Below, in pieces: positions 1 through 64,000 of a stretch of 64,000 bases of DNA; position 1 is the stretch's first letter; the number at the start of each line of letters is the position of its first letter. Source of the stretch: Halorarum halobium (GTDB lineage Archaea > Halobacteriota > Halobacteria > Halobacteriales > Haloferacaceae). The DNA is taken from the NCBI RefSeq assembly GCF_032116555.1, contig NZ_CP134949.1, positions 1,178,001-1,242,000 of the forward strand, written 5' to 3'. The translations under genes were made by a program, and so were the position numbers. The notes beneath the pieces were generated by a model, which saw only the letters and a list, made by a program, of their open reading frames with translations, was not told where the DNA came from and did not search any database.

Positions 1-710
1 AGCTCCTCGGGCGAGCGGACCATCCGCGCGGTCGAGGTCGAGTCGCTGAACACCGTCTCGCCGTCCCGGAGGATCTCCATCGACATCACGAGGTCGGCGG
101 GATCGCCCACGGACGCCGGTGAGACGACGCACGGTCCGACCGAACAGCAGCGGTCGTAGATCTTCGCCTGCGGCAGGTACAGCGGGTTCTCGCCCTCGAT
201 GTCGCGGCTGCTGACGTCGTTACCGACGGTGTAGCCGACGATCTCGCCGTGGTGTAACACGACGGCGAGTTCGGGTTCGGGCGCGTTCCAGTCCGAGTCG
301 CCCCGAACGCCGACGGCCTCCCCGGGGCCGACGGTCCTGCTCGGGGTCGCCTTGAAGAAGATCTCGGGACGCTCGGCGTCGTAGACGTTCATGTAGATCT
401 CGGCCATCGAGCTCTCCTGTTCGCGCGCCTTCTCGCTGATCTCGTAGGTGACGCCCGCCGCCCAGACTTCGTCGGCCCGGACCGGACACAGCAGGTCGGA
501 CGCGAGGTCGCCCCGGGGGAGTTGCTCGGCTCCGGCGAGTCGGCGGCGCGCGATGTCGTCGACGGGCTCGCCGGCGAGGGAGGCGGCTCCCGCGAGGTCC
601 CGAAACCCGGTGAGTCCGGGGTGGGTCGACGTGAGATCATACACCCCGTCGCCGTCGTCGACGACGAGTCTCCGGACTGCCCCCTCAGCTGCGAGCTGGT
701 AGTACCGCAT
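1..710 (-). CDS. xacE: FAH-family 2-keto-3-deoxy-pentonate (KDX) dehydratase, XacE-like; runs off the left edge
   Basis: Not in ORF track. Manual translation from ATG at 710 gives MRYYQLAAEG...EVWAAGVTY...RPEIFFKATPSRTVGP...WNAPEPELA...GYTVGNDVSSRDIEGENPLYLPQAKIY, the KDX-dehydratase FAH subfamily motifs. TATA-like box at 732-737. Confidence 0.85.
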   Translation of the reverse strand, partial: MRYYQLAAEGAVRRLVVDDGDGVYDLTSTHPGLTGFRDLAGAASLAGEPVDDIARRRLAGAEQLPRGDLASDLLCPVRADEVWAAGVTYEISEKAREQESSMAEIYMNVYDAERPEIFFKATPSRTVGPGEAVGVRGDSDWNAPEPELAVVLHHGEIVGYTVGNDVSSRDIEGENPLYLPQAKIYDRCCSVGPCVVSPASVGDPADLVMSMEILRDGETVFSDSTSTARMVRSPEE

Positions 711-890
711 ACAGGAGACTCCAAGCAGTCGTATAAATAAATAGTGGTCAGTGGTCCGGCCGCTGTCAGGTACGGCCGGAACCGCTCGTGCCGGCAGCGA
801 CGCCGGCCTGACACGTGGATGGGGGTCCGACCGCCGAACTCGGGTCCGGCCACCGAAAGACCCAATATCGCGGGTGGGGCAGGTGATGGT

Positions 891-2342
891 ATGCCAGAAC
901 GTGACGGAAACTTCATCGACGGCGCGTGGACACAGGCGGAGTCGGGCGAGACGTTCGAGGTCGTGAACCCGGCACGGACCGACGAGGTCGTCTCGACGTT
1001 CCCGCTCTCGGACGAGTCGGACGCGGCGCGAGCGGTCGAGGCCGCCCGTGCGGCGGCCGACGACTGGGCGAACACGCCCGGCCCGGCCCGCGGGAAGATT
1101 CTCCGCGAGGCCGGGTCGCTGCTGGAGGACCGACGCGAGGACCTGGTTCAGTTGTTGACCCGCGAGGAGGGGAAGACCCACGACGAGGCGCGGCCGGAGG
1201 TGGTCCGGACCGTGGACATCTTCTACCACTACGCGGAGAAGGCGGCCGACTACGGCGGCACGGTCAAGGCCGCGAACTCGTCGCGGAAGACGCTCCACAC
1301 CCGGAAGGAGCCGCTCGGCGTCGCCGCGCTGATCACCCCCTGGAACTACCCCATCGCCATCCCGGCGTGGAAGCTCGCGCCCGCGCTCGCGGCCGGGAAC
1401 ACGGTCGTCATCAAGCCGGCCACCCAGGCACCGACGGTCGCGGCCGAAGTGGTCGGCGCGCTCGAGGAGGCGGGGCTCCCCGACGGCGTGGTGAACCTCG
1501 TCACCGGCCCGGGCAGCGCCGTCGGCGAGGCGTTCACGACCCACCCCGAGGTCGACGCGGTCTCGTTCACGGGGAGCGGCGTCGTCGGCACCGAGGTGTA
1601 CCGCGGCGCAACCGCCGAGGGCAAGCGCGCGCAGGCCGAGATGGGCGGGAAGAACCCGACCGTCGTGATGCCGAGCGCCGACCTCGACGAGGCGGTCTCC
1701 ATCGTGGGCGCCGGCGCGTTCGGCGTGACCGGCCAGGCGTGTACCGCCTGCTCGCGGGCCATCGTCCACGCCGACGTCTACGACGAGTTCGTCGCGGGCA
1801 TCGTCGACTACGCCGAGTCGCTCTCGGTCGGCGCGGGCGACGAGGGCAACGACATGGGGCCACAGATCAGCGAGGGCGAGCTGGAGGGGACCCTCGACTA
1901 CGTCGACGTGGCGAAGACGGAGGGCGCGACCCTGGCGACCGGCGGCGAGCGGCTCGAGGACGGCGAACACGCTGACGGCTTCTTCGTCGAGCCGACGGTG
2001 TTCGCCGACGTGGACAACGACAGCCGGCTCGCCCAGGAGGAGGTGTTCGGGCCGGTGCTCGCGGTGATCCGGGCCGAGGACTTCGAGGAGGCCGTGACCG
2101 CCGCGAACGACACCCGGTACGGGCTCTCGACCAGCATCGTCACCGACAGCCACGCCGAGGCGAACGAGTTCGTCGACCGCGCCGAGGCGGGCGTCGTCAA
2201 GGTGAACGAGAAGACGACCGGGCTGGAACTCCACGTCCCGTTCGGCGGGGTGAAGGAGTCCTCGACCAACACGTTCCGCGAACAGGGCGACGCGGGGCTC
2301 GACTTCTTCACCACGACGAAGACGGTGTACCGGAACTACTGA
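891..2342 (+). CDS. xacF: Aldehyde dehydrogenase, likely 2,5-dioxopentanoate (KGSA) dehydrogenase
   Basis: ALDH motifs ITPWNYP, FTGS, EMGGKNP, GQACTA, EEVFGPV. Divergent from the xacE-like gene. Start moved to the ATG at 891 after GGTGA. Confidence 0.8.
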   Translation: MPERDGNFIDGAWTQAESGETFEVVNPARTDEVVSTFPLSDESDAARAVEAARAAADDWANTPGPARGKILREAGSLLEDRREDLVQLLTREEGKTHDEARPEVVRTVDIFYHYAEKAADYGGTVKAANSSRKTLHTRKEPLGVAALITPWNYPIAIPAWKLAPALAAGNTVVIKPATQAPTVAAEVVGALEEAGLPDGVVNLVTGPGSAVGEAFTTHPEVDAVSFTGSGVVGTEVYRGATAEGKRAQAEMGGKNPTVVMPSADLDEAVSIVGAGAFGVTGQACTACSRAIVHADVYDEFVAGIVDYAESLSVGAGDEGNDMGPQISEGELEGTLDYVDVAKTEGATLATGGERLEDGEHADGFFVEPTVFADVDNDSRLAQEEVFGPVLAVIRAEDFEEAVTAANDTRYGLSTSIVTDSHAEANEFVDRAEAGVVKVNEKTTGLELHVPFGGVKESSTNTFREQGDAGLDFFTTTKTVYRNY

Positions 2343-2382
2343 CCGGCACCGAACCCTCCCGTTTCCGGCGATCCGTTGCCTA

Positions 2383-3459
2383 CTACTCCTTCCCGCTCCG
2401 TTCGGAGTCCAGCACGGCCAGCATCCCGTTGAGGTAGCCGACCGCGTGGGCCCGTCCCCTGTGTTCCCAGTCCGTGTCGCCCTCCACGTGGGGGACGTGA
2501 TCCGGGATGACGAGGCCGTCGAAGCCGACGTCCAGCAGCGCGCGCAACACCGCCACCGAGTCGTAGTTCCCCTCGTCGAGGAACGTCTCGTTGAACGACG
2601 GCACCGACCCCTCGACGTCCCGGAAGTGGACGTAGAACAGCTTATCCCGCTCGCCGAACTGCCGGATGACCTCGATCACGTCCTCGCCCATCTCCGACCA
2701 GCAGCCGAGACAGAACTCCAGCCCGTGGTTCGGGCTGTCGACGACGTTCATCGCGCGCTCGAACGCCTCGAAGCTCCGGAACAACTGTGGGACGCCGCCG
2801 AGCGATTCCACCGGCGGATCGTTGGGATGGAGACAGAGCCGCACGCCCGCCTCCTCGGCCACCGGGACGAGTTCGCGGACGAAGTACTCGTAGTTCTCCC
2901 AGAGTTCGGCCTCGGAGTACTCCCTGTCGTGGGTGAGTTCGTCGTCGACCGCCGCGAGGTCGAACCCGGTCGCGGTCGCGCCGCCCCTGACCGGGACGGT
3001 CGTGTTCCGCCAGACGCCCGAGGGCATCCAGTGGTAGCCGAACGTCGGGATGCCCGCGCGCCCCATGTTGCGGACGGTGCGCTTCATCGAGGCCAGTTGC
3101 TCCTCCTTGCCCGGCAGGCCCAGCATGAGCTTGTCGTAAAACGAGACGGGCACGTTCTCGATGGCGTTGAGCGTGAGCCCCTCGGCCTCGACGCGCTCGC
3201 GGAGCGCGACGAGTTCCGCCTCGGACCACTCGCCATCGTCGCCCAGCGGCGGCGTCTCGTCGTCGGGCAGGTGCGGATAGTCCGGCGAGTACTGGTACAT
3301 GTTGAGCAGGACGTCCGTGACGCCGAGTTGCCGGCAGAAGCGGAGTTTCTCCGGCGTCGGATTCATGAACTGTCCGAGCCCCACCCGCATCGGGGGTGAC
3401 GGCGACTCGGTCGTCGGTGACTCCGCGACGTCGCTGTCCGAACTGGTCGGTCGGCCCAT
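2383..3459 (-). CDS. uxuA: Mannonate dehydratase (UxuA family), paralog 1
   Basis: LWENYEYF...PVAEEAGVRLCLHPNDPP, FCLGC, YVHFRDV, PDHVP, AVGYLNG. Start at 3459 is uncertain; an internal ATG (MRVGLGQ) is possible. Confidence 0.85.
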   Translation of the reverse strand: MGRPTSSDSDVAESPTTESPSPPMRVGLGQFMNPTPEKLRFCRQLGVTDVLLNMYQYSPDYPHLPDDETPPLGDDGEWSEAELVALRERVEAEGLTLNAIENVPVSFYDKLMLGLPGKEEQLASMKRTVRNMGRAGIPTFGYHWMPSGVWRNTTVPVRGGATATGFDLAAVDDELTHDREYSEAELWENYEYFVRELVPVAEEAGVRLCLHPNDPPVESLGGVPQLFRSFEAFERAMNVVDSPNHGLEFCLGCWSEMGEDVIEVIRQFGERDKLFYVHFRDVEGSVPSFNETFLDEGNYDSVAVLRALLDVGFDGLVIPDHVPHVEGDTDWEHRGRAHAVGYLNGMLAVLDSERSGKE

Positions 3460-3590
3460 GCCCGTCCCTCGCCGCACGGGGGGATAACAGTTTCCGGCGG
3501 TCCGGGGCCGGTCCGCCGGCACATTCATAAGAAATATGACGTAATAGTTAACCCCCCGCGTTTCCACGCCATCAGTGTAGGGAAACTACA

Positions 3591-4025
3591 ATGGAGACAT
3601 TCGAATCCAACGACGAGCACATCTTCGTCCGACTCGACCCCGGCGACTACGCGCTGGAGTCCATCACGGAGGCATGCGCGAAACACGACGTCGACTCCGG
3701 CGTCGTCGTCTCGGGCATCGGCACGTTCCGCAACCTGAACATCCACTACGTCCCGACGACGGACTTCCCCTCGGAGAAGTCCGAGCGCAACACGTTCCTC
3801 GACCTCGACGGCGCGTGGGAGGTCGGCACCATCGACGGCGCGATCGCGGACGGCGACCCGCACCTCCACGTCATCGCCTACAACGGCGAGGAGACGCTGG
3901 CGGGCCACCTCGAGAACGAGTGTGAGGTTCACATCCTCAGCGAACTCGTCATCCGTCGAATCGACGGCCCCGCGCTGACCCGGCGGCCGAACGAGAAGAA
4001 CGTCGGCACCCTGCAGCGCCGGTAG
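3591..4025 (+). CDS. DUF296/PPC-domain putative metal-binding protein
   Basis: VRLDPGD...SGIG...PHLHV...AGHL pattern typical of DUF296. Confidence 0.8.
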   Translation: METFESNDEHIFVRLDPGDYALESITEACAKHDVDSGVVVSGIGTFRNLNIHYVPTTDFPSEKSERNTFLDLDGAWEVGTIDGAIADGDPHLHVIAYNGEETLAGHLENECEVHILSELVIRRIDGPALTRRPNEKNVGTLQRR

Positions 4026-4056
4026 GGCCGACGAACCAACTGTCCCACTTTCACTC

Positions 4057-4821
4057 ATGCCCGAGTATCCAAAGGTAACAGTCGACGGCAAGACCGCCGT
4101 GGTCATCGGCGGAACGAGCGGCATCGGCGAGGCCATCGCGCTCGCGTTCGCGGAGGACGGGGCCGACGTGGTGGCGACGAGCAGGCGGGCCGACGCGGTG
4201 GCCGACACCGCCGAGCGGGTCCGGGACCACGGCGCGCGGACCGTCGAGACGACGTGTGACGTGACCGACCGCGACTCCATCGAGGCGATGCGCGACGCGG
4301 TCCTCGAGGAGTTCGGTTCGGTGGACGTGCTCGTCAACTCGGCGGGCGTCGCGGCCCGGACCGAGTTCCTCGACCTCACCGTCGAGGACTGGAACAGGGT
4401 CATCGACGTCGACCTCAACGGGACGTTCCACGCCTGCCAGTTGTTCGGCCGCGTGATGGATGAGGGGAGCATCATCAACGTCTCCTCGATGTCGGCGGAC
4501 CTCGCGCGCGAACGGCTACTGCCGTACTGTGCGGCCAAGTCCGGCGTGAACGCGCTCACGCGCTGTGCCTCGCGGGAACTGGCGCCGGACGTCCGCGTGA
4601 ACGCCATCGCGCCCGGCTTCGTGATGACGCCGCTCACCGAGGAGGAGTACAGCGAGGGCTCGGAACTCCGGCGCGGCATCGACGAGCGCGCGGTGCTCGG
4701 CCGCGTCGCCGAGCGGGAGGAGATCACCGGCACCGCCGTCTACCTGGCTTCGGACGCGTCGAGCTACACGACCGGGGAGGTGCTGTTCGTCGACGGCGGC
4801 TTCACCAGGAACGCGCTCTGA
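4057..4821 (+). CDS. SDR family NAD(P)-dependent oxidoreductase
   Basis: GGTSGIG, NSAG, YCAAK (YxxxK), VNAIAPG, VDGG. Confidence 0.9.
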   Translation: MPEYPKVTVDGKTAVVIGGTSGIGEAIALAFAEDGADVVATSRRADAVADTAERVRDHGARTVETTCDVTDRDSIEAMRDAVLEEFGSVDVLVNSAGVAARTEFLDLTVEDWNRVIDVDLNGTFHACQLFGRVMDEGSIINVSSMSADLARERLLPYCAAKSGVNALTRCASRELAPDVRVNAIAPGFVMTPLTEEEYSEGSELRRGIDERAVLGRVAEREEITGTAVYLASDASSYTTGEVLFVDGGFTRNAL

Positions 4822-4997
4822 TCGGCGCCGGGACCGCGACCCGGACCGCCGGTCGGCGTGACCATCGAGCCGGGAACGACCACGATTACTCCCTCCGAAT
4901 TTCGGCGTCAGAGCCCTCACGACGCCGATTCCCTCCAAACACGATGAATATTACAGATAGATATATATGGGGTGGTGGTCAACGGAGAATCGGAGCT

Positions 4998-6503
4998 ATG
5001 GCACGAGGTAGCAATCCGAACGGTAGTGGTAGAGCCATGCGTCGTCGCAGATTCCTGGCGGGTGCGGGGGCGACGGGCGTCGCGCTGACCGCCGGCTGTG
5101 CCGGCGACGGCGGGAACGGCGGCGACGGAACACCGACCGACTCGTCCGACGGGGGCGGCGGCAACGGAACGACGATGGGCGACTCGAACGGGAACCGCTG
5201 GGACGGCGTCACCGTCGTCTACTGGAACCGGTTCCACAACAACTCCGGCCAGGCGGCCGAGGCCATCAGAGGCGCGATCAGCAGCTTCGAGGAGGAGACC
5301 GGCGCGACCGTCGAGGTCGACTACTCCTCGGGCGAACCGGGCCAGCGGTGGCTCACCCTGGCGCGCGAGGGGGAGCGGCCCCACATCATGGACCAGGTGT
5401 CCGGGCAGGTCGGCCCGTTCGCGGAACTCGGCATCGCCAAGCCGTTCAGCGAGTACAGTCACCTGTTTAGCGACGAGCTGATCGAGCACACGTCGTGGTT
5501 CATGGACGTCCTGGGCGAACAGGCGTACGCCGGGTTCGGCGGGCAGGCCTACGAGTTCAAGTTCAGCAGCGAGTCCGCGCGGCTGTTTCTCGCCCGACGC
5601 GACCACCTGGAGGCGGCCGGGCTCAGCCCGGAGGACGACTTCCCGCCGACCGACTTCGAACACAGCGTCGAGATCGCCCAGACCATGCAGGAGGACGGTC
5701 CGGGCAACTACGGCTGGCAGATCTACGGGTCGAGCGGCGACGTGACCGACACGTGTACCGAGGACTGGCCGGTCGCCCAGGCGGGACAGGCCGGTAAGAT
5801 CCTGAACGAGGACTGGTCGGACACCCAGATCGACGACGAGCCGATCAAGCAGACGTACGAGAACTTCGTCTCCCTGCACACCGAGTATGAACTCTCGAGC
5901 CCGGGGACGGTGTCCCAGTCCGACGAGGACGGCACGCAGTTGCTCATTCAGGGCGAGGCGAGCATGACACAGGTCCCGTCCGCGACGTACGCGGACCTGC
6001 TCGCCAACGCGGAGGACCAGGTCATGGACGGCAACTTCGTCTTCGGCGCGCCGTGGAAGGGCGAGTCGGGTGCGCGGGGCATCATCGGCGGCGACGGCGT
6101 CGTCTTCGTGAACCCGCCGGACGGCGCGGACCAGAACGAGTGGGACGAGGCACAGGAGGCCGCGGCGGACCTCCTCGAGAACTACCTCTACCACTCGGTG
6201 GACTTCCAGCGGCGGATGTTCAGCACCATCGGCGGCGGCCCGCTCCGCGACGACGTCTCCACGGAGGACATCATGGGCGCGGTCGACGACCCGACCGGGT
6301 ACGAACAGACGAACATCATCGAGGCGTCCGAGCTGGGGACGTTCGACCAGGAGGACTACTACCTGCAGGAGGCCGCGCCGTTCTTCGGCCAGATCCAGCA
6401 GGGGATCATGCCCGGCTACATCCAGCAGGCGCTGCAGGGACAGATCACCGCGCGGGACGCGCTGGACCAGGCCGCCGAGGAGGCGCGCGCCCAGTTCTTC
6501 TGA
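4998..6503 (+). CDS. Carbohydrate ABC transporter substrate-binding lipoprotein (Tat)
   Basis: Tat motif RRRRFL, lipobox LTAGC, acidic SBP body, followed by two permeases and an ATPase. Confidence 0.88.
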   Translation: MARGSNPNGSGRAMRRRRFLAGAGATGVALTAGCAGDGGNGGDGTPTDSSDGGGGNGTTMGDSNGNRWDGVTVVYWNRFHNNSGQAAEAIRGAISSFEEETGATVEVDYSSGEPGQRWLTLAREGERPHIMDQVSGQVGPFAELGIAKPFSEYSHLFSDELIEHTSWFMDVLGEQAYAGFGGQAYEFKFSSESARLFLARRDHLEAAGLSPEDDFPPTDFEHSVEIAQTMQEDGPGNYGWQIYGSSGDVTDTCTEDWPVAQAGQAGKILNEDWSDTQIDDEPIKQTYENFVSLHTEYELSSPGTVSQSDEDGTQLLIQGEASMTQVPSATYADLLANAEDQVMDGNFVFGAPWKGESGARGIIGGDGVVFVNPPDGADQNEWDEAQEAAADLLENYLYHSVDFQRRMFSTIGGGPLRDDVSTEDIMGAVDDPTGYEQTNIIEASELGTFDQEDYYLQEAAPFFGQIQQGIMPGYIQQALQGQITARDALDQAAEEARAQFF

Positions 6504-6563
6504 CCTGCGACGGCTCAGGGGGAAACAGTTATTCCCCTCCGATTTCTCCTTCTTCATATCGCC

Positions 6564-7499
6564 ATGCTAGGTGTGACCACTAACCTGTCGGTTTTCCGGC
6601 AGCGTGCAATCAACGCGAAGCAAGTCCTGCGGCGGGACTGGCTCACGTACAGCATGCTGCTCCCGGTGCTCGTCATCATGGGCACGCTCGTCTGGGGATC
6701 GCTGCTCGACGGCATCTGGATGAGCTTCCACGAGTTCGACTTCCTCGGGCGGCGCGTCTGGGTCGGCCTCGACAACTACGCGTACGTCCTGGGCTGGGAC
6801 ACGTTCTGGACGTCGCTGAAGGCGACGATCATCTTCGGCACCGTCACGTTCTCCCAGCTGCTCATCGCGCTGATCGCCGCCGTCGCCGTCAAGCACGCGC
6901 GGTTCCGTGATTACCTGAGCGCACTGTTCGTGATACCGTACACGATTCCGGGACTGGTCTCCGGGACGATGTGGGTGTTCATCCTCCACCCCGACCTGGG
7001 ACCGATCTTCCCGCTCCTGGTCGATTACGGGATCATCAACGAGACGATCTATTGGGGGACGAGCGGCGACACGGCGATGGCCGTCATCATGTTCGCGGCG
7101 ACGTGGGCGTACTGGCCCCTCGCGTTCATCATCCTCACGGCCTCGCTCGACGGGATTCCCGAGGAACACTACGAGACCGCGCGGGTGTACGGCGCGAGCA
7201 AGGTGCAGGCGTTCTTCCACATCACGCTGCCCCAGATGAAGGGTGCCATCCTCATCGCGGTCAGCCTGCGGACCATCTACAACCTCACGAAGGTGAGCCA
7301 GCCGCTCCAGATCACCGGCGGCGGTCCGGGGTTCGACACGTCCGTGCTCGGCATCCTCGTCTACCGGTTCACCGAGGGGTCCCAGCGCTTCGGGCTCGCG
7401 ATGACGGTGGGCGTGATCCTCGTCATCGTCACGATGATGTTCGTGATCCCCTACATCCGCTCGTTCGAGCGTGACACCAACACGGGTGGTGTGGCATGA
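6564..7499 (+). CDS. Carbohydrate ABC transporter permease
   Basis: Multiple TM segments, GLDNY, EAA-like loop YETARVYGAS. Confidence 0.9.
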   Translation: MLGVTTNLSVFRQRAINAKQVLRRDWLTYSMLLPVLVIMGTLVWGSLLDGIWMSFHEFDFLGRRVWVGLDNYAYVLGWDTFWTSLKATIIFGTVTFSQLLIALIAAVAVKHARFRDYLSALFVIPYTIPGLVSGTMWVFILHPDLGPIFPLLVDYGIINETIYWGTSGDTAMAVIMFAATWAYWPLAFIILTASLDGIPEEHYETARVYGASKVQAFFHITLPQMKGAILIAVSLRTIYNLTKVSQPLQITGGGPGFDTSVLGILVYRFTEGSQRFGLAMTVGVILVIVTMMFVIPYIRSFERDTNTGGVA

Positions 7500-8353
7500 G
7501 GCTGAGCGTCGACACGCTGACCGGCGCACGGTTCGACCTCGAGGACCTCGTCTTCAGGTCCTCAGTGTACCTGGTCATCGCCGGGCTGGCCGCGCTCGTG
7601 CTCATCCCCCTGGTCATCGTCGTCGCCGTGGCGTTCACGCCGTCGAGCGAACTGTTCGAGAACCCGGCGGTCTGGTTGCCGTCCGAGCCGACGACCCAGT
7701 ACTGGAGCGAGGGGTTCGTCGAACTCCAGGAGGGGCTGATCCACAGCTTCGTCATCTCCGTCGGGACCGCCGTCATCGCGCTGTTCGTGACGATCCCGGG
7801 CGCGTACGTGTTCGGTCGCAAGGAGTTCTTCGGCAAGCGCTTCGTCTTCTACGCGATCATCCTCTCGCTGCTGTTCCCCTCGATCGTGCTCGTCGTGCCG
7901 GTGACGGCACGGTGGCTCGAGTGGGGGCTGTACAACTCCTACCACGGGCTCTGGATCGCGTTCCAGATCTTCATCACCCCCTTCGCCATCTGGATCCTCC
8001 GGGACTACTTCAGCAAGCTCCCGGAGAACCTTGAGGAGGCCGCACAGGTGTACGGCTGCACCGAGTTCGGCGCGTTCGTGCGCGTCATCCTCCCCATCGC
8101 GCGCCCGGCGCTCATCGCGGTCGGGTTCCTGGCGTTTCTGAACGGCTGGAACGAGTTCCTGTTCGCCAACCTGCTCACGACGAGCAGCGGGGTCCAGCCC
8201 GCCATCGTCGTGCTCTACTCGACGCTCCACGGCGGGCAGGGCGAGAGCATCGCCTGGGGCATCCTGATGGCCGAGGCCATCATCATCGGCACGCCGCCCG
8301 CGGTCCTCTACTTCGTCGCCCAGCGCGGGCTCAGGGGGACGTTCGGCGCGTAG
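7496..8353 (+). CDS. Carbohydrate ABC transporter permease
   Basis: EAA motif LEEAAQVYG, WNEFL. ATGA overlap with the upstream permease. Confidence 0.9.
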   Translation: MRLSVDTLTGARFDLEDLVFRSSVYLVIAGLAALVLIPLVIVVAVAFTPSSELFENPAVWLPSEPTTQYWSEGFVELQEGLIHSFVISVGTAVIALFVTIPGAYVFGRKEFFGKRFVFYAIILSLLFPSIVLVVPVTARWLEWGLYNSYHGLWIAFQIFITPFAIWILRDYFSKLPENLEEAAQVYGCTEFGAFVRVILPIARPALIAVGFLAFLNGWNEFLFANLLTTSSGVQPAIVVLYSTLHGGQGESIAWGILMAEAIIIGTPPAVLYFVAQRGLRGTFGA

Positions 8354-8534
8354 TCGCTCCCGACTTCCCCGGCCGGCACGACCCTCCCGCGGTTTTCCAC
8401 GACCACGTCACGAGTCGACGAGTGGCCCGACTCCGCGAGGTCTCGCTCACGACTCGACGGGGCTCGCCACTCCGATCCGGTCATGCAAAGAGTTAACAGT
8501 CCCCGATTAGTCTCTCCATCAAGGTAGTACGGAG

Positions 8535-9680
8535 ATGAGCGAGGCCACAACTGACGGACGGCGACCCGAAGCGAAGCGAGAGCCAGACCGGTCAGCGGAG
8601 CCGGTCATCAGCATCAGAGACCTCAGAAAGACGTTCGACGGGGGCGAGATCATCGCCTGTGAGGACATCGAGCTCGACATCTACCGGGAGGACTTCGTGG
8701 TCCTCCTCGGCCCCTCGGGCTGCGGGAAGACGACGACGCTGCGGTGTATCTCCGGGCTGGAGATTCCCGACGGCGGCCAGCTTCTCATCGACGGCGTGGA
8801 CATGACCGGCGTCAAGCCGAAGGACCGAAACCTGGCGTTCGTGTTCCAGAGCATCGCGCTGTTCCCACACAAGGACGTCCGGGGGAACCTCCGGTTCGGG
8901 CTCGACATGTCGACGGACCTCTCGAAGGCGGAGAAGAACGAGCGCGTCGAGGAGATCGCCGCGATGCTCGGCATCGAGGATAAGCTCGACCGGAAGCCGG
9001 CGGACCTCTCGGGCGGCCAGCAACAGCGCGTGAGCCTCGGGCGCGCGATGGTGATGGAGCCGGCGGCGTTCCTGCTCGACGAGCCGTTCTCCGCGCTCGA
9101 CGCCAACCTCCGCAAGCACATGCAGACCGAAGTGAAGGAGCTCCAGCGCCGGCTGGAGACGCCGATGGTGTTCGTCACCCACGACCAGGAGGAGGCGATG
9201 GCCATCGGGGACAAGATCGTCATCATGGACGACGGGCTCATCCAGCAGGTCGGGACGCCCTACGAGGTGTTCAACGAGCCGACGAACCGGTTCGTCGCCG
9301 ACTTCATCGGCTCGCCTTCGGTCAACATGTTCGAGAGCGAACTCGTCCGGACGGACGAGGGGCTGACCCTCAGCAACGACCTGTTCACGCTCCCCGTCGA
9401 AGACGAGGTCGGCGGCACGGCGGAACCTGGCGCGGTCACCTTCGGCGTCCGCCCCCAGTACGTCCACGTCGCGGAGGAGGGCGAGGGTCTGTTCACCGGC
9501 GACGTGACGCTCGTCGAACCCCAGGGCGACCGCGACACGGTGTACTTCGACGTGGACGGGCGGGAGGTGCGAGCGGTCGTCCCGCAGAACTCCGTGAGCG
9601 CCGGCCGAACCGACGTCGCCCTCGACGTCGACCGGGACAAGTTCTGGGTGTTCGACGCGGAGGGAGACCGGCTGTTCTGA
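8535..9680 (+). CDS. Sugar ABC transporter ATP-binding protein (MalK/UgpC-like)
   Basis: Walker A GPSGCGKT, LSGGQQQR, LLDEP, VTHDQEEA, C-terminal TOBE-like region. Confidence 0.93.
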   Translation: MSEATTDGRRPEAKREPDRSAEPVISIRDLRKTFDGGEIIACEDIELDIYREDFVVLLGPSGCGKTTTLRCISGLEIPDGGQLLIDGVDMTGVKPKDRNLAFVFQSIALFPHKDVRGNLRFGLDMSTDLSKAEKNERVEEIAAMLGIEDKLDRKPADLSGGQQQRVSLGRAMVMEPAAFLLDEPFSALDANLRKHMQTEVKELQRRLETPMVFVTHDQEEAMAIGDKIVIMDDGLIQQVGTPYEVFNEPTNRFVADFIGSPSVNMFESELVRTDEGLTLSNDLFTLPVEDEVGGTAEPGAVTFGVRPQYVHVAEEGEGLFTGDVTLVEPQGDRDTVYFDVDGREVRAVVPQNSVSAGRTDVALDVDRDKFWVFDAEGDRLF

Positions 9681-9772
9681 ACGCGGCGGGCGACCGATTC
9701 GTTCGGGGGACGTTCCGCCGGTGGGAAAGTATAAACCAGCACTCGCCCTCTACGACGACGGAGGACGGAACC

Positions 9773-10729
9773 ATTCAGCTTTCACTCATACTCCCGCCGG
9801 AACCGGACGAGCGCTGGGACCTCGCAAAACAGTTGGGCGTGACGACCGCGGTCGTTCACCCCCTCGAGATCGGCGACGGGACCCGGTTCTGGGACTTCGA
9901 CACGCTCCAGAAACTGACGAACTGGTTCGAGGGCGCCGGCCTCGAGGTCGGCGTCATCGAGGGTAGCGTCCCGCTCACCGAGACGACGAAACTCGGCCTG
10001 CCCGGCCGCGACGACGAGATCGAGACGTTCCAGCAGTTCCTCCGGAACTGCGGGGAGCTCGGGATTCCGGTCGTCTGCTACGACTGGTTCGTCGGCGTCC
10101 GCTGGGCGCGCACGAGCGCGCACGTCCCCTCCCGCGGCGGGTCACTCACGACCGAGTTCGACGCCGAGCGGATGCAGGGCGGCCCGCCCGTTCGGGCCTC
10201 CGGGGTCACCAGGGAGGAACTCTGGGAGAACCTCGAGTACTTCCTCGAACGGGTCGTGCCGGTCGCCGAGGAGGCGGGCGTCAAACTCGGTCTCCACCCC
10301 GACGACCCGCCCCGCGAGGAGATCCGGGGCATCCCTAGAATCGTCACGAGCGTCGAAGCGTACGACCGCGTGCTCGACGTGGTGGACAGCGAGTACAACG
10401 GCGTCACGTTCTGTCAGGGGAACTTCGCCGCGATGGGCGTCGACGTCCCGGCGGCGATCCGGCACTTCGGCGACCGGATCAACTTCGTCCACTTCCGCGA
10501 CGTCGAGGGCGACGCCGATAGGTTCGTCGAGACGTGGCACGACGACGGCCCGACCGACATGCTCGCCGCGATGCGCGCGTACCGCGTGGTCGGCTTCGAC
10601 GGGCCGATCCGCCCCGACCACGTTCCGACGATGGCCGGCGAGTCCAACAGCAACCCCGGCTACGAGACGCTCGGGCGGCTGTTCGCCATCGGATACATGA
10701 AGGGGCTGCTCGAACAGACCGAGTCGTGA
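9773..10729 (+). CDS. uxuA: Mannonate dehydratase (UxuA family), paralog 2; apparent non-canonical ATT start
   Basis: LWENLEYFL...LHPDDPP, FCQGN, HFRDV, RPDHVP, AIGYMKG. The frame extends 20 codons upstream of the tracked TTG (9833) to ATT-CAG-CTT (I/M-QLSLILPPEPDERWDLAKQLGV). Confidence 0.85.
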   Translation: MQLSLILPPEPDERWDLAKQLGVTTAVVHPLEIGDGTRFWDFDTLQKLTNWFEGAGLEVGVIEGSVPLTETTKLGLPGRDDEIETFQQFLRNCGELGIPVVCYDWFVGVRWARTSAHVPSRGGSLTTEFDAERMQGGPPVRASGVTREELWENLEYFLERVVPVAEEAGVKLGLHPDDPPREEIRGIPRIVTSVEAYDRVLDVVDSEYNGVTFCQGNFAAMGVDVPAAIRHFGDRINFVHFRDVEGDADRFVETWHDDGPTDMLAAMRAYRVVGFDGPIRPDHVPTMAGESNSNPGYETLGRLFAIGYMKGLLEQTES

Positions 10730-11283
10730 CGGGCGTTGGGGGGACCTGTTGGCGTGGTGCTGTCCCACGAAGCTCCAAGCTTGGCGCTAAGTTCGTGTCA
10801 GAAGAGAGTTCTTCTCCACTCTCCTCGAACCTCTGTCCTTTTTGCCGTCGGTCGGCTGCGGTCGGAGCGTGGATCGACGTGTTCGAACTCTGACCGGCCG
10901 TCACGTGGGCACGATGGCCGAGTAATCGACTGTTAGCGGTCCGATACCGGCGATTTGATCCGTAACGATCGATCGCGGGACGGGTTCAGGGCCGCTCGGT
11001 TGCTGCGCCGTCGTTTCTCGAAGGCGACCCATTGACGAGCGGCGAGTTGCTGATCGAGTTCGCGTTTCGTTCGGACTCGCGGCCACTTAGACGTCCTCTC
11101 CCGGCGGTTTCGAGTCGTCGGAGCGCGGAGTTCGTCGATCGGATGCTCGACTGGCAAGAATCCAACCATATTGTAAACCGATATACCTACTGAATTGGTA
11201 GATGCTCTCCGGGCCGGTCGCGGAACTTGCGTGTGCCCCGGCGAGAACGAACTAGTTGGGGGATCAGATCAGCCCGGACCGAC

Positions 11284-11643
11284 TCAGGCGCCCGCCATTT
11301 CTCGGCAGGACTCCGCGCACTCGCGGACGACGTCCGCACAGATCTGGCAGTGGTCCTGCTCGTGGCGATCGCACTCCTCGGCGCACTCCTCACAGACGCC
11401 GGCACAGACCTCGGCGAGGCCGGTGCTGTAGTTCGAATCGCGCGCCATGAACCGGGCGTGGAGCGTCGCCACGTCCGCGACGTCCCGACAGAGTCGGATG
11501 CACTCGGCCATCCCCTCGCCCTCGTCGATGCACTCGTCGGCACACCACTCGCAGACCTCGGCGGCCTCGAAGCAGTTCTCCAGGCACTCCCGTTCCCTCT
11601 CGCTCAGGTGGTCGATGTTGGACGCGGTTTCGGCAAGGGACAT
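11284..11643 (-). CDS. Cys-rich four-helix-bundle copper-binding/storage protein (Csp/DUF326-like)
   Basis: 15 Cys in CxxxC/CxxC helical repeats over 119 aa; no signal peptide. Confidence 0.85.
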   Translation of the reverse strand: MSLAETASNIDHLSERERECLENCFEAAEVCEWCADECIDEGEGMAECIRLCRDVADVATLHARFMARDSNYSTGLAEVCAGVCEECAEECDRHEQDHCQICADVVRECAESCREMAGA

Positions 11644-11779
11644 TGCGGTCGGTCGTTTCGTTGCCGGATTGGTTATCGTGGTCGCTGTAAATACAAGCCT
11701 CTATGGCTGGGACCGTGGACGACTGTGCTTCTCCAGAGTTGTAGCTGGGGCGTTGGCTTCGAAACGAGTGGTAACCGCA

Positions 11780-11854
11780 TGGGCGCTGCAGGATTTGAAC
11801 CCGCGACAGCCTGGTCCGAAGCCAGGTACTCTGTCCAAGCTGAGCTAAGCGCCC
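11780..11854 (-). tRNA. tRNA-Arg(UCG)
   Basis: Reverse complement GGGCGCTTAGCTCAGCTTGGACAGAGTACCTGGCTTCGGACCAGGCTGTCGCGGGTTCAAATCCTGCAGCGCCCA folds as a cloverleaf; anticodon arm CCTGG-CT-TCG-GA-CCAGG. Confidence 0.95.
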
Positions 11855-11986
11855 TGTACGTTCGGTAGCGCCGGACCGCTTTTAACTCCCGCGCTTCGCC
11901 GCCACCCGGAAACGAAGCGAACACGCCACGATCGACCGCCACGTGTCGCGTCATTTATGCCGGACCCGGCTGGATTCCGTCACGAC

Positions 11987-12829
11987 ATGGGGGACAGGAC
12001 GGCGTTCGCGACGGGGCTGCTCGAACTCACCCGGCCGGGGAACGCAGTCGCGGCGGGGGCGCTGACGTTCATCGGCGCGTTCGTCGGCGGAGGGCTTCGG
12101 GCCACCAGCGTCGCCCTCGCCGTCGCCGCCACCGTGTTCGCCGTCGCCGCCGGCAACGCCGCCAACGATTACTTCGACCGGGACATCGACCGCGTGAACA
12201 GGCCCGACCGGCCGATCCCCAGCGGTCGGGTCTCGCCGCGAGGAGCCGCGGTCTTCTCGGCCGTGCTGTTCCTCGGCGCGGTCGTCGCGGCGGTCACGCT
12301 GCCCGTGCTGGCGCTCGGGATCGCCGTCGTGAATCTGGTCGCGCTCGTCGCCTACACGGAGCTGTTCAAGGGGCTCCCGGGAGTCGGCAACGCCGTCGTC
12401 GCGTACCTCACCGGGAGCACGTTCCTCTTTGGTGCCGCCGCGGTCGAGTCGCTCGGCCCGGACGTCTGGGTGCTGTTCGGGCTGGCGGCCGTGGCGACGT
12501 TCGCGCGGGAACTCGTGAAGGACGTCGAGGACGTCTCGGGCGACCGGGAGGAGGGGCTCCGGACGCTCCCCATCGTCGCCGGCGAGCGGGCGACGCTCAC
12601 ACTCGCCGTCGTCGTCATGGCACTCGGCGCGGGGGCCAGCGTCCTCCCGTACGCACGCGGGACGTTCGGACTCGCGTACCTCGCGCTCGTGATCCCCGCC
12701 GACGGCGTGATGGTCGGCGCGACCGCCCTGGGGTTCAGGGATCCGGGGACCGCCCAGCGCTGGCTCAAGCGCGGGACGTACCTCGCGGCCGCCGCGTTCG
12801 TCCTCGGGCGGATAGCGGTGCTCGGCTGA
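11987..12829 (+). CDS. Geranylgeranylglycerol-phosphate geranylgeranyltransferase (DGGGP synthase, UbiA family)
   Basis: ELTRPGN, NDYFDRDIDRVNRPDRPIPSG, RELVKDVEDVSGD; multi-TM. Confidence 0.9.
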   Translation: MGDRTAFATGLLELTRPGNAVAAGALTFIGAFVGGGLRATSVALAVAATVFAVAAGNAANDYFDRDIDRVNRPDRPIPSGRVSPRGAAVFSAVLFLGAVVAAVTLPVLALGIAVVNLVALVAYTELFKGLPGVGNAVVAYLTGSTFLFGAAAVESLGPDVWVLFGLAAVATFARELVKDVEDVSGDREEGLRTLPIVAGERATLTLAVVVMALGAGASVLPYARGTFGLAYLALVIPADGVMVGATALGFRDPGTAQRWLKRGTYLAAAAFVLGRIAVLG

Positions 12830-12990
12830 GTGTGGAGCGGACGGTCACGGCGGTCGCAACCGGATGGGATTCAATCAAAAAGAATAATACCGGCTCACGG
12901 CATGGACCTAGCGACTGATGACTCCCTGCGAGACGTTCCGTCTTGCGAGCCCTCCGTGGACCCGTCGCGGCCCGGGGGTGGGAGTCCCCC

Positions 12991-13599
12991 ATGTATGAGG
13001 TTTCGACGCTGGGATCCAGCATCGAACCCGGATCGAACGTCCTCTTCACCGGCCCGCCGCTGAGCGGCAAGCGCGAACTGGCCCTCGACGTGCTCGCGGA
13101 AGGGACCGAACGGGGGGAGGGCGCGATCATGGTGACGACGAAGGACAGCGCGGACAGGCTCCTGAAACGGTTCGGCAAGCGCGTGAGCCACGACGGGAAG
13201 CCGGTCGCGGTCGTCGACACGGTGACCCGCCAGCAGGGCGTCGGGGACGTCCGGGACGACGACCGCATCAAGTACACGTCCTCGCCGGTCGACCTCACCG
13301 GGGTCGGCATCAAGCTCTCCGAGTTCCTCGAGAACTTCCACGCGGAGCGTGGCATCGAGCGGAACCGGGTGATGCTCCACTCGCTCTCGACGCTTCTGAT
13401 GTACACCGACCTCCAGACCGTGTTTCGGTTCCTCCACGTGTTCACCGGCCGCATCCAGAGCGTCGACGGCCTCGGCGTCTACTGCATCGACTCGACGGCC
13501 CACGAGGAACGGGAGATGAACACGCTGAAACAGCTGTTCGACGGCATCGTCGAGACGTCCGAGGACGCCGAGCCCGCGGTGCGGATCGCGGACGCCTGA
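12991..13599 (+). CDS. RAD55/KaiC-like RecA-fold protein
   Basis: Degenerate Walker A GPPLSGKR, SSPVDLTGVGI, HSLSTLLMY, FRFLHVFT, LFDG. Confidence 0.85.
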   Translation: MYEVSTLGSSIEPGSNVLFTGPPLSGKRELALDVLAEGTERGEGAIMVTTKDSADRLLKRFGKRVSHDGKPVAVVDTVTRQQGVGDVRDDDRIKYTSSPVDLTGVGIKLSEFLENFHAERGIERNRVMLHSLSTLLMYTDLQTVFRFLHVFTGRIQSVDGLGVYCIDSTAHEEREMNTLKQLFDGIVETSEDAEPAVRIADA

Positions 13600-13702
13600 G
13601 GCGACGCCGACGCGCCGATGCCGGTTTCCCCCGCCCTTCGGCCGTGCGCCCGACGGGCGCTCCCGCCGAACGCTTAACGCCCGGGCGGGCCAATCGCCCG
13701 GC

Positions 13703-14125
13703 ATGCCAGTGACCGACGACGAGGGGCTCCGCGAACTGCTTTCGATGGACCCCGTCGCCGTAGTCGGCTGTTCGAGCACGCCGGGAAAGGCCGCCCACGA
13801 CATCCCTGCGTACCTCCAGCGGCACGGCTACGAGGTGATCCCGGTGAACCCGTACGCCGACGAGATTCTCGGCCGCGAGGCGTACGACTCGCTGGCCGAC
13901 GTCGAGGCGGACGTCGAACTCGTCGACGTGTTCCGGCCCAGCGACGAGGTCGCGGGGATACTCGATCAGGTGCTCGACCGAAAGGAGTCCCGCGGTGACG
14001 TTCGGGGCGTCTGGCTTCAACTCGACATCACCGACGACGAGGCGCTCGCGCGGGCGGAGGAGGCGGGCCTCACCACCACGCAGGACAGATGCATGAAAGT
14101 CGAGCACGGCCGGTTACTGGGCTGA
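13703..14125 (+). CDS. CoA-binding protein (YccU-like)
   Basis: VAVVGCS, YEVIPVNP, VDVFRP, VWLQ, DRCMKVEH. Confidence 0.9.
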   Translation: MPVTDDEGLRELLSMDPVAVVGCSSTPGKAAHDIPAYLQRHGYEVIPVNPYADEILGREAYDSLADVEADVELVDVFRPSDEVAGILDQVLDRKESRGDVRGVWLQLDITDDEALARAEEAGLTTTQDRCMKVEHGRLLG

Positions 14126-14189
14126 CCGGCACCGGACGCGACGGCCGAACCGACGACGCGTCGCCGGTAGGCCCCCGGGTTCCGGTCCG

Positions 14190-15170
14190 TTACCCGGTCC
14201 ACTCCTCGAACGATCGATAGACGCCCTTCGAGAGGTACCGCTCGCTCGAATCGGCAAACACCGTCACGACCGCGTCGTGGGGCGCGTCCACCTCGCCGGA
14301 TTCGATCTCGCGTGCGACCTCGCGGGCGGCCAGCGAGTTCGCCCCCGAACTCGACGCGACGAGGTGGCCCTCCTCGCCCGCGAGTCGGGCCATCTCGCCG
14401 TGGATCGCCTCGTCCGAGATGGTCTTGAGGTCGTCGACGAGGTCGGGGTCGAACAGCTCGTTGGTGGCGACGTCGTGGGTACCGATTCCCTCGGTCTTGT
14501 ACTCGCCCTCCTCGGCGTCCTCGCCGAAGAAGTCGCCGTACGTTGACCCCTCGGGCTGGACGGCGACGACGTGGGTGTCGGGGTTCCGTTCGAGCGCGTA
14601 CTCGGCCATCCCCATCAGCGTCCCGCCCGTGCCACAGCCGGCGACGATGGCCCCGACCTCCCCGTCGAGCGCCTCGAACGCCTCCGGCGCGGTCGTCTCG
14701 TAGTGTGCCTCGGCGTTCAGCGGGTTCTCGAACTGCTGGGGGACGACCGCGTCGTCCAGTTCCTCGGCCAGCGCGTGGGCGCGCTCGATGGCGCCGGCCA
14801 TCCCGTCCTCGCTCGGGGTGTTGATCACCTCCGCGCCGAGCGCGCGCATGAGCTGCTGTTTCTCGACGCTGAAGCGCTCGGGCACGACGAACACCGCGTC
14901 GACGTCGAGTTGCCCCGCGGCGACGGCGAAGCCGATGCCGGTGTTTCCCGCGGTCGGTTCGATGACGGTTCCGCCCGGATTCAGCGTTCCCGCCTCGAGC
15001 ATCGCCCGAACCATGTACTCGCCGATGCGGTCCTTCACGGACGCGCCGGGGTTGAACGACTCCAGCTTCGCGTGGACCGGAACTGACTCGGGGGAGGCGT
15101 GGACGCGGACGAGCGGCGTCTCGCCGACCGCCTCCAGCACCGAATCGAGCGGCTCCCGGTGTGTGGTCAT
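14190..15170 (-). CDS. PLP-dependent cysteine synthase/cystathionine beta-synthase family protein
   Basis: KLESFNPGASVKDR, EPTAGNTG, GCGTGGT, SSSGAN. Start at ATG 15170. Confidence 0.9.
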   Translation of the reverse strand: MTTHREPLDSVLEAVGETPLVRVHASPESVPVHAKLESFNPGASVKDRIGEYMVRAMLEAGTLNPGGTVIEPTAGNTGIGFAVAAGQLDVDAVFVVPERFSVEKQQLMRALGAEVINTPSEDGMAGAIERAHALAEELDDAVVPQQFENPLNAEAHYETTAPEAFEALDGEVGAIVAGCGTGGTLMGMAEYALERNPDTHVVAVQPEGSTYGDFFGEDAEEGEYKTEGIGTHDVATNELFDPDLVDDLKTISDEAIHGEMARLAGEEGHLVASSSGANSLAAREVAREIESGEVDAPHDAVVTVFADSSERYLSKGVYRSFEEWTG

Positions 15171-15270
15171 GTACTGGCAAAGATTGCCAGGGGTTACGTA
15201 TCTTGCTATCCGGGGGCGAGGTCGCCCTCGCCGGGACCGACTCGGCGAACCGGTCGCGCGGCGTCTCCGA

Positions 15271-15579
15271 TCAGGCGGCCGACCCGTCCGATTCGGTCCC
15301 CGCGTCGTCCGAGGCGGCGTCATCGGCCGAACTCTCGTCGGTCGCCGCGACCTCCTCGACGACGGCATCCGGGTCGATGCCCCGCTCCTCGGCGAGCGCG
15401 ACGACGAGCGCGCGCTGCTCGGCCAGTTCGCCCTCGACCCGCTCGACGCGCTGCTCGGTGGTGGAGACGGTGTCGCGCATCCGGTCGACCTCCTCGCGCA
15501 TCTCGTTCACCCTCGCGTACAGTTTCTCGGCGGTGTCGGCGACCGTCTGGATCTTCTTGGCCGTGCTTCCCAGTCCCAT
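15271..15579 (-). CDS. Conserved haloarchaeal coiled-coil protein (DUF5798-like)
   Basis: MGLGSTAKKIQTVADTAEKLY N-terminus, heptad pattern, acidic tail. Confidence 0.75.
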   Translation of the reverse strand: MGLGSTAKKIQTVADTAEKLYARVNEMREEVDRMRDTVSTTEQRVERVEGELAEQRALVVALAEERGIDPDAVVEEVAATDESSADDAASDDAGTESDGSAA

Positions 15580-15676
15580 GGCCGGTCTATGCGACCCGCA
15601 CGCCCTGTGTCTTGTGGTGTGCGGTTCGACGGGAACGAACCCACGTGCTTTTGCTCCCCGTCGCCGACCACCCGCC

Positions 15677-16483
15677 ATGACGACGAGCCGCGACCCTCGA
15701 TTCCTCCTGACGAACGACGACGGCATCGGGACGGTCGGCTTCCGGGCCCTCTACGACGCGCTCTCGTCAGTCGGCGAGGTGATCGCGGTCGCCCCCGCCG
15801 ACGACCGGAGCGCGGTCGGCCGCTCGATGTCCCACGGCGTGAGCGTCGAGGAACACGAACTCGGCTACGCCATCGAGGGCACGCCGGCCGACTGTACGGT
15901 CGCCGGACTCGAATCGCTCTGTCCCGACGTGGACATGGTCGTCTCCGGGTGCAACAAGGGCGCGAACCTCGGGTCGTACGTCCTCGGCCGCTCGGGAACC
16001 GTCTCCGCGGCCGTCGAGGCGGCGTTCTTCGACGTGCCCGCCATCGCCATCTCGCTGTACATCCCCGCGGGGACCGGCGAGTCGTACCGGGAGTTCGAGG
16101 TGACCGAAAGCGACTACGCCGAGGCGACGCGCGCGGCGCGCTATCTCGCCGAGCACGCCGAGGACGCGGGCGTGTTCGACACCGCGGAGTACCTGAACGT
16201 GAACGCGCCCTGGCCGGACGAGTCGCCCGCGAGGATGGTCGTCACGCGACCCTCGACGCTGTACGACATGACCGCCGAGCGCGACGGGGACCACATCGCG
16301 CTACACGACCGAACCTGGGACGTGATGAAGCGGGGGACGGTCCCGGACCCGGTCGGCACCGACCGGCGGGCGATCGCGGACGGACACGTCTCCGTCTCGC
16401 CGCTGACGGCCCCGCACACGACCCGGCACCACGACGAACTCGACCGGCTCGCGGACTCGTACGCGTCGGAAGCCGGGGACTGA
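15677..16483 (+). CDS. surE: 5'/3'-nucleotidase SurE
   Basis: LLTNDDG, GTPADC, VSGCNKGAN, SGTVSAA, VSVSPL. Confidence 0.93.
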   Translation: MTTSRDPRFLLTNDDGIGTVGFRALYDALSSVGEVIAVAPADDRSAVGRSMSHGVSVEEHELGYAIEGTPADCTVAGLESLCPDVDMVVSGCNKGANLGSYVLGRSGTVSAAVEAAFFDVPAIAISLYIPAGTGESYREFEVTESDYAEATRAARYLAEHAEDAGVFDTAEYLNVNAPWPDESPARMVVTRPSTLYDMTAERDGDHIALHDRTWDVMKRGTVPDPVGTDRRAIADGHVSVSPLTAPHTTRHHDELDRLADSYASEAGD

Positions 16484-16565
16484 CCGCGATCGGTCCTGAT
16501 GGTTGACCTCCTCGTCCGCCGGAGTGGACACGTTTATGCGAGGCGGGTCGGAACCGTCGGTCACC

Positions 16566-16688
16566 ATGAGTCCGTTCCTCCTCGCCCAGTCGGAGGCGCC
16601 GCGCCTGCCCGTCACGGAGACGGCAGCAGTCGTCCTGATCGCCAGCCTGCTCCTCACGGTCGGCTGGCTCGTGTACTTCTACCGCTGA
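16566..16688 (+). CDS. Small single-TM membrane protein (40 aa)
   Basis: MSPFLLAQSEAPRLPVTETAAVVLIASLLLTVGWLVYFYR; TTTATG box about 27 nt upstream, consistent with a leaderless mRNA. Confidence 0.65.
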   Translation: MSPFLLAQSEAPRLPVTETAAVVLIASLLLTVGWLVYFYR

Positions 16689-16746
16689 CACCCGAGTCGA
16701 CCGCTGCCAACGGGAGTCCCGGTCACGTCGACCGGGACCGTCCGCC

Positions 16747-17439
16747 TCAGTTCTCGACCGGATCGACACGCTCGCGGAGCCACGCCGCCGCGCGCTCGGC
16801 CTCGCCCCGCTCGCCGGCGGTCAGCTTCACCCTGACGTGTTCGCCCGGGTACGAGCCGACGGAGACGTCGAACGCCTCGCGGAGCGCCCCTAGGCGGTCG
16901 ACCAGCGTGGACTCGGGTTCGTCGACCGCGACGAACTCCGTGTAGGTCACCTGCCCCGAGAACTCGGAGGCGACGCCGTCGAACATCGCCTCCATCTCGT
17001 CGGGGACGCCCGGGAAGACGTACACGGATTCGAGCACGCAGCCCGGCGCGACGCCCGCCCCGTTGTGCAACGGCCGGGCGCCCGCGGGGAGCGCCGCCGT
17101 CCCGTCGTTCAACTCGGCCGCCGCGTAGCCGCCGTGTTCGGTGAGCCAGTCGAGCGCCTCGGCGTTCTCGACGAGGTCGCGGCCGAAGGCGGCCGCCACG
17201 CCGGCCATCGTCACGTCGTCGTGGGTCGGGCCGATGCCGCCGGTGACGAGGACGGCGTCGTACTCGGCCCGGTACTCGTTGACGACGCGGGCGATGTCCG
17301 CGAGCCGGTCGGGGACCGTCGTGACGCGCTCGACCGACACGCCCCGCTCGTTGAGCCGGCCGGAAAGCCACGTGGCGTTCGTGTTCTCGGTGTCGCCCAT
17401 GAGGAGTTCGTCCCCCACGGTGACGATGGCCGCGTTCAT
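16747..17439 (-). CDS. CinA-like molybdopterin-binding domain protein
   Basis: VTVGDELL...NTNA, TGGIGPTHDDVT, PGVPDEM. Confidence 0.88.
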   Translation of the reverse strand: MNAAIVTVGDELLMGDTENTNATWLSGRLNERGVSVERVTTVPDRLADIARVVNEYRAEYDAVLVTGGIGPTHDDVTMAGVAAAFGRDLVENAEALDWLTEHGGYAAAELNDGTAALPAGARPLHNGAGVAPGCVLESVYVFPGVPDEMEAMFDGVASEFSGQVTYTEFVAVDEPESTLVDRLGALREAFDVSVGSYPGEHVRVKLTAGERGEAERAAAWLRERVDPVEN

Positions 17440-17532
17440 GGACCGGGGAACGGACGAGGGAGGCATAAGTTCGCGGGGACCGTCGGCGGAGAACCGCGGA
17501 TGCTGGCGGTCAGCCGGTGGACCGGCGGCGAC

Positions 17533-18318
17533 TCAGCGGCGTCCCGGCGGCGGGTCGCGCCCGTCGTCGTCGCCGACGTCGACGTCGAGCCCCATCTCCT
17601 CGCGGGTCTCCCGGAGCTCCCTGATCTGTCGCCGGTAGTACGCGACGCCCACGATGGCCAGCGCGCCGAACACCGCGAGCAGCCCGCCGAACAGCGAGAG
17701 GTCCCGCTCGAGGTAGAACTGCACGAGGACGGTGTCGGTCGCCACCTCGTCCCAGGTGACGTGGACGCGGTCCTGAGCGTCGGTCCGCGTCTCCGCGCCG
17801 CCGGGCGAGACCCGACCGAACACCGGGACGGAGACGTCCCTGTCGGGCGGCAGGACGACCTCGTAGGAGCCCTCGACGTACGTCGGGACGACGAAGCGTT
17901 TCGGCGTGCTCTCGGCGGTGAACGCGACCTGGCCGCCCGCCACCGGGGTGCGAATCGTCACCTCGTCGCGCGTCTCCCGGACGCTCCCGCGCTCGGCGAG
18001 CGTCGAGCCGTCGATGACCGTGCCGTTGGGGTAGCGATAGCGGACCGCACGAACGTCGAGCGGGTTCCTGCCGCCCAGCCCGTCGTTCCGGTAGAGAACG
18101 AGTTCCGAACCGTTCACCCGGTAGACGCCCTGGAACGTGGAGTCGGCGCGGACGGTGACGTGGACGTCGACGCTCTCGTTCCAGGCGTAGCCGTCGCCGG
18201 CCGGCTCCTGGTCGAGCCGCTCTGCCGGGACCGAGTCGTCGCCGAAGAAGCCGAGACAGCCGGAGAGGAGGAGCATGCCCACGAGCGCGAGCAGCGCGAG
18301 GACCCGGCGTCGCCTCAT
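17533..18318 (-). CDS. Conserved haloarchaeal lipoprotein/membrane protein (DUF5803-like)
   Basis: MRRRRVLALL...LSGC signal/lipobox, C-terminal TM and GRDPPPG tail; downstream of tfe and the DUF2110-like gene. Confidence 0.75.
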   Translation of the reverse strand: MRRRRVLALLALVGMLLLSGCLGFFGDDSVPAERLDQEPAGDGYAWNESVDVHVTVRADSTFQGVYRVNGSELVLYRNDGLGGRNPLDVRAVRYRYPNGTVIDGSTLAERGSVRETRDEVTIRTPVAGGQVAFTAESTPKRFVVPTYVEGSYEVVLPPDRDVSVPVFGRVSPGGAETRTDAQDRVHVTWDEVATDTVLVQFYLERDLSLFGGLLAVFGALAIVGVAYYRRQIRELRETREEMGLDVDVGDDDGRDPPPGRR

Positions 18319-18986
18319 GGAATGACGGCTTTGAGTTCGGCGGGGAGATACCCCCCGATGGCCGCCAGCAACCCCGGCGGGTCGGTTCCCTCGGTGCAGA
18401 CGATGCTCTGTTCGAGCAGGCCGAGTCGCTCCACCGTGACGATGTCCTGCGCGTGGCCCGCCCGGTTCACCGTCGCCCGGACCTCGCCGCGGGTCGCGCT
18501 GTTGACGTTCACGCGGCCGTCGCCGCGCGTCCAGTCGTACAGCCGGTCGCGCTCGGCGTCCGCGAGTTCGTGGTCGCCGTCCCCGTCGTAGACGAACCGG
18601 AGCGCGAGGTGCTGGACGAGTCCGAAGCGGTCGCGAATCTGGGCGGGCGAGCCGGCACCGAGTCCGATGCCGGCGACGGGGATTCGGATCTCCCGGCCGG
18701 CGTCGAGGACGAACCCCTCCTCGTCCCAGCTCTCGAGGGTGCCGCGGTACGTCTCGCCGTCGGTGAAGTGGTCGGTCACCTCGCCCCACCGCTCGCGGAG
18801 GAGGTTCCGTGCGACCGTCGCGTCCGGGCCGTCGACCGTGACCGAGACGAAGTCGTCGTGGCGGACACCCACGTCGGACTCGACGTCGAGCTCGCCCAGG
18901 TCGTTGGCGACGAGCGAGGCCATCCCGTCGAGGGCCCTGTCGCGCGCGTCGCCGGTCACGTAGCACTTCGTCGCCAGGACGACCAT
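18315..18986 (-). CDS. DUF2110 family protein
   Basis: MVVLATKCYV...ERLGLLE...TDPPGL; overlaps the tfe stop. Confidence 0.8.
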   Translation of the reverse strand: MVVLATKCYVTGDARDRALDGMASLVANDLGELDVESDVGVRHDDFVSVTVDGPDATVARNLLRERWGEVTDHFTDGETYRGTLESWDEEGFVLDAGREIRIPVAGIGLGAGSPAQIRDRFGLVQHLALRFVYDGDGDHELADAERDRLYDWTRGDGRVNVNSATRGEVRATVNRAGHAQDIVTVERLGLLEQSIVCTEGTDPPGLLAAIGGYLPAELKAVIP

Positions 18987-19525
18987 TACGCGCCTGCCCC
19001 GGCGTCGTCGTGCTCGACGTTGAGCTCCTCGCGGAGCTGGTCGATGCGCCACTCCATCGCCTCGACGAGGCGGCTGTTCTCCATCGACTCCAGCGGTGAG
19101 CCACACTCGGGACACTCGAAGCCGAACTCCATCGCCTCCTCGAACTCGAAGCGGATGGAGTCGACCTCACAGAGGTAGAACTGGTGGTCCTCCTCGTAGG
19201 ACTCCCGCTGTTCGAGCCCCTCCAGCAGCCGGTACATCTCCTCCTCCAGGTTCTCGGGGATGTTGTCGTACTGGAACGTCCAGAGGTACGTGAGCCAGCC
19301 CGAGTCCTCGTCGCGGACGCGGCGGTACGACGCGAGGTCGTTCTCGTAGAGGATGAACAGCGCCCGGCGGACGTCGTTCAGCTCCAGTCCGAGTTCCTCC
19401 GCGAGTTCCTCGTCGGTGACCTCCCCGTCCGGCGGCGCCGCGGCGACGGGCATGCCGGTGGGGCCGACGAGTTCGTGGAGGTACTTCTGGATGACCGGGT
19501 CCTCCAGGAGTTCCTCAAAAGCCAT
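18986..19525 (-). CDS. tfe: Transcription factor E (TFE alpha)
   Basis: wHTH TDEELAEELGLELNDVRRALFILYE, SGWLTYLW, Zn ribbon FECPECG. Confidence 0.93.
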   Translation of the reverse strand: MAFEELLEDPVIQKYLHELVGPTGMPVAAAPPDGEVTDEELAEELGLELNDVRRALFILYENDLASYRRVRDEDSGWLTYLWTFQYDNIPENLEEEMYRLLEGLEQRESYEEDHQFYLCEVDSIRFEFEEAMEFGFECPECGSPLESMENSRLVEAMEWRIDQLREELNVEHDDAGAGA

Positions 19526-19590
19526 TGGGGGAAAACGGGGGTGGATTCATTTAAAGGAACCGGATAGGGCGGCCCGGGCCGGCCACAGTT

Positions 19591-20238
19591 ATGGCCCACG
19601 AGCCCAACCCACACGGCGTGCCCCCCGACACGCCGCCGGTTCCCGTCGAACGGCTCGCGGAGGGTGACTGGCGCGAACTGGAGCGGGCCGCGTGGCGGCC
19701 GTTCGACGTCGGCTTGCTCGCCGTCGATGCGACCCGGGTGGTGTACGAGGACGCGACCCTCCGGAACCGGATCCGCGAATCGACGGGGATCGACGGCTCC
19801 TGGCGCTTCTTTCTGGCCGCCCGGCTAGAACTCTCACCGACGCCACCCGGGTCACGCGCGCTGACCGCGCTCGTCACCGACAGGGCGCTTTCCGGCTTCG
19901 TCGACGTGCTCGCGGAACGGGGGTTCGCGGACGTTCGGCGGGCCGCGTCGTGGGACGAGCCGGCCACTCGACCGGTGGCGGAACAGGGCGACGACCGCGA
20001 GCCCTCGGACGCGCCGGTCGAGTACGTCGCTCGCTGTACCGTCGACGGCGTCTCGCTCCGCGCGACGGCGCTCGCCCTCGTCCGCCCGGTCGAGGGCGGC
20101 TACGTCCTCGCCGGTGGTGCCTATCCGACGGGCGTGCGCGACGCTCCCGACGGGGTGGGAGCCGACGCGATCGAACGTGAACTCGATCCCGCCCGGTTCC
20201 GATCCGAACTCCTGGCGCTCGTTCGGGCTACCTGCTGA
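19591..20238 (+). CDS. Hypothetical protein
   Basis: Haloarchaeal codon usage, LAGGAYP motif near the C-terminus, divergent from tfe. Confidence 0.6.
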   Translation: MAHEPNPHGVPPDTPPVPVERLAEGDWRELERAAWRPFDVGLLAVDATRVVYEDATLRNRIRESTGIDGSWRFFLAARLELSPTPPGSRALTALVTDRALSGFVDVLAERGFADVRRAASWDEPATRPVAEQGDDREPSDAPVEYVARCTVDGVSLRATALALVRPVEGGYVLAGGAYPTGVRDAPDGVGADAIERELDPARFRSELLALVRATC

Positions 20239-21031
20239 TCCCGAGCCGCTCCTGGACGGTCGGGATCAGCTCACCCGGGTCCACCTCGCCCAGCGCCTCG
20301 TCGGCGAGCGCGAGCTGTTGGCGGGGACGACCGACGCCCTCGGGGACCCGTCTCGTCTCGACGATGTCGGCGCTCGCCAGCCGTTCCTTCGCCCGCGCGA
20401 CCTCGGTCCGGCTCGAGAAGTTCACCTCGCGGGCCCACTCGCCGAGTTCGATGGAGAACAGTTCGTGACGGGCTCCGACGAGGGTACAGACGCCGACCGG
20501 GTCGAGCACGTCGTCCTCACGGACGGCCTCGGCGCCGTCGAGCGCGCCCGACAGGGTTCTCGCCGCGTCCGGCCAGCGGTCCCGAAAGGTGTCGAGGAGG
20601 ACGTCGCGCGCGGGGACCTCGGGGCGGTAGTCGGCGGCTTCCGCCCACCGGATCTCGAACGCCTCGCGGAACGCCGCCGTCACCTCGTCGTCGCTCGTCG
20701 AGAGCGAACTCATCGTGGAGTCGGCCCGGACGTGGACCCAGGCCCGTCCGTCACCGAGCGTCAGGCTCTCGGCGATGTCGGGGGCGGTTCGAACGACGAG
20801 TCTGTCGCCGTCGATGGCCTCGGCGGCGGCCGTCGCGGTCCGGAACTCGTCGAACAGGTCCTCGGCGTCGGCCGGCGTCAGGAACAGCCTCGCCGTCTCC
20901 TTCCCGGTTCGCACCGAGCGGGCAACCGACCGCGCGAGCCGCGGGGGTGGGGAGACGAACAGCGGATCACGCGCGGTTGCGAGGAGCGTCTCGGCGACGG
21001 AGGGCGTCGCCTCGAGCGAGCGAGCGGGCAT
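20228..21031 (-). CDS. TbsP/DUF5821-like transcriptional regulator
   Basis: C-terminal wHTH LGEWAREVNFSSRTEVARAKERL...GVGRPRQQL. Confidence 0.7.
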   Translation of the reverse strand: MPARSLEATPSVAETLLATARDPLFVSPPPRLARSVARSVRTGKETARLFLTPADAEDLFDEFRTATAAAEAIDGDRLVVRTAPDIAESLTLGDGRAWVHVRADSTMSSLSTSDDEVTAAFREAFEIRWAEAADYRPEVPARDVLLDTFRDRWPDAARTLSGALDGAEAVREDDVLDPVGVCTLVGARHELFSIELGEWAREVNFSSRTEVARAKERLASADIVETRRVPEGVGRPRQQLALADEALGEVDPGELIPTVQERLGISR

Positions 21032-21067
21032 GGGGGAGGATGGACGACGGGCCGACTTTAATTTTCA

Positions 21068-21811
21068 CTATCCGTTCCGGGCGAAAGTGAGATAGCCCGT
21101 GTGACCGACCCCGGCGGTGCTGGGCCGCGTGCCGCGGTCGTCGACGTGGAGCTCCCGCTGGATCGTCTCCAGCGTCTCGACGCCGAGCAGTCCGACCGCG
21201 TCCGCCGCCTCCTCCGCCCGCCGCGCGTCCTCCACGAACGGGGCGTAAACGGCGCAGTAGCCGCCGCTGGTGAGCAGTTCCGGCGCGTGTTCGACCACGG
21301 TCGCCGCGTCGGCCGTGTCGAGCGTGAGGAGGTCGAACTCCTCCCCGGAGAGCGCGTCGAGGTCCTCGAGCACGTCGCCCCCGCGAACCTCGACGCGGTC
21401 GTCGACGCCCGCGAGCGCCATGTTGTCGCGGGCGACCTCCGCGAATTCGGGGTCCCGTTCGTAGGTGGTCACTGCGGCTCCCAGCCGGCCGAGATACGCC
21501 GAGAGCACGCCGGTTCCGGTGCCGGCGTCGAGCACGCGGTCGCCCGACTGCGCGCCGACGTGGCCCACGACCAGTCCGACGTCGCGGGGCATCATCGGCG
21601 CGCCGGTGCGCTCGAAGTGGTTGAACAGGTCCGGACCACGGAGCGCGCGAACGGTGAACGGTTCCTCGAGATGCGTCTCGATGATCTGGCCGGGGTCCGG
21701 GTCGTCCGGAACGGTCAACACGCCGAGGTCGGTCTGGAGCTCCTCGCCCGGCGTGCGGAGGTACTCGCGGTCCGAGTCCGCGTGAACGAGGAGGACGGCC
21801 GCGTGGCTCAC
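21068..21811 (-). CDS. trmI: tRNA (adenine-N1)-methyltransferase TrmI-like
   Basis: [37 protein letters not shown]. Confidence 0.88.
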
Positions 21812-22203
21812 TCCAGCCGGGAGATCGCCGCCGCGAGGTCGCCGTCCTCGGCCTCGAGGGCCTCCCGGGCCGCGTCGGTGCTTACGCCCGCCCGCTGTGC
21901 GACGATCTCCACGTCGTCCGCGGGAATCTCGTCGGCCTCGCCGCCCGAGTCGTCGCCGGATTCGATGGCGGCGTCACCGCCGTCGCCGCCCTTGCCGACC
22001 GCGCGGGACTCAGGGGAGCCGACGACCTGGTAGGTCTGCTGGCCCTGGGCGTCCATCCGCGTGACTTGGGCGTCCCCGAACACGAGCTCCTCGTCGGCCG
22101 TCCGGATGATCACCTCCTCGGCGTCGAGTTCGGTCACGTCGATGCCCATCTGTTTCATCATCTGTTCCATCTTCCGTGGGTTCATGCCGCCGCCTCCGAA
22201 CAT
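21808..22203 (-). CDS. nac: Nascent polypeptide-associated complex protein
   Basis: [22 protein letters not shown]-terminal UBA-like GDLAAAI. Confidence 0.93.
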
Positions 22204-22344
22204 GCCAGGAGCGTCGGCGTGCCGGAGCAAAAGCGTGGCGACGTGCCTCGCTGGTGGGACTCGTTGGCACGCGCTCGGCCCCGTCGGCTACGAGTCGCCG
22301 CCGCGACCCCTCGTTTCATGCGGGGGCCGGCCCACCCCCCTGGC

Positions 22345-23148
22345 ATGCAACTGGCCGAACGGACGTGGCCCGAGCTGGGCGAGTACGTCGCCGGCGAGTC
22401 GGTGGCGGTCGTGCCGCTCGGCTCCACCGAGCAGCACGGTCCGCACCTGCCGCTGGCGACCGACGCGCTCATCGCCGAGGCGCTGGCGCGGGAGGCGGCC
22501 GACCGGACCGGGTTCCTCTGTACCCCGCCGGTCCGGATCGCCGTCTCGGAACACCACCGGCAGTTCCACGGGACGATGTGGGTCGAGCCCGACGTGTTCC
22601 GCGACTACGTCGAGAGTTTCTCGCGGAACCTCACGTACCACGGCGTGGACCGGATGGTGTTCGTGAACGCCCACGGCGGCAACACCCAGCACCTCCGCGA
22701 GGTGGGCCGACGGCTCAGGCGCGACCGGACCGCCTACGCGGTCGAGTGGATGTGGGACGAGTCGATCCCTGAACTGGTGCGGGAGTCGTTCGCCCACAAC
22801 GGCCCCCACGGCGGCCCGAAGGAGACCGCGATGATCCAGCACATCGCGCCCGACCTCGTCCGCGAGGGGGAACTGGAAGCGGCGCGCGACGGCGGCGTCG
22901 TCGACCTCCCGGCGGCGACGACGGGCCGGTTCGGCGCGCGGACGTACTACGACAGCTCGGACAACTCGCCCAACGGCGTGTTCGGCGACCAGACGGACGC
23001 GACCGCGGAGATCGGCGCGGAGCTGTTCGAGGCCGCGAGCGAGCAGCTCGTGAAGCTGTTGGGGTGGCTCGACGACCAGCCGTTCTCGGATCTCATGCCC
23101 GAACCGCACGTCGACCCGCAGCCGGGGAGCCGACGTCCGGAGCGCTAG
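22345..23148 (+). CDS. Creatininase family amidohydrolase
   Basis: PLGSTEQHGPHLPLATD, SEHH, NAHGGN, HGGPKET. Confidence 0.9.
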   Translation: MQLAERTWPELGEYVAGESVAVVPLGSTEQHGPHLPLATDALIAEALAREAADRTGFLCTPPVRIAVSEHHRQFHGTMWVEPDVFRDYVESFSRNLTYHGVDRMVFVNAHGGNTQHLREVGRRLRRDRTAYAVEWMWDESIPELVRESFAHNGPHGGPKETAMIQHIAPDLVREGELEAARDGGVVDLPAATTGRFGARTYYDSSDNSPNGVFGDQTDATAEIGAELFEAASEQLVKLLGWLDDQPFSDLMPEPHVDPQPGSRRPER

Positions 23149-23299
23149 CGGATCGCTGACTGGCGGCGTCCTCGTCACGTCGGCGACGGGTGTTTTCCCC
23201 GGCGCGTTCGATCCCGTCCGACGCGACGCCGCGCACCCGCGAACGCCGGACGGCAGTTCTCAGCGCACACGGCCGTTGGTCGCGGTCCGGTATTTGAAC

Positions 23300-23992
23300 C
23301 TACGTGTCGACGGGGTCCGAGCGGTCGCCGGTTTCCTCGACCTTCGTCGAGACGGCGAGTCCGGAGCCGACGGGGAGGACGAGCGTCTCGAACGCCGGGT
23401 CGTCGCGGACGGCGTCGAGATAGCAGGCGACCCCGCGTGAGGGCTCGTCGTCGATGTCGATCGCGCGGGGTTCGCCCTCCATGTGTGCCAGCAGCGAGTG
23501 GAAGTCGATGGGGCCGTACATGATGTTGTCCGCGACGACGACGCCGCCCTCCGCGACCTTCGGCGCGACCGAGTGGAAGGCGTCCTCGTAGCGCTCCTTC
23601 TGGTGGTCGACGAGGACGACGTCGAACGGGCCGTCGTACCGCTCGACAGCGGCCAGCGCGTCGCCGTGCTCGAACTGACAGCAGTCGGCCAGGCCGGCCT
23701 CGGTCAGGAACTCCTCGCCCCGTTCGAGTTCGTCCTCGTCGAACTCGGTGAGCACGACCCGGTCGGCCCCGCCCCGCAGGAACCACGACGCCGAGTAGCC
23801 GAAGCCGGAGCCGAACTCGAACACCGTTTCCGCGCCCGTGAGCCTGGCGACCATGCGGAGGACGCCGCCCGCGTCCGGGCCGATGTTCGGGAACCGCCGT
23901 TCGCGGGCCAGCGCTGCCATTCGCTCCTGTACCTCGGTGTGTTCCGGCCCGGCGGCGCGGACGAACCGGGTCGCCTCGTCCGAGAGCACCAT
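23300..23992 (-). CDS. O-methyltransferase
   Basis: FEFGSGFGYS, FDVVLVD, VVADN. Confidence 0.88.
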   Translation of the reverse strand: MVLSDEATRFVRAAGPEHTEVQERMAALARERRFPNIGPDAGGVLRMVARLTGAETVFEFGSGFGYSASWFLRGGADRVVLTEFDEDELERGEEFLTEAGLADCCQFEHGDALAAVERYDGPFDVVLVDHQKERYEDAFHSVAPKVAEGGVVVADNIMYGPIDFHSLLAHMEGEPRAIDIDDEPSRGVACYLDAVRDDPAFETLVLPVGSGLAVSTKVEETGDRSDPVDT

Positions 23993-24075
23993 GTCCCGGG
24001 GGACGGGGGGCGGGACCGTGAGCCTTCGGGTCACACCCCCGAAAGCCATTCGTAGCGCCTCTCGGACGGGAGCGT

Positions 24076-24495
24076 ATGGACGGCGGTCGCATCGAGGAGG
24101 TGACGAGCGACGAGGGCTGGGACCGGGCGCTGCCGGTGCTCCAGGAACTGTGGAGCGACGCCGACGAGTCGTTCGTCCGGTCGTGGCGCGACGAGGAGGA
24201 CTACCGGCTGTTCGGGCGATACGTGGACGGGGGGCTGGTCGGCGTGGTGGGCGTCTCCGTCCAGCGCGTCGTTCACCACGCCAGACACGCATGGATTCAC
24301 GACCTCGTCGTCACCGAGTCGCGCCGGGGAGCGGGTCACGGCGCGGCGCTGCTCTCGTTCGTGGAGTCGTGGGCGCGCGACCGGGACTGCGAGTACGTCG
24401 CCCTCGCGAACCGACTGGGGAACGAATCGGCGCTCGACTTCTACGAGGCGGAGGGGATGGAGGCGTGGGGGTACGTCGTCGAGACGGAGCTGTAG
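24076..24495 (+). CDS. GNAT family N-acetyltransferase
   Basis: IHDLVVTESRRGAGHG, ALDFYE. Confidence 0.88.
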   Translation: MDGGRIEEVTSDEGWDRALPVLQELWSDADESFVRSWRDEEDYRLFGRYVDGGLVGVVGVSVQRVVHHARHAWIHDLVVTESRRGAGHGAALLSFVESWARDRDCEYVALANRLGNESALDFYEAEGMEAWGYVVETEL

Positions 24496-24523
24496 GACGG
24501 CGCGACCGGCGGGCTGGCACGGT

Positions 24524-24979
24524 TCACAGTGCGGGAGCGGCCAGATAGCCGCCGATGACGAGCAGCACGACCCCGACCACGGACGCGAGTCTGAGGAACG
24601 TCTCCGCGTCGTGGGCGGCGGTTCGGACCTTGCCGACGTCCAGCGCGGACCTGATTTTGCTCGCGCCGACCTCGACGAGGCCGGTCATGACGAGCCAGAG
24701 CGCCAGCATCGTGAGCACGAGGTGGCCGCGACCGGTGCCGAACAGCAACTCGCTCCCGTAGACGGTCGCGGCCATGTGGCCGCCGGTGGCGACGAACACC
24801 AGCGCCGCGACCCGCGTGATGGTCGTCAGCCCGGAGGAGATCGACCCGAGCGCGTCGGGGTCGAGGCCCCCGCCCTTCGCGAGCGGGACGACCTTCCAGG
24901 TGGCGAGCAGGACCGCGCCGACCCAGACGCCGGCGAACAGCGTGTGCAGGACGTAGGCTCCCGTGAGTGCGAGCGGCAT
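24524..24979 (-). CDS. CopD-like 4-TM membrane protein
   Basis: HTLFAGVWVG, TGGHM, GHLVLTM; four hydrophobic helices. Confidence 0.7.
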   Translation of the reverse strand: MPLALTGAYVLHTLFAGVWVGAVLLATWKVVPLAKGGGLDPDALGSISSGLTTITRVAALVFVATGGHMAATVYGSELLFGTGRGHLVLTMLALWLVMTGLVEVGASKIRSALDVGKVRTAAHDAETFLRLASVVGVVLLVIGGYLAAPAL

Positions 24980-25126
24980 GGTCGGCGACTCGGGTGGTCA
25001 CCGCATAAATCCCGGCAGGACGGCCCGGACGGGGGGAGGGTCAGGTCGGTGGCGTGACGGCTCCACGAGGCCCGTCCGTGACGCGACGTGGAGGCTTTAA
25101 GACGAGCGCGACCGACCCATCAGGTG

Positions 25127-26809
25127 ATGTTTGACCCCGACGACCTGGAGGAAATCCGCTCGGAGAAGCGGCGGTGGGAGGAGGAGACCCGCGAGCCCAC
25201 CGTCGAGCGGTTCGGGGAGCGCGAGGAGCGGTTCACAACCGACACCGGCGGCCAGGACGTCGACCCGCTGTACACGCCCGACGACGTCGCGGACCTCGAC
25301 TACGAGGCGGACCTCGGCTTCCCGGGCGAGGAGCCGTACACCCGGGGCGTCTACCCGACGATGCACCGGGGGCGGCTCTGGACGATGCGCCAGTACGCCG
25401 GCATGGGCACCGCCGCGGAGACGAACGAGCGGTTCAACTACCTCATCGACCAGGGCTCCTCGGGGCTCTCGATGGCGTTCGACCTGCCGACCCAGATGGG
25501 CTACGACTCCGACGCGGACATGGCCGCCGGCGAGGTCGGGAAATCGGGCGTCGCAATCGACTCGCTGGAGGACTTCGAGCGCGTGTTCGACGGCATCCCG
25601 CTCGACGAGGTGTCGACCTCGATGACGATCAACGCGCCCGCATCGGTGCTGCTCGCGATGTACGTCGCCGTCGGCGACCGGCAGGGAGTCGACCGCGAGG
25701 AGCTCCGGGGCACCATCCAGAACGACATCATGAAGGAGTACATCGCGCGGAACCTCTACATCTACCCGCCCGCGGAGTCGATGCGGCTCATCACCGACAT
25801 CTTCGAGTTCTGCGCGAACGAGACGCCGAAGTTCAACACCATCTCCATCTCCGGGTACCACATCCGGGAGGCCGGGTCGACGGCGGCCCAGGAGATCGCG
25901 TTCACGCTCGGCAACGGCATCGAGTACGTCCAGGCGGCCGTCGACGCCGGCCTCGACGTCGACGAGTTCGCCCCGCAGCTCTCCTTCTTCTTCAACGCCC
26001 ACAACAACATCCTGGAGGAGGTGGCGAAGTTCCGCGCCGCCCGCCGGATGTGGGCGACGATCATGGCGGAGCGCTTCGGCGCGGAGAACCCGAAGTCGAA
26101 GCAGCTGAAGTTCCACACCCAGACCGCCGGCTCGATGCTGACGGCCCAGCAGATCGAGAACAACGTCGTCCGGGTCGGCTACCAGGCGCTCGCCGCGGTG
26201 CTGGGCGGCACCCAGAGCCTCCACACGAACGGGAAGGACGAGGCGCTCTCGCTCCCGACCGAGAAATCCGTGCGGACGGCGCTCCGGACCCAGCAGATCC
26301 TCGCCCACGAGTCGGGCGCGGCCGACACCATCGACCCGCTCGCCGGGAGCTACTACGTCGAGAGCCTCACGGACGGCATCGAGGAGGAGGCGTTCGACAT
26401 CCTCGACGAGGTCGACCGCCGGGGCGGGATGCTCGACGCCGTACAGAACCAGTGGGTCCAGCGCCAGATCCAGGACACGGCGTTCGAGCGCCAGCGCGAG
26501 ATCGAGGAAGGCGAGCGCGTCATCGTCGGCGTCAACGAGTACGAGGTCGAGGAGGACGAACCGCAGGTGGACCTGGAGGACGTCTCCGAGGAGGAGCAGC
26601 GGGCGCAGGTCGAGCGCGTGCAGGACCTCCGCGAGTCGCGCGATTCGGAGGAGGCGGAGGCGGCGCTGGCGGCGCTCCGTGACGCGGCGACCGGGGACGC
26701 GAACCTGATGCCGTACATCGTCGACGCGGTGAAGGCGTACGCGACGGTCGGCGAGATCTGCAACGTGCTCCGCAAGGAGTTCGGGGAGTACCAGCCCGGT
26801 TCGGTGTAG
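25127..26809 (+). CDS. mmcA: Methylmalonyl-CoA mutase, large (substrate-binding) subunit
   Basis: [51 protein letters not shown]. No B12-binding domain (split archaeal type). Confidence 0.92.
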
Positions 26810-26899
26810 GGGAGTTGGCTCCAGAACGAGAGTCCGCCGTTCATCACCATTCGAGGATGGCCGGTCGGCCGTCTGGACGCACGGCACTGTTGCTGGCTC

Positions 26900-27120
26900 A
26901 CCTGAAACCGCAGCCACGTCCTCCCCGGCCGATTCGCTCGCGGTCGGCGCAGGCGCGGACCGACAAGCACCACGGGAGCGAACGTAGTGTGCGGCGAGGA
27001 GCGTGGTTCGAACGGCGCTCGCACCGTTCGTCAGTACGGGAAACCGACGGGTTCCCGTCAGCGGTCGGATTCCGTCTGAATCCGACAGCATCACGAAAAC
27101 CTTCGATTTTCGAACGAAAG
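26900..27120. repeat. Palindrome-rich intergenic repeat (REP/MITE-like), copy A
   Basis: Consecutive hairpins; modules CAAGCACCAC (26964), CGTGGTTCGAA and CATCACGAAA..TTTTCGAACGA are shared with 49.6-50.0 kb. Confidence 0.7.
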
Positions 27121-27303
27121 CGGCCGGACCGAGGCGTGCGTCACGACGACCAACCAAACCACGAAACCTGCGAAAACCGACGACTGGCAGCCACGAAATC
27201 CCGAAAATCGACCTCCACGATACCACAAACCGAAAACACGACGAGGATTGGGGATTCCTGCAGCGGACGAAACCGCTTTCTCGGGGGCGCGTCACGTCCA
27301 CCC

Positions 27304-27795
27304 ATGGACGACGAGACGCGCGCCCTGCTCGACGTGCTAGTTGCCGACGCCAGGGAATCGACCGCAGACATCGCCCGCCAGACGGGCCTCTCGGCGGACG
27401 AGGTGGACGCGCGTCTCGACGAACTCGAAGCGGCGGGCGTGCTGCGCGGCTACACGGCGGTCGTCGACTGGGACAGCACCGACGCCGACCGGGTCGCCGC
27501 GGTCGTCGAGGTGAACGTCGAACTCGACCGGGAGACCGACTACGAGGACATCGCACGCCGCATCGCCGAGTCGCCGACCGTCGACTCGCTCCGGCTCGTC
27601 TCGGGCGACTACGACTTCGCGCTCGACGTGAGCGCCGACACGATGCAGGCCGTCTCCCGATTCGTCGCCGACGAGGTCGCGCCGCTGCCGGCGGTGACGA
27701 AGACGGTCACCCACTACGTGATGGAGACGTACAAGGAACGCGGGGTCGTCTTCGACGAGCGCGACGACGACGACCGGCTCTCAGTGACCCCATGA
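27304..27795 (+). CDS. Lrp/AsnC family transcriptional regulator
   Basis: HTH DARESTADIARQTGLS, GYTAVVDW, LVSGDYD, YKERG. Confidence 0.9.
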   Translation: MDDETRALLDVLVADARESTADIARQTGLSADEVDARLDELEAAGVLRGYTAVVDWDSTDADRVAAVVEVNVELDRETDYEDIARRIAESPTVDSLRLVSGDYDFALDVSADTMQAVSRFVADEVAPLPAVTKTVTHYVMETYKERGVVFDERDDDDRLSVTP

Positions 27796-29048
27796 GCGAC
27801 CGGAGTGATTCCCCGGACACGCCGGCCAGCGGGGCTTCAGGGGCTTCGGAGACCGGCAGCCGCGAGACGGACGACCCGGGGAAGGCCGACCGCTTCACGC
27901 CAGCGGAGCGCGTCGAGGCGGTGCCGCCCTCGGGCATCCGCGCGTTCTTCGAGGTCGCCGAATCCCGCGAGGACGTGATCTCGCTGGGCGTCGGCGAACC
28001 GGACTTCACCGCGCCGTGGGCCGCCCGGTCGGCGGCGATCGAGTCGCTGGAGCGCGGCCGCACGAGCTACACGGCAAACCGCGGGATGCCGGCGCTCCGA
28101 CGCGCCATCGCGCGCCACGTCGAGCGCTACGACCTCGCCTACGACCCGCAGGAGGAGATCCTCGTCACCACCGGCGCGAGCGAGGCCGTCGACCTCGCGT
28201 TCCGCGCGCTCGTCGACCCCGGGGACGTCGTCGCGCTCCCGACGCCGACGTACGTCTCCTACCGGCCCGGCGTGACGTTCGCCGGCGGCGACCCGCTCCC
28301 CGTCCCCACCCACCACGAGGACGACTGGTCGCTGACGCCGGACGCGCTCGCGGCGGCCGGCGCCGACGAGGCGGACGTGCTCGTGCTCTGTTACCCGAAC
28401 AACCCGACCGGCGCGACGATGACGGGGGAGGAACTCGCCGCAGTCGCCGAGTTCTGTCTCGAACACGACCTGCTGGTCGTCTCCGACGAGATCTACGCCG
28501 CGCTCACCTACGAGGGCGAGCACACCTCCATCGCCACGCTGCCCGGGATGCGCGAGCGGACCGTCGTCGTCAACGGCTTCTCGAAGGCGTACGCGATGAC
28601 GGGGCTCAGGCTCGGCTACGCGCTCGCGCCGCCGACCGCCTCGGCGGCGATGACGAAGGTCCACCAGTACGGGATGCTCTCCGCGCCGACGACGGCACAG
28701 CACGCCGCGATCCGGGCGCTGGAGGACTGTGACGACGACGTCGTCGAGATGCGCCGCGAGTACGACCGTCGCCGGCGGTACCTCACCGCGCGCCTGCGGG
28801 AACTCGGCGTCGCGGTCGCCGAGCCCGGCGGCGCGTTCTACGCGTTCCCACGGGTCGCCGACGTCGCGCCCGACGGCGACGACGAGGCGTTCGCCACGGA
28901 GCTGCTCGAGACGACCGGCGTCGCTGCGGTGCCGGGCAGCGCGTTCGGAGACGGCGGCGCGGGGCACCTCCGGCTCTCGTACGCGACCGGGATGGACGAC
29001 CTGAAGGAGGCGATGGCGCGGCTCGAAACGTTCCTCGCGGACCGCTGA
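27792..29048 (+). CDS. Class I PLP-dependent (aspartate-type) aminotransferase
   Basis: SLGVGEPDF, YPNNPTG, SDEIY, GFSKAYAMTGLRLG; ATGA overlap with the Lrp gene. Confidence 0.92.
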   Translation: MSDRSDSPDTPASGASGASETGSRETDDPGKADRFTPAERVEAVPPSGIRAFFEVAESREDVISLGVGEPDFTAPWAARSAAIESLERGRTSYTANRGMPALRRAIARHVERYDLAYDPQEEILVTTGASEAVDLAFRALVDPGDVVALPTPTYVSYRPGVTFAGGDPLPVPTHHEDDWSLTPDALAAAGADEADVLVLCYPNNPTGATMTGEELAAVAEFCLEHDLLVVSDEIYAALTYEGEHTSIATLPGMRERTVVVNGFSKAYAMTGLRLGYALAPPTASAAMTKVHQYGMLSAPTTAQHAAIRALEDCDDDVVEMRREYDRRRRYLTARLRELGVAVAEPGGAFYAFPRVADVAPDGDDEAFATELLETTGVAAVPGSAFGDGGAGHLRLSYATGMDDLKEAMARLETFLADR

Positions 29049-29201
29049 ATCGGATCGTTCCTCCGGATTCCTCGATTCGAACCGTACCACGGGGTCCGCC
29101 GTGAGGTCCGCCGGCCAGGGCTCGACGGGTCCGGGAGAAACGTCTCGCCCGCCGTCAGGGGTTTCAGGGAGTTTAGGTAGTCGGGTGTGTGATGTGTCCG
29201 C

Positions 29202-30356
29202 ATGGAGTTCGCACTCTCCGAGGAGCAACGACAGCTACGCGACGAGGTCCGGCGATTCGCGGAGAACGAGGTCGCGCCCGTGGCGAGCGAGCACGACCGG
29301 GAGGAGTCGTACCCGTACGAGGTGATGGAGGAGGCCGCGAAGATGGGGCTCACCGGCCCCCACATCCCGGTCGAGTACGGCGGCGTCGGCTACGACTCGC
29401 TCGAGACGGCCATCATCACCGAGGAACTGTTCGCGGTCGATCCCGGCGTCGGGCTCTGTATCACCTCGGCCGCCTTCGGCGCGGAGGCCATCATGGGGTT
29501 CGGGACCGACGAGCAGAAGGAGGAGTACCTGACGCCCATCACCGAGGGCGAAACCGTCATGGGCGCGGCCATCAGCGAACCGCAGGCCGGCTCGGACGTC
29601 ACCGGCATCACCACGCGCGCCGAGAAGGACGGCGACGAGTGGGTCATCAACGGCAACAAGATGTGGATCACGAACGGATCGGTCGGGGACTACTTCGTCG
29701 TGATGTGCGAGACCGACCCCGACCAGGAGGACCGCTACATGGGCTACTCCCAGATCATCGTCGAGTCCGACCGCGACGGGTTCGACGCCGACAAGATCAC
29801 CGGGAAGATGGGCATCCGCGCGAGCGACACCGCCGAACTCATCTTCGACGACGTGCGCGTCCCCGAGGAGAACCTCGTCGGCTCGCGCGGCATGGGGTTC
29901 CTCCAGCTCATGCAGTTCTTCGACGAGACGCGGACGGCCGTCGCCGCACAGGGCGTAGGCATCGCGAAGGGCGCGGCCGAGCGCGCGCTGGAGTACACGG
30001 AGGAACGCGAGCAGTTCGGTCGCCCCATCTCGGAGTTCCAGGCCGTCAAACACGAACTCGCCGAGCAGTTCACGAACCTCCGCGCCGCCCGAAACCTCAC
30101 CTACGAGGCCGCGTGGGCCGTCGAGAACGAGCCGGACGATCTGACCCGGCTCGCGTCGATGGCCAAGGAGTTCGCCTCCCGGACGGCCGTCGAATCGGCG
30201 GACACCGCGGTCCAGCTCCACGGCGGGGCCGGCTTCGTCAACGACCACGACGTCGAGCGGCTCTACCGCGACGCGAAGATCACCCAGATCTACGAGGGAA
30301 CGACCCAGATACAGAAGAACATCATCGCGCGCGAACTGCTCGACGAAGGGTTCTGA
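29202..30356 (+). CDS. Acyl-CoA dehydrogenase
   Basis: SEPQAGSD, NGNKMWITNG, REQFGRPI, QLHGGAG, YRDAKITQIYEGT. Confidence 0.93.
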   Translation: MEFALSEEQRQLRDEVRRFAENEVAPVASEHDREESYPYEVMEEAAKMGLTGPHIPVEYGGVGYDSLETAIITEELFAVDPGVGLCITSAAFGAEAIMGFGTDEQKEEYLTPITEGETVMGAAISEPQAGSDVTGITTRAEKDGDEWVINGNKMWITNGSVGDYFVVMCETDPDQEDRYMGYSQIIVESDRDGFDADKITGKMGIRASDTAELIFDDVRVPEENLVGSRGMGFLQLMQFFDETRTAVAAQGVGIAKGAAERALEYTEEREQFGRPISEFQAVKHELAEQFTNLRAARNLTYEAAWAVENEPDDLTRLASMAKEFASRTAVESADTAVQLHGGAGFVNDHDVERLYRDAKITQIYEGTTQIQKNIIARELLDEGF

Positions 30357-30977
30357 TCAGAATCCGAACTCCGTCCCTTCCCCGCCGCTTCCGTCGCCGG
30401 TGCCGTCGGCTCGCCCGATGTCCCGGAACGCGCCCTCGAAGTCGTCGTGCTCGTCGAAGTTCGCCACCGAGTCGTCGAGGTTCTCACGCAGGTCCCTGAG
30501 CTGTGCGTCGAGGTAGTCGTACTCCTCGGACTCCTCCAGGGCCGCACGCCCCTTCTCGGACTCGAGAACCGCCTTCTTCGAGGCGAGCGCGAAGTACGTC
30601 TGAACGTCGCTGTCGTACTCGCTGCGTCGGAACAGCCCCTCGACCGTCTCCGTGAGCGCGCCGCGCGTGACCGGCTTCACGAGGTAGTCGTCAAAGCCCA
30701 TGGCGACGATGTCGAAGTCCGGTTCGACCGCGGTCACCATCGCGACGCGACACTCGATTCCCCGCTCCCGGACCGCGACGAGCACCTCGTCGCCCGACAG
30801 GCCCGGCATCCGTCGGTCGAGCAGCACGATGTCGACGTCCTCGTCGAGCTGTTCGAGCGCCTCGTGACCGCCGTAAGCGGTCCGTACCTCGTACTCGTCG
30901 CCGAGCCACGCGGCGTACAGGTCCGCGAGGTCGGGCTCGTCTTCGACGACCAGGACGACAGGGAGGTCTTCACTCAT
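30357..30977 (-). CDS. Response regulator with HalX domain
   Basis: Receiver VVEDE...LLDRRMP...DDYLVKP plus HalX-type YFALASKKAVLE...EY. Confidence 0.88.
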   Translation of the reverse strand: MSEDLPVVLVVEDEPDLADLYAAWLGDEYEVRTAYGGHEALEQLDEDVDIVLLDRRMPGLSGDEVLVAVRERGIECRVAMVTAVEPDFDIVAMGFDDYLVKPVTRGALTETVEGLFRRSEYDSDVQTYFALASKKAVLESEKGRAALEESEEYDYLDAQLRDLRENLDDSVANFDEHDDFEGAFRDIGRADGTGDGSGGEGTEFGF

Positions 30978-31199
30978 GCTACAGTGTTCCGTGTTGTCCC
31001 CACCTGACGGAGCAGTCCTTATGAATATACCCCTTGGCCGGTGGCGGCGTCCCCACCCTCGACTCCGTTCGTCCGTCAGGTAGCCGCCACGTAACCATCG
31101 CCTGGCGGTCGTTCCCCCCAACACTTAATCGTGTCCCGTCTGACTCCGGCAGAAATTGCGCGCCGTCCGGCGTGCGGAACCGACCCGGCCCGCCCCGGT

Positions 31200-32696
31200 T
31201 CACTCGCCGGGGCTGTAGTTGGGTGCCTCGTCCGTGATGGTCACGTCGTGGGGGTGGCCCTCGGTCTGGCCGGCCTGGGAGACGCGGACGAACTCGGCGC
31301 GCTCCTTGAACCCCGACAGCGTCTCGGCGCCGACGTAGCCCATCCCCGAGCGCATCCCGCCGACGAGCTGGTGGAGCTCCGAGGCGAGGCTCCCCTTGTA
31401 CGGCGTCGCGGCCTCGACGCCCTCGGGGACGAACTCCTCGTCCTCCTCGGCGTCCTTCAGGTAGCGGTCGCCCCCGCCCTCGCTCATCGCGCCGACCGAG
31501 CCCATCCCGCGGTACTGCTTGTAGCGCTTGCCGTTCATCGTGATGACCCGGCCCGGGGCCTCGTCGGTGCCCGCGAAGTAGGAGCCCAGCATCACCGCGT
31601 CCGCGCCCGCGGCGACCGCCTTGATGGCGTCGCCGGAGTAGCGGATGCCGCCATCCGCGATGACGGGGACGCCGTGTTCGCTGGCCACGTCCGCGACCTG
31701 CGCGACGGCCGTGATCTGGGGCATGCCCGCCCCGGAGACGACGCGCGTGGTACAGATGGAGCCGGGGCCGATGCCGACCTTCAGGCCGTCCGCGAAGTCG
31801 ACGGCCGCCTCGGCGGCCTCCCGCGTCCCGACGTTCCCGACGACGACGTCGGCCGCGACGGTCTCCTTGATCGCCCGCGCCGACTCGAGCACGTTGAGGT
31901 TGTGCGCGTGGGCGCAGTCGATGAACAGCACGTCCGCGCCCGCCTCGTCGGCCGCGACGGCCCGCTCCTCCTCGAACGGCCCGACCGCGACGCCGACGAG
32001 CAGCGCGCCCGCCTCGTCACGGGCGGCGTCGCCGTGTTCGCGGCGCTGGAGGACGCCCTGCATCGTGACGAGCCCGACGAGCCGGTTCCCCTCGTCGACG
32101 ACGGGGACGCGCTCGATCTTGTGCTCGTACATGAGCTCGAGCGCCTCACGCGCGGAGACGTCCTCGGGCGCGGTGATGACCTCGTCGGTCATCGCCTCCC
32201 GGACCGCGTCGGACTCGCCGACCTCCAGGTACGGCCGGATGTCGGTGCCCGAGATGATGCCCAGCACGGCGTCGTCGTCGTCGACCACCGGCGCGCCCGA
32301 GACGCCCGCCCGCTCCATCATCTCGTCCACGTCGCGGACGGTCTGGTCGGGCGCGGCCGTGACGACGTTCTCGCGGCGGATGACGAGTTCGTCCGCGCGC
32401 TTGACGCGCTCGACCTCCGCCGCCGTCTCCTCGACGGTCATGTTTCGATGGAGGACGCCGAGGCCGCCCTCGCGGGCCATCTCGGCCGCCAGATCGCTCT
32501 CGGTGACCGTGTCCATCGCGGCCGACAGCACCGGGATCGTCAGTTCGACGTTGCGGGAGACGCGCGTGGACACGTCCGCCTCGTCGGGTTCGACGCGGCT
32601 CTCCTTGGGTCGGAGCAGCACGTCGTCGAACGTCAACGCCTCGGGCACCGCCAGCTTCTCGGAGAAGACCCCACCTGTTGAACCGTCGTTCGCCAT
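31200..32696 (-). CDS. guaB: IMP dehydrogenase
   Basis: [19 protein letters not shown] pair, [17 protein letters not shown]. Confidence 0.96.
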
Positions 32697-33258
32697 GTTA
32701 TCGGTGGGGCGCTCCGTCCCAAAAACGTTCCGAGGACCCGTGCTCCCGCCATCCGCTGACACGCTACTCGCTCACATGCACGACCGACGTCGCTCGAACT
32801 GCCACCTGAACCGGCCGCTCGAACGTGCCGCCGGCCCGGACCGCTCGAACTGCCACCGGGACGGGCCCCACGCCGGTCGCAATGGTTGCCCCAACCGACG
32901 CCCGACACCGATCATCTCGAGGCGATGGGCTATAATTGACGTGGATTCGTAGGCGAATCACCCGTCTCGGGTGCCTACCTTCGTGACCCATGCGCTCGAA
33001 TCCCACACAACGCTTATTGTCACGACGTGGGTTTGAACGATCATGGACTTCGTGTCCCACTACGGTGCACGCACTGCCGGCCAGACGAGCATCCGCGCGG
33101 CGCTCGTGACAGCCTTCCGGCAGGCGACGAAACCGACGGTGGAACGCGGAGCCGCGGGCTTCCGCTGGCCGCTCCGGTTCGAATTCGGCTCGAACCCCCA
33201 CGCGGAGTCGCCCGATCGCTACCACCGCGCCGCCGGTGAGGCGCACGGCTATCGCTAG

Positions 33259-34251
33259 ATGAGTACGTCACGACACCCGATCGCGCTCCGGCTTGAGCGA
33301 CGCGTCGGCGGCCCCACGCGGCTGCTCGCCACCGTCATGGGCCTCCCGCTCATCGACGGCATCTTCCCCGCGCTCGTCATCGCGGGGGCGCTGACGGTCC
33401 CGTTCGGCATCGTCGAGACCGGGCTGCTCATCTTCGGCGGCTCGGCCACGATGGCGGTCGTCCTCGCCGAGATGGAGGGAACGCCGCGCGAGAAGGCCCT
33501 CTCCATCCTGCTACTCGGCGCGGTGCTCGTTCCCGTGGCCGTCGCCGAGGCCGCGCTGGCCCAGACCATCCAGAGCCTGCTCACCGACACGTTCCACCGC
33601 TTCGCGGGCCTGGTCATCCTCGCCATCGCGGCCAAGACCGCGAGCGCGGAGGTCGGCGAGTACCTCCCGCGGCCGGGGGCGATCATCGCGCTCGGGCTCG
33701 TTGCGAGTTTCGACCCGAGCGGCGCACGGCTCACCCTCCTGCTCGACCCCGGGCTGCTCGTCCGCGCCGGGGCGGCCGCCGGGGTCGGCGTCGGCTTCGC
33801 GCTCGCGGTCGCGCTCGCGGGCGACCACCTGCGCGACCGCGTCGACATCGACCGCTTCCGGTTCGGCTCGGCGGTCGCGCTCGGGATGCTGGCGCTCTCG
33901 GTGCTCGGCCTGCTACCGACCGAACAGCCGGTCGCGCTCGGCGTGCTCTGCGTGACGGCCGTGTTCTCCTACGAGCCGAGTTCCGACGTCGCGTCCGCCG
34001 GCTCCTCGGACGACGCCGACGGGGCGACCGGCGACGGTACGAGCGGGGACGGGGCATCGGAGCCAGCACCCGCAGCCGACCACGGTGGCGAGTCGGCTCC
34101 CGCCTCGGCCCCGGACCTCGCGGCCGGCGCCGTGTCCGGATCCGCGACGGACGGCGGCTCGTCGGCCGGGATCGACCCGGTCGACGGCGACGACGCGGAC
34201 GGGAGCGTGTCGGACCCCGAGGACGGCCCCAACCGCGCTCCCTGGCTGTAG
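33259..34251 (+). CDS. DUF5794-like multi-TM membrane protein
   Basis: HPIALRLE...LPLIDGIF...DIDRFRFGS; acidic tail ending RAPWL. Confidence 0.75.
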   Translation: MSTSRHPIALRLERRVGGPTRLLATVMGLPLIDGIFPALVIAGALTVPFGIVETGLLIFGGSATMAVVLAEMEGTPREKALSILLLGAVLVPVAVAEAALAQTIQSLLTDTFHRFAGLVILAIAAKTASAEVGEYLPRPGAIIALGLVASFDPSGARLTLLLDPGLLVRAGAAAGVGVGFALAVALAGDHLRDRVDIDRFRFGSAVALGMLALSVLGLLPTEQPVALGVLCVTAVFSYEPSSDVASAGSSDDADGATGDGTSGDGASEPAPAADHGGESAPASAPDLAAGAVSGSATDGGSSAGIDPVDGDDADGSVSDPEDGPNRAPWL

Positions 34252-34299
34252 CGTCCCGCCGACCGCGGGCTTTACTTCGACCGCCCCGCTTGCACCGAC

Positions 34300-34521
34300 A
34301 TGAGCAATCGCGTCGTCGAGGGGCGGATGGTCACGCCCGAGAAACTGGCCGAACTCGTCGAGGGCGAGTCGGTGATGGAAGCCGAGGACATCGCGGACGC
34401 CGACCGGCAGTGTCCCGACTGCGGCGGCGACGTCATCTCGGTCGGATACATGCCCTCGGTCACGGAGTTCGTGACCGCCTACAAGTGTCAGGAGTGCCCC
34501 TGGGGCGAGACGGATCGCTGA
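34300..34521 (+). CDS. Small CPxCG zinc-finger protein (DUF5795-like)
   Basis: CPDCGG...CQECPW. Confidence 0.85.
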   Translation: MSNRVVEGRMVTPEKLAELVEGESVMEAEDIADADRQCPDCGGDVISVGYMPSVTEFVTAYKCQECPWGETDR

Positions 34522-34568
34522 CCGAATCGAAATCCCTTTAGGCGATTCCGGGGAAGAAACTGATGCGA

Positions 34569-34748
34569 GGGGTCGTGGCCAAGCCAGGCATGGCGACTGA
34601 CTCCAGAGGCTGACCGCCCGGTGACGAACTCCAGACTGATATACCGAGCGTCCGACTGATCATCGGCCGCGACGACGACCCTCTGGAGGACCGAGGCGCG
34701 ACAACCGGAGATATCAGTCGATCGGGGGTTCAAATCCCTCCGACCCCA
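34569..34748 (+). tRNA. tRNA-Trp(CCA) with 106-nt intron (34607-34712)
   Basis: Exon 1 GGGGTCGTGGCCAAGCCAGGCATGGCGACTGACTCCAG; exon 2 ATCAGTCGATCGGGGGTTCAAATCCCTCCGACCCCA; intron at the canonical 37/38 position. Confidence 0.96.
34607..34712 (+). ncRNA. Intron-encoded box C/D guide RNA (Cm34/Um39 of tRNA-Trp)
   Basis: Box C-like GTGACGA 34621, D' CCGA 34644, C'-like GACGACGA 34671, D CCGA 34691. Guides GACTGATAT and CTCTGGAG are complementary to the exon junctions. Confidence 0.88.
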
Positions 34749-34868
34749 CTTCTCACGCGGCGTTTTCACGGTGAGTGACCCGCTCGTCTCTGCCGTGCCA
34801 ACCACTTCCAGTTCCACCACACCTCCGGCGCAGTTCTATGCCCCGTACCGACCACGTACCGACCAGCG

Positions 34869-35222
34869 ATGTCGAAACGGAAGAAACACGGCGCGTTCAC
34901 CCACCTCGAAGGCGAACTCGCGTGGACCATCGCGGAGCACCGAACCCCGTCGGACGCCATCGAGACGACGCGGAAACTCGTGGAGGCAGACGAGAGCGAG
35001 CACGAACTCCTCGGCCTCTCTCCGGACTGCGAGCGGGCGATCTTCTGGGACGACGCGCTCCGTGGCGTCAGAACCGCCGGGTTCGACGCCGACGGCGTCG
35101 AGGAGTTGAGCGCGGCGGACACGGACGGCCCGCGCCGGAAGGGCGAGTACCTGCAGCGCGAGGGCGTCGCGGACTGGGCGTGGGTCCACCCGCGCCACCG
35201 GTGGCTCCGGAACCCCGTCTGA
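34869..35222 (+). CDS. Hypothetical protein
   Basis: Acidic 117-aa ORF with typical codon usage, ending WAWVHPRHRWL. Confidence 0.65.
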   Translation: MSKRKKHGAFTHLEGELAWTIAEHRTPSDAIETTRKLVEADESEHELLGLSPDCERAIFWDDALRGVRTAGFDADGVEELSAADTDGPRRKGEYLQREGVADWAWVHPRHRWLRNPV

Positions 35223-35457
35223 GCGGTCCGTCCCACTACCACGGCCTACCGCACGAACCAGCAGACGGCCCGCCGGTCGTTTGTCGGGCTTACCCGGCAC
35301 CCTCGAACGCCTCCGTCGGGGTTACTCGAGGAAACGCGAGCATTCGAAAATCTCGGCGAAACCACCCGACGACATGGCTGTTCATACTTAATCGGCTTCG
35401 TACTGACCCCGTTCGTGTCGTCGGTCACCGCCCCGGAGTCGGGGCCGACAGAAACCC

Positions 35458-36615
35458 ATGACCCGACACAGTCACTCACGGCCGTCTCCGCTCGGCCCGC
35501 TGCTCGCGCTCACACTCGCCTGCCTCCTCGCGACGAGTGCGTTCGCGGGCACCGCGGCCGCCGCGGGGACGACGAACGGGACGAACCCGCAGACGGGGGC
35601 ACAGCAGTTCGAACCGAACAACAGCTTCGACACGGCGACGGAGATCACGCCGGGCACCTACGAGGGGCTGAACGTCACCACGTTCGACGTCGACGTCTAC
35701 GAGATCGAGCTGACGGCGAACGAGTCGATGTCGGCGTCGATCAACTTCACGCACGAGGAGGGCGACCTCGAACTCTACCTCGTCGGGCCGAACGAGACGA
35801 TCCTGCTCAGGAACGAGTCGGCGACCGACGGCGAGTCGTTCTCGTACGTGCCCGAGCGAAACGGCACCTTCTACCTGGTCGTGACCGGATTCCAGGGCCA
35901 GACGAACGAGTACGAACTGACGTACCGTAACGACGCGTCGCCGTTCGCGGGCGTCGAGGACGAGTTCGAGCCGAACGACGACCTCCCGAACGCGACCGCG
36001 ATCGACCCCGGGTCGTACGATAACCTCACCATCACCACCGGCGACGTCGACGTGTTCGCGGTCGAGGTCGCCCAGGGCGAGATGCTCTCGTCCTCGATCA
36101 ACTTCTCGCACGAGCGCGGCGACCTGGACCTCTTCCTCACGGACGAGAACGCGTCGGTTCTGCAGGTCAGCAACTCGGTGACCGACGGCGAATCGATCTC
36201 GTACGCCCCGAACGAGTCGGGAACGTACTACCTCGTCGTCTACGGCTTCGCCGGCGCGACCGGCCCCTACGACCTCTCGGTGTCGGTGACGGCGGCCGCG
36301 AACGACACCGGGACGGAAACGGCGACGGCCGAATCGGGGACGGAGACGGCTACGGAACCCGGAACGACCACGCCGACCGGGAACGCCACGACCACCGAGC
36401 CCCCGACGGGCACCGAGACGCCCGCGGGGACGGACGCTGCGACGAGTACGGAAACCGAAACGGGAACGGAAACGCCACCCACGACGGAGACGGAAACGCC
36501 GCCCGCGACGGAGACGGCGACGAACACGGAGCCCGGGACGGACACGGAGACTGACGCGGGCACCGAAAACGGGACGAACACGGGTACCGATACGGCCTCC
36601 GTGTTCCGGGGCTGA
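35458..36615 (+). CDS. Secreted glycoprotein with two PPC (pre-peptidase C-terminal)-like domains and a Thr-rich tail
   Basis: Signal peptide; two ~110-aa repeats beginning FEPNN/FEPND with GDL(E/D)L and GT(F/Y)YLVV; many NxS/T sequons. Confidence 0.8.
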   Translation: MTRHSHSRPSPLGPLLALTLACLLATSAFAGTAAAAGTTNGTNPQTGAQQFEPNNSFDTATEITPGTYEGLNVTTFDVDVYEIELTANESMSASINFTHEEGDLELYLVGPNETILLRNESATDGESFSYVPERNGTFYLVVTGFQGQTNEYELTYRNDASPFAGVEDEFEPNDDLPNATAIDPGSYDNLTITTGDVDVFAVEVAQGEMLSSSINFSHERGDLDLFLTDENASVLQVSNSVTDGESISYAPNESGTYYLVVYGFAGATGPYDLSVSVTAAANDTGTETATAESGTETATEPGTTTPTGNATTTEPPTGTETPAGTDAATSTETETGTETPPTTETETPPATETATNTEPGTDTETDAGTENGTNTGTDTASVFRG

Positions 36616-36735
36616 TCCCGATTTCGGACCAACGAGGCGGATCGCCGACGGGCCCCCTTCGGACCCCTTTCCGCGCCGTCGATCTTCCGTTCCCCATGCT
36701 GTCGAGGTTTTTCCGCGGCGCGGACGAGGGGCCGC

Positions 36736-37485
36736 TCAGTCGTCCGTGAACTCCGCGGACAGCGGATCGAGGTGGTCGATCCCAACGACCGCCACGACGT
36801 CCCCCTCGTCGCGGAGGTCGGCGAGTCGCGCGGCCATGTGCTCCTCCCGCGTCTCGTTTCGGAGGTCGCAGGCGCGGGAGGCGCGACAGGAGCCGAACGC
36901 GTTCAGCATGGCCTGCGACCGTCTGATCTGTGTCCGTTCGTCGTCGGCCTGGACCTCGGGGGCGTCCTGCCAGTCGCTCTCGTGGACGACCGGCGAGTCC
37001 ACCTCCAGGCGAAGCCCGGTTGAGGCCGCGACTCCCGCGCCGAGTCGGCAGACGGCCGCGCGCCTGGTCGCGGTCGAGAGGCCGCGGATCACCGTCCGCG
37101 CAGTCGAGAGTGCGGGTCGTTCCGACCAGAGCCGACGGGCCATCCGGCCCGCGAACCGGACGCTCGGGCCGTCGATGCCGACGACGCGGTCGACGCCCCC
37201 GGCCGTCCCCGGACGCGCCGCCTGGATCGCAGCGCTCATCTCTCCGCCGAACGCCGGCGGCGTCCGCGCGTCCCGCGCGTACTGTTCGAAGAGGCCGACC
37301 GCGAGCGGCGGGAGTTCGAGCGCCAGCACGTCCGGGTCGACGGACTCGATCACCGTCCGTACGCGGAACGTACTGGCCGGGTGGTCGTGGACCACCCCGA
37401 CGAGGACGACGTCGCCGTCGGTCGTGGAACTCGGACGGCGACTGACGTGCTCGCCGTCGACTCGTGGGTCGTTGAATTCGATCAT
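36736..37485 (-). CDS. Hypothetical protein, TraB/GumN-like fold suspected
   Basis: LVGVVHDHP, PDVLALELP, GGEMSAAI, REEHMA, VVAVVGIDHL. Start uncertain. Confidence 0.6.
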   Translation of the reverse strand: MIEFNDPRVDGEHVSRRPSSTTDGDVVLVGVVHDHPASTFRVRTVIESVDPDVLALELPPLAVGLFEQYARDARTPPAFGGEMSAAIQAARPGTAGGVDRVVGIDGPSVRFAGRMARRLWSERPALSTARTVIRGLSTATRRAAVCRLGAGVAASTGLRLEVDSPVVHESDWQDAPEVQADDERTQIRRSQAMLNAFGSCRASRACDLRNETREEHMAARLADLRDEGDVVAVVGIDHLDPLSAEFTDD

Positions 37486-37851
37486 CGGACTCCCCCGGTT
37501 AACGGGGTCTTACCGGGCGAAACTGCGGCGTGGAGATAAGTGTTGGCTCCGCGGGTTGCCGTGGACGACAGCCGGTGCGATATCGGTCACCAGTCGGCCA
37601 ATGACCGGACTGCATCCCTCTCCATACGGACCCGGAACGGCACCCGTCACGACATCACCTCTCCCCCGTACCCACCCGGCCCCGCCGCTTCCGTGCCGAG
37701 CGTCTGATCTGTGACGTGGGTGCGACGGCGTGACGGTATGAACCGCTTACCGGGCCCTCGAATCGACCCGTCGCGATCGAGTGTCGTCTGTCCATCGTTT
37801 CGAGTGGTGCCGGGACACGTCCGGATCCAGCGCCGGGTTCGGGTCGACTTC

Positions 37852-38172
37852 TCACCACTGGAGCGGTCTGACCGCCCCCGAGGGACGGACCTTGGGGAGC
37901 GGTCGGATCGACTCCGCGTCGACTTCGCCGCGGAGATACCTCACGCCGCGGCCAGTCAGTTCCCAGACGTCGGCCCGACGGCAGTCCATCAGCGGGGCGA
38001 TCAGATCCGCGTGTGCGAGGACGTGACATCGCTCGGCGAGCCGCGATTCGGACGTCTCGAACCCGGGACACCGTGCCATCGTCCTCGCGGTCGCCCACCC
38101 CTCGTCTGCGAGGTGCTCGAGGATGCGTTCGTCCAGCGTCTCCATCCACGTTCCCATCCGTCGAACGACCAT
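37852..38172 (-). CDS. phiH1 repressor-like winged-helix protein
   Basis: WMETLDERILEHL...RCHVLAHADLI...WELTGRGVRYLRGEVDA. Start uncertain (38172/38193). Confidence 0.75.
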   Translation of the reverse strand: MVVRRMGTWMETLDERILEHLADEGWATARTMARCPGFETSESRLAERCHVLAHADLIAPLMDCRRADVWELTGRGVRYLRGEVDAESIRPLPKVRPSGAVRPLQW

Positions 38173-38222
38173 CGGGAGGGCTGGTGTCGTCATCGTACAA
38201 GAACTTCTGCGTCGGTCCCGGC

Positions 38223-38525
38223 TCAGACGTTGCCGTCCGCCGACGCGGACTCGCCGCCACTGTCACCCTCCGCGTCCACCTGCTCGGCGTCGAACTCCTC
38301 GTTCAGATAGTCCCGGCCGCGCTGGGTGATGACGTACACGCCGTTGCCCAGGTTGTCGAGGAACCCGTGTTCGGTCAGCTTCCTGCACCTGTTCCCGATG
38401 TGCTGTGCCCCGTACGGGATGCGGTCGTCGTTCGCGATGTCGGAGGGGAGGGTCGGCCCGTTCTCCGAGACGTATTCCAGGATCCTGTCGTCCAGCAAAA
38501 CCATCCACCGGGCCGACTTCCTCAT
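38223..38525 (-). CDS. phiH1 repressor-like winged-helix protein
   Basis: MRKSARWMVLLDDRILEYV...RCRKLTEHGFLDNLGNGVYVITQRGRDYLNEEFDA. Confidence 0.82.
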   Translation of the reverse strand: MRKSARWMVLLDDRILEYVSENGPTLPSDIANDDRIPYGAQHIGNRCRKLTEHGFLDNLGNGVYVITQRGRDYLNEEFDAEQVDAEGDSGGESASADGNV

Positions 38526-38877
38526 GGTGTTTCCGCGTCCGTACAGGGTATTATCCATCAGGAATAGGATACTACAACACCTTGGAAAGAACTATAGTTA
38601 TCTATACAGTATTATCGTATGTTCATGAATCCGATGGCGGACGGCTCGAGTCACTCGGCCTCCGGCGAGTGGGCGGCGGTTCGTGCCACCCCCGGCCGCC
38701 GACGGTTCGTGCCCACCCACAGATGATTCCCGGAGCACACACGAGCGGGCCCGCCCGTACGGACCCAACAGGAACACGAGAGGACCGCCACCGCGTCAAC
38801 CGAACCGAAGGGACGGCCACCGGTGCCGACGTACCCCGAGGTCCCGGACCGGCCGCCGGTGTCCGGGAGGCTAACCG

Positions 38878-39174
38878 GTGAACGTTCCCCGCACCCTCTC
38901 GGCGCTCGAGTGGGACGTCCTCTGGATGCTATCGAAACGCGGTCCGCTGAAAGGCATCGCCATCCGGCAGGAGCTGATCGACTACTACGGCGAGGAGGTG
39001 AGCCACGCGGAGGTGTATCCGAGCCTCGACGCTCTGGCCGACCTCGAACTCGTGCGGGAGGTAGCGACCGACGGCCGGCCGCGCGAGTACAAGCTCACCG
39101 AGGAGGGGCGTCGCACGCTCGCACGGCGACAGATCTGGCAGGAAGGGCTGAGCAGTTCGAACAACGGCCCGTGA
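38878..39174 (+). CDS. PadR family transcriptional regulator
   Basis: GIAIRQELIDYYGEEVSHAEVYPSLDAL...YKLTEEGR. Confidence 0.85.
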   Translation: MNVPRTLSALEWDVLWMLSKRGPLKGIAIRQELIDYYGEEVSHAEVYPSLDALADLELVREVATDGRPREYKLTEEGRRTLARRQIWQEGLSSSNNGP

Positions 39175-39261
39175 TCGCAGGTTCGTCGACCGTCGTCCAC
39201 GATCGCACGTCACTGCGAACCCCACGGTGAATCACGTCAACCGTGTGAGCGCCGGGGGCGA

Positions 39262-40014
39262 CTACGCGAACTCCACCAGCGTCCCCTCGTACCGGCAGTC
39301 CTCCAGCGCGTGCTTCGCGCGGATGCCGGCCTCGTGGGCCGTCGTGCCGCGTCCGACGCCGACCTTCAACTGGACGTCGGCCTCGGAGGAGACGTGGTCG
39401 ATGGCGTCGCGGTACTCGTCGACGCCCAGTTCCGGGCAGACCGAGATGACGTTGTCGCCGCCGACGAAAAAGGAGAGCGCGCCGTGGGCCTCGCGCATGT
39501 AGCGCATGAGGCTGGCGTACGCCTGCTCGATGCTAATGAACGAATCGAACTCGTTGAGCCGGTCGGTGTACTTGCCGGTCGCGTCGTTCACGTCGAAGTG
39601 GGCGATCCGGAGGTCGCCCGCGCCGGGGTCGCCGACGAACTCGCCGTCGAGCGCCTCCGCGCGGTCGGCCGACTGCGCGCTCCCGGCGTTCTGGACGAGT
39701 TCGGTCGCGGTTTCGAGCGCCTCGATGGGCGACTCGTCCACGCCGGTTCCGAGGCTGATGGTCACGGGATACCGGTTTCCGATGGACTCCTGGAGGAGTT
39801 CGTGGTCGGACCGGTCGAGGCCGTTCGTCACGGCGACCATGTTGTCGAAGCGGGTGAAGAACGCGTAGCCGTCACGGGAGCCGACGAACTGCGCGAGGTC
39901 GGCGAACAGCCGGGACTGGAGCGTCTGGAGGTCCATCTCCCGGCGGGGCTCCGGCGTCACGGTCCACGGCCCGTAGTTGTCGATCTGAACGAGCGTGAGC
40001 TGCGTCGCGGTCAC
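39262..40014 (-). CDS. gch3: GTP cyclohydrolase III
   Basis: QIDNYGPWT, RFDN, HFDVND, FVGGDN, KVGVG. GTG start at 40014. Confidence 0.92.
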   Translation of the reverse strand: MTATQLTLVQIDNYGPWTVTPEPRREMDLQTLQSRLFADLAQFVGSRDGYAFFTRFDNMVAVTNGLDRSDHELLQESIGNRYPVTISLGTGVDESPIEALETATELVQNAGSAQSADRAEALDGEFVGDPGAGDLRIAHFDVNDATGKYTDRLNEFDSFISIEQAYASLMRYMREAHGALSFFVGGDNVISVCPELGVDEYRDAIDHVSSEADVQLKVGVGRGTTAHEAGIRAKHALEDCRYEGTLVEFA

Positions 40015-40194
40015 TGTACCGACGCTCCGGAGCCCCGACACATACGCGTTACCGTTCACGGTTTCGTGATGGGGTCGGTGTGGCCGGACCCGTCCCGGAC
40101 CCGAACGTGCGCCGCCGAATCGTGACGAACTCCCGATATCACGCGTGAGTCTGTCTGACAAAGGTTTATGTGCAACAGCGTGGTACAAATTGAC

Positions 40195-40338
40195 ATGGAA
40201 GAGCGCGATTCACCGTACGTCTTTCGCGACGAAACCGAGGGCCGCGTCGGCGACCGGGACCCCAACCCGGACGGGCACGACGTGGTCATCATCGAGGGTC
40301 GCGCGATGACGTACCGCGCCTACCGCGGGAACGAGTAA
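40195..40338 (+). CDS. Small acidic protein (47 aa), absent from ORF track
   Basis: MEERDSPYVFRDETEGRVGDRDPNPDGHDVVIIEGRAMTYRAYRGNE; high-GC3 codons; AAAGGTTTATG BRE/TATA about 25 nt upstream. Confidence 0.7.
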   Translation: MEERDSPYVFRDETEGRVGDRDPNPDGHDVVIIEGRAMTYRAYRGNE

Positions 40339-40439
40339 CCCCGCCGAGCGGGCGGCTGTGACGTTTTCGCGGCGCGAAGAAGCGGTGAGCGGTGCGACCG
40401 TCCCACCGGTCGGGTTCGGGGACGTCGCCGCCGGCAGCC

Positions 40440-40838
40440 TCAGAAGGCGTCGCCGGTGGCCGAGATGTCCGCGTGGAGCCCCTCGCGGAGCGCCGAGTGG
40501 ACGTGACAGATGTCCTCGCCGTGTGCGACGATCGTCTCGAGCGTGTCGTCGTCGACGTCTGCCTCGACGTAGATGTCGAAGCTGATGCCCGTGAGGTCGT
40601 CGTCGTCGTCAAGATCGGCCTCGGCGTCGATCTGGACCTTGCCGAGTTCTTCGTGGCCCTCCTTCTGGCCGCCGACGCGGAACGCCGGCAGGTAACAGGA
40701 CGCGTAGTCCGCGACGAGCACCTGGTTCGGCGTCGGTCCCTCCTCGCCCGTGGCGTCGACGGTCAGATCGAAGTCGCCGAGCTGGCTGGTGCTCACGAAG
40801 CCCTCCTCGCTGACTGTTGAGGTCTCGATGTCGGTCAT
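40440..40838 (-). CDS. OsmC family protein
   Basis: GPTPNQVLVADYASC...EDICHV (two conserved Cys). Confidence 0.88.
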   Translation of the reverse strand: MTDIETSTVSEEGFVSTSQLGDFDLTVDATGEEGPTPNQVLVADYASCYLPAFRVGGQKEGHEELGKVQIDAEADLDDDDDLTGISFDIYVEADVDDDTLETIVAHGEDICHVHSALREGLHADISATGDAF

Positions 40839-40931
40839 AATGCGTCCGGTTCGTTCGGTCGCGAGGGGCCTAAACCTTGCCGAACCGGTATGGACGACCG
40901 ACCGAGTCGGGACGGACCGGCCGTGCCGTAA

Positions 40932-41645
40932 TTACTCCAGCGTGAACGACTCGTCGCCGCCGAGCACGTGGACCTCGGCGTCGCTGCCGGTCGCTTTCAC
41001 CTCGCTCACGAACTGCTCGGTGTCGATCTCGATGGGCGGGAAACTGTCGTAGTGCATCGGGAAGGCGTGGTCGACGTCGAGCCAGTCGACCGCGATGGCC
41101 GCCTGTGCCGGCCCCATCGTGAAGTGGTCGCCACAGGGGACGGCGGCCGCGTCGGGTTCGAGGAACGGGCCGATGACGTCCTTCATCTCGGACATCAGGG
41201 CGGTGTCGCCCGCGTGGTAGAACGCCGTCGCGTCCGCGTCCGACTCCTGGGTCGGCTTCGTGTCGGAGATGACGTAGCCCGCGGGCATGCCGCCGGAGGT
41301 GCCGTAGCCGGTGTCGATGCCGTTCGAGTGGTCCGCCCGGACCATCGTGACGAACGCGTCCCCGAGTTCGACCGTGCCGCCGAGGTTCATCCCGGTCGAG
41401 TCGTCGACGCCGTACTCGTCGGCGAGATAGCCGGTTAGCTCCGGCGTGCCGACGAAGTGGGCGTCGCGGAAGCGGTCGCAGTCGGCGATGTGGTCGGCGT
41501 GTCCGTGCGTCAGGAGGACGTGGTCGGGGTCCAGCTCCTCCGGGTCCGTCTCGGTGTACGGGTTGTCGAAGAACGGGTCGATGAGCAGGTCCGTGCCGTC
41601 GACCGAGACCGACCAGGTTGAGTGGCCGTGCCAGGTGAGTTCCAT
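40932..41645 (-). CDS. Metal-dependent hydrolase (metallo-beta-lactamase fold, UPF0173)
   Basis: WHGHS, THGHADH, YHAGDT, PMHY. Confidence 0.9.
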
Positions 41646-41788
41646 TGTCGCCATGACGGGTGGGAGTTCGGCTGACGGCCACATAAAATCGGTCGCCGAC
41701 CTGACGGCGATCGGGTCGATGCTCGGCCGGTCCTCGCCCGCCTCGCCGGACTCCAAACGGCTAAACCCGGACCGGCCGACGTGCCACC

Positions 41789-42526
41789 ATGCGACGCGCA
41801 CGAATCCGCGACCCGTCCGGCGCGGTCCGACGCGGCCGGTACGAGAACGGCACGGTAGAGGCGGCGGGAGAGACGTTCGACGTGAGCGACCCGGCGGTTG
41901 ACCTGCTCGCCCCCTGTGAGCCGACCAAGATCGTCTGTGTCGGCCGGAACTACGCCGCACACGCCGACGAGCGGGACGAGGAAGTGCCCGACCGGCCGAT
42001 GCTGTTCCTGAAGCCGCCGAACTGCGTCGCGCCGCCCGGCTCGACCGTTCCGCTTCCGGCCGGCAAGGAGCAGGTGGAACACGAGGCCGAACTGGCCGTC
42101 GTCGTCGGCGAGCAGGCCAGGAACGTCGCCGCCGTGGACGCCTGGGACGTCGTCGAGGGCATCACCTGCATGAACGACGTGTCGAACCGGGACGACCAGG
42201 ACCGCGAGCGGAACTGGGTCCGGGGGAAGGCGTTCGACGCCAGCGCCCCGCTGGGCCCGGTCGTCGCCGACGCTGAGGACGTGCCCGCGGACGCGGCCGT
42301 CGAACTCCGCCTGAACGGCGAGCGCAGACAGCACGGCACCCGGGACCAGTTCATCTTCGACGTGCCGACGCTGATCGAGGAGGTCACGACGTACCTGACG
42401 CTCGAACCCGGCGACGCCGTCTCCACGGGCACGCCGGCCGGCGTCGGCCCGCTCGCCGACGGCGACCGCGTCGAGGTCGAGGTCGAGGGCGTCGGGGTCC
42501 TCGCACACGACGTCAGTCGGAACTGA
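41789..42526 (+). CDS. Fumarylacetoacetate hydrolase family protein
   Basis: [32 protein letters not shown]. Confidence 0.9.
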
Positions 42527-42585
42527 GACTCCAGGGCTCGGAACTCGCCCGCGCCCCGACTCCGCGATTTCCAGACGCGTCCCGC

Positions 42586-43230
42586 TCAGATCCCGGACAC
42601 CAGATCCCTGAGCACCGCCCGCGGGTCGTCCGCCTTCGCCACGCCGCTGGCGAGCAGCACGCCGGACGCGCCGAGGTCGGCGGCGGCCGCCACGTCCTCG
42701 CCGTTCGAGACGCCGGCACCACAGAACAGCTCGACGTCCTCGTCGACGGCGGCGACGGCGGCCGCGGAGTCCTCGACGATGGCCGGGTCCGCCGAGGCGA
42801 CGGAGACGTCGCCGCCGATGAGTTCCGGCGGTTCGACCGCGACCGCGTCGGGACCGAGCGCGGCCGCCGCGGCGGCCTGGTCGGGGTTGTTCGCACAGAC
42901 GACCGTCTCCAGCCCCGTCCGCCGGGCGGCCGCGAGCGAGCCGTCGACGTCCGCCAGTTTGATGCGCCTCTCGGAGTGGTTGAGGAGCGTCCCGGCCGCG
43001 CCGGCGTCGGCGACGGCCTCGGCGAGCGTCGAGCCGGTGTGGCTCCCGTGGCCGACCGGCGAGACGTGCTGGGCCCACGTTTCGACCCCGGTGGCGGCGA
43101 CGCTGGACAGCCGTGCGGCCTGCGGCGCGACGGTGATTCGGGCGCCGGACTCGGCCGCGACGTCGGCGACGGCTTCGGCGACGTCGACCGCGTCACAGGG
43201 GTACGCCTTCAGGTTGACGAGGATGAACAT
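42586..43230 (-). CDS. tpiA: Triosephosphate isomerase (archaeal type)
   Basis: [32 protein letters not shown]. Confidence 0.95.
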
Positions 43231-43323
43231 ATCTGGGTCGGGGGTCGGTCGGGAGAAAGGCGTGGCGGTTGCGGCGGCGTTACCGGTGGGGGGCGTGGCG
43301 GCGGCAGTTCGTGACCGTCGGGG

Positions 43324-43857
43324 TCAGTTCTCGTTCCGCTTTACCACGTCGCCGAGCGTCATCGATCCGGACGACTCCGAGGACCACTCGGACTCGTCGG
43401 TGTCCTCGCCCTCCACGAGCGAGATGTCGAGCGCCTTCTCCAGTTTCCGCTGGACGTCGTCGCTCGGCAGGATCTCGCCGCGCTCGAGCTTCCGGATGAC
43501 GCTGGCCTTCTCGTTCAGTTCCTTCGCGAGCTCCTCCTGGCTCAGGCCGGCCTGCTCGCGCGCGGTTCGAAGTCGGTCGTCGTAGTCGGTCGCCACCGTG
43601 TCCATCTCGTCGAACATGTCGCGCCGGCGGCGCGTCGACGACGAGGACGAACTCGAGGAGGACGAGGAGGAGGACGAAGACGACCCGCCCGAGGAGGACG
43701 ACGTCGAGTACTTCGTCGAGGCGGACGACCCGCCGGCGTCCTGCGTGACCGCCGTCCCGAAGTCCGAACAGTCGTCACAGAGCTCCAACTCGGCACCTTC
43801 GACCTTCGTGGTGGTGAGCGAGGGCTTCTCGGCGCCACACATCTCACACTGGGGCAT
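43324..43857 (-). CDS. mbf1: Archaeal multiprotein bridging factor aMBF1
   Basis: Zn ribbon CEMCG...CDDC, poly-Ser linker, HTH LSQEELAKELNEKASVIRKLERG, TLGDVV. Confidence 0.92.
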   Translation of the reverse strand: MPQCEMCGAEKPSLTTTKVEGAELELCDDCSDFGTAVTQDAGGSSASTKYSTSSSSGGSSSSSSSSSSSSSSSSTRRRRDMFDEMDTVATDYDDRLRTAREQAGLSQEELAKELNEKASVIRKLERGEILPSDDVQRKLEKALDISLVEGEDTDESEWSSESSGSMTLGDVVKRNEN

Positions 43858-44002
43858 ACCAGACCGTAGCGCGCTCCCACTGATAAAACGTGCGCCCCGC
43901 GGGTTCGTCGACGGGAATCTCCTGCCCGGTCGCCGACTTTCGAGGTGATTACCGGATACGGTCGCGTACAAGCCGGAAACTGGAGTTCTTTTTACAGCAT
44001 GA

Positions 44003-44036
44003 CTATCAGAATGTTTCAGATAGATTCAGTATAAAA
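44003..44036 (+). promoter_or_regulatory. Palindromic operator plus TATA box of the small-peptide gene
   Basis: CTATC-A-GAA-TGT-TTC-A-GATAG (44003-44023, 16/21 self-complementary) followed by TATAAAA (44030-44036) about 21-27 nt before ATG 44057. Confidence 0.65.
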
Positions 44037-44056
44037 CAAACCGTTTCGAGACCCGT

Positions 44057-44191
44057 ATGCCCGAAAACACTGCGATGGCGGCGTTCCTGGCGGAGCACCC
44101 GAAGCTGATCGGCGCACTGTTCACGATGACGCTGTTGCTGTCACAGGCCGGTGCGGTCGCGGCGAACGGAAGCTCTACTGCTGGTCCGTAA
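44057..44191 (+). CDS. 44-aa signal-peptide-like precursor (DUF7503-like), absent from ORF track
   Basis: MPENTAMAAFLAEHPKLIGALFTMTLLLSQAGAVAANGSSTAGP*; TATA at leaderless spacing; stop overlaps the 3' end of the convergent large ORF. Confidence 0.8.
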   Translation: MPENTAMAAFLAEHPKLIGALFTMTLLLSQAGAVAANGSSTAGP

Positions 44192-46367
44192 GTTCGGCCA
44201 GCCGTCGGCCCGTTACCTCGTCGCTCCACCGTATCTCGGTCGCGACTTCGATGGGAGACCTGGCCATGGTGAAGGCCCCGTCGAGCTCCGGGACGGGAAT
44301 CGGGACCGGTTCCCCCCGTCCGGAGCCGATGAACCGTTCCTCGTCGTCCCCGAAGTGGCCCATCGACATCGTTCCCAGATCGAACGACGACGTCGGATAG
44401 CACCGTGGCGTGGCCAGCACCCGGTCGCCGTCCGGGTCGTCCTCCAGTTCGATCAGCATCGCCGCCCCCGTCGCACACTGGCACAGCTGGACCCGCGGGT
44501 CCCCGACGATCGTGTACGCGCTCCCCGCGAACGGGCCCCGACCGACGACGTCCAGGGCCGCGTCCAGCGGGAACCCCACGTCGAGCAGCCGTGCCAGGTC
44601 GCGGCCGACGCGCGTGGCCAGCGAGTTCGGGAGCTCGGTCAGCGACACGACGCCGCCGAGCGCGCCCGCCTCGACGAGCGCCATCCCCTGTCGGTAGGAC
44701 GTACAGGCGTTCAACAGGAACGCGTCGACGCCGGTTTCCTCGAGCGCTTCGAGGTCGAGGAAGCCGTCGGGACACTTCACGCCGCGCTCGTCGACGTGGC
44801 CGACGTAGTGGAAGAAGTCGTGGTCCTCGGCCAGCAGGTCGGCCAGCTCCCCGACCGTGAGCTCGCTGTCCTGTCGAACGTCGAACGCGACGTGATCCCG
44901 GAAGCCGTACACCTCGTCGGCCTCCTCCGCCATCCGGTCGTCGTTGCAAACGACGGTGACGTCGATGGTCAGGTCCGCAGAGAGCGTCCGGTCGAGCCGG
45001 CTGCGGTACGATTCGACCGTCGGTTTCGACGCGCGCATCGGGTAGCCCGGACCGACCCACGCGAGCGACGTGCTGTCGGCGGGGCGCGGCGAGACGACGG
45101 CGTTCCCCTCGTCGGTGACGTTCTGTGTCGGCCCCCTGAGCCAGGGGCGCGACTCCGACCTGTCGCCGGCGCTCCGTGTGAACGCCGGCTCCTCGTCGCT
45201 GCGGACGAACTCGTCGAGCGGACCGCTCCCGTTCCCGCCGGGGACCGTCGGCGCCGGCGGCGGTGAGCGGATCGTCGAGAGGTCCGACGCGAGGAACGGG
45301 AGGATCGCGGCGTTCTCCGCGACCGGCTTCACGTCCGTCGTCTGGGGCCAGTCGATCGCCCCCTCGGTCGCCGACGTCGGCACGTCCAGATACGCGGCGG
45401 TTCGGTCCGCGAGGCTCGCGTCGTACCACGTCCGCCACGGCGGGTCCAGGCTCTCCGAGAGCGCCCGGTGGACCTGCAGGTCCACGTCGTAAAGCCCCGC
45501 CTCGCAGGCTCTCGTGGCACAGTCGAGCGTGAAACAGTGCCGAAGGATCGCGCCGAGTTCATGCGCCAGCCCCTCGCGGTCGGCCGGAAGCCGTCGGGTC
45601 GTCCCGCCCGCGGAGAGATACGGGTCGTCGCTCTCGACGATGCTCGCGGCGAGATAGTAGGCGACCGGTGCCGCCGAGAACAGCGGGCCGTACTCGAAGG
45701 GAACGCCGAGCGTCACCCCCGTCCCAGCGCGTTCCACCAGCGACGGGACGTCGAGCGAATCGCCGGTCTCGATCAGCGGCGGGTGGCCACGGAGCGTGGG
45801 GAACGACCGTTCCGGCGAGGTCGTCGCCAGCGCCGAACCGAAGGTGGACAGCGCCGCGGCGACGTCCGCGGGCTCCTCGGTCACGGTGATCGTTCCGGCC
45901 GGGGTCTCGTGGCGCGAGCGCGCGCCGATCCGGACCGCGGCGGGACCGTCGTCGAGGGAGACGGTCGGATAGCGGCCGTCGTAGTCGACGGACGCGGGGC
46001 CCTCGATCGAGAGGTACGCCTTCACGGGTGCGGTCGACAGTTCGAGGACGTGCTTTCCGGCCGGAACGGCGACGGAGCCGTTCGCCGTCAGCGTCTCGAC
46101 CAGCGAGTTGTCCGGGGTCCGGACGTACACGTCCGCCGTACACAGCGGCGTGACGTGCCGTGTCTTCGCCTCCCAGCAGCCGTCGACGGGCGTCGGGAAC
46201 GCGTTCCCGGCATCGACGCGGACCGGACGGTCGTCGTCCCCGTCGAGCCTGAACGGCAGTTTGACCTCCTCGATCCTGTCCGTGATCTCGTATCCGGCCG
46301 CACCGTCGGCCGGGACGATCGAGAGGGCGTCCGTCGGTTCGTCCGCTGTCTCGTTCACGCGACTCAC
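44175..46367 (-). CDS. Large cytoplasmic protein with C-terminal CHAT/caspase-like (clan CD) protease domain
   Basis: DFFHYVGHVD...AFLLNAC...GGVVSL...LARLLDVGFPLDAAL...YTIVGDP. GTG start at 46367 overlaps the upstream TGA (GTGA). Confidence 0.75.
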   Translation of the reverse strand: MSRVNETADEPTDALSIVPADGAAGYEITDRIEEVKLPFRLDGDDDRPVRVDAGNAFPTPVDGCWEAKTRHVTPLCTADVYVRTPDNSLVETLTANGSVAVPAGKHVLELSTAPVKAYLSIEGPASVDYDGRYPTVSLDDGPAAVRIGARSRHETPAGTITVTEEPADVAAALSTFGSALATTSPERSFPTLRGHPPLIETGDSLDVPSLVERAGTGVTLGVPFEYGPLFSAAPVAYYLAASIVESDDPYLSAGGTTRRLPADREGLAHELGAILRHCFTLDCATRACEAGLYDVDLQVHRALSESLDPPWRTWYDASLADRTAAYLDVPTSATEGAIDWPQTTDVKPVAENAAILPFLASDLSTIRSPPPAPTVPGGNGSGPLDEFVRSDEEPAFTRSAGDRSESRPWLRGPTQNVTDEGNAVVSPRPADSTSLAWVGPGYPMRASKPTVESYRSRLDRTLSADLTIDVTVVCNDDRMAEEADEVYGFRDHVAFDVRQDSELTVGELADLLAEDHDFFHYVGHVDERGVKCPDGFLDLEALEETGVDAFLLNACTSYRQGMALVEAGALGGVVSLTELPNSLATRVGRDLARLLDVGFPLDAALDVVGRGPFAGSAYTIVGDPRVQLCQCATGAAMLIELEDDPDGDRVLATPRCYPTSSFDLGTMSMGHFGDDEERFIGSGRGEPVPIPVPELDGAFTMARSPIEVATEIRWSDEVTGRRLAELTDQQ

Positions 46368-47167
46368 CCGAGCGGATGCCAGCCGGTCGATCCCCACCCG
46401 TCGATGTGCCAGCGCTCGTCGGGGACGACCGCGCGGTCCCGGAGCCTGAGCTCCACGACGACGTCCAGCCGGTCGGCGAGCTGGGTCACGACGGCGTCGA
46501 CGACCGGGTCCGAGCGGACGTCACCCTCACCGTCGGCTGCCGACCGTCGGGGCAGGTGGAACTGCGCCATGCCGTCCCGCTTCCCGACCGCGGACGTGAC
46601 GTCCCGCAGCAGCGCGCCCGCCGCCGCCTCGCCCAGCGCCGCACGGATGCCGTCGACGCGGAACAGGCAGACGCGAAGCCGCATCCCGTCGTCCCGACCG
46701 CGTTCCTCGCTCCCGTTTTCGCCGACCGCGTCGCCGTCCTCCGCGTCGGCCACGGTCGCGATCGCGTCCAGAAACCGCGAGCGAAACGTTCCGTCACCGT
46801 CAGGCGGGACTCCCCGGTCGCCGGCCGGGGACCCGGAGGCGGCGGCCGGGTCGCGGAGGGGGTCGTCCATCCGGACGACCGCAGCGCCGTCCTCGGCCGC
46901 GGTGACCCCGCCGGGGAACCACGCGTCCGGGCGCGGCGCGTCGTGGGTCAGCCCGAGCACCCGCCGGCGCGGGTACGACGGGTCGCCGAAGTACCGCGCG
47001 GCCGCCACCCGATGTGCGTCGGTCGGCACGTCGCCCGTGACCAGCAGGCGACAGCCGTCATCGAGCGCGTCGAGCGCCTCCCCCAGCGAGGGGTCGGCTC
47101 CCGTCGTCCGGCTCCCGGACCCACCGAGCGATTCGACGGGCCCGGCGTCGGCCCGTTGTCCGTTCAT
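46364..47167 (-). CDS. Degenerate RecA/KaiC-fold protein (DUF7504-like)
   Basis: GCRLLVTG (no intact Walker A), LRVCLFRVD, GMAQFHLP, LDVVVELR, ERWH...STGWHPL. Confidence 0.65.
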   Translation of the reverse strand: MNGQRADAGPVESLGGSGSRTTGADPSLGEALDALDDGCRLLVTGDVPTDAHRVAAARYFGDPSYPRRRVLGLTHDAPRPDAWFPGGVTAAEDGAAVVRMDDPLRDPAAASGSPAGDRGVPPDGDGTFRSRFLDAIATVADAEDGDAVGENGSEERGRDDGMRLRVCLFRVDGIRAALGEAAAGALLRDVTSAVGKRDGMAQFHLPRRSAADGEGDVRSDPVVDAVVTQLADRLDVVVELRLRDRAVVPDERWHIDGWGSTGWHPLG

Positions 47168-47286
47168 GAACGTCCGGTCCCGTCGTGAGAACAAAAACGT
47201 TCGCCCAGCCGACGGTTCCCCTCCTCACGGCAGGATCGAGAGCCGGCCGGTCGGATCTGCCACGGCCGGGTAGGCGGACCCGGAGC

Positions 47287-47892
47287 TCACTCGATGTCCG
47301 ACCACGCGCCCCAGAATCGCTGGAGCGCGGTCAGGTGTCCGACGACCGCGAACAGCACCAGCAGCAGCGAAACGACGCCGAGGCCCGCCACGAGCGGCCC
47401 GGGAACCACCGCGGCGACGACGCCGGCGAGGCCCACGAGCGCCAGCCGATCCGCCCGGCCGAGCAGGCCGCCGTACTCCCGGCCGATGCCGACCGCCTGG
47501 ATCTGCGTGCCGAGATACGAGGTCATCAGCACGCCCGTCACCGCGGCGAGCCCGAGCCCGTATCTGCCGACGCCGGCCGCGAGCCCGACCAGGACGGCGA
47601 TGTCGGCGTAGCGGTCCAGCACGTGATCGAGCAGGTCGCCCCCCGAGGATGCGACGCCCTGCTCGCGCGCGAGCGCGCCGTCCACGAGGTCGAGCCAGCC
47701 GTTGAGGAAGACGAGCAGCGATCCGGCGACGTACCACGGCGGCTCGGCGACGCCGAAAGCGACGCCGGCGGCGATCGCACAGCCGAAGGCGACGACGCTC
47801 ACGGCGTCGGGCGAGAGGCCGAGCGCGTCGGCGACCCGGACGAACGGGGAGAGCCCGCGGTCGGCGACGTGGCGGAACCGGTCCAGCGTCAT
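47287..47892 (-). CDS. CDP-alcohol phosphatidyltransferase
   Basis: DLVDGALAR...GDLLDHVLDRYAD motif. Confidence 0.92.
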   Translation of the reverse strand: MTLDRFRHVADRGLSPFVRVADALGLSPDAVSVVAFGCAIAAGVAFGVAEPPWYVAGSLLVFLNGWLDLVDGALAREQGVASSGGDLLDHVLDRYADIAVLVGLAAGVGRYGLGLAAVTGVLMTSYLGTQIQAVGIGREYGGLLGRADRLALVGLAGVVAAVVPGPLVAGLGVVSLLLVLFAVVGHLTALQRFWGAWSDIE

Positions 47893-48386
47893 CGGTACTC
47901 CAGGAAGTCAACCTCGCCCGCGGAGGGGTCGCGCTCGCCGGCAGCGACGGCGGCCAGTTCGGCGGCGACCGCCTCGGGCGTCCGGTCGGTCGTGTCGATC
48001 TCGTACACCGCGTCCGCGCCGTGCTCCGCGACGGCCTCGCCGAGCACGACGTCGAGCGCCTCGCTCTCGCGGTTCTCCGCGGCCTTCGCCTCGGGTTCGC
48101 CGCGCTCGCGGAGCCGCCGTTCGAGTTCGTCCGGTCGGCACCGGAGGACCGCCACCCGGTTGGCCTCGAACCGGTGTGCGAGGTGCGACTCCAGTACGCC
48201 GTCCCAGTCGCCGAGGTGCTCCCGGCAGGCGTCGAGGTCCACGACGAGCGTGTCGCGCTCCCCGTCGCGCTCGCTCCAGAGGCCCGCCTCGCGGACGACG
48301 TCGTTCAGGTGGACGACCTCGCGGTCGAGCGCCGCCGTCGCGCTCGTCTTTCCCGTCCCGGGCGTCCCGGTGACCGCGAGCCTCAC
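47889..48386 (-). CDS. Adenylate kinase, AK6/Fap7-like
   Basis: VTGTPGTGKT, ESHLAH, LRCRP, EN.ESEA. GTG start overlaps the hisC stop. Confidence 0.88.
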   Translation of the reverse strand: MRLAVTGTPGTGKTSATAALDREVVHLNDVVREAGLWSERDGERDTLVVDLDACREHLGDWDGVLESHLAHRFEANRVAVLRCRPDELERRLRERGEPEAKAAENRESEALDVVLGEAVAEHGADAVYEIDTTDRTPEAVAAELAAVAAGERDPSAGEVDFLEYR

Positions 48387-49489
48387 GCTTCCGCCTCCAG
48401 GTCGGCCGCCGCGTCGACCTCGGCGACGACCTCGTTGAGCGTCTCGACCGCCCGCCTCGTCTCCGACTCGGTCCCGCAGGACACCCGGATGCACCCCGGC
48501 AGGCCGAACGATGACGTGTCGCGGACGATGACGCCCCGCTCCTTGGCGGCCTCCGCGACCGCCGTTCCGTCGCCGACGTCGGCGAGGACGAAGTTGGCCG
48601 CGCTGTCGTAGGTGCGTGCCTCGAGGTTCTCCGTGATGTGCTCGCGCGCCCACCGGGCCGACTCGACGGACCGCTCGACGTGCTCGCCGTCGTCCAGCGC
48701 GGCGTCGGCCGCCGCCAGCGCGACGGCACTGGCCGCGAAGGGAGTGTTCACGCGTGCGAACGCGTCGGCCCACTCCGGGGGCACCACGGCGTAGCCGATC
48801 CGCAGTCCCGCGAGGCCGTACGCCTTCGAGAACGTCCGGGTGACCGCGAGGTTCTCGTGCCCGGCGAGCAGATCGATCGCCGAGGCGGACTCGGAGAACT
48901 CGACGTACGCCTCGTCGACGACGACGAGCGTGTGGTCCGCGACGCCGTCGAGCAGCGCGAGCAACTCCTCGCGCGGGAGTTCCGAGCCGGTCGGGTTGTG
49001 CGGCGTCGTGACGTGGATCATCCGCTCGCCGTCGTAGGCGTCGAGCACGCCGTCGGCGGTCTGGGCGAACCCGTCGGACTTCGAGAGCGGGTACGTGCCG
49101 ACGGTCCCGTGGTGGTAGCGCGCGCTCATCCCGTAGTACGAGAAGCCGGGTTCGGGCGCGAGCACCCGGTCGTCGGGTTCGAGCATCGCGCGGGAGAGGT
49201 AGTCCAGCGCGCCGTCCGCGCCGGGGGTCACCCACACCTGTTCCGGGTCGACACCGCGCCGGTCCGCCAGTTTCTCGGTGAGGTCCGCGTGGGCGGCCGT
49301 CGGGTAGACGCCGGCCTCGCCGGCCGCCTCGCGGATGGCCTCGACGGCCTTCGGCGAGGGACCGTGGGGGTTCTCGTTCGAGGAGAGCTTCACCAGGTCG
49401 TCGGGGTCGAGCCCGAGCTCCCTGGCGACCTCCTCGACGCCCCGCCCCGGGTCGTAGGGGGCGTTCGCGGAGAGGTCTCGCGGTCGCAT
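48383..49489 (-). CDS. hisC: Histidinol-phosphate aminotransferase
   Basis: KLSSNENP, PHNPTG, DEAY, RTFSKAYGLAGLRIGY. Confidence 0.94.
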   Translation of the reverse strand: MRPRDLSANAPYDPGRGVEEVARELGLDPDDLVKLSSNENPHGPSPKAVEAIREAAGEAGVYPTAAHADLTEKLADRRGVDPEQVWVTPGADGALDYLSRAMLEPDDRVLAPEPGFSYYGMSARYHHGTVGTYPLSKSDGFAQTADGVLDAYDGERMIHVTTPHNPTGSELPREELLALLDGVADHTLVVVDEAYVEFSESASAIDLLAGHENLAVTRTFSKAYGLAGLRIGYAVVPPEWADAFARVNTPFAASAVALAAADAALDDGEHVERSVESARWAREHITENLEARTYDSAANFVLADVGDGTAVAEAAKERGVIVRDTSSFGLPGCIRVSCGTESETRRAVETLNEVVAEVDAAADLEAEA

Positions 49490-49599
49490 ACGCGAGGGGA
49501 GTGGCCGGCGCTTCTTAAGGGTGCCCACAGCGGCGGTCGCGGACGTGGTTCGGATGAGGTGTGCTGGCTGATTCTGGACGCGCTACGCACGACGAGACG

Positions 49600-50045
49600 G
49601 TCGGATGGCGCGCGGCGTTCACGAGAGCGTTGCTCTCGTGAGCTCACGGGACGCACGGCGTCTCGTGAACGGCCAAGCGGAGCGCGGCCGCTCGTGCGAG
49701 GGACGAGCATCGCAGGCTCGCGAGCGCAGCGAGCGAGCCGAGACGCGCAGGAGGCTGTTCACGCGAGCGGAGTCGTTCGAAAATCGAAGATTTCGTGATG
49801 ACGAAAGACGTTCTGGCGTCTTTCGAACCACGAGGGTGACTTCCGAGGAGCGTGCTCCGAGGTAAAGCACAGGAGGCTGGGGAAGGAGAGGTTCGGGGCG
49901 GTGCGGTTGCGCGGGTGGGACTGAAAGGGGCCGCGGCGGTCGGCGAACCCCGAACTCGCAAGCACCACAGCGCGACCGCAGGGAGCGCGAGGAGCGCAGC
50001 GCGGTTCGCGGGAGCCGAGCGCCGCGGGGGGTTTCGAGGCAGGGT
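49600..50045. repeat. Composite palindrome-rich intergenic repeat (REP/MITE-like), copy B
   Basis: Tandem hairpins (e.g. GTTCACGAGAGC-GTT-GCTCTCGTGAGC; CGAAAGACG..CGTCTTTCG); modules GAGGCTGGGGA, GGGACTGAAAGGGGCC...GGGGGTTTCGAGG; segments shared with 26.9-27.1 kb. Confidence 0.75.
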
Positions 50046-50250
50046 CGCGACAACCGGATAGACTCTCGATCGAGTGCTTCCAGGCGAACCAGAACTACTC
50101 CTGGACGCGACAAATCCGAACCAACGTTCAAATACGATGGCGACCCAGCCGCCCCGTGACCTGAACGAGGCCCCGGCGCGTCAGCGGGTGCGCGGCGACT
50201 CGCGCCGGGGACGGACGACGCCGCCTGTCAGCCCCGCAAGAGCGACTGCC

Positions 50251-51561
50251 TTACCCATCCACCCCGCCGGAGCCGCCCACGTCCGCGGCTCGTCGTTCGG
50301 CCTCCGCCACGACGGACGGCTTTCCGACGAAGGCGACGCGAACGAGGTCCCCGTCGTATTTCACCGTCACGTCGCCGCGCTCGTGGAGCCACGACAGCAG
50401 CGGCTGTGCGTCGCTGCAGTTCGGAACCGCGAACTCGACGTGTTCGGTCGGCAGCGCGTCCGCCAGAGCCGCCAGCAGTTCGTCGATCCCCCCTCCAGCT
50501 AGCGCGCTCACCGCGACCGGCTCCCGGGTCTGGAGTGCCGACCGGCGTACGAGGTCGCGGCGCTCAGCCAGCGCGTCGTCGTCGAGTCGGTCGACCTTGT
50601 TGAGGACCGGAATGATCGGTCCCCGTGCCTCCGCGGCGAGCACCTCCGTCGTCACCGAGAGCCGTCGCTGCAGCGACTCTGTATCCGCGCTCGCGTCGAC
50701 CACGGCGAGCACCGCGTCCGCGTCGGCGACCTCGCCGAGCGTCGTCGAAAAGGAGCTCACGAGGTCGTGCGGGAGGTCGTCCACGAGGCCGACCGTGTCG
50801 GTGACGAGCGTCCGTCGCCCGCCGAGGGTCGCGCGCCGGGTCGTCGTCTCGAGCGTCTCGAACAGTCGGTCCGCCACCTCGGCGGTACCCACGACGTCGC
50901 CGTGTTCCGGCTCGCCGCCTTCGATCGAGAGGTCGTCGGAGAGCCGGTGGAGCAGCGTCGACTTCCCGGCGTTCGTGTAGCCCGCGAGCGCGACGAGGTC
51001 GAACCCCTCCTCGCGGCGTTCCGCTCGGCGGTCCGCGGCCTCGGTCCGTGCGTCCGCGAGTTTCCCGTCGATGGCGTCGATGCGCCGTTCCAGGTCTAGC
51101 ACCGGCGACCCCTTCTCGGTCGCCTCGTTGAGCAGCGACCGTTCGGTCGTCTGTCGGAGCCGCGGAAGCTCGTACTCCAGTCTCGCTCGTTCGACCTGGA
51201 GGTTCGCGACCCGGTTTCCGGCACCCTCGGCGAAGATTTCGAGGACGAGCCGGTAGCGGTCGACCAGCGCCGTCTCGTCGGGGAGGAGTTCGACGAGCGA
51301 GCCGTACTGGCCGGGGTCGAGCGTCCCGTCGAAGACGACGAGGTCGGCGTCGACGTCGCCCGCGACGGCCGCCAGTTCCTCGGCCTTCCCGCGGCCGAGG
51401 CCGTACGTGCTGTCCTCCCGTCGGTTCTGTGTCACCGCCGCGACCACCTCACAGCCGGCGGCCTCGGCGAGTCGGCGAATCTCGTCAGTGTTCGGTACCG
51501 CGTCGTCGTCGCGGGCGGCGACTACCGCGCGTCCGTCCCGCAGTGGTTCTCCTGCTTGCAT
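50251..51561 (-). CDS. hflX: GTPase HflX (divergent paralog)
   Basis: GRGKAEE, DRYRLVLEIF, LQVERARLEYELPR, GYTNAGKST, LFETL, DTVG, NKVD, VSAL. Confidence 0.9.
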   Translation of the reverse strand: MQAGEPLRDGRAVVAARDDDAVPNTDEIRRLAEAAGCEVVAAVTQNRREDSTYGLGRGKAEELAAVAGDVDADLVVFDGTLDPGQYGSLVELLPDETALVDRYRLVLEIFAEGAGNRVANLQVERARLEYELPRLRQTTERSLLNEATEKGSPVLDLERRIDAIDGKLADARTEAADRRAERREEGFDLVALAGYTNAGKSTLLHRLSDDLSIEGGEPEHGDVVGTAEVADRLFETLETTTRRATLGGRRTLVTDTVGLVDDLPHDLVSSFSTTLGEVADADAVLAVVDASADTESLQRRLSVTTEVLAAEARGPIIPVLNKVDRLDDDALAERRDLVRRSALQTREPVAVSALAGGGIDELLAALADALPTEHVEFAVPNCSDAQPLLSWLHERGDVTVKYDGDLVRVAFVGKPSVVAEAERRAADVGGSGGVDG

Positions 51562-51703
51562 CGGTCAGTGACCATCGCGTCGCGTTGCCGCGCCGACGGG
51601 ACCGCGGCCGAGCGACGGGCGGTCGAAGCGTCCGTGTAACTATCGGCTGAAAGCCACCGCGAACAGACGTGCTGACCGCTCGCGGTCCCGTCACCGCGTC
51701 GGG

Positions 51704-51730
51704 TCAGGACGGGTCGAAAAGGGTCTCCAT
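51704..51730 (-). CDS. Putative leader peptide uORF METLFDPS upstream of hflX
   Basis: ATG GAG ACC CTT TTC GAC CCG TCC TGA; TTTACA box (51756-51761) 26 nt upstream. Confidence 0.55.
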   Translation of the reverse strand: METLFDPS

Positions 51731-51821
51731 CGACAGGTAGATCGCCCGCCCCCGGTGTAAACGTTGGTACGGTGTGAGAGGAGTGCGCACGGTCGATTCA
51801 CCCGCCTTCGGAACCCGTCCG

Positions 51822-52103
51822 TCAGCCGCGCGGCTCGACGACGTAGTGGGACTCGCCCTGCGCGACCAGGTCGGCGTCCTCCCGGAGCGTCACGAGGTAA
51901 CCGGTCGGACTCCGTTCGAGTTCGTGTTCGGCGGTGACGCGGACGAGGTTGCCGATGAGCTGTGCGGACGGCGGTTTCTGGGCGGCCGCACAGTCGTAGA
52001 CGGTGAGCAGTTCCTTCCCGTCGTCGGCCTCGTAGACGATGAGCCGGGCGTGCGGTGCGAGCCGCCAGCGGCCGTCGCCGGCCGAGGGGAGTTTCAGCGT
52101 CAT
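51822..52103 (-). CDS. Hypothetical protein (93 aa), coupled to the HerA-like gene
   Basis: MTLKLPSAGDGRWRL...LTVYDCAAAQKPPSAQLIGNL; ATGA overlap. Confidence 0.7.
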   Translation of the reverse strand: MTLKLPSAGDGRWRLAPHARLIVYEADDGKELLTVYDCAAAQKPPSAQLIGNLVRVTAEHELERSPTGYLVTLREDADLVAQGESHYVVEPRG

Positions 52104-53944
52104 TCCGCGCTCGTGAGTCCGGCCCGGTTCTCGATCTCCGCGACGACCTCGGTCAGTTCCTGCCCGTCGACGTTGTCGCCGTACACCCGGTCGACGAGAT
52201 CTGGCAGGGCGTACGCGTACTCGCCGCGGGACCGATGTTCGATCACGCCCGCCCGTCGGAGGGTCTTGTTGCGACTGTACGCGAAGCGCCGGTCGCCCGA
52301 CCCGCCCGAGGCGAGGTGGGCCTCCTCGGCCGTCGCACGGCCGGTCCCCCGGTAGTAGGCGAGCATCGCCCGCGTCACGTCGTCGAGCGAGCGGACCGCG
52401 CGTGCGAACCCCTCGACGACCGCCTCCCGACGCCGGAGTTCGGTCCCCTCCGCGAAGGAGGCGAGTTCGGCGTGCCGGTCGAACCCGGACCGGGACCGGG
52501 CGTCCGCGATGTCGACCCCCTCGGTGGGGGGAACCGCCTCCGGCGTCGCGGCTTCGACCGCGGTGTCGTTCGCCTCGACGGTCGAAGCAGCCCCGTCCGC
52601 GCTCGTGTCCGCGCCGCTCCCGTTCGAGCGGTGCCGGGTCGACGAGTCCCCGTTCGGTGCGACGCCGCTTGCGACCTCCTCCACCGTCGGCTCGCCGTCC
52701 GCTGTCCTGACGTTCCCGTCGACGTCGCGTGTTTCGCCGGCAGCACCCGTCCCGTCGGCGGCGTGCGTCTCGCCGTCGGCTGTCGAGAGCGTTCGCTGCT
52801 CGCCGCCCGCTCCACCGTCGTCGGCGACGCGCCCGCGTTCCGCGTCCGCGGCCTCGCGTGTGAGGTTTCGACCGCCGCCGCCGCGATACGGGGCCTCGGC
52901 CTTCCGGAGCAGCGCCTGTGCGAACGTATCGGCCATCGAGGACATGTCCTTGGCCTCCTCCAGTTCGCGTTCGAGCTGGGTGATCCGCTGGCGCTTCTTG
53001 TCGAGTTCCCGTCTGAGATCGGCGATCTCGGACTCGCGCCGTTCGCGCTCGTCCGTGATGCCCTGGAGTTCCGAGACCAGGTCGCCCGAGACGGACTTGA
53101 GGTCGGGCCGTTCGAAGTCCTCCAGCCCGGGAGTCGCGCCGGCGTCGAAGGTCCGCTTCCGGTGGAACTGCACCCGACGGATCGACTCGGCCCAGTCGGT
53201 CATCATGAACGCCTCGCCGTCGTCCATGTCCTCGATGGCCTCGCCGTAGTCGCTCCCCAGAATCCTGGAGACGACCTTCGTGTCGTTGTCCCAGGTAAGC
53301 CGGTGCCAGCAGAGCCAGTCGCACTGGGTGATGAAGTCCTTCTTCACGTCGGCCGGTCGCTGGGAGATGCCGACGATGCCGAGGCCGTGTTTCCGCCCGC
53401 GCTTGCCGATCTTGATGAGCGTCTTGCCGGTCTCGTCCATCCCGGCGCCCTCCGGGATGTACTCGTGGCACTCCTCGACCAGCATGAGGAACGGCTTCTT
53501 CAGCTTCTTCTCCTTGGCGAACAGCTGTCTGGCGGTCTCCTTGATGATGGCCGACGCCTCGTCCTCGTCGAGATAGCCCGACACGTCGAGGATGATGGGG
53601 ACGTTCTGTTCGAGCGCGAGGCTCGCGAGTTTCCCCGCGTGCTCCTCGGACACCTGGATGTCGCACTCCTCGTCCGCGCCGGCGTGGAGGATCTCGAACT
53701 CCTGTTTCAGCCCGTAGTACTCGCCGTCCGAGTCGACGATGAGCACCGGGAAGTTGTTCGACAGGAGGTTCTCGATGACGACCGACGCCGTGTTGGACTT
53801 CCCGCTCCCGGACTTCCCGGTGATGAACCCGCGCCCGGTGAGGATCTCGACGACCGGAAGCGAGATGGGGGTGCCGGCCGCGAGGTCCGACTCGCCGCCG
53901 ACGCCCTCGCTCACGTCGGCGACGGTGATGGTCTCCTCGCTCAT
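52100..53944 (-). CDS. HerA/DUF87-like ATPase with coiled coil and C-terminal wHTH-like domain
   Basis: Walker A GKSGSGKS, VDSDGEY, Walker B LVEECHE, RGRKHGLG..SQRPA. Confidence 0.85.
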   Translation of the reverse strand: MSEETITVADVSEGVGGESDLAAGTPISLPVVEILTGRGFITGKSGSGKSNTASVVIENLLSNNFPVLIVDSDGEYYGLKQEFEILHAGADEECDIQVSEEHAGKLASLALEQNVPIILDVSGYLDEDEASAIIKETARQLFAKEKKLKKPFLMLVEECHEYIPEGAGMDETGKTLIKIGKRGRKHGLGIVGISQRPADVKKDFITQCDWLCWHRLTWDNDTKVVSRILGSDYGEAIEDMDDGEAFMMTDWAESIRRVQFHRKRTFDAGATPGLEDFERPDLKSVSGDLVSELQGITDERERRESEIADLRRELDKKRQRITQLERELEEAKDMSSMADTFAQALLRKAEAPYRGGGGRNLTREAADAERGRVADDGGAGGEQRTLSTADGETHAADGTGAAGETRDVDGNVRTADGEPTVEEVASGVAPNGDSSTRHRSNGSGADTSADGAASTVEANDTAVEAATPEAVPPTEGVDIADARSRSGFDRHAELASFAEGTELRRREAVVEGFARAVRSLDDVTRAMLAYYRGTGRATAEEAHLASGGSGDRRFAYSRNKTLRRAGVIEHRSRGEYAYALPDLVDRVYGDNVDGQELTEVVAEIENRAGLTSAE

Positions 53945-54066
53945 TGTCCGTACCGAACCGGTCTCCGGCCATAAGTCCCTCCCCGATGTCTGACGGACGT
54001 CACGCGGTCGGGACGGTTGCCCACCCTCTCCCTGCCGCGACGACGTTCACCACCGGGGCGTCACCG

Positions 54067-54468
54067 TCAGCCGGCGGCCCGGACGGCGTCCAGCGCGAGC
54101 CGCCACTCGTCGGCGATCTCGTCGACGCGCGACTTCTCGTCCTCGACGTCCTGCTGGTCCCGGAGCCAGTAGAGGTCGGTGTAGAACGTCACGAGCGCTT
54201 CGACCTCCGCGTCGCTCAGTCGGCCGATCTCGCCCGCGTTCGTCTCGTAGACGACCGGCTCCTCGACGGTCGCGGCCAGTTCCTCGTACCGGCCCGCCTC
54301 GCTCAACTCCTCGACGTATGACAGCGCCGCGAGCTCCGTTTCGAACGCCAGCCTGAGTCGCTCGACCGCCGCGCGCCGTCGGCGCACGAACAGGAAGTAG
54401 GATCCGGCGATGGTCGCGACCGCACCGATGAGGCTGCCGACGACGAAGCCGGCGAGCGGTCCGGCCAT
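54067..54468 (-). CDS. Hypothetical protein with N-terminal TM helix
   Basis: MAGPLAGFVVGSLIGAVATIAGSYFLFVRRRR followed by an acidic helical domain. Confidence 0.7.
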   Translation of the reverse strand: MAGPLAGFVVGSLIGAVATIAGSYFLFVRRRRAAVERLRLAFETELAALSYVEELSEAGRYEELAATVEEPVVYETNAGEIGRLSDAEVEALVTFYTDLYWLRDQQDVEDEKSRVDEIADEWRLALDAVRAAG

Positions 54469-54529
54469 ACGGACGATTGCGGCCGCGAACTGAAACTCGT
54501 GGCGGCCGTTCGTCGCTCGCGCCCCCGAC

Positions 54530-55957
54530 TCACTCGAACTCGCCGAGCGAGACCTGCCCGTTCGGCGACCGGCGCCGGCGTTCGCGCTCGCCCGGGTCGG
54601 CGTCGACGTCGGGGTCCACGACGCCGGCTTCCTCGGCCCAGTCGTCGAGCGTCGGGTCGGCCGAGCCGCCCCCTCGATCCTCGCGCCGGTCGCCGTCCGG
54701 GCTTCCGGGGGTCGAATCGCCCGGTTCACCGGACTCCCCGGACCGGCCGGCCTCCACGGTTTCGTCGGTCTCGCCGCCCTCGTAGCCGCCGAGCGTCGCC
54801 TGCTCGCCGGCGCCGAAGGAGAGGTTCGAGACCCGGACGCCGAGCTTGCGGACCGTCTCGCCGTCGAACTCGGAGAGGAGGTCGAGCGCGACCTCCCGAA
54901 CGAGTTCCGGGTCGTCGACCGGCCCAGAGAGCGACTCGGCGCGGGTGTTCACGTCGTAGGGGGTCGTGACGGCCTTGATGCCGATGGTGCGGTACATCGC
55001 GTCACGCGAGCGGGCGCGTTCGGCCACGTCGGCCGCGAGCGCCCGGACGACCTCGGCCTTCTCCTCGTCGTCGTCGGTCCGTTCCGAGACCGCCGACTCG
55101 CGCGAGAGGCTCTTGGGACGGCCCGTCGGCGTCACCTCCCGGTCGTCGCGGCCGCGGGCGCGGTCGTACAGTTCCCGCCCGCGCTCGCCGAAGCGATCGG
55201 TCAGGTCCGACGGGTCGGCGTCGGCGAGGTCGCCCGCGGTCCCGATGCCCGCGTCCGCGAGCGTCCGGGCGGTCACCGGGCCGACGCCGTGGATGTCCTC
55301 GACCGGAAGCGGGGCGAGGAACGACTCGATCTCGCCCGGTGCGACGACCGTCAGGCCGTCGGGCTTGTCGAAGTCCGAGGCGATCTTCGCTGTCGCCATG
55401 TTCGGCGCGACGCCGACGCTGGCGACCACGCCCGCCTCGCGCTCGATGCGGTCCTTCACGTGCCGTGCGAACCCCTCGGCCAGCGTCCGGTCGCCGTCCG
55501 GCGCGTCGATCCAGGCGGTTCGCTCGGTCACGTCGAGGTACGCCTCGTCGATGCTGACCTCCCGAACCGTCTCCGCGCAGTCGTGCAGGACCTCCTTCAC
55601 CGCCGCGGCGACCCGCTTGTAGAACTCCATGTCCACGGGGCGGTAGTAGCCCGCCTCCGCCGGGTCGGGCGCGTCGGGGTCGTCGGCGTCGGCGTTCGCC
55701 ATGCGGGGGAGTCGCTCCAGCGCGCCCGAGATGGGCTGGGCCGACTCGACGCCGAACTCGCGCGCCTCGTAGCTCGAGGTGGCGACGGCGCCGATCGTCT
55801 CGCCGGCCTCGTAGCCCATCCCCACGACCACCGGCTCGCCGCGAAGCTGGGGCTCGCGGAGCCGTTCGCACGAGGCGTAAAAGCAGTCCATGTCCACGTG
55901 CAACACGACGCGCTCCCCGCCGTCGTCGGTCGGCGCCCCGGGAAGCGTCCCCTCCAT
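54530..55957 (-). CDS. dinB: Y-family DNA polymerase (PolY/DinB)
   Basis: HVDMDCFYASCE, SYEAREFGV, SIDEAYLD, AKIASDFDKPDG, HGVGP. Confidence 0.94.
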   Translation of the reverse strand: MEGTLPGAPTDDGGERVVLHVDMDCFYASCERLREPQLRGEPVVVGMGYEAGETIGAVATSSYEAREFGVESAQPISGALERLPRMANADADDPDAPDPAEAGYYRPVDMEFYKRVAAAVKEVLHDCAETVREVSIDEAYLDVTERTAWIDAPDGDRTLAEGFARHVKDRIEREAGVVASVGVAPNMATAKIASDFDKPDGLTVVAPGEIESFLAPLPVEDIHGVGPVTARTLADAGIGTAGDLADADPSDLTDRFGERGRELYDRARGRDDREVTPTGRPKSLSRESAVSERTDDDEEKAEVVRALAADVAERARSRDAMYRTIGIKAVTTPYDVNTRAESLSGPVDDPELVREVALDLLSEFDGETVRKLGVRVSNLSFGAGEQATLGGYEGGETDETVEAGRSGESGEPGDSTPGSPDGDRREDRGGGSADPTLDDWAEEAGVVDPDVDADPGERERRRRSPNGQVSLGEFE

Positions 55958-56132
55958 ACCTCCTGGTAGCCACTTGGTCGTGGTTAAGCTTCGCCTCCCG
56001 GGGTGAATGTAGTCGAATCCTGCGGGTTCCGGTTCTCGCGTTCGGAACGTTCGGGTCCCCGCGTCCGGCGGGGACGGGTTCCTGCTCGCGTCCCACCGGT
56101 GACATTATGTCCGTCGCGGTAACAGTTCACCC

Positions 56133-56972
56133 ATGGCCCTCCTCCGACCGTTCAGGGAGTCGCTCGGCGCGATCGCACGCAACCCCGTCATCCTCGCGAT
56201 GACCGGGCTGCTCGCGCTCGTTCAGGTTCCACAGTTCGCGGCACAGACGCTCGGCCCTCTGGTCTCGGCCGTCGTCTCGATCGGGTTCTCGCTCCTGTAC
56301 ATCGTGGCGATCCCGTACATCCAGGGCGGACTGTTCGGCATGGCGGACGAAGCGCTCGACGGGCGGACGAGCCTCGGACGGTTCCACAGCGCGGGCAAGG
56401 ACCACTACGTCTCGCTGCTCGTCGCCTACCTGCTCGTGTTCGCGCTCTCGCTCGTGATCGGCGGCGGCCTGTTCCTCGTCGGCTTCGTCGGTCTGTTCGC
56501 CGTCGTCGGCGCGAACCTCAGCACCGCGGCGACCGTCGCGATCGGCCTCGTCGTCGCGCTGCTGCTGCTCGTGTACGTCGTCGCGTTCGCGTTCGTACAG
56601 TTCTACGGACAGGCCATCGTCCTCGAGGACCTGGGCGGGATCGACGGCCTGCGACGGAGCGTCGGGACGGTCAGGTCGAACCTCCTCTCGGTGTTCCTCT
56701 ACACCGTCGTCGTCATGGTGTTCAGCGGCGGGTTCGGGCTGGTCGCCGGCGGCGCGTCGCTCGTGTTCTCCCCCCAGCCGACGCCCGGCCTCCCGATCCC
56801 CAAGGCGTCGCTCCCGATCATGGCCGCGGGCGCGCTGCTCCTGATCGTGCTCACGGCGCTGTTCTCGGCGATCTTCCTCGTGTTCTCGGTCGCGTTCTAC
56901 CGCGACCTCCGCGGCGGGACGGTCGCCGCGAACGCCGGCCGGGACGGCGACGCCGGGATCCCGTCGCTGTAA
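56133..56972 (+). CDS. Multi-TM membrane protein of unknown function
   Basis: About 6 hydrophobic segments, QFYGQAIVLED..GLRRS motif. Confidence 0.75.
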   Translation: MALLRPFRESLGAIARNPVILAMTGLLALVQVPQFAAQTLGPLVSAVVSIGFSLLYIVAIPYIQGGLFGMADEALDGRTSLGRFHSAGKDHYVSLLVAYLLVFALSLVIGGGLFLVGFVGLFAVVGANLSTAATVAIGLVVALLLLVYVVAFAFVQFYGQAIVLEDLGGIDGLRRSVGTVRSNLLSVFLYTVVVMVFSGGFGLVAGGASLVFSPQPTPGLPIPKASLPIMAAGALLLIVLTALFSAIFLVFSVAFYRDLRGGTVAANAGRDGDAGIPSL

Positions 56973-57087
56973 CCTGGCTCCGGCAGCGTCCCGGCACCTC
57001 CGATACCGCGATACGACTCGGGGGCGTTGGTTTCCCCGCTCGACTAGCCGTCGGGCGCGTCTTCGAAAGAGGGTGACTCCCTGTGGG

Positions 57088-57294
57088 TCAGCGATCGTTC
57101 ATCCGCGTCGCGGCTTCGTACCCACAGCGGGTACATTCGGCGACGCGGTAGGGCTCACGGGAGAACGACGCGTTCTCGCCCGAGCCCTCGGTCCGGATCT
57201 CGATCCCGACCTCGTGGGGAGTGTCCGCACCGCACTGGCTGCACGATTCGGTCAACGTCCCGTCCTCGCGTAGCGCGTGTGACACGGTGTTCAC
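57088..57294 (-). CDS. Small zinc-ribbon protein
   Basis: CSQCG...TPHEV...FSREPYRVAECTRCG...RMN. Start uncertain. Confidence 0.8.
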   Translation of the reverse strand: MNTVSHALREDGTLTESCSQCGADTPHEVGIEIRTEGSGENASFSREPYRVAECTRCGYEAATRMNDR

Positions 57295-57351
57295 CCTTTC
57301 TGGCCTACGGCATCGGTCGTAATAAGCGCGGGGTTCCCGGGAGTCGGGCGG

Positions 57352-57780
57352 TTACTTCAGTCGTTCCTGCAGCACGGACGGGTGAGCCGCCGTCACGCCC
57401 TCGATGTGACCGATCTCCTCGCTGATGGTGCGACCGAGTTCGTCGCCGTCCGCGGCGTGGACCTCGGCCATGAACATGTGATCGCCCGAGGAGGTGTAGA
57501 GCGACTCGACCGACTCGAGCGCCTTCAGTTCGCGGGTCGCTTCGACGTATCGTTCGCTGTCGACCTCGATCCCGACGAGGGCGATCGTCTTGCCCGACAG
57601 CTTCTTCGGGTCGACGTCCGCCGAGTAGCCGACGATGACGCCGTCGTCCTCCAGCTGGTTGATGTACTTTCGGACGGTCGGCTTCGACACCTCCGCCCGC
57701 TCGGCGATCTCGGCGTAGGAGGCCTGCGCATCCTGTTCGAGAACCTCGAGGATGCGGTCGGCCGTGGAGGTGGTGCTCAT
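57352..57780 (-). CDS. lrpA1: HTH-type transcriptional regulator LrpA1
   Basis: DAQASYAEIAERAEVSKPTVRKYI...SSGDHM; immediately downstream of porB, as in Halobacterium. Confidence 0.85.
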   Translation of the reverse strand: MSTTSTADRILEVLEQDAQASYAEIAERAEVSKPTVRKYINQLEDDGVIVGYSADVDPKKLSGKTIALVGIEVDSERYVEATRELKALESVESLYTSSGDHMFMAEVHAADGDELGRTISEEIGHIEGVTAAHPSVLQERLK

Positions 57781-57906
57781 TGCCGGTACTTTTGCGTCGA
57801 TGAAAAAATACCTTGCGAAGCGGAAAGCAGTTTGGCCGCCCACCGATAGGGAGCGGCCCCGAGCGGGTCGAGGTGCCCCGGTCGGGCGAATGGGGGCGCC
57901 AGGTCG

Positions 57907-58845
57907 CTACTTGTGCTTGTCGATGAAGCGGTCGTACGAGCGCTCCCACTCGTAGTCGTCGTCGAAGTAGCGCTCCGCGAGCGGCTCCTCGGGGAGCTCG
58001 CCGAGTTCGCGCTTCTCCTGCTGGTAGGACGGGCGGTCGTCCTCGCGGTAGTAGATGCCGGTGAGCACCTCGCCCTCGTACAGTTTGTCCTCGGTCTCGC
58101 GCATCAACTCCTGAGCGTCGGCCCGGTTCGTCGGGTCGAAGTCGTAATCGTCGGAGTCGTTGATGTCGGTGTACGGGACGTACTGGCGGGCGTCCTTGTT
58201 CCAGGTCGGACACTGGGTGAGGAAGTCCACGTGGGCGAACCCGTCGTGGTTCATCGCCTCGACCAGGATGTCGCGCGCCTGGTTCGGGTTCACCGCGGCC
58301 GTCCGGGCCACGAACGACGCGCCCGAGGTGAGCGCGAGCGAGAGCGGGCGGATCGGCGTCTTGGCCGACCCGTGGGGCTGGGTCTTCGACTTGTGTCCCT
58401 TCGGGCTGGTGGGGGAGGTCTGGCCCTTCGTGAGCCCGAAGATCTCGTTGTTGAACACGATGTAGGTCATGTCGTGGTTCTCCCGGGCGGTGTGCATGAA
58501 GTGGTTCCCGCCGATGCCGTACCCGTCGCCGTCGCCGCCGGCGGCGATGACCTCCAGTTCGGGGTTCGCCAGCGCGGCCGCACGCGCCACGGGCAGTGAA
58601 CGCCCGTGGATCGTGTGGAAGCCGTAGCTGTCGAGGTAGCTGTTCAGCTTGCCCGAGCAGCCGATACCCGTTACGAGGAGCGTCTCCTCGGGAGAGCGGC
58701 CCACCTCGGGCAGCGCCTGTTTCAGGGACTTGAGCACGCCGAAGTCGCCACAGCCCGGACACCACGTGGCCTGGGGCTCGACGGACGGCGTGTACTCGTC
58801 CCGGTCGATCTCGCGTTCCTCGCCGATCGCGCTGAATGCACTCAT
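57907..58845 (-). CDS. porB: Pyruvate:ferredoxin oxidoreductase beta subunit
   Basis: WCPGCGDF, GIGCS, GGDGDG, NNEIFGLTKGQTSPT, QCPTWN. Confidence 0.9.
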   Translation of the reverse strand: MSAFSAIGEEREIDRDEYTPSVEPQATWCPGCGDFGVLKSLKQALPEVGRSPEETLLVTGIGCSGKLNSYLDSYGFHTIHGRSLPVARAAALANPELEVIAAGGDGDGYGIGGNHFMHTARENHDMTYIVFNNEIFGLTKGQTSPTSPKGHKSKTQPHGSAKTPIRPLSLALTSGASFVARTAAVNPNQARDILVEAMNHDGFAHVDFLTQCPTWNKDARQYVPYTDINDSDDYDFDPTNRADAQELMRETEDKLYEGEVLTGIYYREDDRPSYQQEKRELGELPEEPLAERYFDDDYEWERSYDRFIDKHK

Positions 58846-58848
58846 TGG

Positions 58849-60741
58849 TCAGTCACCTGCCGCCGGAACGAACTTGGTTTCGTGGCCGGGGAGCTCCCCG
58901 TCCTCGACGATGCTGGTCTCGAAGCCCTCCACGATCTCGGCGGGCTCGAAGGGGTTACCGTTGTACTTCAACAGCGAGTGCAGCTTCTCGCCGTAGCGGC
59001 CCAGTTCCTTCTGGGTCAGCCCACGGAACTGCGCGGAGGCGTTCATCTCGACGACGAGCACCTCGTCGACGCTTTCGACGAACGCCTCGACGGCCTCGAC
59101 CGGGTACGGCGCGAGTTCGCCGACCGAGAGCGTCTTGACGCCGTGGCCGTTCGCGTTCAGCCGGTCGACCGCCTCCTCGACGGTGCCCTGCTGGCTGCCG
59201 AACGTGAGGATGCCGTACTCGGCCTCCTCGGGCCCGTGCGGCGAGAGCAGCGAGTTCTCGTCCAGGTCCGCGCGGATCGCATCCATCTTCTCGAACCGCC
59301 GGTTCACCTGCGAGACGCGGTTGTCCGGGTCCTCGCTGATGTGCCCGGCCGGGTTGTGTTCGTTGCCGGTGACGAGGTAGCGCCCGCCCTTCTGGCCCGG
59401 GATGGACCGGGGCGAAACGCCGTCCTCGACGTCGTGCTGGAACCGGTGGAACTTCCCGTCCTCCGTGTGGGGCTCGTCCGCGAGTTCCGCCTCGGTGAGC
59501 GTCTTCCCCATCGAGGGGTTCGGCTCGCGGTCGAAGGTCGATGCGGGGACGTTCGTCAGCTCGCCTGAGAGCTTCTGGTCGTAGATGACGACCGAGGGGA
59601 TCTGGTAATCGTACGCCAGCCGGAACGCGGTCCGGGCGTGGTCGTACGCTTCCTCGACGGTCCCCGGTGCGAGGACGACGCGGTGGGAGTCGCCCTGCGA
59701 GGTGTACAGGACGTGCTCCAGGTCGGCCTGCTCGGGCTTGGTCGGCATCCCGGTCGAGGGACCGGCACGCATCGCTTCGACGAGCACGAGCGGCGTCTCG
59801 GTGATCTCCGCGAGCCCGAGCGGCTCGGACATCAGCGCGAAGCCGCCGCCCGAGGAGCCGGACATCGCCTTCGCTCCGGCGTGGGACGCACCCACGGCGA
59901 GCGCCGCCGCGGCGATCTCGTCTTCCACCTGCTCGGAGATCCCCCCCAGTTCCGGGAGGTTCTGGCTCATGATGGTGAACACCTCGGTCCACGGCGTCAT
60001 CGGGTAGCCGGCGATGAACCGGCACCCTTCGTCGATCGCGCCGTAGGCGATGGCGTCCGAACCGGACATGAGCAGCTGTTCCTCCTCGTGTTCTCCCTGG
60101 GGGACGTCGATCCCCGGGGCGTCCACGTCGTACTCCTCGCTCACCTGTTCGTAGGCAGTCTCGAGGATGTCGACGTTCGGTTCGAGGATCTTCTCGGGCA
60201 TCGCGTCGGCCATCAGCTCCTGGATCCACTCGAGCTCGATGCCGGCGATGGCACAGGTCGCGCCGACGCCCGCCGTGTTCCGCATGACTTCACGACCCTT
60301 CTCGCGGGCGAGCCCGCGCAGGTCGAGCGGGTAGACGTGCCAGTCGTTCTCCTCGGCACGCTCCTCGAAGTCCGGGATGTCGGCCGGGTCGAGCAGCCCC
60401 TCGTCGTAGATGATGACGCCACCCTCCCGGAGTTCGTCCAGGTTCTCCGAGAGTGGTTTCACCTCCTCGTTGCCGTAGTACGCCCCCTCCTGGGGATTTC
60501 GGGCGAACGAGTCGCCCAGCGCCAGGAGGAAGTTGTACCCGTCACCGCGGGACTTCACCGGGTCCGCGGAGGCTCGTACCTCGACGTAGGTGTGGCCGCC
60601 GCGGATCCGGGACGGATAGTGACGGTGCGTGAATACGTGGAGCCCCGCACGCATCAGGGCTTTCGCGAAGTTCTGGCTGGTCGAGGCGATGCCGTCGCCG
60701 GAGCCGCCCGCGATCCGCCAGATGAGTTCGTCGTCTGCCAT
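58849..60741 (-). CDS. porA: Pyruvate:ferredoxin oxidoreductase alpha subunit
   Basis: WRIAGGSGDG, HYPSRIRGGH, GYPMTP, EDEIAA, RAGPSTGMPTK. N-terminus matches the haloarchaeal PorA type rather than KorA. Confidence 0.88.
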   Translation of the reverse strand: MADDELIWRIAGGSGDGIASTSQNFAKALMRAGLHVFTHRHYPSRIRGGHTYVEVRASADPVKSRGDGYNFLLALGDSFARNPQEGAYYGNEEVKPLSENLDELREGGVIIYDEGLLDPADIPDFEERAEENDWHVYPLDLRGLAREKGREVMRNTAGVGATCAIAGIELEWIQELMADAMPEKILEPNVDILETAYEQVSEEYDVDAPGIDVPQGEHEEEQLLMSGSDAIAYGAIDEGCRFIAGYPMTPWTEVFTIMSQNLPELGGISEQVEDEIAAAALAVGASHAGAKAMSGSSGGGFALMSEPLGLAEITETPLVLVEAMRAGPSTGMPTKPEQADLEHVLYTSQGDSHRVVLAPGTVEEAYDHARTAFRLAYDYQIPSVVIYDQKLSGELTNVPASTFDREPNPSMGKTLTEAELADEPHTEDGKFHRFQHDVEDGVSPRSIPGQKGGRYLVTGNEHNPAGHISEDPDNRVSQVNRRFEKMDAIRADLDENSLLSPHGPEEAEYGILTFGSQQGTVEEAVDRLNANGHGVKTLSVGELAPYPVEAVEAFVESVDEVLVVEMNASAQFRGLTQKELGRYGEKLHSLLKYNGNPFEPAEIVEGFETSIVEDGELPGHETKFVPAAGD

Positions 60742-61176
60742 AGTTAGGTCTGGGCCCTCCAGTAGGCCTAGTATCTGGTGGTTGCCTGCCCCGACTGAAA
60801 GGCCTTGCTATGGGTTCGCAAGGAACGTTCGTGAGGGTTAGCGATCGTTCACGTCCACTCTTTGACCGGCTGGCTTGGGTCGATACTGAGGACGGATCAA
60901 CTGGCTGTCCGCTACCTTACGTTTAAATCGGATTGCGAACCAGATTCGGTAGTCACTTGGAGTGCTGCCCGGACTCGGTTCGAGCCTCGAGACGGGTCGG
61001 ATCCGGAGTCGAATTCGTGCCCGAGCCGAGTCCGACCGCGCGAATGAGTCCGGACTCTCGACCAGCGCACCGACTGAACTCACTGAACAGGATAAAACAA
61101 CTAATCAGATAGAGGATAATTTTTCCCTTGATAAGTTAAGATTTATAACTGATACCGAATCAGACTCCGCCACCGA

Positions 61177-63882
61177 ATGAAGTATCGTCCGATCCTGATG
61201 GTGCTGGTGATCGTCGTCGCCGGTGTTCCGTCGAACGTCGCGTCGCTGTCGAACGACCCGCCCGTCGTGGATGCCGGGCTGGATCAATCGGTCGAACTCG
61301 GTGAGACCGTCTTCCTCGACGGGGGTGGATCGTTCGATCCGAACGGGGAGATCGCGTCGTATCGCTGGCGAATCGAGGCCCCGGACGGGTCCACGGCTCG
61401 GCCTGCCGACCCGACGTCGGTTCGAACCCGATTCGAGGCGACCCAGGAGGGACGGTATTACGTGACCCTCACCGTCACGGACGCGGACGGTCGTTCCCGG
61501 AATGACACGCTCTACGTGGACGTTCGCGAGAGCGAGTCGGATGAGGGTTCGGGCGATAACGACTCGGCTCCGACCACGAACTCCCCGCCGACCGGGAGTA
61601 TCACCGGACCGGATTCGGTCGTTCAGGGGGAGACTGCGACCTTCTCCGCGGACGCTTACGACGACGGTCGAATCGAGTCCTATGCGTGGAGTACGGGAGA
61701 AGCATCCGGCCGCGACGCGCGGCGCACGTTCGACGAGCCTGCTGGGTCACGCGTCGTCGTGTCCGTACTGCTCACCGATGATGACGGCGCGACGAACCGA
61801 CTCAGCAAGTCGGTTACGATCCTCGAGGACGACCCTGGTGACACGAGCGACACGTCCCCGAACGAGCCACCGTCGGCCGAAATCGACGGCCCCAGTCGGA
61901 TCGCGGTCGATGAGTCGGCTACCTTCCTCCTCACCGCTAGCGACCCGGACGGAACGGTCGTCAGCCGGTCGTGGACGTCGCCTGCATCAGCTTCCGGGTC
62001 GACGGTCACGCATTCGTTCGACTCCCCCGGAGAGTACACGATTTCCGCGACAGTGACCGACGAGGACGGGAGCTCGGCCACCGCGACACACCAGGTCGAG
62101 GTGTACGGTGCGGGGGAACCGGTCGTCTCGATTTTCGGGCCGGATACGGCGCCTGCCGGATCGACCCAGTCGTACACGTTGGAGGCCTACGATCCGGACG
62201 GTGGCGAACTCACGATATCGTGGGACCCTGCACAGACGCAACTCGAACGAGACGCGACGAGGTTCCGGAACCACGTCTCAATGGACTCGCCACCGGGCGA
62301 TACGGCTACCGTCTCGGTACGGGTTAGTGACGATGAAGGGAACTCTGTTACCGTGGAGAAGCGGACTAGAGTAACTCAAACGACAAGAGTTACTTCTCGA
62401 AAAAACACTACTCCAATAGTTGGTGATATTCGATCATACTATTATCTCGACGATTCTACTCAACAATCGGACACGGATACGATCGAGGGTGGGACCTACG
62501 CCTTCTCCGCAGACATTACGAGCGGGACCCCGGGACCCGTTTCTGTCGAGTGGGAATTTAACGATAGTACTACTATCACAAAATCATTGGGTGAATTAAA
62601 TGGAACACGAACTTCGAGTATCGAACATCAGTTCGTCTCCGAGAAGGGATCGGTACGTTCTATCGCTCTCTGGGTAGAGGCGACTGACGAAAACGGTAAC
62701 AGTAGTAGACAGAAATGGACGAGCAGAGTCAACACGATCGCAACCCATTCAAATATTTCGTTTAAAGCCTCTGGAGGCGGTGAGACGGTAGGTTCGGGGG
62801 GAACCCTCGAAGTTACAGTGGGGTCTGAGGTCGTTTTCGACCTTTTCTCGTATCAGCACTATAAGATTGAAATGGGTGACGGAGTAGTGGTCACGGGGCC
62901 TGACTCGACTGAGTGGCAGGAAGTTACACACGTTTACGACGAGGTCGGAACGCATTCGGTTCAATTGACCTCCATTCAGGGGTCCGATGGATACGCGCTC
63001 AAACGGGTCAAGGTAAAGGTAACCCGAAACTCCTACACCGAGTATCGATACAAGGTCTCCAACGATCAGCACGAGAAGACTATCGCACCATCACGGCCAC
63101 CGGGAAATGACTGGAACAAGGTGGAAATTAACCACGCAGAGAGGTATCTGACGGGCCAGACGTACACCCACCAGGGAAGTCAAGCCGACCATCTCGATCT
63201 GGGTGACAACTGGATCGTCACCGACTCATATACGGAACAGCGGCAACGGACTGATCATCAGGTCGCTAGATCGGACCCGGACGGTAGCGGTGAGACTTGG
63301 ACGCTCACGGACTCGAACGTCCGTCAGGAGACGAGGACGGTCTACGAGAACCAGTACCGGTGGTACGAAGACAAGTATGGCGTGCCGGGATGGTCCCAGA
63401 CCGGGGAGACGCGAACCGATCTCGTCGTTGTCGGAGATGGTCACGATCACGACCGAACTCGGCACGAAGAGACGACCCGGGGTTCATGTGCGGATCGACG
63501 TCTTGACCCCACTCCCGGCGGCGGCTTCGGCGTGGTCTGTGTCGAATGGAACTACAATACTCGGGTCTGGTACTCGGGACACGATCACGACGGGAGGACC
63601 TACTACGATACCGACTACCGCTATCACAGGGAGGTTAAACAGACGAAGGACGTCTGGCTGCACAGGTACAGCCGTACAACGACCGAGGCTGTTCCGGTTA
63701 CGGTGTTTAGCGAAACTGCAAGTCGAAACTACTGGGTCTGGAAGCGACTTATCAATTCGAAATATTCAACAGAATACTCCTTAACTAAACCAAGGAAAGG
63801 AGCTTACGTTGATGGTACGCTTGAAAGTGTGGTGGTTAACTGTGGTGGAAAAGGTGGGCACCATGATGACCTGATGTGTTGA
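61177..63882 (+). CDS. Secreted PKD-domain protein with an unusual C-terminal region
   Basis: Signal peptide; PKD/Ig repeats (LDGGGSFDPNGEIASYRW, YDDGRIESYAW, SDPDGTVVSRSW); C-terminal ~280 aa rich in W/Y/T with two HDHD motifs. Confidence 0.8.
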   Translation: MKYRPILMVLVIVVAGVPSNVASLSNDPPVVDAGLDQSVELGETVFLDGGGSFDPNGEIASYRWRIEAPDGSTARPADPTSVRTRFEATQEGRYYVTLTVTDADGRSRNDTLYVDVRESESDEGSGDNDSAPTTNSPPTGSITGPDSVVQGETATFSADAYDDGRIESYAWSTGEASGRDARRTFDEPAGSRVVVSVLLTDDDGATNRLSKSVTILEDDPGDTSDTSPNEPPSAEIDGPSRIAVDESATFLLTASDPDGTVVSRSWTSPASASGSTVTHSFDSPGEYTISATVTDEDGSSATATHQVEVYGAGEPVVSIFGPDTAPAGSTQSYTLEAYDPDGGELTISWDPAQTQLERDATRFRNHVSMDSPPGDTATVSVRVSDDEGNSVTVEKRTRVTQTTRVTSRKNTTPIVGDIRSYYYLDDSTQQSDTDTIEGGTYAFSADITSGTPGPVSVEWEFNDSTTITKSLGELNGTRTSSIEHQFVSEKGSVRSIALWVEATDENGNSSRQKWTSRVNTIATHSNISFKASGGGETVGSGGTLEVTVGSEVVFDLFSYQHYKIEMGDGVVVTGPDSTEWQEVTHVYDEVGTHSVQLTSIQGSDGYALKRVKVKVTRNSYTEYRYKVSNDQHEKTIAPSRPPGNDWNKVEINHAERYLTGQTYTHQGSQADHLDLGDNWIVTDSYTEQRQRTDHQVARSDPDGSGETWTLTDSNVRQETRTVYENQYRWYEDKYGVPGWSQTGETRTDLVVVGDGHDHDRTRHEETTRGSCADRRLDPTPGGGFGVVCVEWNYNTRVWYSGHDHDGRTYYDTDYRYHREVKQTKDVWLHRYSRTTTEAVPVTVFSETASRNYWVWKRLINSKYSTEYSLTKPRKGAYVDGTLESVVVNCGGKGGHHDDLMC

Positions 63883-64000
63883 GGATCTATAATAAATTTA
63901 ATAAGTATATGTGGGAATTTAGAACAAGAGTGAGCTGCGAACACGCTCTGGACAAAATTTGGGGTGACATATCGTGAGTGAACATAGCAAAGACGGGAGA

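Follow-up and report, generated by a model that had tools for sequence, protein, structure and literature searches.

A peptide and a caspase-clan protease encoded tail to tail in most Halobacteria look like a lock-and-key signalling pair

The locus lies in a 64,000-nucleotide window of the Halorarum halobium genome (contig NZ_CP134949.1, positions 1,178,001 to 1,242,000) and holds three open reading frames, encoding a peptide precursor, a protease, and a DUF7504 protein (Table 1). The reading frames fall where the original prediction placed them and both predicted overlaps are present: the peptide and protease genes converge and share 17 nt, and a GTGA overlap joins the DUF7504 gene to the protease gene. 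Databases start the protease at residue 4, giving a product of 727 aa. The locus had been described as an insertion between mbf1 and the CDP-alcohol transferase gene, but close relatives have the same site, and it is therefore not a recent insertion. NCBIfam has no family for the peptide precursor, the protease, or the DUF7504 protein.

Table 1 Features of the peptide–protease locus, in positions of the window.
Feature	Position	Strand	Remarks
Promoter region of peptide gene	44003..44056	+	AT-rich, probably leaderless
Peptide gene	44057-44191	+	44-aa ORF, DUF7503
Predicted mature 9-mer ANGSSTAGP	44162..44188	+	From family register, Haloplanus repeats, and modelled interface
Protease gene	44175-46367	-	730 aa if started at the overlap's GTG
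C-terminal beta domain, residues 631-730	44175..44477	-	Hypervariable; predicted peptide-specificity domain
Predicted catalytic Cys555, NACxS motif	44703..44705	-	Invariant in 127/127
Predicted catalytic His524, Y[IV]GH motif	44796..44798	-	Invariant in 127/127
Arg389, [DE]FxR motif, disordered linker	45201..45203	-	Linker pLDDT < 50
ERS[FY]PTLR motif, residues 186-193	45789..45812	-	Near-invariant; predicted pocket for Gly-Pro end
DUF7504 gene	46364-47167	-	267 aa

The small ORF belongs to DUF7503, as had been suggested (Pfam HMM PF24335, E 2.5e-20; 72.2 bits against a gathering cut-off of 27). In the window precursor, a conserved leader containing a hydrophobic helix (15-mer from residue 17, mean Kyte-Doolittle 1.71) precedes an AxA site and a variable tail with Gly-Pro at its end. 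Across the family the tails are hypervariable 9-mers rich in Ser, Thr, and Cys. The Gly-Pro end is kept in 92 of 95 distinct coding sequences, with all four codons occurring for each residue. In Haloplanus, polyproteins carry 2-13 copies of one 9-mer that differ by synonymous changes, and these repeat units define the 9-mer core. Of 88 tails, 68 have Ala at position -10, and the AxA site stands directly before the 9-mer in most precursors. The mature peptide had been predicted as NGSSTAGP; going by the register of the family, the 9-mer ANGSSTAGP is preferred to this 8-mer, which is also possible. The corresponding predicted 9-mers in Haloferax volcanii are GNTGIIYGP and GNTSVIYGP.

Upstream of orthologous peptide genes, AT content is 70-88% between -75 and -26 and a BRE/TATA-like peak lies between -40 and -26; the H. 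volcanii ortholog HVO_1270 is listed as leaderless in published work. Published Ribo-seq, MS, and FLAG blot results document translation of HVO_1270, which supports translation of the small ORF in H. volcanii. The regulator TbsP binds the HVO_1270 promoter (PMC11023807 Table 3), and the best match to the TbsP motif in the window promoter is 9/12. A general TbsP box was considered and rejected: 22 of 95 peptide promoters reach at least 10/12 against a shuffle mean of 12.1 (max 22), and the positional peak of the motif comes mostly from one genus. Deletion of qarA did not significantly change HVO_1270 (padj 0.11 and 0.46).

The 267-aa protein likewise matches the family suggested for it, DUF7504 (PF24336, E 2.5e-26; 93.7 bits against a gathering cut-off of 27). 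It had been described as a RecA-fold partner lacking Walker A, and both parts of this description are borne out. DUF7504 resembles KaiC/RAD55 (PF06745) with a TM score of 0.57-0.63, predicted models being compared on both sides, and its HMM gives weak matches to KaiC chains (E 0.06); the Walker A motif ([GA]x4GK[ST]) occurs in one of 46 aligned rows and is absent from the consensus. A loop carries an invariant Arg followed by Ser in 33/46 rows. We discarded the idea of an ExxR cleavage consensus in DUF7504, since the invariant Arg has no acidic residue at P4. The window genome has 10 copies of DUF7504, and HVO_1268, beside HVO_1270, is labelled arCOG02452.

Structure prediction places the 730-aa protein in clan CD (caspase-hemoglobinase), with a CHAT/separase/gingipain-like fold. 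Its AF2 model (pLDDT 88, pTM 0.89) has SAVED-CHAT (E 4e-6) and separase as best Foldseek matches. VIA comparisons with gingipain, DdvA, SAVED-CHAT, separase, and Csx29 give Z 13-18, including gingipain R (Z 17.9, rmsd 3.2, 241 aligned), SAVED-CHAT (Z 14.8, rmsd 2.8, 166 aligned), and separase (Z 13.8, rmsd 3.6, 217 aligned). Together with the His-Cys dyad, these matches uphold the caspase-clan fold originally proposed. Among 60 homologs, 18 match Pfam CHAT (PF12770) weakly (E up to 1, best 7.6e-5) and the window protease itself does not, a PDB search with the protease profile returned one uninformative match (E 0.8), and an Atlas search returned only the protein's own family. The original prediction of a His-Cys domain was right as to the domain and wrong as to its C-terminal place, since the protease domain spans approximately residues 340-630 and a beta domain of ~100 aa comes after it. 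GC3 of this C-terminal domain is below that of the core in 171 of 186 loci.

The other accessory parts in the model are a beta-sandwich and an alpha/beta domain without a clear match. Folded alone (pLDDT 95), the N-terminal half has no credible Foldseek match. We do not claim a new fold for it, as the best VIA Z is 8.2, for a mutarotase-like match over residues ~15-155 (rmsd 3.8, 131 aligned), and the middle domain is barely covered. At the position of Arg389, 87 of 96 sequences of clade A and 30 of 31 of clade T (clades defined below) have Arg, and we speculate that this residue is a candidate self-cleavage or pseudo-substrate site. Within the first 40 residues, the most hydrophobic 15-mer reaches a mean KD of 0.85; we predict that the protease is cytoplasmic and serves as the peptide receptor.

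Protease genes were found in 133 of 151 Halobacteria genomes (88%) and peptide genes in 122, and none of the 18 genomes without the protease has the peptide. The suggested linkage of peptide and protease thus extends across genomes, and the pair is also present outside Halobacteria. The tail-to-tail layout recurs at 101 of 106 testable loci and at 68 of 69 further loci, and all three protease paralogs in the window genome are adjoined by a peptide gene. Two protease clades can be distinguished: clade A, which includes the window locus, and clade T, in which tbsP adjoins 27 of 30 loci. The proposed three-gene unit is not fixed, as a DUF7504 gene lies upstream on the same strand at only 69 of 110 clade-A loci and at 0 of 30 clade-T loci. 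The core of the module is two genes, peptide and protease, with DUF7504 an optional partner and a candidate substrate or adaptor.

CHAT proteases include antiviral enzymes, and the original prediction allowed for a defence role. An abortive-infection module in which the peptide acts as guard or decoy would suit the best fold matches, which are defence proteases (SAVED-CHAT, Csx29), and the up to eight matches in some genomes. We regard it as very improbable, because PADLOC HMMs match none of the three proteins at E up to 0.1, no protease relative was found in viral contigs among nine candidate stretches, and the pair occupies stable chromosomal sites in housekeeping neighbourhoods in most sampled genomes.

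A complex model of peptide and protease reached an ipSAE of 0.90, compared with 0.01 for the best of three controls; in a rough comparison on our own alignments, 116 of 157 solved pairs came up to the ipSAE mark, as did 2 of 215 mismatched ones. Partner pLDDT is 51-56 and the runs share at least 60% of contacts. The modelled interface is formed by peptide residues 35-44 and lies mostly in the C-terminal beta domain, with protease residues 189-191 touching peptide residues 42-43. His524 and Cys555 are absent from the contact list, and the tail thus appears to sit in a non-catalytic pocket. Among distant homologs, the ERS[FY]PTLR motif is kept in 4/4 with a peptide and lost or degenerate in 9/9 without one.

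The proposal that the peptide is a protease substrate is disfavoured by the modelled site, which leaves out the catalytic dyad. Under that proposal the protease would be a maturation enzyme for a RiPP-like product, possibly working with the YcaO ('haloazolisin') beside tbsP. A YcaO gene does lie downstream of tbsP at the clade-T locus, one clade-T peptide, from Halogranum salarium, appears among the haloazolisin precursors of PMC4603692 (Table S2), Haloplanus spacers end in a caspase-site-like xTAD/G, and the composition of the tails would fit. Set against these points, the 30 other haloazolisin precursor rows inspected are unrelated, the clade-A loci inspected have no YcaO beside them, lineages differ in the P1 residue that precedes the 9-mer (Ala, Asp, or Arg), and the leader resembles a signal peptide. 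We judge a maturation role improbable.

Allele comparisons point to the same domain as the model. The C-terminal domain changes along with the tail, even where two strains have identical cores. In Haloferax pairs whose cores are at least 97% identical, this domain is 93-100% identical where the tail is the same (14 pairs) and 60-81% identical where it differs (21 pairs), and alleles are shared by different species. Variation at tail position -6 follows that of the residue aligned to residue 669 of the window protease, a modelled contact. Across all pairs with cores at least 90% identical, C-terminal identity is 0.87, 0.60, and 0.44 at 0, 1-2, and 3 or more tail differences (12, 39, and 48 pairs), against 0.91, 0.92, and 0.86 for the N-terminal control in the same pairs. 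Co-variation of adjacent DNA may come from linkage alone. Partial correlations within genera were positive in 8/8 groups and matched by at most 40 of 2000 permutations in two groups only; in one group (g28) the correlation was stronger for the N-terminal control than for the C-terminal domain. At deep distances, a mirror-tree test found regional co-variation no stronger than for the leader, and co-variation of the contact set was a trend only, reached by 63-82 of 1000 random sets. The complex model and the allele co-variation together favour the peptide as a ligand of the protease, one of the roles originally suggested for it.

Binding and co-variation would also fit if the peptide were a cognate inhibitor, comparable to securin or an antitoxin, and the protease active or harmful by default, held off only by a matching allele; this could allow kin discrimination, or a reaction to a failing supply of peptide. 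Securin controls separase by inhibition, and separase is among the closest folds. Quick allele turnover and the low GC3 of the C-terminal domain would also fit a conflict. Such an inhibitor would nonetheless bind at a distance from the catalytic dyad, the loci occupy stable places in the chromosome, and exporting an inhibitor of a cytoplasmic enzyme would be indirect. The protease went undetected in 18 of the 151 genomes, and a protease record of H. volcanii DS2 (HVO_1269) lacks residues 1-291 while the peptide is still made; the pair is therefore dispensable. Other H. volcanii records of the protease are 681-709 aa long. We consider an inhibitor unlikely.

The leader and AxA site would fit the description of the peptide as secreted, but signal-less precursors and the validation of FLAG-tagged HVO_1270 on cell extracts do not speak for it; export is presumed here. 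Precursors without a hydrophobic leader occur in Haloplanus, at L085, and at several clade-T loci. These same observations would suit a precursor or tail that acts only in the producing cell, reporting the state of membrane insertion, secretion, or proteolysis to the protease. We give this slightly less credence than the maturation role, as most precursors keep AxA exactly before the 9-mer and the diversity of alleles within species, with their sharing across species, is hard to explain without interaction between cells.

We think it rather probable that the two genes form a peptide–receptor cassette in which an exported and re-imported peptide gates a cytoplasmic protease and alleles behave like pherotypes. 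The DUF7503 precursor would be expressed from a promoter of its own and insert its leader in the membrane, and cleavage at the AxA site would free a 9-residue peptide with a Gly-Pro end outside the cell. The peptide would then re-enter the cytoplasm, with an oligopeptide ABC transporter as the probable route; the window genome has 11 SBP_bac_5 importer genes over the cut-off. In the modelled pocket, between the N-terminal domains and the C-terminal beta domain, the former would read the constant Gly-Pro end and the latter the variable middle. Binding would switch the CHAT/separase-like domain, most likely on, and the switched protease might then cut a regulator, DUF7504 and TbsP being candidates. 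The tail-to-tail layout would keep both specificity determinants in one short DNA block and would therefore let them be swapped together, giving strain-specific pherotypes.

A bolder version, which we hold tentatively and at somewhat less than an even chance, is an archaeal quorum-sensing or kin-recognition system of new architecture. Here the secreted Gly-Pro nonapeptide would be re-imported and allosterically activate a separase-like protease, which would cut either TbsP, the repressor of the peptide gene in H. volcanii, closing an auto-induction loop, or the dead KaiC adaptor. Pherotypes would be exchanged as one tail-to-tail cassette, and the system would have been overlooked because the main laboratory strain has a broken receptor.

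We found no description of the peptide–protease module in open-licence PMC and bioRxiv literature, and the pair has the look of an undescribed signal of the lock-and-key kind, by which most Halobacteria would switch a protease. Archaeal cell-cell signalling is largely uncharacterised, and the pair brings together a ligand of nine defined residues, a pocket predicted for it, a protease as output, and specificity alleles that occur naturally in one species. Each of these can be examined with synthetic peptides in a genetically tractable archaeon. If the preferred reading is true, a protease that is switched by a peptide and whose specificity domain can be exchanged would represent a new class of receptor and might serve as an orthogonal tool. 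One paper (PMC3615174) reports caspase-like activity in haloarchaea and states that there were no clear gene homologues.

Two described haloarchaeal systems touch on the pair. The H. volcanii disk-forming signal (DFS) is a secreted signal of at most 3 kDa that survives autoclaving and proteinase K; section 8 of PMC12240190 does not give its chemical identity, and PMC13464002 describes a response via a two-component system. A small peptide is compatible with these properties and HVO_1271, a gene neighbouring HVO_1270, is lower in conditioned medium. DFS/QarABC differs in its two-component system, and the DS2 protease record is truncated; we take identity of the peptide with DFS no further than compatibility. 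The haloazolisin TOMM (Cox et al. 2015, PMC4603692) shares with clade T the adjoining haloarchaeal YcaO and one listed precursor, but there is no YcaO in the neighbourhood of the window locus, and the accessible part of the paper mentions neither the protease nor the Gly-Pro family.

With CHAT proteases (SAVED-CHAT 8tl0, Craspase Csx29 7y9x, DdvA 8rot, HetF), separase (5fc2), and gingipain R (4ief), the haloarchaeal protein shares the clan CD fold and His-Cys dyad, and it adds an archaeal branch near separase and CHAT proteases in fold. Like CHAT proteases, it would be regulated by an accessory domain, but the haloarchaeal accessory domains take the place of SAVED or TPR, and the predicted ligand is a co-encoded peptide rather than an oligonucleotide or RNA complex. 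DUF7504 resembles the inactivated KaiC/RAD55-like proteins (arCOG02452) in fold and differs from KaiC/RAD55 ATPases in lacking Walker A and having the invariant loop Arg; our literature search found no described link between DUF7504 and a protease.

In RRNPP systems (Rgg/SHP, Rap/Phr, PlcR/PapR, AimR/AimP), a tiny precursor gene also stands beside the gene of a cytoplasmic partner, and allelic specificity groups occur. The haloarchaeal precursor gene similarly adjoins the receptor gene, with the predicted mature peptide at its C-terminus. TPR is the hallmark of RRNPP receptors, whereas the haloarchaeal model has no TPR-like helical array and the protein no TPR or HTH Pfam match; its pocket appears to be built from beta-sandwich, alpha/beta, and beta domains. 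The haloarchaeal pair is further set apart by being archaeal, by a peptide with a Gly-Pro end and no N-terminal acidic residue, and by an output that is a cysteine-protease domain.

The peptide–protease pair is a real and conserved unit, and apparently an unpublished one; searches of the open-licence PMC/bioRxiv literature for DUF7503/DUF7504, haloarchaeal caspase/CHAT and HVO_1268–1270 (the Haloferax volcanii DUF7504-like, protease and peptide genes) found no description of the module. All three open reading frames of the original prediction were recovered as described, including the GTGA overlap, and Pfam profiles place the small product in DUF7503 and the protein encoded upstream of the protease in DUF7504, as first suggested. 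Pfam and NCBIfam searches with the large protein returned zero matches; its start in database records lies three codons downstream of the window GTG. The flanks are aMBF1 on one side and CDP-alcohol phosphatidyltransferase on the other, and since close relatives share them (mbf1 in L033–L035 and L147–L149; transferase in L033–L035, L147 and L148), the site is stable within the clade. The aMBF1 gene carries a long poly-Ser linker.

Coordinates of the module, its modelled protease domains and related features (L, loci from other genomes; G, genomes; C1, genome contig)
Feature	Position	Strand	Remarks
DUF7503 peptide gene	44057-44191	+	44 aa; Pfam 72 bits, cut-off 27
Protease gene	44175-46367	-	730 aa, counted from GTG inside GTGA overlap
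DUF7504 gene	46364-47167	-	267 aa; Pfam 94 bits
aMBF1 poly-Ser linker	43598-43740		
Second DUF7504 copy	13030-13554 (C1:1191030-1191554)	+	no protease adjoining
N-terminal beta-sandwich	residues ~15-155		AF2 model
Alpha/beta domain	residues ~160-365		AF2 model
Disordered linker	residues 376-411		AF2 model
Protease domain	about residues 340-630		AF2 model; VIA superposition
C-terminal beta domain	residues 631-730		AF2 model
Haloplanus-type polyprotein precursors	L005:3564-4130, L051:6085-6381, L107:6079-6399, L058:3744-3881	-	near-identical 13-mers
Tandem peptide-gene matches	G015 C1:486528-486796		two, after one protease
Second protease copy	L041:8683-10083		2.5 kb downstream
HalX receiver gene	L070:6362-8218		HVO_1271-like
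Clade-T module	window genome C1:1595984-1600999		also L116-L145

In a sample of 151 Halobacteria genomes, the window genome included, 133 carry the protease and 122 match the peptide profile, and none of the 18 protease-negative genomes held the peptide (two lists matched by eye). Four of 110 best-match loci (L003–L112, some duplicates) were open at the protease 3′ end; 101 of the 106 testable loci carry a convergent peptide gene. Two of the five exceptions have the peptide cut at the locus edge (L102, L106), a third contains a frameshift (L083), and at L063 the peptide gene shares the protease's strand at a distance of about 630 bp; at L094 no peptide gene was found beside the protease. A partner was likewise present in 68 of another 69 loci, a group that shares some members with the first, and convergent to all three full-length protease paralogs in the window genome. 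Of 95 distinct CDS, 51 have a stop-to-stop gap of 0 or -4. Tandem peptide-gene matches and a second protease copy were each observed (Table). In Haloferax and Haloplanus (L070, L005, L051, L107) the peptide gene is immediately preceded, on its own strand, by a HalX receiver gene; HVO_1271 is reported to be lower in conditioned medium (PMC12240190, excerpt).

DUF7504 is optional rather than part of a fixed three-gene unit as proposed, lying upstream on the same strand in 69/110 loci (30 of these loci with 1.5-kb flanks only), in 0/30 loci of the second protease clade, clade T, and beside one of the three window-genome paralogs. That genome has 10 copies. At L057, L065, L066, L068 and L090 a DUF7504 gene sits past the peptide gene, head-to-head, in the position of tbsP in clade T. 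The expected RecA fold lacking Walker A is supported by TM 0.57–0.63 to KaiC/RAD55 models (KaiC hits were weak) and by Walker A in just 1/46 sequences; a loop Arg is invariant, followed by Ser in 33/46.

The AF2 model of the protease (60-sequence alignment; pLDDT 88, pTM 0.89) had SAVED-CHAT, separase, gingipain, DdvA and Csx29 as top Foldseek matches. VIA superposition of about residues 340–630 gave Z 17.9 for gingipain R (rmsd 3.2, 241 aligned), 14.8 for SAVED-CHAT (2.8, 166) and 13.8 for separase (3.6, 217), and His524 and Cys555 are kept in 127/127 aligned homologs. By modelled fold and dyad the large protein is a clan CD protease, agreeing with the caspase-like fold first suggested. The N-terminal half, folded separately, had no clear structural match (best Z 8.2, a mutarotase-like sandwich; middle domain barely compared). 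A profile search yielded 913 clusters at 50% identity. Separase cleavage follows an Arg-directed consensus; the conserved [DE]FxR of the linker, the DUF7504 Arg and an invariant [ED]xAR-G in 28/28 TbsP sequences hint, speculatively, at similar Arg-directed cleavage, although TbsP is conserved throughout.

Translation is documented for the small ORF's ortholog HVO_1270, which is listed as leaderless with Ribo-seq translation (TE 22), detected by MS and confirmed by C-terminal FLAG blot (PMC10117724, excerpt). Gly-Pro ends 92/95 distinct peptide CDS, and because all four codons are used for each residue the constraint acts on protein. Position -10 is Ala in 68/88 tails, placing an AxA site before a 9-mer (ANGSSTAGP in the window). 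Four Haloplanus precursors (Table) no longer have a hydrophobic leader and consist of 2–13 near-identical repeats of a 13-mer, polyproteins that resemble fungal pheromone precursors; the 9-residue core aligns to normal tails and varies synonymously, so that the 9-mer stands out as the unit under selection. The 13-mer spacer terminates in xxAD. Tails diverge faster than leaders (identity 0.65 vs 0.91; 72 pairs with 75–90% protease identity).

Modelling of the protease with peptide residues 15–44, each with its own alignment, gave ipSAE 0.90 (runs 0.90, 0.90, 0.89) against 0.01 for the best control; 116/157 solved and 2/215 mismatched pairs reached the ipSAE mark, rates that are only rough here given the custom alignments. 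For the partner, pLDDT was 51–56, and runs shared at least 60% of contacts. Searching the PDB by protease profile and Foldseek found no like complex. The model supports binding of the peptide to the protease. Predicted contacts are confined to peptide residues 35–44 and protease residues 58–60, 87, 109, 116, 186, 189–192, 292–293 and 632–715, the dyad not being among them; near Gly-Pro, P60, E186, P190 and T191 are kept in 84/84 and K116 in 83/84. Such binding could also make the peptide a cognate inhibitor, which we think unlikely.

Co-variation of tail and protease is clear at short distances and weak across deep ones, where regional partial correlations did not exceed those for the leader and 63–82/1000 random sets equalled the modelled contacts. 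Nineteen named Haloferax peptide/protease records were matched via adjacent accessions or strain names. Where cores were at least 97% identical, C-terminal domains were 93–100% identical when tails matched (14 pairs) and 60–81% when they differed (21 pairs). Within H. volcanii, two records have 100% identical cores and different tails and share only 60% of this domain, and H. volcanii DS2 and H. gibbonsii have the same tail with 85% C-terminal and 92% core identity. Whether tail position -6 is Gly or Ser goes with whether Ile or Arg occupies the site aligned to residue 669 of the window protease, which the complex model places in contact with peptide residue 39. Among 146 loci, for pairs at least 90% identical in the core, C-terminal identity was 0.87/0.60/0.44 for tails differing at 0/1–2/3+ positions (12/39/48 pairs), against 0.91/0.92/0.86 for the N-terminal control. 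Within-genus partial correlations were positive in 8/8 groups, two passing permutation (15 and 37/2000); in genus-level group g28 the N-terminal control correlation exceeds the C-terminal one. GC3 is lower in the C-terminal domain than in the core in 171/186 loci. Linkage alone could produce such co-variation because both determinants are neighbouring DNA; excess divergence, cross-species sharing and agreement with the predicted pocket favour the view that matched pairs are under selection.

Outside Halobacteria, 26/121 phylum genomes gave hits. In family f22 (L215–L218, 40–44% GC) all four genomes retain the complete set of pocket residues together with a convergent Gly-Pro peptide, in one case beyond an intervening gene; the predicted tail is shorter and ends FRGP. 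The nine f26 homologs keep the dyad in 8/9 and have lost the pocket, and the peptide profile had no matches near them (two have <600 bp flank). Families f22 and f26 form a natural control, and f26, with dyad but neither pocket nor peptide, may be gated by another ligand. The divergent f26 homologs (L219–L227) adjoin genes that by sequence are dnaG-like and acetyltransferase-like.

In clade T, tbsP is head-to-head with the peptide gene in 27/30 loci and a convergent ORF ends Gly-Pro in 25/30; the module is flanked by glyA and tbsP, and YcaO follows tbsP. Eight clade-T peptides (L134, L137–L140, L142, L144, L145) have no leader and terminate in R-[VI]-[ST]-x-Y-[GS]-G-P. The YcaO neighbour, and one clade-T peptide given as a haloazolisin precursor in Table S2 of PMC4603692 (excerpt), speak for the peptide as substrate or RiPP, a reading we find improbable. 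In excerpts of PMC11023807, TbsP at the HVO_1270 promoter ranks third among nine ChIP peaks, and HVO_1270 has LFC 1.72 in the tbsP deletion (Table 3, footnoted value). The disk-forming signal (DFS) is compatible with a small peptide (PMC12240190, excerpt) but signals via QarABC (PMC13464002, excerpt); in the qarA-mutant RNA-seq, HVO_1270 is not significantly altered and HVO_1269 is absent from the table. A named DS2 protease record (P0410) is truncated, its 418 aa corresponding to residues 292–709 of the full-length records from H. volcanii strains, whereas translation of the peptide gene persists; we infer that the DS2 receptor is broken.

We consider it probable that the precursor would be exported and cut at the AxA site, and the peptide re-imported to bind the protease allosterically, switching it to cut a regulator. 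The window genome has 11 SBP_bac_5 importer genes above cut-off. Export is tentative, because precursors without a signal exist and the FLAG fusion was found in cell extracts; a cell-autonomous sensor nevertheless seems to us quite improbable. A defence module, once offered, we regard as very improbable, with no PADLOC hit and no relative in the viral contigs searched. In the function we infer, the pair would work as RRNPP signalling does, yet it is not a member, because its receptor has no TPR.
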